The notes beneath the pieces are model-generated. The model was not told the DNA's origin. It was given only the letters and a program-made list of their open reading frames with translations, and searched no databases. Below, in pieces: positions 1-64,000 of a stretch of DNA of 64,000 bases. Location: contig JAANOX010000230.1 of assembly GCA_020184695.1 (NCBI GenBank), forward strand, positions 62,001 through 126,000, in the 5' to 3' direction. Position 1 is the stretch's first letter; the number at the start of each line of letters is the position of its first letter. Both the position numbers and the translations under genes were made by a program. This stretch comes from Histomonas meleagridis 2922-C6/04-290x. Its lineage: Eukaryota; Protista; Parabasalia.

Positions 1-1
1 G

Positions 2-244
2 TATGATTTCGAAGTAAAAGAACATCAAATTACTGAAGATATGATGGAGGAATTTGCTCAAAAAAATCAAATTACAATATCTTTTGAGACATCAGCTAAA
101 ATTGATCTTAATGTTAAAGATCTTTTCCAGTCTGTTGCCAAAGAAATTATCAGTGCTAGCACAAAAATTGAAGCAAAGACGAATACTGTTGAAATTACAT
201 CTGTTGAGAAACCTAAAAAAAACAAATCCTGTTGTAAACAATAA
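2..244 (+). CDS. Rab-family small GTPase, C-terminal part (5' end outside window)
   Basis: Frame is open from base 2 (YDFEVKEHQITED...). G5 motif FETSAK, hypervariable tail and C-terminal CC prenylation motif (SCCKQ). Confidence 0.85.
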   Translation, partial: YDFEVKEHQITEDMMEEFAQKNQITISFETSAKIDLNVKDLFQSVAKEIISASTKIEAKTNTVEITSVEKPKKNKSCCKQ

Positions 245-569
245 ATATTTTTTTTTTTATAATAAAAATGACTTTTTTCTTTGAACCAATAATTTTGATA
301 ATATTAACTTCAATTTTTCTCGTATTTTCAAAACAATGTATTAATTTTAATTGATTGAAAATTATTATCTTTATCACAAATTTTAATTTGGCCAAGCAAA
401 TTTAATGAAATTCTTTGACATTGATGTCAACTATTTTTTACCATTGCATATCTCGATGTCTTTGATGAAAATAAATAATTGTTACGAGTTATTTGACAAG
501 GTTTGTTTGAAGACATGTGTCCTGTGCGAAAGACGTTAATCAGATATATTTAACGTTCGTCTTAGATTT

Positions 570-2006
570 ATGTCCGAGCTTGGCAAATATGATAAGCCAA
601 AAAATCGGATAGATATATCAAGGAAACGCTCATTTTCAATGTATAATGGGCATGCTCACAAAAATACTACAATCAATTTACAGAATTTCAAAATTGGTCC
701 AAAAAATAACAGAATTTTTAGATCAACATCAACAAATCAAAAAAATAGTCTATGCACAAAAATATATGACACACCGATTGAAAACTTAATACTGCAAGCA
801 AATTATGTTTTTGATTTCAAAATTTTATTAAGACCAAACTTAAACAAAATGATAATATCTCGTTTTCAAAAAGAGGTAGAAAGGAAGGAAAGCGTTTTAA
901 ATGTTTTGAAGAAAAAGCTCAAAACTAAGGAAGCTGTTGATTTTTTATCACCTTCACAAATTCAAGCGCTTTTACACATGATTGAAATCAACATTATTCA
1001 CGATACCTCAGTTGAGCAAAATGAACATTCAATTAAACAGATATTACTTTGTCATAAAATCTTCACAAATTTGTTGTTTTTATGCGACCATGAAAAAATT
1101 GTCACATACCTTCAAAAACAGTTTTCACGAAACATAGTCGAAATTCTAGCAACGCCAAACAAAGAAGAACAAGATGCAACATTGAAAACGATAAATGCCA
1201 TCTATGGAAGAATTCCATCACATCGGTCTGTTATTCTGGCCACGCTTGTGCATATGATTTGTTGTTATATATCAGATATGATTACAGTTAATTGTGTTAA
1301 TCCAATTTTAATTTTTTTTGACACTTATTTCCGTTCTTTTCAAAGGACAATCAGTAAGACGTTCATCAACTTGTTCAAGCAAAACATTTTCCCACTTTTT
1401 AACACAAAAGATCTTGAAGTTTTTTTTGAAAATTTATCCAAGGTCACTGTTTTTTTGTGTTCAAAGGACTCAGACCTAATTCAATGGTGTACAACTTACT
1501 TAATGAAACATTGGCCAATCTGTAACCCCAATAAAATTGTTGATTTCTTGAAGATCATATCTCAAATTGGAATTTATTTCAATGTCAAAACCGACGACAC
1601 TTTTCTATCGTCTGTTTTAAAAAAAATTTCAGAATGTATCAGATCAAAGAATGCAAAGATAAGCAAAACAGCATTAGAAATATGTGGGGATCCCAATTAT
1701 GTTGAATTATTTTCAGATCATTATGATATTGTAGTTGAAATCATTGTTCCTGCTATTCAAGATTCATGTAATCATTGGAGTGAAGAAATTTGTGCATTAT
1801 CAAAAAGCGCTATGAAAACAATGGAAAGTAAAAACATTAAAATTCGAAGTTTTGATTCTGGAAATGAAACTTCAAAAGAAGAAGAAGAAGAATATAAAAA
1901 GAATTGGGAAATCATCTTTAATCAGGCAAAAGAATTTTTCCCAAATATTACATTTGCTGATCCATCTGCAGAGTATGCATGTATTCAGCAAAAAAGTTGT
2001 TTTTAA
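570..2006 (+). CDS. Protein phosphatase 2A regulatory subunit B56 (B') family
   Basis: B56-like segments TINAIYGRIPSHRSVI, YLMKHWPICNPNK and CNHWSEEI; 478 aa HEAT-like helical protein. Confidence 0.8.
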   Translation: MSELGKYDKPKNRIDISRKRSFSMYNGHAHKNTTINLQNFKIGPKNNRIFRSTSTNQKNSLCTKIYDTPIENLILQANYVFDFKILLRPNLNKMIISRFQKEVERKESVLNVLKKKLKTKEAVDFLSPSQIQALLHMIEINIIHDTSVEQNEHSIKQILLCHKIFTNLLFLCDHEKIVTYLQKQFSRNIVEILATPNKEEQDATLKTINAIYGRIPSHRSVILATLVHMICCYISDMITVNCVNPILIFFDTYFRSFQRTISKTFINLFKQNIFPLFNTKDLEVFFENLSKVTVFLCSKDSDLIQWCTTYLMKHWPICNPNKIVDFLKIISQIGIYFNVKTDDTFLSSVLKKISECIRSKNAKISKTALEICGDPNYVELFSDHYDIVVEIIVPAIQDSCNHWSEEICALSKSAMKTMESKNIKIRSFDSGNETSKEEEEEYKKNWEIIFNQAKEFFPNITFADPSAEYACIQQKSCF

Positions 2007-2180
2007 CATTTTGTTTTTAATAAATTTTGTTATGTTAAAAGTTTCTTCTTTTGGTGTTTAACGATAAACTATTCAATTATACAAATAAACTTATCAAAAT
2101 GAGTTTTTAAAAGAAAAGTGTAAATGAGCGACACTTTTTTGGCGCTGGTCATCCTTATCAAAAAGTGGTATATTTATACA

Positions 2181-2783
2181 ATGTCGAGTGGTTCAGAGAA
2201 TGCGAGCCCGCCGCCAGAGGACAAGCCGGATACCAATAAAGATGAAGATCCACCACAAAATTATTGTCTTTATGTTGGCAACATCAATTACAAAACAACA
2301 GAAGAACAATTAAAGGAAAGATTTTCTCAAATTGGAACAATTTCGAATGTCCAAATCCCCACCCACAGAGGTGCTTCGGCCGGTTATGCTTTTGTTGACG
2401 TTCCTGATAAGGAAGTTGCATTGAAAATAATTGATGAATTAAACAAAACAGAATTTGATGGCCGACGTATAACTGTTGAATTCTCTGAAAAAAATGGAGA
2501 CCGAAGAAGAAGCCGACGTAGGAGCAGATACCACGATGACAGGCGACATGAAAGACGTCATAGTTATGACGATTACTATTCACCACCACCTCGAAGATCA
2601 CGCGATAGGTACCATGATGACTACTCTCGCTCAAGGAGGAGTCGTGGAGGATATGATGACTATTCTCCACCACCAAGAAGAAGTTATGATTATGATGACT
2701 ATTCTCCACCACCTCGAAGATCACGTGATAGGCGCAGCTCACCACCAAGAAGGAGTCGTGGAAGGTATAGTGATCGAAGATGA
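2181..2783 (+). CDS. SR-like RRM RNA-binding protein
   Basis: RNP2 LYVGNI and RNP1 GYAFVDV, followed by an Arg/Ser-rich tail with DDYSPPPRRS repeats. Likely start is the ATG at 2181. Confidence 0.85.
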   Translation: MSSGSENASPPPEDKPDTNKDEDPPQNYCLYVGNINYKTTEEQLKERFSQIGTISNVQIPTHRGASAGYAFVDVPDKEVALKIIDELNKTEFDGRRITVEFSEKNGDRRRSRRRSRYHDDRRHERRHSYDDYYSPPPRRSRDRYHDDYSRSRRSRGGYDDYSPPPRRSYDYDDYSPPPRRSRDRRSSPPRRSRGRYSDRR

Positions 2784-3423
2784 ATTAAAACTTAACAATA
2801 AATACAATATTGTAATGTTCCGAAATCATTTCATTTTTAATCATTGAGAGACTGAATAATTATCGTACGACAAAGTCTTTAAATAAAAATTATATTACAC
2901 TTAAAAAAAATTATTCAAATGAGATACAATCATTAGATTCTAATGAATGGATTAATAAAATTCCTTAAAAATATTATTTTATAGATATTTGAGCATTTCA
3001 TTATCATCACATATGAGGAATAACAAACAAATATTTTGATTTTCAAAAATTAAATTAATTTCTATTTCGCTATTTTGTTAGATATACTTATATATTTATT
3101 TAAGTGTAGACTCATATAAGTTTCCCGAAAATTCTCAATTCCAAATCATTATCTAAACCAAAATTATAATAACAGTCAAAAAATCCACATTTTAATTAAG
3201 TATGCAAATTGCTTGTCGTTCCCTCTTAACTTTCCTTTTTTCTCTGAACCTTTTGGAAAACAAACTTTTTGAACGAATTCGTCACCATTAAAATCGATAG
3301 TCCAAGATTTTACAAACGAAATAACCTTTGAAATTCACTTGAAAAAGTTTCGGTGTTACAGAGCGGTGGCATTATTTTTGTACCCCACTTCCACTCCGAA
3401 CCCTACCACAACAAATCAAAAAA

Positions 3424-4245
3424 ATGGCATATCAAAAAGGATTTTATAAATTCGATCCTGCACAACAAGGAGCATATCACCAAACACAAAACAATCAAGC
3501 ACAGACAAACCAACAAATAATGCAACAAGGATTATTACTGATCCAACAAGGAGTGCAATTAACTCAACAAGGAATACAAGCAGTCCAACAAAAAATTCAC
3601 TTTATTCAACAAGAAATGCAGCTTTTTCAACAAAATATGATAAAACCTCAAGAAATGCAAAACTTTCAAAAGGAAATGGAATACCTACAACAAGAGATGG
3701 AAAGTCTTCAAAATGAAATGCATTATCTTCAACAAGGTACACATTTTGTTCAGCTAGATATACAAAATATCCCACAAGAGACAATAAATTCCCAAACAGT
3801 AGCTAATCAAAAAGCAACTAATAGCTCGCCTACAAAAGCATCTCATGGTAAATTAGAAATAGAATCCAAAATTGGATATCAATTTAAAAACAAAGGATAT
3901 CTTAGGTGCGCATTAGCACGCTCAATTGAACTTCAACCTGAACGCAAACGAATGGTTTTTATTGGGTCATCTTTAATATCTTTTAGTGTTACCGAATTTC
4001 TTTTTAATAAATTTCCAGAATCCAAAGAAGGCGATTTGACGAGCATCCGCGGTAATTTGATCAGCCAAGATACACTTCAAAGGTTTTCTATTCAATTAGG
4101 CATCAATAAATTTAGCAAACAAAGTTCCCCATCAGGTTTGGTAAAGACACTTAAAGCGATTGTTGCTGCAATTTACATTGATGGTGGAATAGAGTCAGCA
4201 AATTGCTTTGTAAAGAATTTAATACAAAGCGAATTTACCATTTAA
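3424..4245 (+). CDS. RNase III-domain protein with Gln-rich N-terminus, predicted catalytically inactive
   Basis: LESKIGYQFKNK, RMVFIGSS (signature ERLEFLGD), FPESKEGDLTSIR and KAIVAAIYIDGG match the RNase III fold, but the acidic metal ligands are replaced. No dsRBD. Confidence 0.75.
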   Translation: MAYQKGFYKFDPAQQGAYHQTQNNQAQTNQQIMQQGLLLIQQGVQLTQQGIQAVQQKIHFIQQEMQLFQQNMIKPQEMQNFQKEMEYLQQEMESLQNEMHYLQQGTHFVQLDIQNIPQETINSQTVANQKATNSSPTKASHGKLEIESKIGYQFKNKGYLRCALARSIELQPERKRMVFIGSSLISFSVTEFLFNKFPESKEGDLTSIRGNLISQDTLQRFSIQLGINKFSKQSSPSGLVKTLKAIVAAIYIDGGIESANCFVKNLIQSEFTI

Positions 4246-4254
4246 CGTACAAAT

Positions 4255-4327
4255 ATTTTCAAACGACGATAGAACTTTTTGAGAGAACGTTTCTCATTAG
4301 AATCATCCTCTATCGTCTTTGGAAAAT
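4255..4327. other. Nested inverted repeat (hairpin) just after the RNase III-like stop codon
   Basis: GACGATAGA (4265-4273) pairs with TCTATCGTC (4309-4317); inner near-palindrome TGAGAGAACGTTTCTCA (4280-4296); outer TTTTC/GAAAA extension. Confidence 0.6.
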
Positions 4328-5236
4328 TAAATTTTATGAATTTTATTTTATTTGTTAATATAATACAAAACCATCTGATGTTTTATATATTTCATCATTC
4401 ACAAATTATTAGTGATCAATTTGTATATTGGAAACCTTTGTAACGACCGTTAAATATTGTCAAAAATTCTAATTGAATGCTTTACAATGACTTTTTGATA
4501 TAAAAGTAACTTTTTCATATTAATATGATAAATCGATCTTTTTAAAGAAAGTAATATTTACATAAGATGTTTATATAAGTATCTTAAATTAATTTAAAAA
4601 GATATTTAAATTTTACAATATCTAAAATTTAAATTAATAATTAATAAATATTTATATAGATATCTAAAAATAATTAATAACAAAAATATATATTCTTATA
4701 TCTTAAATTTGTTTTAAGATATTAATTTTTATATATATTTGGGTATCAATAAAATATTACTAATTTTTAATTTTTTTCGAACTGTGCAAAATAACTCTGT
4801 AAATTTATTTAGTAAATATTCCTCTTTTATTTTTCATATTTTATCATTTCAAACCAAATAATTCACACAGGTAATGCACAAATTGCGTTATCTCGATTAT
4901 TGTTAAAATCAGTTCAAAATTTCTAATTTAACTACTTATTTCTCCCATTCGAATGCCAACTTTTATTCATTCATATGAAATTTAAGTTTTAATGCTCTAT
5001 ATGAAACTTTTTAGAAGATGAAGTGTAAAATATTTTCGAAAGCATTATAATAATCAAATTCAAATGTTTTACAATTGCGATTAAAGATTCTGTAAATTAA
5101 TTCTTTTAGTATCGAACCATGAAATGCATTTGATTCCATTATCCAAATTTATTCTCACTAAATTTGTACATTTACATAAATTATTTCATGTTAACCATCA
5201 GTAATCATATTAAACATGACAACTTTCAATAGATAA

Positions 5237-6964
5237 TTTAATTACACTAAAATGTTCATGATTCGCATTTGGGTAAAATTATGAAAATGTTTGGATTCAA
5301 ATTCCATAAAATTCTCATTAATTACATAAAATTTCATTCTGTTTGTGCATTGTTTTGTTTACTTGTTTACTTGTTTACTTACTTATGCAACTTTCACGTC
5401 GACTTTCACACGACCATCTTCTGATGTCGTAAATGTAACAATCGCTTTAACGAATTCTGATTCCCATTCATGAACTTTCTTCTTCAGTTCTTCCAATGTA
5501 CTTTCAACTTGACTCATATTCGATGGTGCAGAAACGTCAACAATAACAAATTGTGAAATCGCATCCATAGAATGATTAATTGGAATTTTTCATATTGTTC
5601 TTCTTTTGGCGTTGATTCTTGTTCTTATTATTATTTTTATCTTTCTTCAAACTTGCTATAAGTTTCTCGGCTTCTTTATTAGAACGTTTCGTGTGTTGAA
5701 CATTTTGTTGTTGTTTGTTCTCTTTATGCTGCGGATGTCCTTGCATTCCTTCAAGATATGTAATAAGTGATTTACCTGCTGCAATCTCTTTTTGATGTGG
5801 ATTTTCACGTTCTTTAATTTCTCCAATAAGTTTTTGACCTTCAAGAATTTGTAACATAGTACGTTCTGCTTCACGATAAATAACATCACGTTCATAATGA
5901 ATATCTGTGATTTGATTAAGTTTGTTTCGATATTCTTTAAGTAATTTACGATATTCATTTTTGGTCTTTACCTCGTTCTCCATTAATTCCATTTAATTCT
6001 TCACGAAGTTCTTTGATTTTATTATAATAAACTTGCACTTGATTATTATATTTCTTGGTTTCTTCACGAAGTGAATCAAGTTGTGTTCGTGTACTATTTC
6101 GTTTTTTTTATAATTCTCTAATTTGTGTTTGAACTTTCTTCTTTTCTTCATAAAGTTGATTAACACGTTTACGACAGTCATCATCTTCTTTAATAAGTTT
6201 ATCAGCACTTACTAACTCTTTTCATGACTGTGAAGATTCGGTCCCGTTCTGATCTTAATTTACGAAGTTGTGGGGATGTTAACGTTTCAACTTCAATACG
6301 ATGCTCAATTTGATCGATTTTTCGCAAGCGCTTCTTCCTGATTCTTAATACCTGATTTAGAACGAATGTCTCGAAGTTGAACTTGAAGTTTACTATGTTT
6401 ATCATTGTTTTCTTGAATGTCTTTCTCGATTTGTGATTTCTTTTCATAAAGTTCATTAAGACTACTTTGAATTTGATTAAGTGCATTAGGTGCTATACCT
6501 GAATGTTTACTAACATACGAATCTCGTTTAGCATACTCTTCATCAATCATATGACGATATGTATCAATATTACCTTTGATTTGATTAATACGTTTTTCAA
6601 GTTTTTCTAACTTAAGTGTATGATCTTTTTCTGAAGGTGCAACTGCTTCGCCAAGTTCATGAAGTTTTTCATTAAGTTCTTTAATCTTTTCACTTTGAAC
6701 TTCATTTAATTTAATTTGATCAATTGGTGTACGAAGTTGAATCCTTGGTCGACGTGGTTGTTGTGTTGGTTTATCTTCTTGTGTTGAACGTTTCTTATTA
6801 TTAACATTGTTGTTATTGTTGTTGGTAGAACGTCTTTCTTTGTTGTTAAATCCTTGCTTCCTTTGTTGTGTTTTTACTTTGGAATCCATAAGGTAAAAAG
6901 TAAAGCTATCTGGCCAAACTGTCAATAAGCGTTCAATTGTGGAAAAGTGTCATGTCGGTTAATG
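5237..6964 (-). repeat. Segmental duplication copy A (~1.7 kb) carrying the Bfr1-like gene
   Basis: Near-identical to 13767-15492 in the same orientation and to 8792-10455 inverted. Confidence 0.95.
5383..6889 (-). pseudogene. Bfr1-like coiled-coil protein, copy A, frameshifted (pseudogene or consensus error)
   Basis: Pieces MDSKVKTQQ...EALAK, ...NEYRKLLKEY... and MDAISQF...VKVA lie in different frames, with shifts at homopolymer runs. Bfr1-like motifs HRIEVETLT, PHQKEIAAGKSLITYL and VDVSAPSNMSQVESTLEELKKK. Confidence 0.75.
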
Positions 6965-7249
6965 AGGCAAAAACCGAATGTATGACAATGTCATTTTTTG
7001 AAATCTTTTTAATAATGAAATTTTTAATAATTGGCAAATCTTACCTCTTATTCTCACACACGCATAAATTCTTATTCATGACTTAATGTTTGAACCAAGA
7101 AAAGAATCCCTTACGTTTTCTTAGAATAAACATTTATTTATGAAGAATAAACAGATATAAGTAATGATCTCAAATATTATGAAAAATCAGAAAAATTGGT
7201 TGCTTTATAAAGAAATGTAATAAATGTGCCACTTTTTAATAAAATTAAT

Positions 7250-8121
7250 AAGTACGAATTTGATTGAAGTAAGACGACATTCAATATTGATAGCCATATA
7301 AATAATTAAAAAGTTAAAGCTAATTTCACTTAGTTCGTACGCCAATATTCAAATTGAAGCAGTCAAATATTGTTCAATCATATTCCAAATTTGGAACATA
7401 TTCAATTAATAAAACATTTGGTTTGTTAATAGATGAATATTTTCTATTAAGTGATAGCTAAACTAATTGATTGAAATCAAAGTTTGTTAGTGCTGATATT
7501 TTTTGAAGTTTCTCGATTTCATCATTTCGAATTATTTGTGATATTTCGTTTTAATTAACACCTTCTATAATATGAAGTTTCCAATCATTATTTGATAGTT
7601 CTTCATTATTATTAAGATTATTTACTTGTGATTGCTGTGAACCGAAATCTCTTTTTTGAAATATTTTTTCATTGAATCATTTTGATTGAACCCAAATGCT
7701 AAATTATTTTGCCGTTTGTTTTCTTCTTTTGCTTTATAATGATAAATATGTTTCGAAATATATAACATGATATATTTATCAGTTAAACGATAAACTGCTA
7801 GTTTTGTTCTATTAGTATTTCAATTGAATAATATTATGATTCTTGTGTGTCCGTTGTAGATATATGTTTGAATAAATATTTTTAAATCCGTATAACTATA
7901 TTTTGATTAATTTTTATATCTTCCGTTTAAAGTGTCTATAAATAGATATCAAATTCACGATTTGATGATAACAATTCATTATATACTATGTCACTTATAA
8001 TAACATTAAATGTATTAAGAAAATTTGAATCAAAAAATCTAAATACTATCTTAATCGATGCCTCGGAATTTTTTTCAGTCAAAATGATTATAGATTTTTC
8101 AAATCCAATTAAAAATTTCAA
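7250..8121 (-). pseudogene. Decayed DUF3447-type ankyrin-family gene
   Basis: Minus-strand translation HIIEGVN*NEISQIIRNDEIEKLQKISALTNFDFNQLV*... parallels EGVNPNVISKIIRNDEIDKLQEMSSQSNFDFNQ of the 49043 gene, with stop codons. Boundaries approximate. Confidence 0.65.
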
Positions 8122-8291
8122 GCAGAAGTTACTTTAATCAATAATATAATCAAGAAAGAAAACATGAGCAAACAAAACACGGAAGTAGTCATTTAAAATC
8201 AATATAAGATATAATGATATGATATACAAAAATTGTTTCTGAATCACAAATATTTCTCAATTCAATTTGCATTCAAATTTCGGCACAACGG

Positions 8292-8324
8292 TCGTTTGCC
8301 GGCAAACGATACCCGGGTATCGTT
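8292..8324. repeat. Two overlapping perfect palindromes (18 bp and 20 bp)
   Basis: TCGTTTGCCGGCAAACGA (8292-8309) and AACGATACCCGGGTATCGTT (8305-8324). Confidence 0.9.
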
Positions 8325-8791
8325 ATGACTATATCCATATTTACAATACAGAAACAAATTATGCTATAATTGTAACAAAGATCCTCCTTGCAAAACATTA
8401 GAAAAAGAATGTTAGATAGAAAAAAACATGCTTAATATTAAGAAAAAAACATAAGAAAATGATGTCAATATTATTCCACAATTAATAATTAACCAGATTG
8501 TTTATTTTGAGAATTCAAAATTGAAGTTATTGATAGAAATGTGATTGATAAAACTATTAAAATCATCAATTTTTTTTTAAGAATATTCGGAAAAGATCAT
8601 AATCTTGATGTCCCTCAAAAATTATAAATTTCCAAGAAATACTAATCACCACATAAAGGTGAAGAATATGTACCATGAAAATTTAGAAAAAAATTTATAC
8701 AATGAAAATTCTTTATTTCAAGAAAAATTCCATATGGATTAGATCAAAAGTGACAACATGATCGTTTTATATTCAATTATTTGGACTGCTC

Positions 8792-10455
8792 CATTAACCG
8801 ACATGACACTTTTCCACAATTGAACGCTTATTGACAGTTTGGCCAGATAGCTTTACTTTTTACCTTATGGATTCCAAAGTAAAAACACAACAAAGGAAGC
8901 AAGGATTTAACAACAAAGAAAGACGTTCTACCAACAACAATAACAACAATGTTAATAATAAGAAACGTTCAACACAAGAAGATAAACCAACACAACAACC
9001 ACGTCGACCAAGGATTCAACTTCGTACACCAATTGATCAAATTAAATTAAATGAAGTTCAAAGTGAAAAGATTAAAGAACTTAATGAAAAACTTCATGAA
9101 CTTGGCGAAGCAGTTGCACCTTCAGAAAAAGATCATACACTTAAGTTAGAAAAACTTGAAAAACGTATTAATCAAATCAAAGGTAATATTGATACATATC
9201 GTCATATGATTGATGAAGAGTATGCTAAACGAGATTCGTATGTTAGTAAACATTCAGGTATAGCACCTAATGCACTTAATCAAATTCAAAGTAGTCTTAA
9301 TGAACTTTATGAAAAGAAATCACAAATCGAGAAAGACATTCAAGAAAACAATGATAAACATAGTAAACTTCAAGTTCAACTTCGAGACATTCGTTCTAAA
9401 TCAGGTATTAAGAATCAGGAAGAAGCGCTTGCGAAAATCGATCAAATTGATCATCGTATTGAAGTTGAAACGTTAACATCCCCACAACTTCGTAAATTAA
9501 TATCAGAACGTGATCGAATTTTCACAGTCATGAAAGAGTTAGTAAGTGCTGATAAACTTATTAAAGAAGATGATGACTGTCGTAAACGTGTTAATCAACT
9601 TTATGAAGAAAAGAAGAAAGTTCAAACACAAATTAGTGAATTATTACAAAAAAACGAAATAGTACACGAACACAACTTGATTCACTTCGTGAAGAAACCA
9701 AGAAATATAATAATCAAGTGCAAGTTTATTATAATAAAATCAAAGAACTTCGTGAAGAATTAAATGGAATTAATGGAGAACGAGGTAAAGAACAAAATGA
9801 ATATCGTAAATTACTTAAAGAATATCGAAACAAACTTAATCAAATCACAGATATTCATTATGAACGTGATGTTATTTATCGTGAAGCAGAACGTACTATG
9901 TTACAAATTCTTGAAGGTCAAAAACTTATTGGAGAAATTAAAGAACGTGAAAATCCACATCAAAAAGAGATTGCAGCAGGTAAATCACTTATTACATATC
10001 TTGAAGGGAATGCAAGGACATCCGCAGCATAAAGAGAACAAACAACAACAAAATGTTCAACACACGAAACGTTCTAATAAAGAAGCCGAGAAACTTATAG
10101 CAAGTTTGAAGAAAGATAAAAATAATAATAAGAACAAGAATCAACGCCAAAAGAAGAACAATATGAAAATTCCAATTAATCATTCTATGGATGCGATTTC
10201 ACAATTTGTTATTGTTGACGTTTCTGCACCATCGAATATGAGTCAAGTTGAAAGTACATTGGAAGAACTGAAGAAGAAAGTTCATGAATGGGAATCAGAA
10301 TTCGTTAAAGCGATTGTTACATTTACGACATCAGAAGATGGTCGTGTGAAAGTCGACGTGAAAGTTGCATAAGTAAGTAAACAAGTAAACAAGTAAACAA
10401 AACAATGCACAAACAGAATGAAATTTTATGTAATTAATGAGAATTTTATGGAATT
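8792..10455 (+). repeat. Segmental duplication copy B (inverted relative to A and C)
   Basis: Reverse complement of 5300-6964. Confidence 0.95.
8867..10372 (+). pseudogene. Bfr1-like coiled-coil protein, copy B, two +1 frameshifts
   Basis: ATG at 8867. An extra A near 9650 and an extra G near 10005 break an otherwise continuous ~500 aa ORF. Confidence 0.75.
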
Positions 10456-12280
10456 AAAATGGCATCGAATCAATGCGTTGCAGATGTTTCAGAACATTAT
10501 TACGCTCGATACTAAATTGTTTTTTCTTCATATTAATCTGGTACCCGAAGCAAATAATTGTTGTGCAAGTAGTGACACAATATCTTTCTGAGTGTTCAAC
10601 ATTTGTAAGCAAACTTTTGCGATTCCATACTCTGTAATTATTGAAAGTTCGATCTAAGCTGCTGACAAAAATTTGATTGTGTCTTGGGGTATGGATTTTA
10701 TTCTAACAAATTCTAATATATATTTTAGAGAATTGCTAAATAAACAATTCAGATTATAATATCCTTTGGTTGAATATTCTATGATTGATGAAATATACTA
10801 AAATGTTTTTGTGATTTTGAAAAAGCCTTAATGCATAATTAAATTCGATTTTTTCCTGGTAAAGTTCAACTATTCCGTTGTTTCCCTTCTCTTTTATTAA
10901 AAAATAAATATATGATGGTGTTTTTAATATATTTGTTCTTTAGATATTTAATAAATCTCTTTCATATGTAAAAGATTATTATATATTATTATAATATTCA
11001 AAATTGTAAAATTAAATAAATCTCATAATATTCACTCATATTTAAATAGAAATATACTTGTCAAGTTTATAACTTAATAAATCCGATTGACAAAATTAAT
11101 TTCGACAAAATGGTTATGGTTTACGCGTTTTTTATTCTGCAGTGATAATAACGGATGTTATTGAAACATTAAACGGTTTCGAATTTTGATTGTTTATACA
11201 AAAAGTGGAAATCTTTTTTTTAACATGAGGTTACAAACGTAATTTTGCGTATTTTTGGATATTACATCAGCAGATTATCGACTTTACGTATGCAAGGAAT
11301 CATAAAAAAATTATTTGTTATTCTATGAAAAATAACATTTTTTCAATTTTTTAAATCAAGCAAAAACGTATTCGAATTTTCACTAAAACATAAATCTCAT
11401 CATATGTACACATCAGGCGGTTATAAATTTTTATCAAAAAATATCAACATTTTTTGAATCATCACATATTATCAAAAAAAAAATTTACATATTATCCAAC
11501 ACTATCCAAATTTACACCTGCTATACATGCATGGTTTTTAATATTTAAAAATTAAAATGTTTATATGTGGAAAAAAATTCATTTTTTTCAAATTTATCCA
11601 AAAACACCGACATTTCATTCATTAACATTTTCATATGTAGATGATATTTTTAAATAAAACCAAGGCCATTTAAACCATCTTTTCCTGTAGAATAATTTTT
11701 AATTTAACGAGAAAATTTATGCACCAAGCTATCATTATCATGTTGAATGATTTAATGAAAATTGCATATTTCTCGAACATTTCTTGATATAATAATAGTT
11801 AATTGATATCTTTATGAATGGCTATATAATATAAATTTAATGGAAGTGTTTAACTGAGTTTTCTTCAAAATTTAATTTTTGTAAATTATTATCATTTTTC
11901 TTATGAAGGAATTTTTTGATCAAGAATTCCCATTTAATAGATTTTATATAAAGAAACTGATCTAGTTATATTAAAAAGCTATATCAAAATTTATTGTCGT
12001 TTTTATAACACTTACGATCTCCTTATTTTTCCAAATTTGTTGTTTAAATGTTAAAAAAACAATGAAACTTCAATCATTTTTAATTAGAAATTCTCATGAA
12101 TTAAATAAATCTTTATCAAAACATTCGCATTCCAATCAAATTCATAGAAATGTTCACATTAATTCAAAACAGTGAATGCTGTTAACAATTTCCGGTGACT
12201 TTCTCGCAAAAAATAATGACTTACTTCATACTTCACTTAGAAAATGATGATGTGATTAAATTGACTTCACATTTATACTA

Positions 12281-13391
12281 ATGTTTGCTGTTTTAATTGG
12301 ACTCTCTTATCGTGTTTCAAAGGCTACTATAGTATATGGTTCTAGCCTTTCCAATGTCCAAGATGATCTTACAAAAATAAACCTTATAGATTCATACCTC
12401 CAAAAAGAATATTCTTTTTCTTCATATGATGCACAATTAAAATCTCTTATTCAAAGCGCGAAGGATGAGTTTAGCACATGAAATAACTTCTGTCACAGAT
12501 CCAGAACAAGAATTTAAACTATCTCAATACTCAAATTATGATTTATTAGTATTCGACAACCAGCAATCTGGCGTATCAGTTGATTTAGAGGGTGGAACAA
12601 ATAAAGTTTTTTCGGTTCATCGTCTTAGTTCAATTGAGATAAAGAACTCATGCTCTTCCGCACTTGTCGACATTAATTCATCGACAGTTAACTTCCAAAA
12701 TGCGGCATTTGATAAATTATATGTAAATGAATGTTCTATTCAGGGCGACTTTTCTGCAAATTACTTGTTTTCAACAGATCCTTCCCAATTGGAATCAAAC
12801 GAAAATGTAAAGAATAGAGTATATATTGTAAAAAGCAATTCAGTCACAGTTTCTCTTGGCGTTCATTCATATACTGTTGATGGTCATTCGTTTGATTATA
12901 GTGTTGGATTAATGTTTAATCCATATACATATGAAAATGGGGTTTATTACTCATTAACCATCAATGGCAAAGCTCCATCTGAAGAACTTAAGATTTATTT
13001 TGATGAATCATATCAAGCAATGTTAAAATACAAATTTAATAATTATCCTCAAATCATAAACAAAGCACAAAATCCTTCAATAATTTCCACAATGCCATAC
13101 ATTTCACTAAGTGGAAAATACACTGGTACACTCAAAATACGTACGTCCATATCAAATGATATTCGAAATTTAATTGATGAAAGTTCAACTATTTCTTCTT
13201 CACTATCTTATGAATCATTTTCTTTAACTGATGAAAGTTTTATACCAACAGCAACAAATACAGCAACACAAACTGGTGGCGAAAGTACAGCAACACCAAG
13301 CCCCAGTACAAGTGATGGAGTTAAAATGGGTATCGCAAAATATTCAATTTCGATAACATTTCTTGCTTTAGCATTAGGTTTAATGCTTTAA
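12281..13391 (+). CDS. Secreted or membrane-anchored surface protein with one frameshift near 12478
   Basis: Signal-peptide-like MFAVLIGLSYRVSKA; 66 aa and 308 aa ORFs overlap and join if one base is removed; Thr/Ser/Pro stalk and hydrophobic C-terminus (ISITFLALALGLML). Confidence 0.6.
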
Positions 13392-13766
13392 TTAAAAAAA
13401 TCATTTGATTTATTTTTTTCCCCTAAATATATATTCAAATTATACAAATATAAAACTATAGCTATTTTCATTTAGTGAGACTTGAAGACTTCGGCTTCAT
13501 TAAGATGTTGAAGAGAGGGAAGTTGATGTGAATATTCTAAATATATGGAGAAACACTATTTGATAATTAAAGAATTTGTTTCAAAGTACCAAAAATATTT
13601 GTATAGGCAAATAAATTTTGGTATTGAGTTCTTTTTGTCCAATCTACTTCATTTTGAGTTCTATAACAAATGAATTTTTCTCTGTGAGAAATACGGTGTT
13701 TAATGTTCAATAAATAAAGAGACAAATTAGTGAACCGGCATTTTGTTATAATTTATGAATCCAATA

Positions 13767-15492
13767 TTTTAATTACATAAAATGTTCATGATTCGCATTT
13801 GGGTAAAATTATGAAAATGTTTGGATTCAAATTCCATAAAATTCTCATTAATTACATAAAATTTCATTCTGTTTGTGCATTGTTTTGTTTACTTGTTTAC
13901 TTGTTTACTTACTTATGCAACTTTCACGTCGACTTTCACACGACCATCTTCTGATGTCGTAAATGTAACAATCGCTTTAACGAATTCTGATTCCCATTCA
14001 TGAACTTTCTTCTTCAGTTCTTCCAATGTACTTTCAACTTGACTCATATTCGATGGTGCAGAAACGTCAACAATAACAAATTGTGAAATCGCATCCATAG
14101 AATGATTAATTGGAATTTTTCATATTGTTCTTCTTTTGGCGTTGATTCTTGTTCTTATTATTATTTTTTTATCTTTCTTCAAACTTGCTATAAGTTTCTC
14201 GGCTTCTTTATTAGAACGTTTCGTGTGTTGTACATTTTGTTGTTGTTTGTTCTCTTTATGCTTCGGTTGTCCTTGCATTCCTTCCGGATTTGTGATAAGT
14301 GGTTTGCGTGCTGCAGTCTCTTTTTGATGTGGATTTTCACGTTCTTTAATTTCTCCAATAAGTTTTTTTGACCTTCAAGAATTTGTAACATAGTACGTTC
14401 TGCTTCACGATAAATAACATCACGTTCATAATGAATATCTGTGATTTGATTAAGTTTGTTTCGATATTCTTTAAGTAATTTACGATATTCATTTTGTTCT
14501 TTACCTCGTTCTCCATTAATTCCATTTAATTCTTCACGAAGTTCTTTGATTTTATTATAATAAACTTGCACTTGATTATTATATTTCTTGGTTTCTTCAC
14601 GAAGTGAATCAAGTTGTGTTCGTGTACTATTTCGTTTTTGTAATAATTCACTAATTTGTGTTTGAACTTTCTTCTTTTCTTCATAAAGTTGATTAACACG
14701 TTTACGACAGTCATCATCTTCTTTAATAAGTTTATCAGCACTTACTAACTCTTTCATGACTGTGAAAATTCGATCACGTTCTGATATTAATTTACGAAGT
14801 TGTGGGGATGTTAACGTTTCAACTTCAATACGATGATCAATTTGATCGATTTTCGCAAGCGCTTCTTCCTGATTCTTAATACCTGATTTAGAACGAATGT
14901 CTCGAAGTTGAACTTGAAGTTTACTATGTTTATCATTGTTTTTCTTGAATGTCTTTCTCGATTTGTGATTTCTTTTCATAAAGTTCATTAAGACTACTTT
15001 GAATTTGATTAAGTGCATTAGGGTGCTATACCTGAATGTTTTACTAACATACATGAATCGCGTTTAGCATACTCTTCATCAATCATATGACGATATGTAT
15101 CAATATTACCTTTGATTTGATTAATACGTTTTTCAAGTTTTTCTAACTTAAGTGTATGATCTTTTTCTGAAGGTGCAACTGCTTCGCCAAGTTCATGAAG
15201 TTTTTTTCATTAAGTTCTTTAATCTTTTCACTTTGAACTTCATTTAATTTAATTTGATCAATTGGTGTACGAAGTTGAATCCTTGGTCGACGTGGTTGTT
15301 GTGTTGGTTTATCTTCTTGTGTTGAACGTTTCTTATTATTAACATTGTTGTTATTGTTGTTGGTAGAACGTCTTTCTTTGTTGTTAAATCCTTGCTTCCT
15401 TTGTTGTGTTTTTACTTTGGAATCCATAAGGTAAAAAGTAAAGCTATCTGGCCAAACTGTCAATAAGCGTTCAATTGTGGAAAAGTGTCATG
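13767..15492 (-). repeat. Segmental duplication copy C
   Basis: Direct copy of 5237-6954. Confidence 0.95.
13913..15427 (-). pseudogene. Bfr1-like coiled-coil protein, copy C, multiple frameshifts
   Basis: Same protein pieces as copies A and B; indels at homopolymers near 15205, 15030-15050, 14940, 14365, 14165 and 14118. Confidence 0.75.
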
Positions 15493-15930
15493 ACAGATGG
15501 CATACGATGCAAACAAAAATTTTATTGGAAATAGCCTTTAAAACAGATAACATATAATATACTCTATATAAAGAAATTCAAGGCTTATATATTCCTTTGT
15601 TATGTTCTTACATTTTTATCCAAATAATTCTAATCGACAAAGCATTATGCAAATAGATTTTTTTTTGAATGCAAAACACGATTAGATTTGCATATGGTTT
15701 GAAAATAAAAATAACGAATTTCTTGCTTAGAAAATTTGATTAATGAATCATTAATTATATTGCATTCTTTTTAAATTATTCACTCAAATACTTTATAATA
15801 TTTCAAGAGCGAAACTTAAATCACTATTTTACTTTGAATATCTTTAAAAAAGAAATTAAAGAAAAGCTATGATTTATGATATACTTTTTCTTCTCAAAAC
15901 ACTAGTGAATCAAAAAAAAAATCAAAAAAA

Positions 15931-16012
15931 CGACACGAACCAGATTCGAACTGATGCGGGACAAGCCCATGGGGACTCTAATCCCACGCCTTAACCACTC
16001 GGCCATCGTGTC
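15931..16012 (-). tRNA. tRNA-Ser: tRNA-Ser (anticodon AGA)
   Basis: Reverse complement GACACGA-TG-GCCGAGTGGTTAAGGC-G-TGGGA-TTAGAGT-CCCCA-long variable arm-ATCAGTTCGAATCTGGT-TCGTGTC-G. 82 nt, G73 discriminator, followed immediately by an oligo-T Pol III terminator. Confidence 0.9.
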
Positions 16013-16091
16013 TCTGTTTTTTCGCATTTTATATCAATTAATGTATTAAATGAAAGAAAAAGAACTAGATTGAATTCAATTCCAAGTTTAA

Positions 16092-16712
16092 ATGGAAGAA
16101 GCGCCAAAAAATATTTCCAGGGCTTCAAGTCAAAATTCTTCAAGAGAACCAACCCCAACTCCAACTAGAGTAAAACCCGCAAAAGTTAAAAAGAGTTTCT
16201 TTCCTATATCACATATTTCTTTTAGAATATTTTTTGGAATTTCAACATTTCTTCTTTCCATTATTGCTATTTTGACACAGAGTAATTTAGAGTATTGTGC
16301 TGATGATTCACAACTCATCTGCAAAGAATGCCCTAAACATTCAACTTGCACTAGAACCAATTTTTCTTGCCCAGAAAATTATATACAAAATAAAGGACAA
16401 TGTGTTAAAACTAATTTAACTATTCCAGAACTATCTTGGCTTCATTTTAATCTAAAAATGAAAATCAAAAATAAGGAAATAAGCACAAAACTAGATTTGT
16501 ATCAATCAGAATACAAAATGCAGTATACCAGGAATGACCTTAAAGCAGGTGTTTTATATGATGAAGAGTATATTTTTGGAACAGATACAAATCAATCCAT
16601 TATAAAAATACCACCACCTCTTGACTCCCGCTTTGCCTGGTCATTGTTTGTTTTGTCTTTAATTTCCTTTTTTGCCTCGGTCGAAGCATATATTTACAAA
16701 TCATATAATTAA
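16092..16712 (+). CDS. Two-TM protein with Cys-rich lumenal loop, Man1/Src1 (MSC)-like inner nuclear membrane protein
   Basis: Basic N-terminus, TM1, then CKECPKHSTC...CPENY...CV, then TM2. The Cys spacing resembles the Src1/Man1 lumenal domain. Confidence 0.5.
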   Translation: MEEAPKNISRASSQNSSREPTPTPTRVKPAKVKKSFFPISHISFRIFFGISTFLLSIIAILTQSNLEYCADDSQLICKECPKHSTCTRTNFSCPENYIQNKGQCVKTNLTIPELSWLHFNLKMKIKNKEISTKLDLYQSEYKMQYTRNDLKAGVLYDEEYIFGTDTNQSIIKIPPPLDSRFAWSLFVLSLISFFASVEAYIYKSYN

Positions 16713-16737
16713 AGTAAATTTCATATTATTAGATATT

Positions 16738-17079
16738 TTACTTGTTTGAAGTTGCACGAACGCCAGCTTTTGAGAACCCGGTCATATTTTGTTTCATTAA
16801 ACGATCAAGAGAGATTTGAAAAGATACTATATCACGTGCAGTAACAATTGCACTAATTTTCTTTTTGTTTCCATCTGAAGCCCTTATTAAAAGCATAGCT
16901 GTACCAGGCTCTCCTCCGCTAACTGATTTAGGCATTGATTTTAATGGACCATTTCCTGATTTTTTCACGGAATATTGCCCTGTAAAATGCTTGAATGTTA
17001 TGAAAACCGAACCTGCTGGTTGTTTTTTGAACATTGCATCAAGTTGAGTAATGAAATCCTTTGGTGATAGTTTGACCAT
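16738..17079 (-). CDS. SRP14: Signal recognition particle 14 kDa subunit
   Basis: MVKLSPKDFITQLDAMF, GSVFITFK, LIRASDGNKKKISAIV, LMKQNMTGF; 113 aa. Confidence 0.9.
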   Translation of the reverse strand: MVKLSPKDFITQLDAMFKKQPAGSVFITFKHFTGQYSVKKSGNGPLKSMPKSVSGGEPGTAMLLIRASDGNKKKISAIVTARDIVSFQISLDRLMKQNMTGFSKAGVRATSNK

Positions 17080-17581
17080 TTTGGGTAATTAGTTTCCAAT
17101 TGAAACAGACCTTGTCAAAAAACAAGAAACGAGGGAATAAACTATTTAAATAATTAATCAACAAATTTATGCAAATCCGGAAGATCAATTCTTTTCATGA
17201 ACAAGATATATTTGAACACTAATCATAAATCATGATTATCATTAATGTTTACTCAAAATTTTTGATTAAATAATTTTTCGAAATTAAGTATTAATAATTC
17301 ATAAATCATGATCAAAGCAAATGATTTTATTCAATTATTAACCTAAAAAAATACGCAGCTCCTTAATTTTTTTTCATATTTTCTCAATTTAATCAAAAAT
17401 AAAAATTATTTTTTTCACTAAAGTTAAAATAATTATCTCACACAAACGCTCATCATTTTGTTCATATGCTAATCTTCTTATTAGTTTTGGTGAATCATAA
17501 ATATCAATTTTATTTTTAACGTTCCACAATTGTAAAAAAATTCATAACTTTATTTCATTTACACACATCAAATTAACGTTT

Positions 17582-18997
17582 CTATTTATCGTCTGCTAAT
17601 TGCGTTAGCGAAGCTTCCAGATAAGCGATTGATGCCATTACTCTTGAAGTAAATCCCGGCAGACAAGAGAAGTTATTTATGAAGTTCATTAATCTGTTTG
17701 GGTCTGGTTCTCCTGTTGCGCAAACTAATGCCATCCAAATTTCGAAAATCTCATCAAACCCGGGCATTTTCTGGTAGAAGTCCTCCACATCTGAGTTTTC
17801 TTTCTTTGAAGTAACTCTTAACACTGCCATTACCGACAAAGCTTCATGTACCTTAACAATGCAATAAGCAGCGTCAATTGGGGAAAATTGATTTATCGCA
17901 CTATGGAACCATTCCTTAGGAGCGCGAGAAATGGAATCAACTTCGAACATTTCGATAACAGGTTTCCCAACGCATTGCTCAGGAACGAACTTGTCGAGGA
18001 TTCCGATGTCTTTTGGTGTTCTTTTTCCGAAATTTTCCATTTTCTTGACAAGCTCTTCGTCATATGAAGGCTCAGGATAAAACTTTGGATAAGTTTCGGC
18101 AAACAAAAACCGAACTAAAAGGATTTCCAATGCAGCAACTTGATCATCATTTAATTCATTATTCCCATACCACTTTATAAATGATGCTACCGAGTTGCTG
18201 ATCCATTGCTTTACCGAATCGTTGTCATTTCCGCCGTCGTAAGGATATAAAACTTTCCCATTGTTAAATTGCGGATTTAATAATGGTGATTTCGGAGAAC
18301 GAAAGAAGACATGTAATGTGTCTTCGCTCGGGAGCTCAATAAAATACGATGTTCCGGGCTTTTTGGCCATGACTCCGGCATCAATAATATCTTTGAGATA
18401 TGATTTGTTCTCATTGTCTGAATCAAATGGTGTTGGTATCATTTGGAGGCGGACTTGTTGATAATGCGCAAAACTTCGGATCATATTTCGCTTCAAAACT
18501 GACGGAGGAGCTGATGATGGACGAAATTTTTGGCCAACTATAGCCCGTTCGACTTTGACCGAAAAAGGAATGGGCTTGTTAATCAGATAGTCCATTAAGT
18601 TTTGGAGATCGACAAGAAGTTGACGATGAGAATCTAATTGAGATATTCGATGTTTGTCCGATTTGATGTTCATACGCACAATCTTGTCGATAAGAAATCG
18701 AAATATGAGACGCACATCACGATTGGATTCGGTTCGAGTCGGAATTGGAATTTTTTTGAGTTTGTCTGGATCTTTTTGTTTGAGAGCTTCAATGCGTTCA
18801 TTGATTTCTTCGTGCGCTTTGACGATCTTTTCTTTGCATTCTTTGAAATGCATTAGAAGTCGATCAATTAACTGTGTATCTTGTAGAATAAATGTTTCGT
18901 CAAGAAGTATGAGATAACGTGAAAGAATGGACCAATCTGTGGTGGTCTTAAAGTCACCACCGGTCTCAAGGAATATCTGTGATGGTGTTTTGTGCAT
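17582..18997 (-). CDS. Hypothetical protein with divergent C-terminal VPS9-like domain
   Basis: SPIDAAYCIVKVHEAL...MPGFDEIFEIWMALV...AYLEASL pattern; intact 471 aa ORF. Confidence 0.5.
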   Translation of the reverse strand: MHKTPSQIFLETGGDFKTTTDWSILSRYLILLDETFILQDTQLIDRLLMHFKECKEKIVKAHEEINERIEALKQKDPDKLKKIPIPTRTESNRDVRLIFRFLIDKIVRMNIKSDKHRISQLDSHRQLLVDLQNLMDYLINKPIPFSVKVERAIVGQKFRPSSAPPSVLKRNMIRSFAHYQQVRLQMIPTPFDSDNENKSYLKDIIDAGVMAKKPGTSYFIELPSEDTLHVFFRSPKSPLLNPQFNNGKVLYPYDGGNDNDSVKQWISNSVASFIKWYGNNELNDDQVAALEILLVRFLFAETYPKFYPEPSYDEELVKKMENFGKRTPKDIGILDKFVPEQCVGKPVIEMFEVDSISRAPKEWFHSAINQFSPIDAAYCIVKVHEALSVMAVLRVTSKKENSDVEDFYQKMPGFDEIFEIWMALVCATGEPDPNRLMNFINNFSCLPGFTSRVMASIAYLEASLTQLADDK

Positions 18998-19735
18998 TTG
19001 TGTGTAATTTGATAAAATTTGATAACTTTACATATTACTTCATATAACATGTCACTTTTGTCAAAATCTGTTTACGTCATTTTAATAAAAATTCTTTTTG
19101 TTTTTTTATATGGCTGAGTTAACCAAATCTTAATGTTTGGTTTCAGGCTGAAAATGGTTTCACTTGAAAGCAAAGCGTTGCAAGATAAAAAACTTGTTAA
19201 AGAATCGTTTTCAATTGAAATATTGTTCAAAAAAGTTCTATCGCTACCATTTCATTCGTGTCAATTGAAAAATTTCATAAACAAAAAAATAACATTTGTA
19301 ATTTGATAGTTGAATTGTAAAATTTAAAATTACATTTAGAATTAATTAATATAAAAAAAATGAATTTTAGCTATTATGTAATTGATTGAAATTTCTTTAT
19401 AACTTCCACGATTTAAAAAGCGATTATAATATTTCATAGATCCTTCAAATAATCTTCAATATTTGATATCAAATTACAAAAATATTCTTTAAAAAAATAG
19501 GAATCCAAATTTGGCCTATTTTCACTTTTTCATATCATATCTGGCCGTACGTTAATTAATTGTATACGCAGAAAAAATGACTATTTAATTTCTCGTATCG
19601 TCAATTAACCTTTACCTAAATGCCGCGGTTTCTAACCTCAAACAAAAGTGGTCAAATCTGCTTATTTCAGACCCTATCGTACGTAAACAATTCAATTGCC
19701 AAATTCAGTCACATACAGCTCTAGCTTCGACACTA

Positions 19736-20761
19736 ATGACGAACGAAATACCCCATGGCGACCAAACACCAATTCTCATCTTTGTTAATTCCGTCAGTGG
19801 TGGCGGAATAGCAGCCGGGGTGATTCCGTATGTAGAGAATGATGTTTTCATTAAAGTCGTAAAATTACCGTCAGAAGCATCAACATTCCGTGAAACTCAT
19901 GCAGAACTTCTCCGCAATCCAAGTTTGCGTATTGTTGCTGCCGGAGGTGATGGAACTGTTAATTGGGTTATCTCTTTATTAAAACCAATATTTAGCCTTG
20001 ACGAAACGCCAAATCAATACCGGCCACCACTTGCAGTGATTCCATTTGGTACCGGTAATGATATGAGTCGATCATTAGGGTGGGGCGGCGGAATGATGAA
20101 TGCTGATTTACATCGCGTACCTGAAATCATCCGAAAGATGCGAAATTCGACACACGTTGAAAACATTGACATATGGCAGCTTACTCTTACTGATACGTCG
20201 AGTCAAGAAGTCGTCACCAAACAAATGTTAAATTATTTCTCAATCGGCGTCGATGCCGAAGTAGCGTTAGATTTTGAACATTGTCGAACCGGATGTTGCA
20301 AGTGCTGTTTCTGTTGCCAATGTATGTCATTATGTTGTTACATTCCAGTCGGAGCATCGAATCTGTTTTGCAAGCGGAACATCAGAGACTATTGCAAAGT
20401 CATGATCAAAGAAAACGATGAAAGCGAGCCACGCGAAATGTTGTTAAGGCGAGGAGAGAAGACAGTTGTTGTTCAAGCGATACCAAATATTTATGCTGGA
20501 AGAGACTTATGGAGGAACACAAGTGATAGAGGAATGTGCGATCATAAGTTCGAAGTCATTGCGCAAGGCGGCGTAATGAAATTGGGATTGCTGCAAATAG
20601 GCTGCAGAACTGGAAGGCCTATAATTCAAGGAGTAAGTACAGAAATGCATGTCGATGAGCCTTTTTATTATCAGGTAGACGGCGAAGGTGGTATGGTGAA
20701 CAACCCAACGACTGTGAAGATAGAAAGATCTGGCTCATATCCAATGGTGTTTAGTGAATAA
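19736..20761 (+). CDS. Diacylglycerol kinase family protein
   Basis: IFVNSVSGGG, AGGDGTV, PFGTGND, NYFSIGVDA and QVDGE motifs. Confidence 0.9.
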   Translation: MTNEIPHGDQTPILIFVNSVSGGGIAAGVIPYVENDVFIKVVKLPSEASTFRETHAELLRNPSLRIVAAGGDGTVNWVISLLKPIFSLDETPNQYRPPLAVIPFGTGNDMSRSLGWGGGMMNADLHRVPEIIRKMRNSTHVENIDIWQLTLTDTSSQEVVTKQMLNYFSIGVDAEVALDFEHCRTGCCKCCFCCQCMSLCCYIPVGASNLFCKRNIRDYCKVMIKENDESEPREMLLRRGEKTVVVQAIPNIYAGRDLWRNTSDRGMCDHKFEVIAQGGVMKLGLLQIGCRTGRPIIQGVSTEMHVDEPFYYQVDGEGGMVNNPTTVKIERSGSYPMVFSE

Positions 20762-21382
20762 ATGTTTCTCTTAATTAAGTTTGATGTGCAACGATAAGTG
20801 TTTTTGAGTGGAAAATGATCGTTTCCCGCAAACGATAAACGGTTATATTCAGAATCTATTTAAACGGTTTCTTAGAACTTCGATTTTGCTATAAAAAATG
20901 AAAATGTATGTGATGTTTATTTATATATTTTTTGATACTAAGAATATCTTATGCAAATCTTAGCAAATAATGCCAAAATTGCAACACAATTGGCTAATCA
21001 ATTTTTGAAATTGCATTTTGAAGTGCATTGCGCAATAAAGAAACATAAGAGAATATAATAGCTATTATATAACAACAATTTGTATAAATATTGACAGCTT
21101 AATTTTGCTTATAAATTCTGCACTTCAGTGAACAACTTGACAATCGTTGATGCAACCGTTTGTTGTATTTTCCGTAACCTCCTGAAAATTGCTGATTTCG
21201 TGAAAACATTTCGTTTTTGATAAATTTTTATTTAAAACATTATAATTTATGACTAATTCTACACGTAAAACTAATAAAATGCGTTATTAAACAATTTGTT
21301 TTCGATTTTAAAATGACGAAATTTGATATCAAATTTTGATGCACAAACTGATTTTTAGTATTTATATTCATAAAAAGAATAT

Positions 21383-22546
21383 TTACCGACGGCCGCCTCT
21401 TCGCCGTCCTGCATTCATTCTTTCGCAAACGGGAATATGCCTTCGTGCTGCCTCTTCCGCAAATTTCCTTCCACAATAAGGACATGGAACACGATCATCG
21501 TCAATAATTTCATACTTTGGTACTTCAGGTGGCGGCCCAACGTTCTTTCCTTTAGCCTTAGCGTCTTCGTAATTCTGTAGTTTTCGTGCAGCTCTTAAAC
21601 TTTCAATAAGTCGCTCATGTTCCAACTTATACTTCGCTACGCCGTTGATTGTCTTCTTTGGCTCTGGTGCGGACTTCTTTGGAATAATTCGTTCGCCGCC
21701 AATGTCAGCAAGTCTTTGTTTGGCTGCGTTGAAAACTTTTCGCTTCTTGGACGATGACCTTGCGCATATTTCTTCATGTTTATCGATTCGATCCAATCCA
21801 AATTTCCTTCCACAGTATGCGCATGCCCTACGTTCACCATCATCTTCATCATCATTGTTATCAAAACTAGATGGAGGTGGTTGTCTTGATGCTGTTTGCC
21901 TCCTTTTAGGAGGTGGAGGAGGTGTATATCCATCATCATCGTCATCTGATGGAGGTTGTGGTTTTGATGGTGGTGGTCTTGACGCTGTCTGCCTTCTTTT
22001 AGGAGGAGGGGGTGGCGTATATCCATCATCATCGTCGTCTGATGGAGGATTTGGAATTGTCTTCTTTTTGGGTGGCGGATTTGGTTCTTCGTACACAACT
22101 TTTTGTGGTTTCTTGGTAACGCTGAGATCTTTTTCTTGCTTTGATTGCATCTTTTTCATCATCATTTGACGCCTTTTTTGTTCCCATGAACTGGATTGCG
22201 TGTCACGTGGTGGCGGAGCTTCTTCCTTTGGTTTTGTTTCTCGTGTTGTGGGTGTTTCAGTTATAGATGAGCGAGTTGAGGAAAATGAAATATTAGATGA
22301 TGAATATTCACTTTTTGGCTGTGAAATTGTTGGCTTACCTTCAATGGTCTCTTTGATGAATTTAAGGAATCGAAGACGGCTTCCAACACGACTAATTCCC
22401 ATTTCTTTGAGATGAGATTCATTGAGTAATGGAAGAACAGCACCAGAAATATCATTACCCATGAGTGCTTGAGAGTGTTCGCCAAGTCCGATTGCCTCTA
22501 TTTGTTCTACTACATCATTGACAGTCCATTTGAGGTAATCCCCCAT
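21383..22546 (-). CDS. SAM domain and double C2HC zinc-finger protein (ZC2HC1-like)
   Basis: N-terminal SAM (WTVNDV...ISGAVLPLLNESHLKEMGI); CAYCGRKF...HEEIC and CPYCGRKF...HIPVC; internal PPSDDDDDGYTPPPPPKRRQTASR duplication. Confidence 0.85.
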   Translation of the reverse strand: MGDYLKWTVNDVVEQIEAIGLGEHSQALMGNDISGAVLPLLNESHLKEMGISRVGSRLRFLKFIKETIEGKPTISQPKSEYSSSNISFSSTRSSITETPTTRETKPKEEAPPPRDTQSSSWEQKRRQMMMKKMQSKQEKDLSVTKKPQKVVYEEPNPPPKKKTIPNPPSDDDDDGYTPPPPPKRRQTASRPPPSKPQPPSDDDDDGYTPPPPPKRRQTASRQPPPSSFDNNDDEDDGERRACAYCGRKFGLDRIDKHEEICARSSSKKRKVFNAAKQRLADIGGERIIPKKSAPEPKKTINGVAKYKLEHERLIESLRAARKLQNYEDAKAKGKNVGPPPEVPKYEIIDDDRVPCPYCGRKFAEEAARRHIPVCERMNAGRRRGGRR

Positions 22547-22599
22547 TTGAAAATCCGTTATTTATAATTTGAATACAAATTTAAATTTTGAACATGTGT

Positions 22600-24668
22600 A
22601 ACACAAAATACAGTTACTCATCTTTATGAAAAAAATAATAGTTAAAGTGATTAGGCATTTTCTTACGCAATAAGAAATTAATAATTTTTCATTTTTATTG
22701 TTTAAGTCACAAAACCTGTTATCATTGTACATGCTGTTGAATTCGAACGCTGTTTTAATCATTTTATGCATTTGTAATTGTTCAGAATTAAAATTCCTTC
22801 AAATGTTGCTGTGATTACACATTTAGAAGATGTCAAAAATGCATTTGCATCTTTTTATAGTTTAGTTATTTCTTAAAAATTGCACATTTTATTTTTATAA
22901 AAATTCCTTCTTCAAAATTAATAATCGAAAAATCTGAAGTTACATAACGACACTTTGTTAATAACTATTGATTTGCTACATGCAAAAGCTTAACAAATTT
23001 GTTGTAATTCAACATGTTCTTCATTAAAAATATTACAATTCCTGAAACGTTATATTATTTCATAATGTTCTTTAACATTTCATATCATTAATAACATCAA
23101 AATCCCGAATACATTTGTCAACTAGAAAATGCATTACATATCAAACTTTAAGACTTTTGTCCATGTTACAATTGTAACATTTTTATTTAAGAAATTAATT
23201 ATAATATTTGTATTATTGGGTAATTTCAATTGTTCTTTTTCATTATTTTTAATATTTAAAATAACATTTTTATCACAATTAGTTTCAAATATTGAACATT
23301 CCTTCTAATAAATGAATTTTCTTAATTTCTCCTTTAAAATGTAATTGTAATTAATTCTTATTATTGGAATTGGTTCTTTTGCATCATTCATCAAAACATT
23401 ATTTGTTTGGATAAATGTTCCATTATATGATTCATAATCACATATTAAGTTTTCAACTAATAGATTATAGTTATTTGTTATAATGTTTACATTTATGATA
23501 TCATTTACGTTTTGGAATTTTATGTTTTCTTTTGTTTGTATTATTTCATCACCAAATTGAATATCTAAATCTTTAATATTTAAAACATAACCATTTGGAT
23601 AAGTTATATTATGTTTTGTATCTTCTTTATTAAGTAATTCTATATTAAATACATTGACGAAATTTCAGCTGATTGATCAATATAAAATATTTTATCATTA
23701 ACATAATTATGAAATAATCATCCGTGATATTACATAATTCTTTAGAACATTTATAATCATAAACAAAGTGGTCCATCCATTGGCAATAATAGTGTAATCA
23801 TTAAATAATTTTCTTGCTTAGAATTAACAACTAATTTTTCTGTTACACTATAAAAGTATTTAAAGTTGGAATTTTCATAGGATTTCTTGTTAATGCAGAA
23901 ATATATTTATCATTTGAATCCATTTCCTAAATATTATTCGGCTGACGACTATATAAAGTAATAAAAAGATTTTCATTTTGTGGCGAAACTTTGAAATATT
24001 TAATTGTGCGATTGATGGGATTTCTTAGATGTGGATATTACATAATTTTCATATTTATACATTCATTTGTATTTGTCATTTTAATGAATTTAAGATTTGA
24101 ATTAATATCATTTTGTGTAAATTTTGGACCAACTTCTGCTTTTACATCCAAATTTTCTTTTATATATATTATTTGTTATTCTCGAATTTCTAACTGTGAT
24201 TGAGGAATTATTACTTTTTCATTCAATGTAAAATGTGTTTTGTGTTCAATTATTTCCAACATAAATTTTATTACTATTAAATCTAAATCATGATAAATTG
24301 GAAGGAATGTGTCTGAGCATAATACAATTCGAAGTGGTACATTTTGATTTGTAACTTTAATTTTTCCGATATGATCTGTTTGACCATTTATCATTTTTGT
24401 GAATTTAGAAAATTACTACCACTAAATGGAATTACTGTTGATATATCAATTAATTCATGACCAATAAAACAAACACATGTGTAGAACTTAAATCATTTCT
24501 TGAAGCTGAAGCAAATAAAATATTAATAAAAGTGAATTTACATTAATTTTTTCAGCTAAATAATTTCCATCTTCTAAATTAGAGCTACTGCTCCAGCTCC
24601 AGAAGGTACTGGAAATACTTTTTGTCCATTCCTGAATGTGCAAATGTTCAATTACATTTATGAACATC
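22600..24668 (-). pseudogene. Heavily decayed large surface-protein gene
   Basis: Minus-strand protein-like fragments (MFINVIEHLHIQEWTKSISSTFWSWSSSSNLEDG; GKIKVTNQNVPLRIVL; FLNKNVTIVTWTKVL) with many stops and frameshifts. Boundaries approximate. Confidence 0.45.
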
Positions 24669-24903
24669 CAAATAATATAGTGAAGTGTGCCGCGTCGTTA
24701 AATAGTATGTACACTCAGCCATCTATCTACTTCATATGGAAAATATATTTTAAAACATTTGTCTTTTCAATTTTTTTTAAGTATTCCGACATATGTTTCA
24801 TATCATCAATTAATAAATATTTCCAATTCATTTAAATCCGAAATGAATTTATGCAGAAAAAGCGATTTCATTTTTTACTGAATGATGAATTATAATAATT
24901 GGT

Positions 24904-25491
24904 TTACTTGACAAACCTTTGAACACGACGGAATTGAGCTGTTCTACAACTTTGAAGAGCTTCATCAAGCTCATCATGGAGTTGGCAGAGCATTGCTGGC
25001 GTTGATTCCAGTGTTGTATTTCCATTAGTTGTCTTAAGGTTCATTACAACATGAGGCCGCTTAAACTGCCTTAAAGAGCGTCTTGCAAATTCAACTTGAA
25101 CTCTCCAATCAAGACTGATAAAATGTTCTGAATTTGGAGAAACTTGAATTAAGCATTGCCTTATTGTGTCAATCGAATCACCGTAGACTTGTAACACTTC
25201 GGGTGTATTTAAAAACTCCATTTCAGCAATAAACTCTCTGAATTTATCTACTGAACAACGATTGCGAACTGCTTCACAAAGCGTCCACGCAAGACATTCC
25301 ATGGCTTCCATAAATGTTGGAAGTGGTACTTGTGCTTCTCTTGCTTTTGCTTTAATATCATTTTCAGAATATTTTCCAATTACATAAAACACTGCAATCT
25401 TAACTATCTGATGTACGGGGATTGTTTCTGCAATTTGCTCGACTGATTTCATCCCTGAACGAACGCTTTGCGTCAAGGAAAGAACAGACAT
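24904..25491 (-). CDS. COMMD2: COMM domain protein, COMMD2-like
   Basis: COMM domain LDWRVQVEFARRSLR...LCQLHDELDEAL and COMMD2-like end RRVQRFVK. Confidence 0.75.
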   Translation of the reverse strand: MSVLSLTQSVRSGMKSVEQIAETIPVHQIVKIAVFYVIGKYSENDIKAKAREAQVPLPTFMEAMECLAWTLCEAVRNRCSVDKFREFIAEMEFLNTPEVLQVYGDSIDTIRQCLIQVSPNSEHFISLDWRVQVEFARRSLRQFKRPHVVMNLKTTNGNTTLESTPAMLCQLHDELDEALQSCRTAQFRRVQRFVK

Positions 25492-25758
25492 TTTCTAGCA
25501 ATTAGATATGGGACACCCCACAACGATAGGAAAGTGCACTTTTTATTTATCGTTTCTTATAAAAATTTCATTCGCACATAAACTCTAATCATTAGACTTT
25601 TGGTATCTATTTATAGTGTGGTCAATCTTTAATAAAATATTAAAAGAATAATATTTTTTTTAAGTGAATTAACATAAATCTAAACAAATTCGTGAAAAAG
25701 TATTTAAAATTACTAAATAAAACTCGCCACATAAATAATATTTATTAAATTTATATTA

Positions 25759-26844
25759 TTATTTTTTCTTATATAAGAAATCCCCCTCAATTCTTAATAT
25801 TTCTTCATCTTCATAACATGCACTCAGCCACTTATGGCTTAACACTTGTTCTATAGTATATCTACTTTCCGGATTTTTATCCAAACAATGCAAAATTAAA
25901 TCTTTTGCATCTTCCGACACATTCACATTCTCATTAAATGTCACATCGTTATACTGAATCTGTTTTGCAATATTAAACAAATGCGAAAGAAAAAATCCTT
26001 CTTCGGAGATATCAAAAAAAGGCAATTTGCCGTATAACATCATGTACAGTGAGACGCCGCATGACCATATGTCGGCCGGCTTGCCGCGATATGATTGGCC
26101 AGTACATTGCTCAGGTGAAAAAAAAGCTGGCGTGCCATCAGTGTCCTCAAGGATTCCATCCGAAGAATCCAAAATAATGGACGTTGAAAAATCTGTAATC
26201 GCAATTCTGCCATCTGGAAATAATAAGATATTTTCAGGTTTGATGTCATGGTGAATATAGTTATGGGAATGAATGTGCTCAAGACCACTCGCAATTTGGA
26301 AAAAATAAAGCTTGCAAATGGGCTCTGGAATTGGTGATACTTTGGAACGTTGTGGTAATAAGAAACTTTGGGCTAAAGGGAGAATAAGAATGATGGAATT
26401 GGTACAATCATCGTCTAAAACTTCAATAAGATTCATACAATTGGGATGGTTGAGTGTTGACATTATTTGTATTTCACGAATAAGCTTGTTGATGGGTGGT
26501 TCAGAATCACTAAGATTGTTTCGATAAAGAAAGAATTTATCATATACTTTGGCAGCATATTGAACATTAGTTTCTACATTTTCAACCAAAAATACTTCTG
26601 ATTGTGACCCATGACCAATTGATTTTTTGAACTCATACTCAAATAAAAGAGGACGCCCTAATGCACCTGAAATGAACGTTTGAAATGAAATGGTTTCGGC
26701 TTCTGAATAATTAGTGTAATCACTATCTTCTTCTTCATCTGTATTGGAATTATCTGTGTCATCAGGTTTTGTGTTGGTGCTCTCTTGTTGTGCGCTATGT
26801 TTGGGTGCTTCGATTTTTTCTAGCTTGGACGGAGCGCAACCCAT
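25759..26844 (-). CDS. CAMKK-like Ser/Thr kinase with N-myristoylation motif
   Basis: MGC start at 26844; GHGSQSEV, AAKVY, HHDIKPEN, DFS and GTPAFFSPE motifs. Confidence 0.9.
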   Translation of the reverse strand: MGCAPSKLEKIEAPKHSAQQESTNTKPDDTDNSNTDEEEDSDYTNYSEAETISFQTFISGALGRPLLFEYEFKKSIGHGSQSEVFLVENVETNVQYAAKVYDKFFLYRNNLSDSEPPINKLIREIQIMSTLNHPNCMNLIEVLDDDCTNSIILILPLAQSFLLPQRSKVSPIPEPICKLYFFQIASGLEHIHSHNYIHHDIKPENILLFPDGRIAITDFSTSIILDSSDGILEDTDGTPAFFSPEQCTGQSYRGKPADIWSCGVSLYMMLYGKLPFFDISEEGFFLSHLFNIAKQIQYNDVTFNENVNVSEDAKDLILHCLDKNPESRYTIEQVLSHKWLSACYEDEEILRIEGDFLYKKK

Positions 26845-27406
26845 TCTCCTCACAAAACGTATTTTTAATTGTGACGTTTACAAACATTATTGAATTTTCA
26901 ATTCGTTACAATGCGTCAATAACCTCAGAAAACGTGTAAACTATTAAAATATCATTCGAAAATAAAATGGATTTGACTGCAAAACGATCACTAGAACTTT
27001 TTCTTATAAGTTATCAAAAATCTGTCGCTCCTTAATTTTTGCATTACAACTTGCACAAATTATAATTCTAAAAAATATAGCACAAGGAAAAAACGTGTAA
27101 TGAACATTAAGTAAATTTTAATAATATCATTATATTGGCATCAATCTTATTCAATTGATAAGCAAATCGATTTTTTTAATGATATCTATACGATGTGTAG
27201 ATATAGTTACAAAATAATTTATAAGATTTTCATGATAGTATAATTAAAAAATTCGATATTTTTGATAAAATTTTGAAGATTTAATCAAGTTAAATAACAA
27301 ACATTTTAATTTTATTTCGTTCATGAAACAAATAGATATATTAATTTCTTTATGTCAAGAAGAAGTATTTATTCTAATTAAATCACATAAATTTTTATTT
27401 ATTTAT

Positions 27407-28255
27407 TTAGTTTTCGTTCTCTCCGAGCGTTGCAACCTTTGGCACTCTGAATGAGGTTATATCCAAGTGGTGTATGTCTCCGTAAGCTTGAATGTCTTTT
27501 AGCTGTTTCTGATATAATATTGCTGCCCTCGCTTCCTGGTTTTGGTTGAGCTTCTCAATAGATTTTTTGTGCTTTTTGATGATTTTCTCGTATCTGACAT
27601 TGTATTTGTAAAATCGTTGGACTCCTAAATCAACAGGATACGAAATACGTTTAGAAATATGTCGAAGAGCATCTGATAATGGACGGTGATCTATCATGTC
27701 GTTCTTTTGCATATTTTCACGAACTTGGGCATCATAATAATTGTATAAAATATGTGAATGTTCCTTCCGAAAATCATATGCTAAGTTGGAACGCTCCTCA
27801 GCATGTCTCCGAAGGATATTCTGGAATTCAATATCGTTTGGAATTTCTTGAAATTCATATTGTTGAGTAATAGCAGGAATTTGTTGTAGAAGACTTGTAA
27901 TAACTGAGTTAGAGCTTTCATTGGTCTCATCAGTTGTGACTTCTGTTTTATGATCATTTTTAGATTTTTCATTTGTTATAAGAAGTGGTGGTTGTAGGTT
28001 TAAAAAATGATCACTGGGACGATATGTACGAAGAGATTCTTGGAATGCCTTAAGATCTCTTGATGCTTCTGCTAATTTTCTTTTATTAATAAATCTTAAT
28101 GCGGGTGGATTACAGACAAAATCTTCAAGAGGCTTATGGCTTTCATCGTCTGGCTTATCTGGAGGTGGGTAAGTACTATTTTCAGGAGAAGGAACAAAAT
28201 TTATGTACTTCTCCATTTCAATGAGCAGCGGTTTTGTTACTTGGATTTGGGGCAC
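27407..28255 (-). CDS. Hypothetical protein
   Basis: Open 282 aa frame; start uncertain (GTG 28255 or ATG 28216); no family recognised. Confidence 0.6.
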   Translation of the reverse strand: MPQIQVTKPLLIEMEKYINFVPSPENSTYPPPDKPDDESHKPLEDFVCNPPALRFINKRKLAEASRDLKAFQESLRTYRPSDHFLNLQPPLLITNEKSKNDHKTEVTTDETNESSNSVITSLLQQIPAITQQYEFQEIPNDIEFQNILRRHAEERSNLAYDFRKEHSHILYNYYDAQVRENMQKNDMIDHRPLSDALRHISKRISYPVDLGVQRFYKYNVRYEKIIKKHKKSIEKLNQNQEARAAILYQKQLKDIQAYGDIHHLDITSFRVPKVATLGENEN

Positions 28256-28306
28256 TCCGAGTAAACATCACATTTTTTTTATCGTTAATTCGAGAATATA
28301 ATTTTT

Positions 28307-28621
28307 ATGCTTTTAGCTGAAACACTTCTAAGCGAAGCTGCGAGACCATTCAACAAAATGAACAAAGATAAGCTACTAAAGACAGTTGAGGAAGTAGATG
28401 CAAGTGATGTAGATTCAGCTCCAATGATTTACTTTTCCATTGAAAGTCTTCTTCATTTTACCCAAAACTCGGAATTTCCAATCAGTAAAAAAGAGCTTCT
28501 CAAGGCAATTTTAACAAATCCAACATTATATCCAATTTTATTCCAAAATAAAGATAAACTATCAACCGATGATAAAGAAATAGAACAAATGCTCAGCGGA
28601 ATCAAAGCGTTTTTGCAGTGA
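28307..28621 (+). CDS. Small hypothetical protein
   Basis: 104 aa ATG-initiated ORF with protein-like composition filling a gap between flanking genes. Confidence 0.55.
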   Translation: MLLAETLLSEAARPFNKMNKDKLLKTVEEVDASDVDSAPMIYFSIESLLHFTQNSEFPISKKELLKAILTNPTLYPILFQNKDKLSTDDKEIEQMLSGIKAFLQ

Positions 28622-28645
28622 AATTTGTTTACAAACAAATAAATT

Positions 28646-30325
28646 TTATTTTTCTAGTTTGAAAGAAATTCTTTCCCACTTTGGCTGTTTAACACCAAGG
28701 GAAACGCTAGAAATATCATCCTCCGTAAACTTTCTCTTTCCAAAGCAATCACTCTTATTTGTCATGTCAATTTGTATCTTTTCTTTTTCTTGATTCTGGG
28801 ATACAGGGAGTGTTTTTGGAGCTAAAAGCTCGACTTTCTTCTTGGCGTATTTAGTATATTGCGAATTGTCGTCTAGCAAATAATGATAAATTGCTAATCC
28901 GCATTTTTCACCAATTTCTTTCCATAATGTTTCATCGTAAAGACAATTAGCGCAACCTCCTGCAAACACACCACCGAATGACGTTTCTACTGTATAACTA
29001 TTTAATATATTAAATTCTGTTCTTACAACGATTCTACCAGCGGATTTTCTTTCTTGAGGAAAAGAAAACACGCAATGGCTCAATGAAAAAGTATCGCTTA
29101 ATAATGATAAAATACCAGGATAAATTTTTTCTGAATTTCTGAACTCATGATCGTCATCATTAGGGCACCCGTAAATAAACGTTCCATGGAGTCTGGAGTG
29201 CCCGTGGAAGTCTATGTAAAAAGTGCAACCTTTTTCAGAAACAATTTTTCTGATCAAACTTTTTGTATGGTATACAACGGGATGTAAAATCAAATCAGGG
29301 GCAGTCCACATCCGATTTAGGTCGTTCCCGCTCAGAGACACACGATAGAATCCTTCAACAACTCCATCAATGTTCATCATTGGCACACATTTGATAATTG
29401 TGCTTTCTATGATATAATTTGCTTCAGGAGTATCAGAAAGAAGAAAATCAATAAGTCCATGGACTAAAAAACTACTATTAGATTCACCAGGATGTATCCT
29501 CCCTGTTATAAAAATATATTTCCGTTTTTCAAGTGGGATTGTATTGTTTGGAGATGTGATTGTTAAAATTGGGCAATCTCGACCTCCGTCTGTAGAACAA
29601 AGGGTTTCGTGTTTAAACACTCCAGGTTTAGCTATATTATCCCAATGATCTATGGATTTAAGAAGATCTGAATATGTATAAGGAATTGCATAACATAAAC
29701 AAACTTCGTCATCTGCATAAGGAAAACAAATCTGAAACTGTAGAGATGCTCGTGGGTTCTTTTTAGAACGCTTTGTGACAGAATAAGCATAATTTGTACC
29801 TCCACGAGTCCAAGATACATTCTTAATTTGAGCTCGCTTTTTGCTATACCAAAATATTTTTGAACCATTACAATAGAGGCTTTTAGCTTTGTGGAATCCT
29901 GAAATGTAAAACATATACTTTTGTGGGCGAGTATTGGTAATTTTAAAATAAAACCATTGACATGAAGCTGATGAATTTCTGTCATACTCTAGAATACAGT
30001 GGTAAATATTTCCTTTAATATGATATACTTTAGAAAGATTTCCACTTTCGAATTTCGAATCAAAACGCAAAATAGTGTCTTCAGGTGTTTCTGGTGGAGG
30101 CGCGCATTTCTCTTGGTGAACTATATCATAAATTAACTTTCCAGATTTCCATAAATCAGAAGGCCATTTAATATTTGCTGAAGTTTTCGCAAATCTATAA
30201 TGATCAGATGGAGGCTTTCCATATATCATATGATAAGAATTTTCTTTTATGGAGTCACTTGGGTAAAATTCTGGTAATTGCTCTTCTTCTTTTGCTTCTT
30301 CTTCGCGAAAGTTTTCCATCAGCAA
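28646..30325 (-). CDS. Cytosolic carboxypeptidase (M14D, AGBL/CCP tubulin deglutamylase family)
   Basis: FESGNL, QWFYF, RIHPGESNSS, NIDGV, DLNRMW, DFHGHS and YTVETS motifs. Confidence 0.92.
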   Translation of the reverse strand: MLMENFREEEAKEEEQLPEFYPSDSIKENSYHMIYGKPPSDHYRFAKTSANIKWPSDLWKSGKLIYDIVHQEKCAPPPETPEDTILRFDSKFESGNLSKVYHIKGNIYHCILEYDRNSSASCQWFYFKITNTRPQKYMFYISGFHKAKSLYCNGSKIFWYSKKRAQIKNVSWTRGGTNYAYSVTKRSKKNPRASLQFQICFPYADDEVCLCYAIPYTYSDLLKSIDHWDNIAKPGVFKHETLCSTDGGRDCPILTITSPNNTIPLEKRKYIFITGRIHPGESNSSFLVHGLIDFLLSDTPEANYIIESTIIKCVPMMNIDGVVEGFYRVSLSGNDLNRMWTAPDLILHPVVYHTKSLIRKIVSEKGCTFYIDFHGHSRLHGTFIYGCPNDDDHEFRNSEKIYPGILSLLSDTFSLSHCVFSFPQERKSAGRIVVRTEFNILNSYTVETSFGGVFAGGCANCLYDETLWKEIGEKCGLAIYHYLLDDNSQYTKYAKKKVELLAPKTLPVSQNQEKEKIQIDMTNKSDCFGKRKFTEDDISSVSLGVKQPKWERISFKLEK

Positions 30326-30440
30326 AAACCTTCATCGGAAACCGTTTGCAAACCAAAAAGTTATGTGAAAAAAGCATTCAAAATATGCCATTTTAAAAAA
30401 TGACACAACGTTTTTGTCAAAATATCATTCACTCTTTAAG

Positions 30441-30800
30441 ATGAGCCAAGGAAACGCCATTCCATCAAATTACCAACTAGCCGGTGGCCAAGGAGAGATG
30501 CACACCTTGGAACAAAAAATTGAAAAATTACAATTTATTATTGAAGGCGTAACGGATGAACAATGCAAAAAAGCTCTTGAGTTGTCTAATTACGACCTAA
30601 ACGGTGCTGCTGAGAGACTATTGAATGGAAATCATGATCCAGAGTCTCAGGATTCAGATGGTAAAGAGAAGATCACTATATCACAAAGAATTAAAGATGA
30701 GTTTGGTGGATCATTGAACTTCTTTGAAATTTCTCAGGTGCTTTTAATGTGTAATAATAATGAAGAAGATGCCATAGAAATTCTCAAGACAATGGTTTGA
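30441..30800 (+). CDS. Small UBA/CUE-like domain protein
   Basis: Two short helical repeats (CKKALELSNYDLNGAAERLL; VLLMCNNNEEDAIEIL). Inr-like TCATTC just upstream of the ATG at 30441. Confidence 0.65.
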   Translation: MSQGNAIPSNYQLAGGQGEMHTLEQKIEKLQFIIEGVTDEQCKKALELSNYDLNGAAERLLNGNHDPESQDSDGKEKITISQRIKDEFGGSLNFFEISQVLLMCNNNEEDAIEILKTMV

Positions 30801-31269
30801 TCTTATTCTTTTTACGAACTTAAAAAAATAAAATTTAATTTATTTCAGAAACTTTTGAAAATATTATGCCTTCGAAGCCAGATTATCCGCAACGTTTTTG
30901 TCAAAATATCGAATTGTGACATTTGCTCCATTCAAAAAGCTTTCACAATTTACACAAGTTTTTGCCTCAATTCTGACATTAAATAATTTGACGTGATTTT
31001 GCGTTGACAAAATCCGTGTCAAAATATGTTTCGCGTTCATCTCTTCATGATTTAGATTTATAAGCATTTATTAGGACATGCACATTTAAAAACAAAATCA
31101 CATGACTAAACCCTTTGAGTAAAATAAATGATGAAGTTTGTTAAAAAATATTATCATGACCATGATATCTCATGAGATCTTAAACTCAATAACAGTGAAG
31201 GTTTTGTAATGTTTTGAAGAGAATTTACAGGTTTGCGCAGAAATCACATTTAACTTTACTTAAAAATAA

Positions 31270-32685
31270 TTAATTTTGAAGAAATCCAAGAGGATCGTTT
31301 GAATCGTAAGCGCCAAGCTTACAGTACAAATCGGATACTTTGTAGTTCTTAACGAACTCGATTGCTGATACCAGAAATAAACGCGCATATTCAAGAGGTG
31401 GTTCATATTGGATTCCTCTTATACTAGAAAGGAATGTTCCCATTGCTATCGAGTTAGATGGTGGCGCATAAGAAAACACAAGGCAAAACAAAGGGAAGAA
31501 ATCGTCAAATGACATTAATGTTGATTGTGCTTCGATCTTTGACTTATCAAACATTTTGATAAATTGACCGACCTTTTTCTCCATTGAGTTTGTTTTTACG
31601 AACTCATCAATTATTTTCAATGATCTAAATACATGAATATAAATATCAATAGGATTGGCGAAGAAATTCAGGATTTGTATTTCCTCTTCCGCTGATTGTA
31701 ATATTGATGAATTATGTACAATTGTTACATATGGTGTATCCATATATTCAGGTTTCATAATATCTGTATTTATTTCAAACATGGCTGGCGTAGACCACCT
31801 TAACGAATAGCATATGTTATAAAATTGGTTTGTTTGTTCATTTGGGTCCAACATAATTTTCCTCAATTCATAAAATCTGTCAAAAAATAAACGTATTAAA
31901 CCGCATTTTAAAACGGTTTCTTGCGGTTTTGTCTTTGGATGGAACAAATTATTATACTTTAGATAGATCTGTTGGCATGGGGAAAAATCATATCCCTTGT
32001 TGAAATTACTATAAATGAGATTCAAACATTTGTCTATTTCGTCTAGTTCATTGTTATCAATTACATAATAATAAAATTGTTCATCAAACATATTAGATGG
32101 AGAATAACCAGTAACATCATCAACATTACTGGAAAATTCTTTTATCATGCTTGTGAGTTGCTGAACTGAAATTTTTGTGTGGCGTGTGGATTTGCAATAT
32201 TGAAGTCCTTTATTGTATATTGAAATGATTTTGTACTTTGTGGATTTGAAAAATTTGGTTTCTTCGAAGTTGGTTATGATAAATTCAGAAAATTCAGAAA
32301 TCATAAATTGTGGATAGTTATTTGTTTTCATTTGTTGATTTAAATAGGATACCATAAAATTAATAATATTCACTGATGCATTAATAAACTTCTCTTTTGC
32401 TTGACTAAATTTTGCTTGAAGTTTTTGTATTTTTTTAATCAAAAATAAGTAAATAATTGGACTTTCTGATGGAGAAAAAACAAGAGAAAGGTTTAATTTT
32501 TCAAAGTCATATGATTTCTTTTTAACTTTATTTTTTAATGATTCAAGAGAAGAAATATTTTCAGATATAATTGACTTTGTAGACTTAAAATTTTTTTGGA
32601 TGAAACAATGAATGTATACCTTGTATGGTTCAAAGTGAATATCTTCCATTGACTTTGGAGATTTGGCTTCTGGTTTTTCGCTCAT
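31270..32685 (-). CDS. Hypothetical protein with divergent C-terminal VPS9-like domain
   Basis: NPIDIYIHVFRSLKII...LMSFDDFFPLFCLVF...FLVSAIEF pattern, like the 17582 gene. Confidence 0.5.
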   Translation of the reverse strand: MSEKPEAKSPKSMEDIHFEPYKVYIHCFIQKNFKSTKSIISENISSLESLKNKVKKKSYDFEKLNLSLVFSPSESPIIYLFLIKKIQKLQAKFSQAKEKFINASVNIINFMVSYLNQQMKTNNYPQFMISEFSEFIITNFEETKFFKSTKYKIISIYNKGLQYCKSTRHTKISVQQLTSMIKEFSSNVDDVTGYSPSNMFDEQFYYYVIDNNELDEIDKCLNLIYSNFNKGYDFSPCQQIYLKYNNLFHPKTKPQETVLKCGLIRLFFDRFYELRKIMLDPNEQTNQFYNICYSLRWSTPAMFEINTDIMKPEYMDTPYVTIVHNSSILQSAEEEIQILNFFANPIDIYIHVFRSLKIIDEFVKTNSMEKKVGQFIKMFDKSKIEAQSTLMSFDDFFPLFCLVFSYAPPSNSIAMGTFLSSIRGIQYEPPLEYARLFLVSAIEFVKNYKVSDLYCKLGAYDSNDPLGFLQN

Positions 32686-34020
32686 ATGCCTCCTTTTTAC
32701 GACCGTTAACCGCAATTATGTCAATTTGTCAATTGACACAAAAACCTAAATGGGGCGCCCTATAGATGATCAAAATATCCTACGATTTTTATGAGTTGCC
32801 AATGCAAAATTTATAACCATGAATTAGTTTGATATATAATAGTATTGCCAGAATATGAATAAATCATTTTGTTTCGGATAAAAACTCAAATATACCAGCC
32901 TTTTATGGTTGTTTTTATAATTCATCATATTTGTACAACTTTTTCTCAAAATTAAAAAGAAAAAATTTTATAGGACTTAAGGGATCTGTCAAAAGAATTT
33001 AATTAAATAAAATATATTTAAAAATTAAAAAAATTGACAATTTAATGAAATAGGAAACAAACTCATTTGAATAGTTTACAATCAATTATTAGGTTTATAT
33101 ATAAATGAGACAGGCAGTTTTTTTGGAGGAATCTGGGAACAAGCAAAAATTAATATAAGCAAAGATAAACATCAATTTCATGGCAACATGCATTATCACA
33201 ATTTTAAACAAAATTCATGAAATATTTGATCTACTTTGGTTAAATTCATATAATGTTATAAAGAGAACGTTTATATCATTTAAGAGCTTTACTCATTGTA
33301 TTTTTCAATCAGTATTTGGTCGGAACAACCCTGTTTAAATGCCAATTGAATGGACGATGGGAAATTCAATAGTTCAAACATCACTTTTCTTTAAAAACAA
33401 ACCAGTAAACAGTGTATGTCACATTGAAAATGACTATTCTGAATAGTCAAAATCAAATTTAATTCCTTAAGGAAAATTTAAGCTTTTAGGATACAAAATT
33501 CCCAGCAATTAGGTGATTTATACAATCGCAATATTTAATAACATGTTAATCATTTCAATGATCATTTTATTTTTAATCAAATTTGGAAAATGAATTCTAT
33601 ATTTGGTCACTAATCTTAATTCAAGCACTAACAATGTACCACTTGAAGGAGTTCTATAAGGTATCAAAATTTTTTACATAAATTCACGCATTTCAAAATA
33701 ATTTGGAAATTAAATATTTGATAAATCTATGAACAATAACAAATGCCAAACTTCAAAGCAGTGCACATATTATCTATGTTAATTTATACATTTTCCATCA
33801 ACTTAATTTTATATATTAATTATTAGAAATTTTGATAATATTAGAAACCATTCAAGTTGTTGTTGTGTTAATTGAATCCCTATTAAAATAAAATAATATC
33901 CTCTATAAAACTATCTTATTTGATATATTCTGTTGGGAATTTCCTTTTTATTCAAGGGCACAAAAATTGAATTCGATTTTTGTTAATTGAATTGTGTTAT
34001 TTGAATGAACAACCGAAAGA

Positions 34021-34866
34021 ATGAAACTTGCGATGCAGCTCCATTTACGCATTGTTGAAGCAGTTGATATTGCTAAAATGGATTTATTTTCGAAAAGTGA
34101 TCCATATGTTTTAGCAAAGATTAATCAGAACGGAATTACACAAAGAACAAATTATATTATGAATACTTCAACCCCAAGATGGAATGCAGAATTTCATTTT
34201 CCACTTTCTAACCCCTCTTCAGATAGTCTTCACTTGCTAATGAGAGATAAAGATACAGTTTCAGATGATGACATGGCAACTTTAACAATTCCTATATGCT
34301 CACTTCCGCCTGGTCAAGTCATAGATCAATGGTATAACATGATTCCATGCCGTAGAGTCAAGAAAGGAGGTCGTATTCATCTTATTTTGCATGTCGCTCC
34401 CTTTGGAGCTACTGCATTTGTTCCACAACCGACCTTCCAACAGAACTTTATGGGCATGCAGAATACAATGATGGGTATGGGGCGACTAATGAATCCAATG
34501 ATGGGAGCAGTTCCACCAAATCCCATGTATCATCCACAACCAATGAATTTACAGCCAGCAATGTACCCACAGATGATGAACCAGCAACAAATGTTACGTC
34601 AATCACAACCAACGATGTATCCACAGATGATGAATCAACAACAAATGCTACGCCAATCACAACCAACGATGATGAATCAACCAATGGTACAGCCAATTCC
34701 AATGTACCAACCACCACAGAATCCATATAACCAGAATATGATGCCTATGCAAAATGGTTTTGGTCAAACGCCCAGACCCTATAACATAAATGCTTCTATT
34801 CCTGGAATGTCAGAGAAAGACATCAGGAAAATGCAGAAGCGCCAAAGGCAAATGATGGGTTATTAA
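34021..34866 (+). CDS. C2-domain protein with Gln/Met/Pro-rich repeats
   Basis: LRIVEA, MDLFSKSDPYV, PRWNAEFHF, DQWY; tail contains MYPQMMNQQQMLRQSQPT twice. Confidence 0.9.
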   Translation: MKLAMQLHLRIVEAVDIAKMDLFSKSDPYVLAKINQNGITQRTNYIMNTSTPRWNAEFHFPLSNPSSDSLHLLMRDKDTVSDDDMATLTIPICSLPPGQVIDQWYNMIPCRRVKKGGRIHLILHVAPFGATAFVPQPTFQQNFMGMQNTMMGMGRLMNPMMGAVPPNPMYHPQPMNLQPAMYPQMMNQQQMLRQSQPTMYPQMMNQQQMLRQSQPTMMNQPMVQPIPMYQPPQNPYNQNMMPMQNGFGQTPRPYNINASIPGMSEKDIRKMQKRQRQMMGY

Positions 34867-35635
34867 TTAGTTGATAAAGGATTTGAATTGTTTACTTTTT
34901 GACACTTGTGAAAAACCGAAAAAATTATTTTTATTTTATCATTCTGTTAGTGATCAAATTTTAGCCTAATTAAAGCTTTCTACAATCTTTAAACTTTATA
35001 ATCTTATCAGCGTAACCATTATTTTATTTCTAATGCAATTTTTTTCAACCAAATTTCTCCTAATTCTTTTACTTCCATTTCAAAAATATTTTTATGATTT
35101 TTGCACCAAGTCAATATTTTTTATATTGGTTCTTTATTCAATAGTTCTATAGTTCGAATTAGGTTCTAAAAATAAATGTTTTTAATAAATTTCATCAAAT
35201 TTTTTCATGTGTCTAGTTCATTTAATATTTTTTAATTTTATGAAAAAAACTTATGTAGGGTATATTTATTAACATACATCTTGTGTGTTCTGTCCATAAA
35301 AACCAAAATAATGTCCATTTATTATTGAATTTGGAAATTTCCTTTAATGCTGAATGTCCATTAATCAGAAACTGAAAATAAACTATGTAAATATTGAAGT
35401 TGTGTTACCAAGTTTGTTGTAATTTTTGATACCTGTGTTTACAAATTTATTCAATTATCTTTCAATGATTTTTGTTAAATGTATATTTTATATTAATATA
35501 ATATATTCTGTATCTAACTTAATCATTTGTTATGATATGAATTTTTTGAAGTAATATCAAAATTTTTTCACAAATTTCATCTTTTAAATTATTGAATTAT
35601 GTTATCAAAATCACAATGATGAGTTATTATTTTTG

Positions 35636-37540
35636 ATGTTTGTTTCCTTTTTTATACATATACTAAGCGATCAATCACTCATACTTACTGCAAAAGCTAG
35701 AAGTGATTTTGCATCTGGAAAAGGCGGAACATATCTTAATTGGACTAATATTACAGGAGATATTTATTATAAATTATATCAAAAAAGTTCATCAGAGAAT
35801 GAATTGTCTGATTGGAAACAAATCAGTACATATATACCAGGAACAAATGTTAGTGTACTCAATGTATATCCAAGTCAAATCGATGGAACACATGGACAGC
35901 CTTCAACGAACCCTCTAGCATATCGAACATATCTTGTTAATTTTACATTTGCAAATGGAACATCAAAAAAATTATCAAAGTCAGCATCATTAAAAGTATG
36001 GATGGAAGGAGGAACTATTCAAGATGATACTCTTGGTACAACAGAAAATTTCACAGCATTTGGTGTTGATCAAAGCACGGGAAATCAACTTATTTTTGTT
36101 GATGTAATGTCAATTAATGATTTTGAAAAAAAAATTAATGCTAACAGTAATTTTATATATGGTTATGATGTTATTTTCTTTGGAACATGGGATGCCAGCT
36201 CAGGATATTCAATCAAAACAAAAACAGCAAAAGAACATATCGCAAAATACATTGCAGGAGGATATGGTTTATTAACGGGTCATGATTCGATTTCTAATGA
36301 TTTTTATATAAAGCACGAAGCTGAAGGACTTCTTTCAATTCGTCATCTATTCGGAATATACTCAAAGGGACCTGATAATAAGGTTACTAATTTAAATGGT
36401 CACATTGGTTATGTTTCATATAAAATTATTGAATCTAATAAGGTTTCTGTTCAAAGAGAAGGATTATTAACCAATTATCCATATCAAATTGGGACCAAAG
36501 GAAGTATACTTACAATTCCAAAATCACATACTACAAATCATGCTGCTATTGGAGATGTTTGGATGTCATTTAATGGAAATGGAATTGATACGGATAAATA
36601 TGGACTTCATCATAACTTCTATTTAGCCACTAATAACAATACAGGATTTATTCAAACAGGTCACAGTAAGGGTCAATCGACTGAAGATGAAAGAAAAGTT
36701 ATTGCAAACACAATCTATTATTTAAAGCAACGTACTTTTGAAACATATGCAGAAGATCATTCATCACAAGATTATGCACCTCCAAAAATCAATGCATTAA
36801 AGTGGATAAATGAAGATCTTAAACTAGAAATTAATGGTGAAGATGAAGGATCTCATTATATCTTCAAAGTTGAAGCATTAAGTAAAACAAACAACAATGT
36901 ATTATATTCATCTAATGAAGCAGAAGTAACAGTTACAACAGGAATTAAATATTGTAAATACTTAATCACAAGTGTACAAATGACAAATATTCAAATAACT
37001 GATTTAATTAATATATCAAATTCTACAACAATTCAATTAACTCGTGAAGACTTTAAAGAAAATGATCACATTTATGTTGCTGTATTCGATGGTTTTGGTA
37101 ATGCAAGTCCAATAAAAGATGAAATACTTACAATACCTTTACCAACACCTTCACAAAGTCCATCACCTTCACAATCGCCATCAGAATCAATTTCAGCTTC
37201 ACGTAGTATATCAGCATCAGCTTCGCCTTCAAAAAGTATTTCAGCATCACGATCGCCTTCTGCTTCATTTGTGAATGGTATAACAACAGAAGCACAAGGA
37301 AATGTGCCAGATGGAAATGGTAATGTAAAATATTATGCCATTGGAAGTGCTATTGTTGGCGTAGCAGCAATTGTTGCTGCTGCTATAGCAATATTTAAAA
37401 AATTTGGTTCGTCAGGATTTGCTGCAGAAATTGATATTTCAAATAAAAATATCGAAAAAGATGGAATTATTAGTTATATTAATCCACTTTATAATGAAAT
37501 TAAAGATGACCCTTTCGATGACGATTTTGTTGAAGAATAA
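35636..37540 (+). CDS. Type I surface protein: bacterial-like extracellular module, Ser/Pro stalk, TM helix, NPxY tail
   Basis: Signal peptide; motifs LKVWMEGG, YDVIFFGTWDA, GLLTGHD, NFYLATNNNTGFIQTGHS, EDERKVIANTIYYLKQ; SPSPSQS stalk; TM; cytoplasmic INPLY...DDPFDDDF. Confidence 0.8.
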   Translation: MFVSFFIHILSDQSLILTAKARSDFASGKGGTYLNWTNITGDIYYKLYQKSSSENELSDWKQISTYIPGTNVSVLNVYPSQIDGTHGQPSTNPLAYRTYLVNFTFANGTSKKLSKSASLKVWMEGGTIQDDTLGTTENFTAFGVDQSTGNQLIFVDVMSINDFEKKINANSNFIYGYDVIFFGTWDASSGYSIKTKTAKEHIAKYIAGGYGLLTGHDSISNDFYIKHEAEGLLSIRHLFGIYSKGPDNKVTNLNGHIGYVSYKIIESNKVSVQREGLLTNYPYQIGTKGSILTIPKSHTTNHAAIGDVWMSFNGNGIDTDKYGLHHNFYLATNNNTGFIQTGHSKGQSTEDERKVIANTIYYLKQRTFETYAEDHSSQDYAPPKINALKWINEDLKLEINGEDEGSHYIFKVEALSKTNNNVLYSSNEAEVTVTTGIKYCKYLITSVQMTNIQITDLINISNSTTIQLTREDFKENDHIYVAVFDGFGNASPIKDEILTIPLPTPSQSPSPSQSPSESISASRSISASASPSKSISASRSPSASFVNGITTEAQGNVPDGNGNVKYYAIGSAIVGVAAIVAAAIAIFKKFGSSGFAAEIDISNKNIEKDGIISYINPLYNEIKDDPFDDDFVEE

Positions 37541-38356
37541 AGAAAATTAAATTCGAAAAAAATTTAGGTGGAAAATTTATTTCAATAAATTACTTATTTT
37601 TATGAATTTTTTTTATTAATTACTTTTAATTATTTTTGTTCAGACGTTTTCTATGGAAGCACATCAACTAGGAGCAAAGTATAATATATAAATTCAAATT
37701 TGTGTTGTTTCGTGTATGTAATAATGCTTGTCGAGTTATGTAACAAATCAAAACATTGAATTTTATTTTGAATCGAATGATTTCAAAAATGCTCATTAAA
37801 TTTTATGTCTGACAGGATGAAATTAAAGCAATACAAACACTGAAAATATCTAAATAATACAAAATCTAGAGAGAAAAATTTATGATTTAAGTGAAATATT
37901 TTGAGTTAATTGATTAGTAAAAGAAAAATAATGACAACTCCTTTAGAACGATGTTGTGCTTGCATTAACATTTTTATTCAGCATGCGTTCAATGAAAATT
38001 TACATGATGAACATTTGAAACTATTAATAAGGGTTAAATTAATAGTTTTTAGATGCGTTTTAATTAACAAAAAGAAAATATTCCGTGGAACAAATTAATT
38101 TATTTATGTAATAGCTTATTGAATGCCTAAGTAAAAAGTGAAATATACTAACAAAATGATATATGTATTTGAAAAAAATGAATAATTTGATATTGTTTCT
38201 ATAAGTGATAACGTATACTTCGATGTTAGGTCACATGAAAATATTGTAAAAAATTCAGATTAATATATTTGAGTAAATTTTCTTTCTCCGTGATGTCACT
38301 TTTCTAATAAACTTTTTTTAGAAACGTACATTTGATAATTTCTTCATCGCATTATT

Positions 38357-39742
38357 ATGTCTGATGATTTTTTAACAATAAAAAAGCTCAGCATGAACCC
38401 AACAAGAACAAAAACTCAATTAAATAAAACAGTTGATTTTGTTGATTACAATACAACAAATAACAATGATGAATCATTAGCTTATGTTTCATATTTACAA
38501 GATCAAATTGAAATGAAAGAATCAGAGGTGACACGATATAGAGAATCTCTTGGTCGCAATGATGAAACAGATATGTCTCATGCACCAACTGAACTTAAAA
38601 AACTCCAATCAGCCTTTGAGCAAGTCCAAAAAGAATGTGCTGCCAAACTGTCACCATACGAAGACATTTATCATCAAAAAGATTCTGTTTTTGAAGGCAA
38701 ACAAAATTATATTGATACTTTCACCAAACTTTCACAGCAAAAACTCGATTCTCTCCAATCTTTAAGTCAGAAAGTTGATGAAATTATTGCAAGTACAATT
38801 GACCCACCAGTGAAAATCAACGATTCACAATTAGAACCTCTTATTTCCAACATTTTAAAAATCCAATCAGACCTCGATTCTGCATCCAGAAGCCTCAATC
38901 TCGATTCGTACAGTGCTGGCGAGCTTAAAAATCTCAATGACGAACTTTCGAAGCAATTAAAAGATAAATTAATGCAAAAGCAAAAATCAAATCGACGAAT
39001 TGAAACACTCAAAAAAGACATCGAATTAAAGACATCAAATAACAAACCGCCAACAATTGATAATGAATGGGTTTCATATCAACAAAAACTACAATTTAAT
39101 ACAATTCTCCTTCGCGAATGTAATAGCACAATTAAAAATTTAAACAAAGAAATTGAAACAATTACGAAGTTAAACTTAAAGTTTAATAGTGATATTTCCA
39201 AACTTCGTGAAGAGTTGATTGAGTTGAACAAATTTCTTCCAAATGAAAACTTCAGTTCACCTATTCAAAATTTCAATGACGCTTCAAATGACTATGAAAT
39301 TTCAATTGTAAAATTGTATAATTCAAAGGCAAAACAAAAAGTTGAAAAAACAAAACTTTACTCACTTCAGAAAAAGTTGAAGGAAATAATGGTAAAATTA
39401 AAAGAAAAAGAAAAATCTCTGGAAAAAACAAAAGTAAAACAAAAAATGGCAGAAACAGAACTTGAAGAATCTCAAAAGGAAACTGGCGAATTTATATCAG
39501 AGAAAAAATTTTTACAAAATCAAAGAGATTATATGAAAGAACAAATTAATAAATCAAAAGAAGAATTAAAGCAAATTAAAGAGAAAACAAAAAAGCTAAA
39601 ATTAATTTTAAAGAAACAGAAAATGATAATAATGTTAAATGAAGAATTCCATGCTTTCAAGAATATGAACTTGACAAAGGTTTCGGATACTGTATCAAAT
39701 CTTCTGAAGATAAATGGTGAAATTGACAAGCTTGAAGATTGA
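38357..39742 (+). CDS. Coiled-coil hypothetical protein
   Basis: 461 aa Lys/Glu/Leu-rich heptad ORF. Confidence 0.7.
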   Translation: MSDDFLTIKKLSMNPTRTKTQLNKTVDFVDYNTTNNNDESLAYVSYLQDQIEMKESEVTRYRESLGRNDETDMSHAPTELKKLQSAFEQVQKECAAKLSPYEDIYHQKDSVFEGKQNYIDTFTKLSQQKLDSLQSLSQKVDEIIASTIDPPVKINDSQLEPLISNILKIQSDLDSASRSLNLDSYSAGELKNLNDELSKQLKDKLMQKQKSNRRIETLKKDIELKTSNNKPPTIDNEWVSYQQKLQFNTILLRECNSTIKNLNKEIETITKLNLKFNSDISKLREELIELNKFLPNENFSSPIQNFNDASNDYEISIVKLYNSKAKQKVEKTKLYSLQKKLKEIMVKLKEKEKSLEKTKVKQKMAETELEESQKETGEFISEKKFLQNQRDYMKEQINKSKEELKQIKEKTKKLKLILKKQKMIIMLNEEFHAFKNMNLTKVSDTVSNLLKINGEIDKLED

Positions 39743-39894
39743 ATTTGAATTGCGAATTTCTATTTATTAATAAATTGTTTTAGTTTTTTATAATATTATC
39801 TTAAGCAAACGATTGAGACAAAAGAATAGCTCTGTTAATTGATTTTCTTGTTTTGAGTCCGAATAAAATTGTTATCTTTACATAACCGATACAC

Positions 39895-39942
39895 AAACGG
39901 TTTCTTGTATTTAACGGCTATATCGGTTATGGTCCGGCCTTT
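39895..39942 (+). promoter_or_regulatory. Trichomonad-type M3 (RRCGGTTD) and M5 (CCTTT) core promoter motifs of RPS3
   Basis: AAACGGTTT at 39895-39903 and CCTTT at 39938-39942, two bases before the ATG. M5 is the known Inr substitute in trichomonad ribosomal protein genes. Confidence 0.6.
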
Positions 39943-39944
39943 TC

Positions 39945-40595
39945 ATGAAGGCTCAACGCTGCACAAAGGTACGCCGCATCATCGAAACAGGTCTTTTCTA
40001 TGCAGAACTCAATGAACTTTTCACACGTGAATTAGCTGCTGATGGCTATGGTGGTTGCGAAGTCCGTACAACACCATCCCGTACAGAAATCATCATCAAA
40101 GCTTCCAACACAAAACTTTTTGTTGACAACAATGGTCGCCGTCTTCAAGAAATCCGTATGATGGTTTTAAAGAGATGGCACATCAAGGATGATCAACTCG
40201 AAATCTTCATCGACCGTATCCAACGTCGTGGACTTTCCGCCCTCAACCAACTCGAATCCCTTCGTTTCAAACTTGTTAACCGTATTCCAGCTCGTCGTGC
40301 TGCATATTCCATCATCCGTTTTGTCATGGATGCAGGCGCACGTGGTTGTGAAGTTGTTATCTCAGGTAAGATGAGGTCAGCTCGTGCTGCTGCTATGAAA
40401 TTCCGTGAAGGTTACATGGTTAAGAGTGGTGATGTTTCACAAAAGTACGTCTTAAAGGCTGTCGGCCACATCCCAATGAAGCAAGCCGTTGTTGGTATCC
40501 GTGTTCTCATTATGTTGGCTCATGACCCACAAGGAATTACTGGCCCACGTGAACCACAACCAGATGTCATCAAAGTACACGAAGCCAAAGATTAA
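39945..40595 (+). CDS. RPS3: 40S ribosomal protein S3 (uS3)
   Basis: GLFYAELNELFTRELAADGYGG, EIIIKA, RRAAYSIIRFVMDAGARGCEVVISGKMR; strongly biased codon usage. Confidence 0.97.
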   Translation: MKAQRCTKVRRIIETGLFYAELNELFTRELAADGYGGCEVRTTPSRTEIIIKASNTKLFVDNNGRRLQEIRMMVLKRWHIKDDQLEIFIDRIQRRGLSALNQLESLRFKLVNRIPARRAAYSIIRFVMDAGARGCEVVISGKMRSARAAAMKFREGYMVKSGDVSQKYVLKAVGHIPMKQAVVGIRVLIMLAHDPQGITGPREPQPDVIKVHEAKD

Positions 40596-41118
40596 AAATT
40601 CTTCGTCATCAAATTTCGATTTTTTTTTAACCATCTGTTTATGACATAAATATAATTTTTAGTCCAAGTTGGAACTCGAAATTATTTTTTCCCTTTTCTT
40701 GACTCTTTCTTTGTTCTTTTATAAAATTTTGGCGCTAATTTGAAAATATGATAAATTCCTTAATGAGTATCATCAAGTTATGAGCAATATTGCTCGACAT
40801 AATAATCTTAAAAAATCAAGAATTAAATTTTCTATAGAAAAATAATTATTTACACCATCGCATCTTTATATTGAAAACAATGTATGCGATTGTATCATCG
40901 TAATGTTAAAAATAATAGGTCGCCAAAAAGTTTGTAACATTTTTGATCGTTTTTGGTTGGAATCGTTTTCAAAAAGTTGAATTTCACGAAAACGTTTTTA
41001 AGTTTAAATCATCATAGACGTTAAATCACTTCATATTAACTGTTATTTCTAAATCTTTTTGATAACAATCAATTTTGGCGTTTTAAAATATTTCAATACT
41101 TTACATATTTTCTCCCAG

Positions 41119-43287
41119 ATGAAAAAAGAAGAGCCGTTTGTCTTTAAATCAGAAGAAAATCAATGTTTTAGTAAAATACAAAATAAAGGGACTCGGTTCT
41201 ATTTTGTAGATTTAGATTCGAATTCAATTCTTTTTATTGCAAGATCACGTCATTACGATCAATTAATAAGATCAAGGCTCGAGGAAAAAGGTAAAAACAG
41301 AGTTTGCGCAGATTCTTTTGGTGTAGTTTATCAAACGCGCATTACAGAAAGAATTTATTATGCATCAATGCTCGAAAATAAGCGGTGGTATTTAATTGTT
41401 CTTATGCGATTTGGAGATGGGATTGACCAACGCACAAGTTATTATTCAATATTAATCCATTCTAATCAAAAAGAATTTTTATATCCCGTTTCAAAAAGGA
41501 CTTATATACCACAAAAAGCTTGCTGGATTGGATATGGTACAAAGTATTTTTTTTATACCGATTTTATCAACAAATCCTTAACATATGAAGTTGATTTAAA
41601 ACAAGACAAAAACAAACTTCAAATATCATGTCGAGGGGAACCAAAAGTAATCAACAGCTGCTACAATCTTCAAACAAGTTATGCTAATTTTAAAACATTT
41701 AATACTTATATCAGTAAGAATGAAATGAAAATGATTGATCAAGCTAGTCGTGAAATTGCTCCTATTTCATATTACATTCCCAAATGTGTGTGTTTCACAG
41801 AAAAAGATGAATTTAAGCTTTTCCGTCTTGATTTATATCAAACGTTCAAAATGCCAATGAGTTTTCCCCAATTTACACTTATCGTCAACGATACGGTGCT
41901 TAACGTTCTCATTCCACCTTCTTCACAAAACATCCAAATCAATGTTGACTATCTCACAGCCACTCCGGATAATGAAACAGCTATAGCGTGTGAAGAACTA
42001 GCACCTCTTTGCTTAAAAGATGCTAAAGTTTGTTTTGATCCTCGAAATGCTAGTCAACAACCATATACAAAACTTCCATTTTATTACTTTTCAAAGAATG
42101 TACTTATGATAGGAGCTCCAAAAGGCTTCATTACTACCATTCTTCTTGGGCAAAAGAACCGAATTCGATGTATATTCTTGACTCTAGTTCCTGATAATTC
42201 ATCATATAATCAAATGTATCCACTTATAGACAAATACGCTATCTCTACAGTGAGTGGTAAGTTTTATAACTTCAAAATTAATTACAAATTCTTTATTGAT
42301 CAAGATCCTCAATATATAATTCCATATCTACATACCCAAATGAACAATGAAAAGTTTAAACTTTCCGAAGTTCTCAGTGAAAGTGTTTTAATGAGTTTTT
42401 GGAACTCAATGGTTTTTAATGAATTATTATTAATATGTTTTAACAAACATTGTCTTCGAAAAATTTATGGTCAGGACTTCAAAGAGCCAAATTCTAAAGA
42501 TGGTAAGGAACCTAAGGATCCTCGTGTCCAAATTCCATTTTTTGAAAATGATATTTGTTCTACATTTTCATACCGAATCATGCAAATCAGCTCGAATGAC
42601 AAAATCAAGCTCTTCGAAGGGAATACTGAAAAGGCCAAAGAACCATTCCATGACTTTCAAGATTTTGGAGATTTTGAAAATGATAGTTCTGTATTTGCAT
42701 TATCAGATATGCCACCCGAAATATCTGATTATGGATCACTTTCTAAGCTTCTTCTTCATTTGATGGAGAACAAGGGCACGTATAATACCTTTCAAAATAA
42801 TATGTTTAACTATAAGTCATATCCCAAGAAGATAAGGCTTCCAGTAATGCTTCAACTAGCCGCCATGAAGTATTCTTTTCATTTAACAGCTCGTCAAACC
42901 AAAGAAAAAGATCATCAAGTTAAAGTTGACGATGAAATTATCGACATGGGATTGTTAGAAACCGCCGAAACCTCTCCTAACGTTCTCCAATATTGGCAAG
43001 GAAACGGTTTTGAAACGGTCGCCAAGAAAAGTCAAACGAACGATAGCGATAAGCCACAAACGTTAGAAGAATTCCAAAGGGATTTCTTGATAGCAAGGAG
43101 TGAAATAGCAGAAGGAGCTGTAGAACCGGTAAATAATGGAGAAAGCAACTTCATTTGCAGATTGTCTGAACTGATGAGTTCGTATCAAGACAAACTTCCC
43201 GGCGCTTATAAATTCATAGAAAACATCCACAACGAATTCATTGAATCGATTGCAGCCAAAAGCGCTTACAAATTCTCCTTTGTATGA
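41119..43287 (+). CDS. Hypothetical protein
   Basis: More than 720 aa intact ORF from the first ATG (41119); no family recognised. Confidence 0.7.
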   Translation: MKKEEPFVFKSEENQCFSKIQNKGTRFYFVDLDSNSILFIARSRHYDQLIRSRLEEKGKNRVCADSFGVVYQTRITERIYYASMLENKRWYLIVLMRFGDGIDQRTSYYSILIHSNQKEFLYPVSKRTYIPQKACWIGYGTKYFFYTDFINKSLTYEVDLKQDKNKLQISCRGEPKVINSCYNLQTSYANFKTFNTYISKNEMKMIDQASREIAPISYYIPKCVCFTEKDEFKLFRLDLYQTFKMPMSFPQFTLIVNDTVLNVLIPPSSQNIQINVDYLTATPDNETAIACEELAPLCLKDAKVCFDPRNASQQPYTKLPFYYFSKNVLMIGAPKGFITTILLGQKNRIRCIFLTLVPDNSSYNQMYPLIDKYAISTVSGKFYNFKINYKFFIDQDPQYIIPYLHTQMNNEKFKLSEVLSESVLMSFWNSMVFNELLLICFNKHCLRKIYGQDFKEPNSKDGKEPKDPRVQIPFFENDICSTFSYRIMQISSNDKIKLFEGNTEKAKEPFHDFQDFGDFENDSSVFALSDMPPEISDYGSLSKLLLHLMENKGTYNTFQNNMFNYKSYPKKIRLPVMLQLAAMKYSFHLTARQTKEKDHQVKVDDEIIDMGLLETAETSPNVLQYWQGNGFETVAKKSQTNDSDKPQTLEEFQRDFLIARSEIAEGAVEPVNNGESNFICRLSELMSSYQDKLPGAYKFIENIHNEFIESIAAKSAYKFSFV

Positions 43288-43828
43288 TCTCAATAATGGA
43301 TCGAAATAGAAGTAAAAAGTTGTATTCATTTAAATTTAGTGACGTTTGTGGATAACGAATGTAATTTTGATTATTGGGAAATGATTTGATTTGCAACCTA
43401 TGGATATAAGTTTCTGTGCTGTGTAGATTTGAAACTATTGCATTTTCCAATTGATTTTTATTATAAAGTCGATGTGAAAAACCGTTAACTTTCATGCAAC
43501 TATGAAGAATTGCTTGGGAAAAATATATAATGATATGTGTACCAGAATATTTATTGCCAAAGGTACTGAAGATTTTAACATTTACAATAGCACCAAATTG
43601 GAAATTGTTAAAAATGAAAACCTTTTAAACGATAAATTCTTCAAAAAAATAATGTGTAAAGTTCGATGACATTTAACATTTATTTCTTAAACTTTGGATA
43701 TATATTTTCATATGTTGTAAAAAGCTCCTTGAATGACACTCTTAGCAAGTTACACAGTTTTTCACGACGCCTTTAGGAACATTTTATTTATATATAAAAA
43801 TCCAAATGAAATCTAAATCCGCATTTTA

Positions 43829-44812
43829 TTAATGAAGTTTTGGGCAACAAGAATGCTTTGCTATAAATAAATCCTCACGATAAAGGAGTGTTTTTGCATC
43901 TTTCAACATTTTTGAAATATCCCAATTTCTCCAATGCAAAACTAATTGGTTAACGCTTGGGCAATCATTTGGAATTTCAATTTGCATAACATGAGCGACC
44001 GTTAAACATGGAATAAACTTTTCAATTAACTGTAACCGCCCAATGATTTGATCCCAAATTCGAAACAAATCATTTCCGTCATGTTCGTCAGCAAACATTA
44101 AGTATTCCCATCGACTTCCAAAGCACATAGTGCCGCATTCACCATCAATCATCAGTTGATACTTATTTGGATCTAATTCTTTTATTGCCAAGTCAATAAC
44201 ATGGAAATGATTTCGAATTACCGCCTGATCATGTAAAATTTTGAAAAAGGGTACGCGTTTTGTAAGAGCTTTGAAAAGGACATGCGCAATGCTTTCTGCA
44301 AAATCAAATGAAAAATTGCACGACTTTGAAAAAGATGCGGAAAGAAGGTAACAAACACATCCATATCGATCCAGTCCTTGAATATAGTTAAAAGATGGAT
44401 CGGTTTTGGATGATAGTGCATAGAATCGTGATATGCGTGTAATTGCATCTGAAAAATCGGATTCATCAAGGCCAATATCATGGCCAAGTGTAACAAGCCA
44501 ATTGAACGTTCTAACAAAATCACGTGAAATTGCGTGTGATGTCTCATGATCAATCAAAGTTAACGGATTTTGTAAATTTGAAGCAAATTCTCTTCTTATT
44601 TGTTCCAAATATGATGTGTGAATTTCTAATATTGAATCAGCCCATGTTTCTGAGTCATTTTGAACTATTTCCAAAGCAACCATCCAAGAAATCAATCTGT
44701 CTTTTACATTTTTATTTGTTTCATCTGATATAAGAAAAGAGTGTGCTTCGTCTATATTTTGTATAGTAATTAGTTGTTGAATTTGTTCCTTTGTAGGAGA
44801 CCAGAATTCCAT
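43829..44812 (-). CDS. Rab-GAP TBC-domain-like protein
   Basis: ISRDFVRT, YIQGLDRY and RWEYLMFADEH...RIWDQI resemble TBC motifs. Likely start is the ATG at 44812. Confidence 0.65.
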   Translation of the reverse strand: MEFWSPTKEQIQQLITIQNIDEAHSFLISDETNKNVKDRLISWMVALEIVQNDSETWADSILEIHTSYLEQIRREFASNLQNPLTLIDHETSHAISRDFVRTFNWLVTLGHDIGLDESDFSDAITRISRFYALSSKTDPSFNYIQGLDRYGCVCYLLSASFSKSCNFSFDFAESIAHVLFKALTKRVPFFKILHDQAVIRNHFHVIDLAIKELDPNKYQLMIDGECGTMCFGSRWEYLMFADEHDGNDLFRIWDQIIGRLQLIEKFIPCLTVAHVMQIEIPNDCPSVNQLVLHWRNWDISKMLKDAKTLLYREDLFIAKHSCCPKLH

Positions 44813-46255
44813 TTTTCTGGCTATTTGGCACCCTGATAAATTGAATGCGTATTGTTTTTTATATAAGTAAACATCACAAAAGTTGTTAATCAAAATTTTT
44901 TGATTTATGAAAACGAATGAAATATTATAAAAATTGATAAAGCTGTATATATAATGATATCGAGCAATTACAAAAATACTTTTGGTAACCAAAAATTTTA
45001 CTGCTTCCAAGAATTATTCCATTTAATTGCTTTGTGAAGTGCAGTCATAAGCATGAAATACCTCATTTATATTAACTCCTGGTTTGCTTGAAAACTTAAC
45101 GAGTCATTTCGATATTTTTTTCCTGCACAGGCATAATTAATGATTTTGAAGGTGATATTTGGAAATATTTAAGAGAAACACGGTCTTTTCTGAAATATAT
45201 TTATTTCGTAATTATATAGATTAAATTCAATTTATTATTAGTAAAATAAATTACATGGATGTATAAATTATCTAAACAGAGTATAATATTAATATTTATT
45301 GAAATATGTTCGAAAATTGCATTTGAAATTTTTATCTTCAAATTTTCAATATCTCTCTATTAGTTGATTTCGATTTATTTTGTAATTTATTTTGTTTTAT
45401 CACATATATCCATCCCTCTATATTCATTTTAAATTGCATTATCTCAAGGGATTGAATTGAATGCAATTTGATCGATTTGAATTCAATTTTTTTGATGCAT
45501 TTTGCGTTTTTTTTCCCCCTCTTATTTTCTTGGATTCTAAATTTGTTTCATATTATCACATTATTAAATGGAATTTCGCATATTAATTTCAAAAAAGGAT
45601 TTTTCTTTTATGATGATTTATTCGTCATTATTCTTAATTTTCTTCCTTTTCTTCTTCTTCTTCAATTTCTCCTTTTTCAGGACCATATGAGGAAAATTTA
45701 TAAAAATGAAATAGAACAATTTTTTCATTTTATTTTGATATAAAATTTAATTATCTGTCATATTTTATCAAAAATCTCAATATTTCAATAAATAAAAAAG
45801 TACATCATTATGTAGAGATATTATTTTTTTTTAATCATAAGTATTACATTCAACCACGAGATTTTATGAGTAAAAATAATGCCTAGGAGACCGTTTATGA
45901 ATTTATCGAATAATCGTTTTCTATCCAATATAGTGGGCCCACCTTTAAATAAGATGATTATAAATTTATCACATTTATTTGTACAAAAACATACAACATT
46001 CAACGTAAATGTAATCATAATTTAAAATTATTTTTTGTTGTTTAACAATATTTATTTTGTTAAATCTAAAGTCATTATTTTGTAATACATCTTCAAAATT
46101 AAGAATTTATTATTAAAATGAAATGATAAAAAACTTAAAAAAGTCAAAACGCTAATATCGTTAAGATGATTCCATTTTGTTTTATATAACAACAAAATAA
46201 TTTTATATTCGTTTATAAAAATTAAATTTAAAAATTTGATTATTACACATTTTAT

Positions 46256-48052
46256 TCATAGCCAATTGTCTTCATCTTCTTTGGCAATATCTTCAACTAA
46301 ACTATTTACTTCTTCGATTTGCTTTGTACTTGATGTTGTCGTGTCCTTAAATTGTAACTTTGAATTCGATTTTTCTTTCTTGTTATTACTTTTCACTAAA
46401 AATATAACAATTCCAACAATGACCAAAACAAATGCAAATGATCCGCAAATAATTCCAATCAAAGCATTTGTCGTAATTCCTTTTGGAGAATTTTCATCGG
46501 AAGTGTAAAACATTGTAAAGAAATTGGAATAATAATTATAATAAGTCGAATAAATAACAATCGTGTAATTGTAATAAATAAATTCTGTTTCAATATATGA
46601 AAATGTCGAATTGTTTATATATAATGAAAATGATTTCGTTTTTGTTTCATAAACAGTTAATGAATGCGTAATTGATAATGTAACTGTTAATGTATATGAA
46701 AATGATAATGAAATATCACTTTGAAGTGATACAGTAAATGTATCTGAATTAGAAAATGTATTTGATTTTGTGAGTGTATTTGATTGACTAAATGAATGTG
46801 TTGGAAGTGGTTCGCATATTCCTTCTGTGGGTTCGCTAACAACACCCAAACTTCCAAAATGATCGTCTACATATGTTGGATATGTGATAACGCTTGTTGA
46901 AACATTAAAAAATGCACTTTCGCCAATATTTGGTTCTTTATCTCCATAATAATAAATGCATTGAAGATTATAACAATTCCCAAATGCTGAATTTCCAATT
47001 TCTCTAATTCCATTTCCAAGTGTTAATATCGTTAAATTAGAACACGATGCAAATGCTGAATTCCCAATTGATGTAACTGAATTTGGAATTGTAATGTTTT
47101 TGATTAATGAACAGAATGAAAATGATGAACCACTAATTGTTGTAACATTTTCTCCAAAAATAATCGTTTCTAAATTAAAACATGACGAAAGCACATTAAT
47201 TCCAATATTTGTGACTGAGCTACCAAAATTAACTGAAACAACTGAAGGCCATTCTGAAAATGCACTATTTGGAATTGAATATATATTTTCACTGATAATT
47301 ATAAATTTTGTTATGTTTTGATATTTATTAATATCTTCAAATTCATTTGAATACATGATTGAAAGTGTTGAATCATCATAGTTAAATATTTGCAATGAAT
47401 TTGCAAAAAACATAACAAAAACAAAAATATTTTCAATTTTTTTCTTTTCTTTTACTTTCAATATATATTTGGTCGTTGATATTTTCTGAACTGAAACCGT
47501 ATTTTTCTGATAAAATTTGATATAAATAACCGAAAATATAATTGAAAAAATGACAGTTAAATAATGTAAAACATTCAAAATATTTGGTCCTTCTTCGTTA
47601 TCGTTTCGCATCAACAAAAAATGTGAAAATTCACCTTTTAGAGAAGATATATCTTCATAATATTTGAGCAAGATTTCCTCAAATGTGCTATTCTTGTCAA
47701 ATATATCAATTTCGAAATCTTTTTTCAAAATGTTTGAAAAATATGTTCTTCGAAATTTTTGTTGGTTATTAAAATCTTGACGTACTATTGTTGTATATTC
47801 ATTGTTTTTTATCAAATTTAAAAATATTTTGTTTATCAAAACTTTATAATTATTATGAAATCTTTTGAATTTTTTGTTCATAATTTCATTAATTGTTACT
47901 TCCTTATCACATTTGTAAGTCACTCCTTCCTTGTTTTCGTGGTTTTGTATTTGGAACATTTCTTCTTGAATACTAGATAGTGTAATAAGCTTTGTATCGT
48001 CTCTAAAACGTTTCCTTACTATCGCAAATAGTAACAAAATAAGAATTTTCAT
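46256..48052 (-). CDS. BspA-like (TpLRR) surface protein with an unusual N-terminal extension
   Basis: LRRs IPNSVTSIGNSAFASCSNL; Ser/Thr/Phe stalk PTHSFSQSNTLTKSNTF; C-terminal TM and acidic tail. Confidence 0.85.
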   Translation of the reverse strand: MKILILLLFAIVRKRFRDDTKLITLSSIQEEMFQIQNHENKEGVTYKCDKEVTINEIMNKKFKRFHNNYKVLINKIFLNLIKNNEYTTIVRQDFNNQQKFRRTYFSNILKKDFEIDIFDKNSTFEEILLKYYEDISSLKGEFSHFLLMRNDNEEGPNILNVLHYLTVIFSIIFSVIYIKFYQKNTVSVQKISTTKYILKVKEKKKIENIFVFVMFFANSLQIFNYDDSTLSIMYSNEFEDINKYQNITKFIIISENIYSIPNSAFSEWPSVVSVNFGSSVTNIGINVLSSCFNLETIIFGENVTTISGSSFSFCSLIKNITIPNSVTSIGNSAFASCSNLTILTLGNGIREIGNSAFGNCYNLQCIYYYGDKEPNIGESAFFNVSTSVITYPTYVDDHFGSLGVVSEPTEGICEPLPTHSFSQSNTLTKSNTFSNSDTFTVSLQSDISLSFSYTLTVTLSITHSLTVYETKTKSFSLYINNSTFSYIETEFIYYNYTIVIYSTYYNYYSNFFTMFYTSDENSPKGITTNALIGIICGSFAFVLVIVGIVIFLVKSNNKKEKSNSKLQFKDTTTSSTKQIEEVNSLVEDIAKEDEDNWL

Positions 48053-48768
48053 GTTTCAGTTTGTAGTATACTACAAGGCCTTCACCAAATATACATCGGC
48101 TATCACAAAAGTTTAAAATCTTACGGTTAACCTATAAAAAATTTGTTGATTTATTGTAGTTTTTCAAATTAATTTTGAAACATTTGAAATGATGTTTTAG
48201 AGCCAAAATCAAAGAGATAACTTTAAAACATCACAAAGACACTTTCAAATAATTTTATGAATACATGTATTAAAGTTGAAAATGTGATACATCCCTACAC
48301 GCATAAATTTATGGATTTTTTTATATTCATATATTTCAATTATTTGAATACTTTATTTTATTATTACTTTCTTTTGTGTTCATATAAAGAGCCTATAGAA
48401 AATTATAAGGAAAACATTTATCAAATCTATTAAAATTTGAAAGAGATAAAGATTCGGAATATAGTTGTCGAAAATAAGTACTGGGTACCCACTTTTTTAT
48501 GCATACTCTATCATTGAATCCATAACACGAGTGCAGATAGGGTACCCTATCGTTTTGCGACGGTTTTTGGGTACTCAACGTTTTCATAACACATTTTTGA
48601 AACAACAAAGAGATTGAAGGAAAATGGAAAAATCGATAAACATAAAACTCGAAAAGATTTCCTTGTTGATTGTGTGAATTTATCGGATACACCTTTTTCA
48701 CGATCACTCTATCGGTATTTTGGGGCTACCTCATATTCAAAAACATTACTTGCAATTAAAAAGTATTA

Positions 48769-49954
48769 ATGGGAAATAATCAAGCTCAAATCAAAGAAAA
48801 AAATACAGATTTTATAGGAATATTGCAACAAATAGAAGATGATATCTTTAATATGAATGAAAACAATATTTTAGAAACAGTTGAGTCAACATTATATTTT
48901 ATAATTCAGCAATATCCATATTCATTTAAACTTATAATTTGTCAATTACTTTATTCATATTTTGAATTTTTTTGAATAAAAAAAATTATTTAAAATAAAA
49001 GAAGAAGAATTATATAAGAAAAATAAAGGTATAAATAATGAAATGAAAGAAGATAATATCATTAATATTTTTACAGAATTTCTTTTTAAATTGAATACAC
49101 AAGAATCGAATTATATTCTCGAAAGATTAATAGAAAATAAAATAATTGAAGACAAAAAGATCAGAAGTATAAACTCATTATTATTTATTAATTATAAAAG
49201 AAAAAAAGAAATTAAAAATATAAAATCTAAGTTTCTACAATCAACTTTAGATAATTACAAAGCTCTTTCAAAGAATAATTTTGAACTTCATAAGCAATAT
49301 GTTAAAGAAGGTGTTAATCCAAATGTAATTTCAAAAATAATTCGAAATGATGAAATAGATAAACTTCAAGAAATGTCATCACAATCAAATTTCGATTTTA
49401 ATCAAACAATTGAACCATCACTTTATGAAAGATGTTCATTTATTAATGAAGATAATGTTACATTAATTGATTATGCAGCATTTTTTGGATCAGTTAAATG
49501 TTTTAAGTATTTACTTATAAATAATGCTAAAATAAATAACACAGGTAGATATGCAGTTGCAAGTGGGAATGAAGAAATCATTCATTTACGTGAACAAAAT
49601 CATTCATCATTTGATAAAGCATATGAAACAGCAATTATGTTTCACCGAAATGATATTTTTCATTATTTGAATGAAAATCATAAGAATATTCATGATTTAG
49701 AATTTTTAGGGAAGAAATGTATTTTGAATAACAATTATAATATTCTTTCATTTTTAGAAAAAGAAGGCATGCAAGCTGATAAATTGATTCTTATTGCATC
49801 AATTGATAATGGGAATTTATTTATTTTCCAATATTTTCAAGATAAAATATCAAAACCAATAAAATTTTCAGAGATTTCAAGTTATTCTGGTAATAAAGAA
49901 CTGTTTAATTACCTTATTAAACATAAATATATTGACTTAAAACAAAATGTTTGA
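48769..49954 (+). pseudogene. DUF3447-type ankyrin-family gene, interrupted near 48975
   Basis: IRNDEIDKLQ, FDFNQTIE, IDYAAFFGSVKCFKYL and AIMFHRNDIFHYL. The 68 aa N-terminal piece is separated by T7/A8 runs containing stops. Confidence 0.75.
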
Positions 49955-50025
49955 AAAATTTGTATGAATTTTATTAAAATGATTTTATATATCAAAATAA
50001 TATTTGGAAATTATTTAAAATATTT

Positions 50026-50575
50026 AGAGCACTTATTTTAGAATCTGAAAATGGTCATACAGAAATAGTTAAATTACTTCTTGAACAAGAAAGAATTGAT
50101 GTTAATGCTAAAGATATTTATTTGCTTTATTTAATATTTATTTTAATAATTCTTTATTTCGAAATAGTATTTGGAAATTATTTAAATTATTTAAAACAGC
50201 ACTTATGTTTGCATCTTGGAATGGTCATACAGAAATTGTTAAATTACTTCTTGAACAAAAAGGAATTGATATTAATGCTAAAAATATTTATTTGTTTTAT
50301 TTAGTATTTATTTTAATAATTTTATATTTCAAAATAATATTTGGAAATTATTTAAATTATTTAGAACAGCACTTATGAAAGCATCTGAAAATGGTCATAC
50401 AGAAATCGTTAAATTACTTCTTGAACAAGAAGGAATTGATATTAATGCTAAAGATATTTATTTGTTTTATTTAATATTTATTTTAATAATTTTATATTTC
50501 AAAATAATATTTGGAAATTATTTAAATTATTTAATACAGCACTTATGTACGCATCTTATAAAGGTCGTAAAAAAA
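50026..50575 (+). repeat. Tandem 170-bp units, each one ankyrin repeat plus a conserved AT-rich spacer
   Basis: Unit starts at 50026, 50196, 50366 and 50536. Each encodes TALMxASxNGHTEIVKLLLEQxGIDINAKD and then 80 nt before the next TAL, so the period is not a multiple of 3. Confidence 0.9.
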
Positions 50576-50790
50576 TAGTTGGTTTAATTAAAAAGAAACT
50601 TGAAATAAATAATTCGTATAAAGTATCATTTAAATAACTTATATAAAGATGAAATAATAAGAAGAACTTAATTTTTTCATTAAGAATAATAGTTCTTGAA
50701 AAGGATTATTTTATATATTTCAAATATAATATTTTATTCATAAATTTCTCTCTGAGTAAATAAAATTTTCATAAATTATTTACTTATTCT

Positions 50791-51026
50791 TTAGGTGATT
50801 AATCCTTGCGAAATCACAGTTGTAGTGTCCTGTTCATTCTTTTTCTTTTTTGCTTTGACAAAACATATAATTCCGATAATTACTCCGATTATAGAAGCAG
50901 CTACAGCAATGGAAATTACAACGATTGGATCTTTTCCTAATCCATCTTTTTTATATCCAGAGATGATTTGTTTTATATATTCAAGACTTTTGTCCATGTT
51001 ACAATTGTAACATTTTTATTTAAGAA
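50791..51026 (-). pseudogene. 3' remnant of a single-pass surface protein gene
   Basis: TM and basic tail (PIVVISIAVAASIIGVIIGIICFVKAKKKK) with no signal peptide or ectodomain; shares 44 bp with 23150-23193. Confidence 0.5.
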
Positions 51027-51301
51027 TTTCAGCATATAAAAAGTTAGGAGACCAATCAACAAAAAAAAAGGTATTCATATTCAACAAATTAAATGAATTA
51101 CCACAAAATCTGTTTCATAAATCATTAAAAAAAATCTATTTTTCAGACATGATAAAACACAATATGAAGAATTATCCTGTAAGAATAATTTGATCGAATT
51201 AAATGACTTTAGATTCTAAACGTTCTCTGTGCGAACAGATTTTGCTTATAACTTTTTGTATAGTATATTTTTAAAAATAGCAAACTCGAAAAAAAGGGAT
51301 T

Positions 51302-52585
51302 ATGACTAAGGTTTTACCTCTCGGATTATCAGTTTTCAAATTCCAAATTCGTTCTTCAGCTTCAACAAAATTATCTTGGTTTGTTTTTTTCTTCTCATTT
51401 TTAATTAGCATTATTTATGCAATCATTAATGAAAAAGATAGTGAAATTCAGATCGAATACAAGGGATTGCAAACAAAAGAAGGAAATAGATCTTATGTTC
51501 TTGCTTCATTCCCTGGTACGAACTATACAAATCTTTTTTCAATTATTTTGTTGACTTTCATGAATGATAATCTCGATATTTTACCCATAAATACCGAATT
51601 TTGTTGTCAGTGGTTTCATCCAGTCAAGAGCTCTATTATTCCACTTCAATATTTTGCTTCAAATGATACAGTAAGATTATTCTTATCTGGATTTTTTTCT
51701 TATGATTTACTTACATCACAAATCCACATAGAAAACAAAGAAAACAACATCCATTCTGTTCGTATTTTATATATTACAGGAAATCCAGAATTTGGAGAAA
51801 TCACAATTCGCATTCGATACATACTTTCCTTTATTTCTCTTGCGTGCTTTGTTGTGTACTTACCTTCGCTTATCTTTTTTACTCACAAAAAAGTTCGTAC
51901 GGAACAATTATTATCTTTATTTGGATTATTAATATCTTTCTTGTCCAATTTCCCTCTTAGTTTTAATGACAGACTTTACGATAACATTTACGCTTATGTG
52001 TTTTCGTTAGCTATGAAAGGTATATTTCATACATATATTCTTGTATGCATGTATCTCTTCTTATATATTGCTAATTCTGGTAAACACGTTTTGCTTTGTT
52101 TGCTTCTCTCCATTCTTATAGTTATTGGAAGTGGTTTTTCCGAAGTCACCAAAGATACGAGATTACTTGGAATGTTCTTTGAAGGTAATGTTATAGTTTC
52201 TATATACTTTAGCACTGTTACTATCATTGGGAAAGTTTGTATTTGTTCTCTAATTGTTTATAATATTATCGATTTCATGATACAAGGAAAAGATGGAACC
52301 ATCTTATTCCTAGCCTATGGTATCTCCTCTTTCTTCCTTGTATTGATGTGCTTTACTAGTTGGATAGACATTGTCTTGAACCATTACGAGAATTATTCAC
52401 TTGAATTCTTTACATATTATTCTTTCCAAACGATACTGTCACTTTTTTATGCCGACATTCATTGGCCTCAAATCCCTTATTCTAAAAATAGAAATTATCA
52501 AGAAAAAGCACTTGATAATTCTGGATTTCAAGAAGTTAGTTCTGTTCATGAAACAGTTGGAGATGAAGTAAATAATTTTGATTGA
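51302..52585 (+). CDS. Multi-pass membrane protein, weakly Wntless/TMEM181-like
   Basis: N-terminal TM, lumenal domain, then about 7 hydrophobic helices; RTEQLLSLFGLLISFLSNFP. Confidence 0.6.
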   Translation: MTKVLPLGLSVFKFQIRSSASTKLSWFVFFFSFLISIIYAIINEKDSEIQIEYKGLQTKEGNRSYVLASFPGTNYTNLFSIILLTFMNDNLDILPINTEFCCQWFHPVKSSIIPLQYFASNDTVRLFLSGFFSYDLLTSQIHIENKENNIHSVRILYITGNPEFGEITIRIRYILSFISLACFVVYLPSLIFFTHKKVRTEQLLSLFGLLISFLSNFPLSFNDRLYDNIYAYVFSLAMKGIFHTYILVCMYLFLYIANSGKHVLLCLLLSILIVIGSGFSEVTKDTRLLGMFFEGNVIVSIYFSTVTIIGKVCICSLIVYNIIDFMIQGKDGTILFLAYGISSFFLVLMCFTSWIDIVLNHYENYSLEFFTYYSFQTILSLFYADIHWPQIPYSKNRNYQEKALDNSGFQEVSSVHETVGDEVNNFD

Positions 52586-52684
52586 ATGAATTCATAACGT
52601 GTTAACCGTCAGAAAAACGGTTATCAATTCAAATAACTTTTCGTTTTTCAGGGCAAATTATGTAATGAAAAAGTTATTAGTGTA

Positions 52685-53341
52685 ATGGATGTAAAATCAA
52701 TGCTCAACAAAAAGGTTCAACTACCTCCAATCGATATGTTTTTCAATGGAAATCATGCTGGAGTATCACCAGCTACCCAACTCCCACCTCTTGAATCAAC
52801 AAGTTTCCCAGTAAATAATTGTCAACCAACAATGAACCCAATTGTTGAGGAAAACGAAGAGCCTGAAGAACCTGAAGACAGCGGAGATCCAAATAGATCA
52901 GCACCTTATACATTAAGGGATGACTTACTTATCTTTAAGGTAGTTGCAACATATTATGGCTTTGGATTCCACGGAAAGATTCCATGGTCATTTTGGCAGA
53001 CCTACAAAAGGGTCGCTAACTCAAATAGATCTAATTCAAGTTTGTACCATCATTGGAATGGAGCAATGAAGAAAAAATACGACGCTTTTATTTCTAATGG
53101 AAGACTTGGTGATTGTATAATGTGGCTGGAAGCTGTTATTTCTTCAGAAGGAGTGAAGAATACACAACAACCTTATCAGCCAACAGGCCAACCACTATTT
53201 CATAATAGATCTCAGCCATCTGTTCCACTGTCTCAGTTTAACATCCAACAACCAAAACAGCCGCTTGCTCTAGTAAGAACTTCATCTTCCTTCAGTGCGG
53301 CTGACATACCAAATTTTCCTCAAAAACAGATGAATTTATGA
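52685..53341 (+). CDS. Myb/SANT-like DNA-binding domain protein
   Basis: PYTLRDDLLIFKVV...PWSFWQ...RSNSSLYHHWNGAMKKKY helix-turn-helix pattern. Confidence 0.55.
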   Translation: MDVKSMLNKKVQLPPIDMFFNGNHAGVSPATQLPPLESTSFPVNNCQPTMNPIVEENEEPEEPEDSGDPNRSAPYTLRDDLLIFKVVATYYGFGFHGKIPWSFWQTYKRVANSNRSNSSLYHHWNGAMKKKYDAFISNGRLGDCIMWLEAVISSEGVKNTQQPYQPTGQPLFHNRSQPSVPLSQFNIQQPKQPLALVRTSSSFSAADIPNFPQKQMNL

Positions 53342-53792
53342 CTACGCGTAGATAAATATATTTTCCATCACAACAAAAGTATTACTCTTGAGGAAAATGA
53401 TGGAATTACAGCAATAAAAAGAAATAAAGAGTATTTTTTCACATTCTTTTGTTCTATCGTACAATGAATTCAATTTCGGTTTTCGTTCCATCCATTCAAT
53501 TATTCTGAAGAAAATATTTACACAACAAATTTTACTCACAATTTTGAATGGAATTAATTTCTTTGTGAGGTGTTTTTTCGATGAAGATTTTTCCCCTATG
53601 TGAACTTGTTGTGAAGAGTTTTTTTGAAGTTTTTAAATGAACTATTTCAATCTATCATAAACACAAAGTATTATTTGATTAGTAAATTGATTTGTTGAAC
53701 ATGATGTGAAATAAGAATTTTATTAAACAGTTAAAAATTAATTCAAAATTGAATTAACAACGATCAAAAATACCTAAAAAAGTTTCAGCTGA

Positions 53793-54524
53793 TTAAAGGT
53801 TTAGCATATCCTCTAACGTGAAATCTGGTGTTGAAGCAAGAACTTCAGCATCAGTTTTTCCTTCAACATCTTTGTGAGTTGGAATTGGTGGGATTTTGTC
53901 AAGCTTTTTGATTCCTTTCTTGAAATTAGCTAAATATTCGGCTTCATTAGCTCTTGTTTGTGGTTGGCGAGCAGAATAATAGCAAAGAGAGCGAACTGGT
54001 TGCATACCACTAAATCTAAATCCAAAAGTAGTTGCAAATAGAACGCTATCAATAGGAGCAACCTTTTCAAATAACAATTTACCAGCACCAGTGGTGATGA
54101 TGCACATGATTTTCTTGCCACTAAGAAGACCTGATTCCATATTATGTGTTTTATCATATGCAAAGCCGAATGTGAAAACACGTTCAATATATGCATAGAA
54201 GCATGCTGGGAAACGGAAGTAGTACATTGGACCAACTACAATGACATGTGTAGCCCACTTAAGAAGTTCTTGTTGCTTTGTGATTTCTTCAACTAAATTG
54301 TTTTCTAATGCTTGGCTAGCTTGTGGTAAGAAATCGTCACCTTCAAAAACAGGGTGAACATAATCGTTAATGGAAATTGTTTTAAGAAATCCTTCAGACT
54401 TTAAATCAACAACTTTAACCTCATTGCCATCCTCAAGGAGAGATTCCTTAGCAGCGTTAGCAAGTCTGTAAGCTGTTGCATGGTTATTAGGGTCTTGATG
54501 AGCGATTAAAATTAGAACCTTCAT
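53793..54524 (-). CDS. NAD(P)H:quinone oxidoreductase, flavodoxin-like fold (Flavodoxin_2)
   Basis: MKVLILIAH, QQELLKWATHVIVVGPMYYFRFPACFYAYIERVF, GLLSGKKIMCIITTG. Confidence 0.9.
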   Translation of the reverse strand: MKVLILIAHQDPNNHATAYRLANAAKESLLEDGNEVKVVDLKSEGFLKTISINDYVHPVFEGDDFLPQASQALENNLVEEITKQQELLKWATHVIVVGPMYYFRFPACFYAYIERVFTFGFAYDKTHNMESGLLSGKKIMCIITTGAGKLLFEKVAPIDSVLFATTFGFRFSGMQPVRSLCYYSARQPQTRANEAEYLANFKKGIKKLDKIPPIPTHKDVEGKTDAEVLASTPDFTLEDMLNL

Positions 54525-54783
54525 GTGACAAAGTGACATAAAACGATACAAAATTGAATTGGACGATTCGCCGGGCCCTCAGAATTATGTTAAAATTTAG
54601 GTTAAAATTTTAAAGCCCACAAAATTCTGAGCCTCATTTATGGATTTGAACGGTTGACATTTTTGGATTCTGAATGGACTTTCCGATAGGAGAATTTGAA
54701 CCAATTTTTATCGGAAACCTTCATAGGTATTTTTAACGTATTCACAGTTAACATCATTAACACGATATATTAAACTCGAAATG

Positions 54784-54903
54784 CGATTTCCACCCATCGT
54801 ACATAGCGATCAACCTACAATTTTGATATTGTGGATATATAATATACATACATAGTTGCATCTATGATTAATAAAATACTAAATATAATATCATGATTAG
54901 CAC
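54784..54903 (+). repeat. Left arm of a ~120-bp inverted repeat (partner at 59102-59220)
   Basis: Manual alignment gives about 80% identity, including the identical block ATAGTTGCATCTATGATTAATA. Confidence 0.85.
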
Positions 54904-55094
54904 GAGATAAATTTATTCTTTCTTTCCAAATAGTGCCAAATATCGACTTTTGCATTAGTTTACATTAAACGATATGAGCTATGATAAGTGACGATATAAG
55001 AGAATTCGAATGACGGTAAATATTATTCAATATTTACTTTTTTCTTGTAATAATAAATATTTATCCACATCATTGAAATTTGCAAACAGCCAAA

Positions 55095-55412
55095 TTAAAT
55101 GATTCTTAGTTTGTTAAAAAATAAAAATATTGAAATTTTATCAACCGTACCAGCGGGGACATAAACTAGAGCCCATAATAATGGGATATCGACATCAGTG
55201 ATCATTTTTAAAGTAAAATTCTTTACTTTACGCATACCTTGGGTAGCGACGGCAGTGATAAGGGTGGTATTTACTTGATCACCTACGGCGCCGTCACCGA
55301 CACCTGTATTAAATGTAATGTTTCCTGAACAGTTATAAGTCTCATTAGAATACTTTACAGTTTTCAATGGACGTCCACGTGAATAACTACGTCTACGTAA
55401 CCTACGAGGCAT
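55095..55412 (-). pseudogene. cap: CRESS virus capsid, 3'-truncated
   Basis: MPRRLRRRSYSRGRPLKTVKYSNET...QGMRKVKNFTL...ALVYVPAGT, then runs into AT-rich host sequence at about 55141. Confidence 0.85.
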
Positions 55413-55425
55413 AACAATAAAAAAT

Positions 55426-55773
55426 TTAATGCTGTGGGAGATTTATTAATTGAGGGTGAATAAGATAAGAAGGAACATCCTTACGGCGACGATCATAACG
55501 GATGGCACCTATCGAGACTATTGGAAGTACAATAATCCAATTCTCAACCAACTGAGGATTCTCCTTAATAAAGCCCTTAAGTAGGCCAACGTTGCTGAAA
55601 TATATGGATTTAACTTGGCCTTCATTGTCTGGCATAAGGCATGGAGCAAGGAGTGTAAAAACTGGTGGAGGGATAGGGTACGGTTTTTCATCGTCTTCCG
55701 ACTGCATTGATTCGGGACAAATATTAGAGAAATCAAAATCATTGTCGCTAAAGCCAATCGAAAGAATCTTCAT
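55426..55773 (-). CDS. Viral accessory ORF of unknown function
   Basis: Intact ATG-TAA 115 aa ORF ending 13 nt before the cap ATG; composition like the other viral ORFs. Confidence 0.7.
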   Translation of the reverse strand: MKILSIGFSDNDFDFSNICPESMQSEDDEKPYPIPPPVFTLLAPCLMPDNEGQVKSIYFSNVGLLKGFIKENPQLVENWIIVLPIVSIGAIRYDRRRKDVPSYLIHPQLINLPQH

Positions 55774-56010
55774 ATTCCTTTGGACAAAAAAAATTAAAAT
55801 GATATTCCCACATTCGTGTCAAGTTAGGAACTTGCTTATGACATGTTACATGAAAAACTTTAACTTTACAACATGTCAATTGAATACTATATTAAAAAAA
55901 AAAGAATTCAATTAGAAAAATTTCAACGGTTAGAAAATGTATAAGATTCCAATTATATAATTATATTTCAATTGAAAATAAACGTCAATGAAATTAAATC
56001 ACTTTAAAGA

Positions 56011-56981
56011 ATGATTGGTCAGAGAAGAATCCAAGAATTACAAGGAGATCAACAGGAACAACAACAACAAATTAATCAAAGAGGTACAAGATGGATCTTT
56101 ACATGGAATCAGAACCCAGACAATTGGCAAGATTTTTTTAAAGCAGATTGGTTTGAAGAAAACATCAAATACTTAATTGCAGAACAGGAATTTGCACCAA
56201 CAACTGGTATGCCTCATATTCAAGGATATTTAGAAACAAAAACCAGAGTGTATTACAACACTTTTAGATCAAAAATTAATTGTTACTGGGCATTAGCAGT
56301 AGGTTCAAGATTGAAGAATTACAAATACTGCACCAAAACTAATCAACAAGTGCTTGAAATTGGAGAAAAACTATTGGTCAAACCATGGCGATTGAAAAAG
56401 ATCAGGAAAGAAATGAAATGTTGCAGGATTTATTGAAGATGAGCTGGGAAGAATTTGGATGGAAGTGGACAGCTCAAGCCTTACATATAAGAAACAAATT
56501 ATTGAAATGGAAATTTGATCATACTCCAGTCTTACCTCCATGGAATGGCGATTTCAAAACGAAGAATTATTGGATTTACGGTCCACCGGGTACCGGTAAA
56601 ACAAAATGGGCAAGAAGTCAAATGGACCCGGATAAAACATTCTTCAAATTACAAAATAAATGGTGGGAACATTATGATGACTTCCGCCATAAATTAGTCT
56701 TAATTGAAGATATGTCATTAGATAAAGCAAAATTATTAATAGACCACCTAAAGAACCGGTCGGATAGGTTCTGGTTCGCTGCTGAAATAAAAGGTGCAGC
56801 AATTAAAGCAAATCCTGGAAAGTGGTTCTTAATAGTTACATCAAATCATTCTATCGAAGATTGCTTAGGAAATAACAATGATGCTTTGGCCATAAAAGAA
56901 TAATTTATAGAGGTAAATGTAAATGATCCTAATGACATTTTTTTCCGAACTCAATCAAATTATAACATTTTGACTCAATAA
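56011..56981 (+). pseudogene. rep: CRESS Rep (HUH endonuclease plus SF3 helicase), frameshifted with premature stop
   Basis: Motif I WIFTWN, II PHIQGY, III YKYCTK; Walker A GPPGTGKT, Walker B LIEDM, motif C VTSN. Frameshift at about 56365-56385; TAA at 56901-56903, after which the frame continues FIEVNVNDPNDIFF...LTQ to 56981. Confidence 0.95.
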
Positions 56982-57134
56982 TAAGTTCCCTAAAATTATT
57001 TTTTAGGTACCTGGCACTTTTTGTAATTCCACTTTTTCTATATGGGCAAGTTTTCGGACATGTGATATGAAAAATGGATAATTACGATCAAAATGAATTG
57101 AATTTTGAAAATAAAGTATTCAATTCCAAAAATC

Positions 57135-57256
57135 AGGAGACCGTTAATGGACAAATTTATATTTTTCGCTAGGTAATAAGATTATGTCTGGAGGTACCAG
57201 TTAACGTCCTCCACAAGATAAGGACCTAGCGAAAAATTTTTATTCATAAACGTCCT
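57135..57256. other. Nested inverted-repeat structure downstream of rep (candidate origin or miniature element)
   Basis: Perfect 14-bp IR ATTTTTCGCTAGGT (57161-57174) / ACCTAGCGAAAAAT (57224-57237); inner TGGAGG / CCTCCA stem around CAGTTAAC; degenerate outer arms. Confidence 0.75.
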
Positions 57257-58284
57257 AAAATAACGGCATTTTGAATAGTAAAATTTAAATTTAACCCCCA
57301 CCCCTAGTACACTTTATACTGATCACCTGTCTACGCCCTTTTATAAAAAAAGTGCTCCGCGGAGTCGGGCTACGGCAGGTTTGTGATAAATGCACTCATT
57401 CGCCATTAGTACGTTTTTGCCTAAGTTGCTTTTCCAACCAAGGAAATACAGTTCCCAAATATCGAACAAACATTCTATGCCAAAAAATATGTTGAAACGA
57501 TATAATAGAAAAAGTCAAATGATAAACCGCTCCATATTGTCAAACACAAGTTTTTATATCCTCACGACGATATCGTCTCAACCGTTTTTGAGTTTACTAT
57601 ATAAAATGTGTTTATATTCTAATCATTTATTTTTTACGTAAGCTGAAGTAAAATACTACAAAATTAAAGAAGTTATGCTTAACATTGTTGAATAAATCTC
57701 ATAATATACAAGACAAAATTAATACAAAGAGAATAACAAGAAAATTACAAATAAAATTGATTTTTATAATTTTTTTTTCACAAAGGAAAACTTTACAATA
57801 GAAATTGTACAACGTTTTCTAAAGCATTAAACGAGTTATATGTTATTAAATTTTAACTTTTATAAAATTGTGATGGATCTCATTGATTTCTTTTTCTGGC
57901 AGATGATGTAACTTATTAAGTTATTATTAAATAAGGAACGTCTTTAGAACGCTTGAAGATATCGAATAAATTACATTATAACTGATATTATAAAAAAATA
58001 AATTTATCCAGTGTCACGTTGTCAGGAAATATTTTGGTTGACATTTTATACAAGTCACTTTACAACAAAATTTTTACATGTACTTCCATGAGTATATTTA
58101 TTCAAAAGTAAAATATTACAATGTATTTTGTGACTTTGATGATTTTCATAAGTTTGTGCGCTTATATTAACTTTTGTTTTGATATTTTCATTTTTATTGT
58201 CTTCTTTATACACTTGAAATTCGAGTCAGTTTTGTTCATTTGTAAAGCTATTTTCAGTGTTTATCGAAGGCCAAGAAGTAGCAT

Positions 58285-58752
58285 TCAGAGAAGAAGATGA
58301 GAGTTTTCTTTTGCACCTTTTTCAAGAAGTAGATTTTTTATAATGGTATAACCATTTTGATGTGCAATTTGAATTGCTGTCAAATATTATTAAAACATAT
58401 ACCAAATCATTAAAATATAAAAGTTTTTACATTAACATCAATTCCTTCTTTATCTAAAAGTAATTTTACTATTTCTGTGTTTTTAATTCTAACTGCTATA
58501 TGAAATGCTGTTTCAAATTATTAAAACATATTCCAAATTATTCAAATGAATATTTTTTGCATTAACATCAATTCCTTTTTGTTCTAAAACATATTTTACA
58601 AGTTCAATATTTCCTGATTCTGAAGCAAATAATAAAATATCTTTCGGAATTTGATTATTTTTTAGGAAATGTATTGCGAGATATAAATTTCCAAAATCCT
58701 TGTGTACTGATTCCAGGTGTGTTCTTAAGGTTGTACTCCAAACGGTCGCCAC
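58285..58752 (-). pseudogene. Ankyrin gene fragment with frame-breaking inter-repeat spacers
   Basis: ASESGNIELVKYVLEQKGIDVNAKN, then 40 nt, TAFHIAVRIKNTEIVKLLLDKEGIDVNVKT, then 41 nt, TAIQIAHQNGYTIIKNLLLEKGAKEN. Confidence 0.75.
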
Positions 58753-59101
58753 CGAAAAAATATTGTTGCGTTAATAAATCGATACACATTTATAATTTTA
58801 ATCTGTAAAATAAAAAAAAAACATTTATAATTATTAATGCTTTTTGTTAAATACCAAATTATTTTAATTTCAATTTTTTTATGATAGATAATCGATTTTA
58901 CTTTAAATTAAAAAGTTGAAAAATCTCTCTATTACATTTTTTAGAATTATATGATATATTTAAATTTTTTATTAATTTTGATTTATATATAAATCAGTTA
59001 ATATTGAGTACTATTCATTTTAAAATCAAAAAATCATGAAAATTGATATTGAAATATAATATTAACAAGCGAATAATGTCAGTTTTTGAAATTATAGAAT
59101 A

Positions 59102-59220
59102 GTGCCAATTATGATATTATTCTTAGATTCATATTAATCATAGATGCAACTATATATATATATATATATTCATGTTATCAAGATCGTAGGATGATCGCTA
59201 TATACGAATTGCAGAAATCG
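59102..59220 (-). repeat. Right arm of the ~120-bp inverted repeat (partner at 54784-54903)
   Basis: Reverse complement aligns to 54784-54903. Confidence 0.85.
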
Positions 59221-59925
59221 AAAGTCAATATTACATATATGTTTGAAATATAATATACATAAAATTTTGCCATTTTGAACCTCAAATATTTGTATGTATT
59301 AAGTTGTGGATACTTTGTGAATTCCTAATAATTATATAATGTGTAATATCTTTTGAAATACTTTAAATCAACCAAGAAATACTTTTTATAGATCATCTAT
59401 CATCCGTCTATCGTCACCTATCGGCGTATTGGACAAAAATAAACTATACAAAAGTGAAATATTGTCACTTTTAAAAATGAAAAAATAAATTTTTCTTGGC
59501 TTATTGTATAATATTATTTAGCATTTATAGTAAATCGAATATATTTATCACTTGTTCATTTTATTTTGCCATTATTTCATACGAAAATCATCCAATTAAC
59601 CAAATATTTCCAATGATAATTTAATTATTTGTAACTGGTATAAACTATAGTTTTTCCTATTTCAATCTTTGAAGTACCAATCGAAGAAATAAACCGAGAA
59701 ATCACGAACAAAATGATTATGTTATTAAGAAGTGTAACAAATGAATTTTCATTTTCAACATATTCATTAAAGATTTTAGATGATGAATATAAGAATGGAA
59801 ATGGTATTATGAATTGCCACGCTTTTTTCGATTCACTTTTTGTATGAATAAAATGACCGTTTAAAAAACAGAAAAAGTTTTTTCATGTGGCCGTTTAAAA
59901 TTTTAACGGACAGAAAACTTCGGAA

Positions 59926-62900
59926 ATGGCGGTGCGCAATGAATCCACCGCTCCTCTTAATGTTTTTAATGATGAGATGATAAAGAGGCTTTCCAATTAC
60001 AATGATGGTCAACAGATTGATGCTTTTTGTTTTGATTATTCACCAAAATTAGGGAGAATAATCAGAATGGAACCATTACAAAAATTCAAAAATATCACAG
60101 AATTATCACTAATTGGTCACAATATTGAGAATATTTCGGTTTTAACAAATCTAACATCATTAAAACGTGTTAATCTTTCATGGAATATTTTATCAGCAAA
60201 ATCAATTCTCCCACTTATGAAATTAATATCTTTAGAATACGTGGTTTTAAGCCACAACAATATTCAAGAAATTCCTAAATCAATATCCAATCTCAAAAAT
60301 TTAAGAATTTTCAAAATTAGTGGAAATCCAATTAATAATCTATCACAATTAGCAAGATTAAAATCTAACATCAGTTTATACAGTTTAGAAGGTGAAGGGT
60401 GTCCTCTTTTCAAAGATCAAGATTCTATTTTATATTGTATTTTTACTCTTCCACAATTAACCATTCTTAATCGTAGTCCTATTTCAATAGAATTACGAAG
60501 ACAATCATCAGAACGTTTTGAGCGTGAGCAAATCGAAGAATTAACAAAAATAAGTAACGAACTTGAAACCGAAAAAACCGAATTAATTTCAATGAACACA
60601 AAATTGAATGAAAAATGTTCGTCACAAGAAAAAGAAATAAAAGATTTAAATGATAAATTAAATCCTTTACAAGAGCAACTTAAAGAATTAAATATCAAAA
60701 TTAAAGAACAAGAATTAGTAATTGAACAAAGAAATAAAGAATTAATTCAAGAAAGAAATACTGTTACTGAACTTCGATCACAATTATTTTCTACATCTTC
60801 ATCAGAAGATTTAGCAACGAATAAAACTAATGAAATTACAATAGTTAATGATAAACTTAAAGAAGAAAACGAATTAATGAAAACACAAATCGAAACACTG
60901 AAAATTCAATTGGAAGAAATTTTACAAAATTCAGAGAAATTGAATGAAAACATTCAAATTTTTCAGAGTGATAATACAAAAATTGGCGAAGAAAACGATA
61001 AGTTAAAAGAAAACAACGAAATTCTTCAGCAAAACTCAATAAAAATACAACAAGAAAATCATAAACTACAACAAAAGATTGAAGTTATTGAGCAAATTAA
61101 TCAAAAGTATAAAGAATATAATGAAAATTTAGAAACGAAATTTGAACAAATTAATAATCAAATAACAAAAACTGAAAAGTATAATAATAATAAAATAAAT
61201 GAAATATACCAAAAAAGAATCAAAGATTTAGAAGAACGAAATTTAGGATATCAAACACAAATTGATAAACTTAATTTAGAAATCATAAAAAAAGAACAAA
61301 TTTATGAATCAGCGAAAACAAATTTTAATGATAAACAAATCGAAGAAATAAAAAATAAAAATTTGGAATTAAATGAAAATTTAACGAACAAAGAAAAAAT
61401 CATAAATTCATTAAATTTAGAACTAAATAAATATCACGAAAAGTATAAACAATCGAAAACATATATACAAAAACAAAACAATGAATATCAAACGACACTT
61501 GAAAAAGTCTCGTTTTTACAAAAGGAAATATCGAATAAAGAAAACCAATTAAAGAAATATATAGAACTTGAAAAGGAAAATGCGAATTTAAGAGAACAAA
61601 TTGTTAATTCGATGAATTCGGAAGAGAAAATACAATTAAAAACTAAAATATCACAACTTGAAGAACAAATAATTAATTTAAATGAATCTAATTCAAATTA
61701 CATCAAAATATTACAGAGTAAAAAAGATAAAAATAAATTAATGAAAAATAAATTAAATCAAAGCAAAACAGAAATTGAAAAATTAAAGAATTTAAATAAA
61801 GAAATTTCAAATGAATTAAATAATCAAAAGAAACAAAATGAAATCAATTTAAAACAATTAAAATTACAAATAATCAATGAACAAAATCAAAATGATAATT
61901 TGCAATTTCATAAAGAAAATGATGTTGATTCATTTGTTAGAAGTCAAAATCAAAATTCTGTACAAGAAATAACATTAGAAAATATCATAAAAGAAATAAC
62001 AAAAATTATACAAATTTTTCCACAATTAAATATTGATAATAATTCTTCTTCTGAAGATGAAATTATATCTTTGCTTCATTCTTTTAAAGATAATTATTTA
62101 GAATTATTAAATAAATATCAAAAAAATAATAAAAAATATCAAAAGAGAAAAAATAGTTTTAAACAAACATTGAAAAATGTAATTATCGAACAAGAAAATA
62201 AAAAATCAAAAATTTTGGAGTTGGAATCAAATAATGAAATATTAACTAATAAAATTAAAAACTTGAATTTCGATATCGAAGAAAAAATTAATCAAATTAA
62301 TCAAATGAAAGAAAAAATTTCGTTAAATAAACCTATTTTAATATCAATGAAAAATGAATTAAAAACAATAAAAGAAAAAGTAAATAATTTCCAAAACAAA
62401 GAAAATCAATACAAACAACAAATAAATGAATTACAAAGTAAACTAAAACAAAATGAAAAAGAAATTAACAAATTAAAAGTAAATAATAACCAAAAAGTTA
62501 AAGAAATCCAAAATTTGCAAAAAGATTTAAATGAGTTAAAACAACAAAAAGTCGAAAATGAAAAACTTCAAAATGAAGTTAATGAAAAAGTGAAAGAAAT
62601 TGAAGAAACAAAAAAATTAATTTCACAAAAAGAAAACGAAATTCAAAATCTACAAAAAGATTTAAATGAATTAAAACATCTTAAAAACAAAATCATCGAA
62701 AAAGTTAAAGAAATTGAAGAAATGAAAAATGAAATTTCACAAAAAGAAAAAGAAATTAAAAATTTGCAAAAGGATTTAAATGATTTGAAACAAGAAAAAA
62801 TTGAAAACGAAAAACTTAAAAATGAAATTTATGAAAACAAACAAAAATTTGCCGAACAATTACAAGAATTAACAAATCAAATTTTTATATTACAAAAACA

Positions 62901-63789
62901 AATTTCAGAAAAAGAAAAAGAATTCGAAAATGAAAAACAACATTTAATTAATGAATCAAATAATAATATAACAAAAGAAAAAGAAATTGAAATTTTGGAA
63001 CTTAAAAAACAAAACGAAAATTATTTCGAAAAACTTCAAATTATTTCGAAGCAAATTAAAGAAATATTTAAATCGTCAAATTTGAGAATCAAAAATCTCG
63101 AAGAAAAAGAAAAAGAAGTTAACAAACAGAATCAAATTTTATTAAAAGAAAATCAAATTTTACAAACCAAAATTAAAAATTTAAATGAAAATCAATTAAA
63201 TAAAATCGAAAAAGATGAAACAATCAAAAAATATCAAATCGAAATCAATGAAAAAGAACTAAACAATCAAAAACTTATCGATGAATTATCAAAAGAAAAG
63301 AATGAAAAACATGAACTAAAAGAAAAACTTAAAAATATCTCGAAATCGGCTATTAAAAAAATACAAAAATTACAAAACAAAATCGAAATTTTGACACAAT
63401 CAAAAATTGAAAAAAACGAAATTTCGCCTCAGAAAATTCAATCAACAAAACCGTCGAATCAAACTTTCAAAATATTATCAATTTTGAAAAGATTACACGC
63501 GTCACTTTTGGTTAATTCAATGTATTCTGTGATTGAAGATTTAAATGAAATATTTTCTATTATATCACTTGAACCAATAACAAAACAAAAATTGGTTCGA
63601 ACACATACAAATGGAGTTTTTAATAATATATCAATTATAAAAGATACAATACAAAATCATGAAAATGAAATCGAAGAATTGCTTGAAATGATTTCAACAC
63701 AACATAAAAAAGTTGTTGCACTATCAAATAAGGCTGTGGATTCACTCCTTTATGTACAGAACGCAGAAAGCGAACAAACACATAAATAA
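59926..63789 (+). CDS. SDS22-type LRR plus long coiled-coil protein (centriolin-like architecture)
   Basis: N-terminal LRRs (ITELSLIGHNIENI, LKRVNLSWN, LSHNNIQEI) with cap YCIFTLPQLTILN, then about 1000 aa of coiled coil. Confidence 0.8.
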   Translation: MAVRNESTAPLNVFNDEMIKRLSNYNDGQQIDAFCFDYSPKLGRIIRMEPLQKFKNITELSLIGHNIENISVLTNLTSLKRVNLSWNILSAKSILPLMKLISLEYVVLSHNNIQEIPKSISNLKNLRIFKISGNPINNLSQLARLKSNISLYSLEGEGCPLFKDQDSILYCIFTLPQLTILNRSPISIELRRQSSERFEREQIEELTKISNELETEKTELISMNTKLNEKCSSQEKEIKDLNDKLNPLQEQLKELNIKIKEQELVIEQRNKELIQERNTVTELRSQLFSTSSSEDLATNKTNEITIVNDKLKEENELMKTQIETLKIQLEEILQNSEKLNENIQIFQSDNTKIGEENDKLKENNEILQQNSIKIQQENHKLQQKIEVIEQINQKYKEYNENLETKFEQINNQITKTEKYNNNKINEIYQKRIKDLEERNLGYQTQIDKLNLEIIKKEQIYESAKTNFNDKQIEEIKNKNLELNENLTNKEKIINSLNLELNKYHEKYKQSKTYIQKQNNEYQTTLEKVSFLQKEISNKENQLKKYIELEKENANLREQIVNSMNSEEKIQLKTKISQLEEQIINLNESNSNYIKILQSKKDKNKLMKNKLNQSKTEIEKLKNLNKEISNELNNQKKQNEINLKQLKLQIINEQNQNDNLQFHKENDVDSFVRSQNQNSVQEITLENIIKEITKIIQIFPQLNIDNNSSSEDEIISLLHSFKDNYLELLNKYQKNNKKYQKRKNSFKQTLKNVIIEQENKKSKILELESNNEILTNKIKNLNFDIEEKINQINQMKEKISLNKPILISMKNELKTIKEKVNNFQNKENQYKQQINELQSKLKQNEKEINKLKVNNNQKVKEIQNLQKDLNELKQQKVENEKLQNEVNEKVKEIEETKKLISQKENEIQNLQKDLNELKHLKNKIIEKVKEIEEMKNEISQKEKEIKNLQKDLNDLKQEKIENEKLKNEIYENKQKFAEQLQELTNQIFILQKQISEKEKEFENEKQHLINESNNNITKEKEIEILELKKQNENYFEKLQIISKQIKEIFKSSNLRIKNLEEKEKEVNKQNQILLKENQILQTKIKNLNENQLNKIEKDETIKKYQIEINEKELNNQKLIDELSKEKNEKHELKEKLKNISKSAIKKIQKLQNKIEILTQSKIEKNEISPQKIQSTKPSNQTFKILSILKRLHASLLVNSMYSVIEDLNEIFSIISLEPITKQKLVRTHTNGVFNNISIIKDTIQNHENEIEELLEMISTQHKKVVALSNKAVDSLLYVQNAESEQTHK

Positions 63790-64000
63790 ATTGTTTTTAA
63801 TATGTAATTTATATTGTTTTTGATCAAATATTATATTTAAAGAAAATTTAGTTTTTCAAGATTTTTTAATGTATACTTAATTAGAGGTATCTATCTAATT
63901 AGATATTCAAATAAATTATCTATAGATAAATCAGTCATCGTGATCAAAACATTTTAAATTATGTCTTGATTTAACTAAAGAAGGGTAATCTAAAATATCA

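What the first reader, a model, noticed from the sequence alone, without database searches (positions are those of the whole stretch)
55141..57390. Endogenous CRESS-DNA virus (kirkovirus-like) in a parabasalid chromosome
Seen: divergently arranged cap plus accessory ORF (minus) and rep (plus) with all HUH and SF3 motifs, flanked by clear host genes. From recall, the small capsid motifs KYSNET, RKVKNFTL and ALVYVP are typical of kirkovirus/Po-circo-like viruses, which published work has linked to parabasalid hosts. Inference: direct host evidence for a possibly new virus lineage. Having cap, accessory gene, rep and intergenic regions together allows near-complete genome reconstruction.
Basis: partly seen in the sequence, partly recalled or inferred. 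Interest (0 to 1): 0.9.

Follow-up and report, generated by a model that had tools for sequence, protein, structure and literature searches.

The report
Broken kirkovirus fossil in Histomonas genome
A 2.3-kb piece of a small circular DNA virus (half a coat gene, an accessory gene, a broken replication gene and a likely replication origin) lies between host genes of what is very likely the poultry parasite Histomonas meleagridis, where many such viral fossils were already reported in 2022.

Summary
Window 55137-~57400 is a cressdnavirus fragment: cap and accessory ORF (minus), rep (plus), then an origin-like stem-loop. It is defective and not near-complete. Cap stops at residue 92 of 170, Rep has one frame change and one premature stop (both confirmed by exact short-read contigs), and the downstream ORF of relatives is missing. 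The cap piece is 87-96% identical to 10 annotated Histomonas meleagridis Cap proteins, so the host is very likely that species. The closest named virus is Human fecal virus Jorvi2 (Rep pieces 49% and 59%, cap 45%, accessory 44%, same gene order); Po-Circo-like kirkoviruses are more distant. Unique parts have single-copy depth, an exact contig spans the left junction, and the accessory protein occurs on two long contigs; the right junction was not shown bridged. Kinsella et al. 2022 already reported 145 cressdnavirus elements in H. meleagridis, 102 Rep-like ones in Kirkoviridae, so host link and lineage are known. Added here: this copy pairs the common cap with a Rep far from the annotated intact one (AU p=9e-5), likely a Rep swap, and keeps a TATTAC stem-loop shared with gut kirkoviruses. 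The scan's earlier notes hold only other CRESS fossils in other genomes.

The parts
55137..55412 (-). 5' half of the capsid gene (residues 1-92 of a 170-aa jelly-roll capsid protein); cut off at the left end, frame runs on into flank to a stop at 55095
   Evidence: tblastn of 12 annotated H. meleagridis caps: 87-96% for the 10 of one cluster, 79% and 70% for two others; intact paralog P0117 folds as a beta-sandwich, pLDDT 84.6, best PDB hit nanovirus capsid 6s44
55426..55773 (-). Accessory ORF, 115 aa, open, function unknown
   Evidence: 44% over 59 aa to the ORF in the same position of Jorvi2, E 9e-14; hits in 4 of 162 loci; exact protein on 2 contigs in NCBI
55774..56010 (.). AT-rich spacer between the divergent genes (GC 23%); similarity to another copy ends at about 55972
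   Evidence: table 8, record 19
56011..56981 (+). Broken rep gene: HUH nuclease part (frame 1), frame change near 56365-56385, SF3 helicase part (frame 3) with a premature stop at 56901-56903
   Evidence: exact contigs without gaps over 55859-57321 (records 5, 7, 14)
57161..57237 (-). Likely replication origin: 14-bp perfect stem (57161-57174 / 57224-57237) with an inner hairpin and TCTTATTAC (57181-57173) at the 3' base of the loop
   Evidence: fold z -4.24, 0 of 200 shuffles; TATTAC-CT at the same place behind rep in 12 relatives; 7 of 12 stem pairs with two-sided changes in 10 sequences
57292..57305 (+). Conserved 14-mer TAACCCCCACCCCT of the viral intergenic region
   Evidence: exact in 11 of 162 loci, all among the closest Rep relatives; once in the window
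57306..57400 (.). Rest of the viral intergenic region; right end of the element lies at about 57400 (not mapped to the base)
   Evidence: summed depth falls from 46,691 (57180-57413) to 1,531 (57414-57647) in X1
54765..55136 (.). Host dispersed repeat abutting the cut cap; part of it has inverted copies at 59102-59240 (78%) and 59440-59526 (76%). Not viral as far as tested
   Evidence: high summed depth; no hit to 82 viral loci in six frames

Best explanation
This is a defective fragment of a kirkovirus-type circular ssDNA virus sitting in the chromosome of what is very likely Histomonas meleagridis, likely left by accidental integration of a replicating viral genome. Shown: gene content and order, the lesions, single-copy depth, the left junction. 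Inferred: the parent virus would replicate by rolling circle, Rep nicking the TATTAC in the stem-loop on the minus (cap-sense) strand, so rep lies on the complementary strand; a double-stranded form would have been joined to host DNA by ordinary break repair, since the ends do not lie at the origin and no target-site duplication was found; cap was cut during or after insertion next to a host repeat. The copy cannot replicate or make particles by itself. Its cap, accessory ORF and origin belong to a family with many related copies in this genome, while its Rep is rare and distant from the annotated intact Rep, which likely records whole-gene Rep swapping among kirkoviruses infecting this host.
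For: Rep, cap and accessory ORF all match Jorvi2 in the same order. Cap 87-96% identical to 10 named H. meleagridis caps; a host protein of the window is 93% identical to a named H. meleagridis protein. Unique rep contigs have depth 581 vs 627 for the host flank in X1 and 454 vs 493 in X2; X1 record 3 (54898-55229, no differences) spans the left junction. The exact accessory protein is on 2 contigs, longest 628,302 nt, the same length as for host neighbours P0011 and P0007. Origin stem-loop conserved with two-sided changes. Rep helicase piece only 37% and nuclease piece 48% identical to intact H. meleagridis Rep P0024, whose accession is consecutive with the 91%-identical cap P0117; AU test rejects the two as sisters for the helicase piece, p 9.3e-5. 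Summed depth is 35,000-106,000 over cap/accessory and 46,691 over the origin but 581-818 over 56010-56711 in X1. Published: 145 such elements in H. meleagridis assemblies and whole-gene Rep/Cap recombination in gut cressdnaviruses.
Against: The right junction was not shown bridged: the longest exact contig listed ends at 57321 and only 8 records per run are shown. X1 and X2 may be the source samples, so they are not independent of the assembly. Summed contig depth is not a copy number (tool's warning). In the nuclease-piece tree the window and P0024 lie in the same starred 12-row clade, so the distance from P0024 is clearest in the helicase half; the window's exact sister is unresolved in both trees. 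The host protein used as marker is 93%, not 100%, identical to the named one (a paralog or a sister species would explain this). The nonamer TCTTATTAC departs from the recalled NANTATTAC consensus at position 2, as do most of the Jorvi2-like ones. No whole genome was held, so other copies were seen only through proteins and laid contigs.
Confidence: 0.88

Rival explanations
1. The family spread inside the host genome after one or a few integrations (segmental duplication, repeat-mediated copying, or Rep-driven excision and re-insertion helped by an intact copy), and this copy got its odd Rep by recombination between endogenous copies rather than between free viruses.
For: Ten caps at 90% or more identity, four with consecutive accessions on one contig; the genome is reported as 20% duplicated; a host repeat abuts the cut cap and recurs inverted 4 kb away; the origin is kept.
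Against: Copies differ by 5-15% in DNA (tables 3 and 8), in the range seen among free relatives' caps; no target-site duplication or terminal repeat at the element's own ends; the inverted repeat pair is only 78% alike and has no duplication beyond low-complexity AT words; ends do not coincide with the origin.
Confidence: 0.2
2. Assembly chimera: a free virus or episome in the culture was joined to host contigs.
For: Right junction not shown bridged; both ends lie in repeated sequence.
Against: Single-copy depth equal to the flank in two runs, exact contig over the left junction, inactivating lesions confirmed in short-read contigs, same protein on two long contigs.
Confidence: 0.03
3. The Rep is a plasmid or transposon (Helitron, IS91-like) HUH protein and the 'cap' is unrelated.
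Against: PF02407 plus PF00910; the named ones among 74 homologs of the closest intact relative are mostly viral Reps or the H. meleagridis Rep; the partner ORF family folds like ssDNA virus capsids.
Confidence: 0.01

Closest known systems
Kirkoviridae endogenous elements of Histomonas meleagridis (Kinsella et al. 2022, PMC9615429)
   Same: Same host, same virus family by Rep affinity, Rep-like and Cap-like elements; caps up to 96% identical to annotated ones. This locus is likely one of the 145 reported.
   Different: The passages, section 8 and supplement parts I read give counts and trees, not the layout, lesions, origin or Rep/cap pairing of single loci. I did not match this locus to their scaffold list.
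Human fecal virus Jorvi2 (YP_009389529; NCBI lists it under unclassified Circoviridae)
   Same: Gene order cap-accessory (minus), rep (plus); Rep pieces 49% and 59%, cap 45%, accessory 44%; same origin stem-loop position and 14-mer.
   Different: Jorvi2 is a complete 3,925-nt genome with intact genes, a further 221-aa ORF and a 116-aa ORF; the spacer before rep is about 800 nt against 325 nt here.
Po-Circo-like viruses 21 and 51 / Porcine kirkovirus (Kirkoviridae, Rohanvirales)
   Same: Homologous small cap (43% and 36%), Rep helicase 38% (virus 21), TATTAC-CT behind rep in virus 21.
   Different: More distant; the 14-nt hairpin GGGCAA(N)TCTGCCC that papers give as their stem-loop is not kept here (only its first 8 letters recur, at 57044, without the partner arm); in virus 51 cap lies on the rep strand.
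Naryaviridae/Nenyaviridae of Entamoeba
   Same: Protist-infecting cressdnaviruses with small (171-180 aa) jelly-roll capsids; an Entamoeba-associated CRESS virus capsid is fold hit 5 (E 3e-8).
   Different: Cap only 20% identical; different host group.

Membership tests
Cressdnaviricota | Rep with HUH nuclease motifs I-III and SF3 helicase | tested here: met
   PF02407 and PF00910 above cut-off; six motifs located; arginine-finger position holds a stop, so the gene is a pseudogene
Cressdnaviricota | Single jelly-roll capsid protein | tested here: met
   Model of the intact paralog P0117 (91% identical to the window's piece): best PDB hits nanovirus, satellite virus and geminivirus capsids, E 2e-5 to 1e-4, TM 0.42-0.54; BFVD capsids TM 0.81. 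The window's own piece is truncated
Cressdnaviricota | Origin stem-loop with nonanucleotide | tested here: met
   14-bp stem, TATTAC core, conserved in 12 relatives; nicking itself not tested
Cressdnaviricota | Circular single-stranded genome in virions | not testable with these tools
   The element is a linear chromosomal fragment; no junction joining its ends was looked for in raw reads
Kirkoviridae | Rep groups with kirkovirus Reps in phylogeny | tested here: inconclusive
   Helicase piece lies among 53 rows with Po-Circo-like 21 and 51, Jorvi2 and H. meleagridis Rep, split from 19 other CRESS Reps at 100/96. Nuclease piece is in a starred clade with Jorvi2 and H. meleagridis Rep, but that tree does not join it to Po-Circo-like viruses. 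Outgroups were unnamed; no Nenyaviridae or Adamaviridae exemplars. Likely member, formal test incomplete
Kirkoviridae | Small capsid protein homologous to kirkovirus Cap | tested here: met
   43% to Po-Circo-like virus 21 capsid protein, E 3e-15; 36% to virus 51
Kirkoviridae | Genome of about 3-4 kb with 3-5 ORFs (PMC12892396) | tested here: inconclusive
   Three ORFs in 2.3 kb; the fragment is incomplete
Kirkoviridae | ICTV genus and species demarcation | not tested
   Ten genera are listed; the ICTV criteria were not found in the library
Endogenous viral element | Joined to host DNA at both ends, at host copy level | tested here: inconclusive
   Left junction bridged by an exact contig and depth single-copy; right junction not shown; present on two long contigs

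The most novel reading that the evidence does not exclude
H. meleagridis carries a young, partly intact and partly transcribed kirkovirus family in its chromosomes: one cap/accessory/origin backbone with interchangeable Rep cassettes, whose intact copies still express capsid and could excise or seed new circles. This locus would be a dead recombinant of a living endogenous virus pool, and cultured Histomonas would be the first laboratory system for kirkovirus biology.
Probability: 0.15. Interest if true: 0.65.

Novelty: already known. Interest (0 to 1): 0.24.

Why it matters
The main claim, that kirkoviruses infect parabasalid protists rather than the animals in whose faeces they are found, was made with these very kinds of elements in 2022, so this locus confirms rather than extends it. 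Two smaller points are useful: the conserved TATTAC stem-loop behind rep gives a better candidate origin for kirkoviruses than the 14-nt hairpin cited for Po-Circo-like viruses, and the same cap paired with very different Reps in one host genome is direct fossil evidence of Rep swapping inside one host species. The nearest named virus comes from human stool, where the predicted host Dientamoeba fragilis is in the same family (Dientamoebidae) as Histomonas.

Tried and rejected
No whole genome is held, so no genome-wide census. Direct pattern scan of viral contigs with the helicase piece found nothing; an alignment of relatives did. The look-up of the cap piece lacked the first Met, so its 'not in the collection' says nothing. 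Pfam has no family for cap or accessory ORF; PDB sequence searches found nothing useful. No Rfam match in 54500-59600. No target-site duplication at the element's ends (longest shared words 7 nt, A-rich) nor at the inverted repeat pair: a composite transposon 54765-59240 was considered and not supported. The canonical nonamer TAGTATTAC (recalled) with one mismatch matched only at 55055, in the host repeat; the true candidate was found by comparison with relatives. GGGCAAGT at 57044 resembles the Po-Circo-like hairpin but lacks its partner arm; rejected as origin. No RNA holder is listed on record; two guessed-RNA runs have no cover over 56010-56711, which is no evidence on expression. I could not link Jorvi2 to an accession in the paper's Kirkoviridae list: MF118166 is Tarto, and that NC_035212 in the list is Jorvi2 is my recall, unconfirmed. 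The wide structural search was not obtained.

Full report
Observation. The window is AT-rich eukaryotic DNA with compact genes. Between a flavodoxin-fold gene (53793-54539, PF02525 E 9e-38) and ankyrin scraps near 58.5 kb lie two minus-strand ORFs (ATG at 55412 and 55773) and, divergently, a rep gene starting at 56011. The nuclease part matches PF02407 (E 4e-11) and the helicase part PF00910 (E 1e-5), both above cut-off. Motifs I, II, III, Walker A, B and motif C were located. Rep is broken: all 13 intact relatives tried match in two frames with the change near 56365-56385, and one stop at 56901-56903 lies where relatives have the arginine-finger motif; homology goes on to the stop at 56979.

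Are the lesions and the insertion real? Nine runs were listed, eight holding the stretch or part of it, from two studies, all one coded organism. Four were laid. Contigs with no differences and no gaps cover 55859-56647 and 56618-57249 (X1) and 55859-57321 (X2), so both lesions are in the short-read data. Their depth (581; 454) equals that of the exact host-flank contig (627; 493). X1 record 3 (54898-55229, no differences) spans the left end of viral homology with 240 and 90 bases on the two sides. No listed record spans the right end at about 57400; only 8 records per run are shown, so this is open. X1 and X2 may be the source samples. Separately, the exact accessory protein is on two NCBI contigs, the longer 628,302 nt, the same length given for host neighbours P0011 and P0007, while P0006 and P0008 are on a 135,938-nt contig: the locus appears in two long assemblies.

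Host. A window protein is 93% identical over 187 aa to a named Histomonas meleagridis protein. Searching with the Jorvi2 cap found 'Cap protein [Histomonas meleagridis]' three times among the 120 listed of 557 hits; the first cluster has 10 named members. The window's cap piece is 87-96% identical to those 10 and 79% and 70% to the other two. The window's ribosomal S3-like protein has an exact copy on a 974,130-nt contig, the length of a contig bearing named H. meleagridis caps. The host is very likely H. meleagridis.

Closest viruses. Among 79 viral-contig loci, 3 cap-found loci and 80 metagenome loci, L001 is best for the nuclease piece and second for the helicase piece; its Rep is identical to that of Human fecal virus Jorvi2. 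It shares rep (49%, 59%), cap (45%) and accessory ORF (44% over 59 aa) in the same order. L002 and L003 are Po-Circo-like viruses 21 and 51, with cap 43% and 36%. Against Jorvi2 the element lacks the second half of cap, the 221-aa ORF behind it and a 116-aa ORF before rep; whether the Histomonas virus ever had the last two is unknown. The cap assignment was tested by folding the intact paralog P0117 with 98 homologs (pLDDT 84.6): best solved matches are nanovirus, satellite virus and geminivirus capsids, best predicted matches CRESS capsids. The cap family is large (134 representatives at E 0.001; Atlas hits are cressdnavirus capsid clusters, though with a low recognition score).

Trees. The two Rep pieces were placed separately. 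Helicase piece, 72 rows: nearest are P0001, P0013, P0016, P0015 and Jorvi2; it lies on the side with Po-Circo-like 21/51 and the H. meleagridis Rep, split from 19 other CRESS Reps at 100/96, but no starred small clade holds it. Nuclease piece, 46 rows (P0026 and P0029 dropped for long N-termini): in starred clades of 12 and 14 rows with Jorvi2 and the H. meleagridis Rep; the link to Po-Circo-like viruses is unresolved. Rows were my selection; outgroups are unnamed. Kirkoviridae membership is likely but not formally shown.

Origin. Behind rep is a perfect 14-bp stem (57161-57174 / 57224-57237) with an inner hairpin (z -4.24, 0 of 200 shuffles; best of 7 segments folded). On the minus strand TCTTATTAC sits at the 3' base of the loop. 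The same TATTAC-CT lies behind rep in 12 of the 20 kirkovirus-like loci examined, including Po-Circo-like virus 21, and at other places in two more; the 8-letter word alone is common (71 hits in the other 142 loci), so position and flanks carry the argument. In 10 aligned sequences (window plus 9 chosen for having the site) 92% of cells pair and 7 of 12 pairs change on both sides, against at most 2 in slid controls; most changes come from two related sequences. A 14-mer 121 bases on is exact in 11 of 162 loci. Papers on Po-/Bo-Circo-like viruses name a different 14-nt hairpin as the stem-loop. By analogy with other cressdnaviruses (own knowledge), Rep would nick within TATTAC, making the cap-sense strand the virion strand.

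One of many copies, with an odd Rep. Summed depth in X1 is 35,000-106,000 over cap and accessory ORF and 46,691 over the origin, but 581-818 over 56010-56711; one other copy about 85% alike covers 56618-57312. Depth is not a copy number, but with the 12 annotated caps it shows a family. A 2,098-nt contig from a guessed-RNA run matches 55143-55972 at about 90% and carries about 250 bases beyond the cap break and about 1,000 unmatched bases where rep lies here (record 19), as expected of a copy with a whole cap and a different rep. The annotated intact Rep P0024 has an accession consecutive with cap P0117; that cap is 91% identical to this one, that Rep only 48% and 37%, and the AU test rejects sisterhood of the helicase pieces (p 9.3e-5, 32 rows). 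This fits whole-gene Rep exchange, which the 2022 paper describes for gut cressdnaviruses.

Mechanism of insertion (inferred). The ends lie in mid-cap and in the intergenic region, not at the origin; no target-site duplication was found. A host repeat abuts the cap break and has 76-78% inverted copies 4 kb away. Capture by break repair, with loss of the cap end at or after insertion, is the simplest reading; spread inside the genome is the main rival for the family as a whole.

What is known. PMC9615429 (abstract, passages, section 8, supplement part 1 and searched rows; figures not seen): 145 elements in H. meleagridis assemblies, 104 Rep-like and 41 Cap-like, 102 in Kirkoviridae, used to confirm parabasalid hosts. 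It was the only paper with all three terms and the top one. Its per-element details may be in figure S4 or data files that I could not see. PMC8529796 (passages): genome paper; the searched words show no mention of viral elements. PMC12892396, PMC10654594, PMC9290044, PMC11945456, PMC12017068, PMC5989203: passages only. I found no paper describing this origin or the Rep/cap pairing of Histomonas elements in searches; the library lacks most subscription journals, including the ICTV family proposal. The scan's own notes had nothing on this sequence or genome and four CRESS fossils in other genomes.

Verdict. Real, defective, and of a published kind in a published host. Interest 0.24.

Noticed in passing
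P0209, P0207, P0211, P0213: Four H. meleagridis cap genes have consecutive accessions (KAH0803543-KAH0803546) on one 974,130-nt contig: a likely tandem cap array without rep in between.
   Followed up: no
L082:414-4688: Six tandem copies of a 795-nt unit holding only a kirkovirus-type cap (168 aa): perhaps a cap-only minicircle read as a concatemer.
   Followed up: no
window 54765-54962, 59102-59240, 59440-59526: AT-rich dispersed host repeat with high summed depth, in inverted copies on both sides of the viral piece and the ankyrin scraps; not assigned to a family.
   Followed up: partly
window 49978-50637 and 58100-58800: Ankyrin-repeat scraps in about 170-nt and 130-nt tandem units with extremely high summed depth (over 2 million in X1, about 4,000 times the flank): a hugely expanded repeat family.
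   Followed up: no
window 6305-6889, 8867-10372, 14188-15111: Three near-identical copies of one coiled-coil host gene, in both orientations and broken at different places: local duplication or assembly errors.
   Followed up: no
window 53793-54539 (-): Flavodoxin-fold NAD(P)H:quinone reductase-like gene (PF02525) next to the element, covered by exact contigs in both guessed-RNA runs; such genes in parabasalids are often of bacterial origin (recalled, untested).
   Followed up: no
L002:1168-1186 (-): Po-Circo-like virus 21 has CAGTATTAC followed by CT about 180 nt behind rep, apart from the 14-nt hairpin at 1320 that papers cite as its stem-loop; it may be the real nick site.
   Followed up: partly
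P0016, P0025: P0016 groups with P0015 in the helicase tree but with P0025 in the nuclease tree: likely recombination inside rep among gut kirkoviruses.
   Followed up: no
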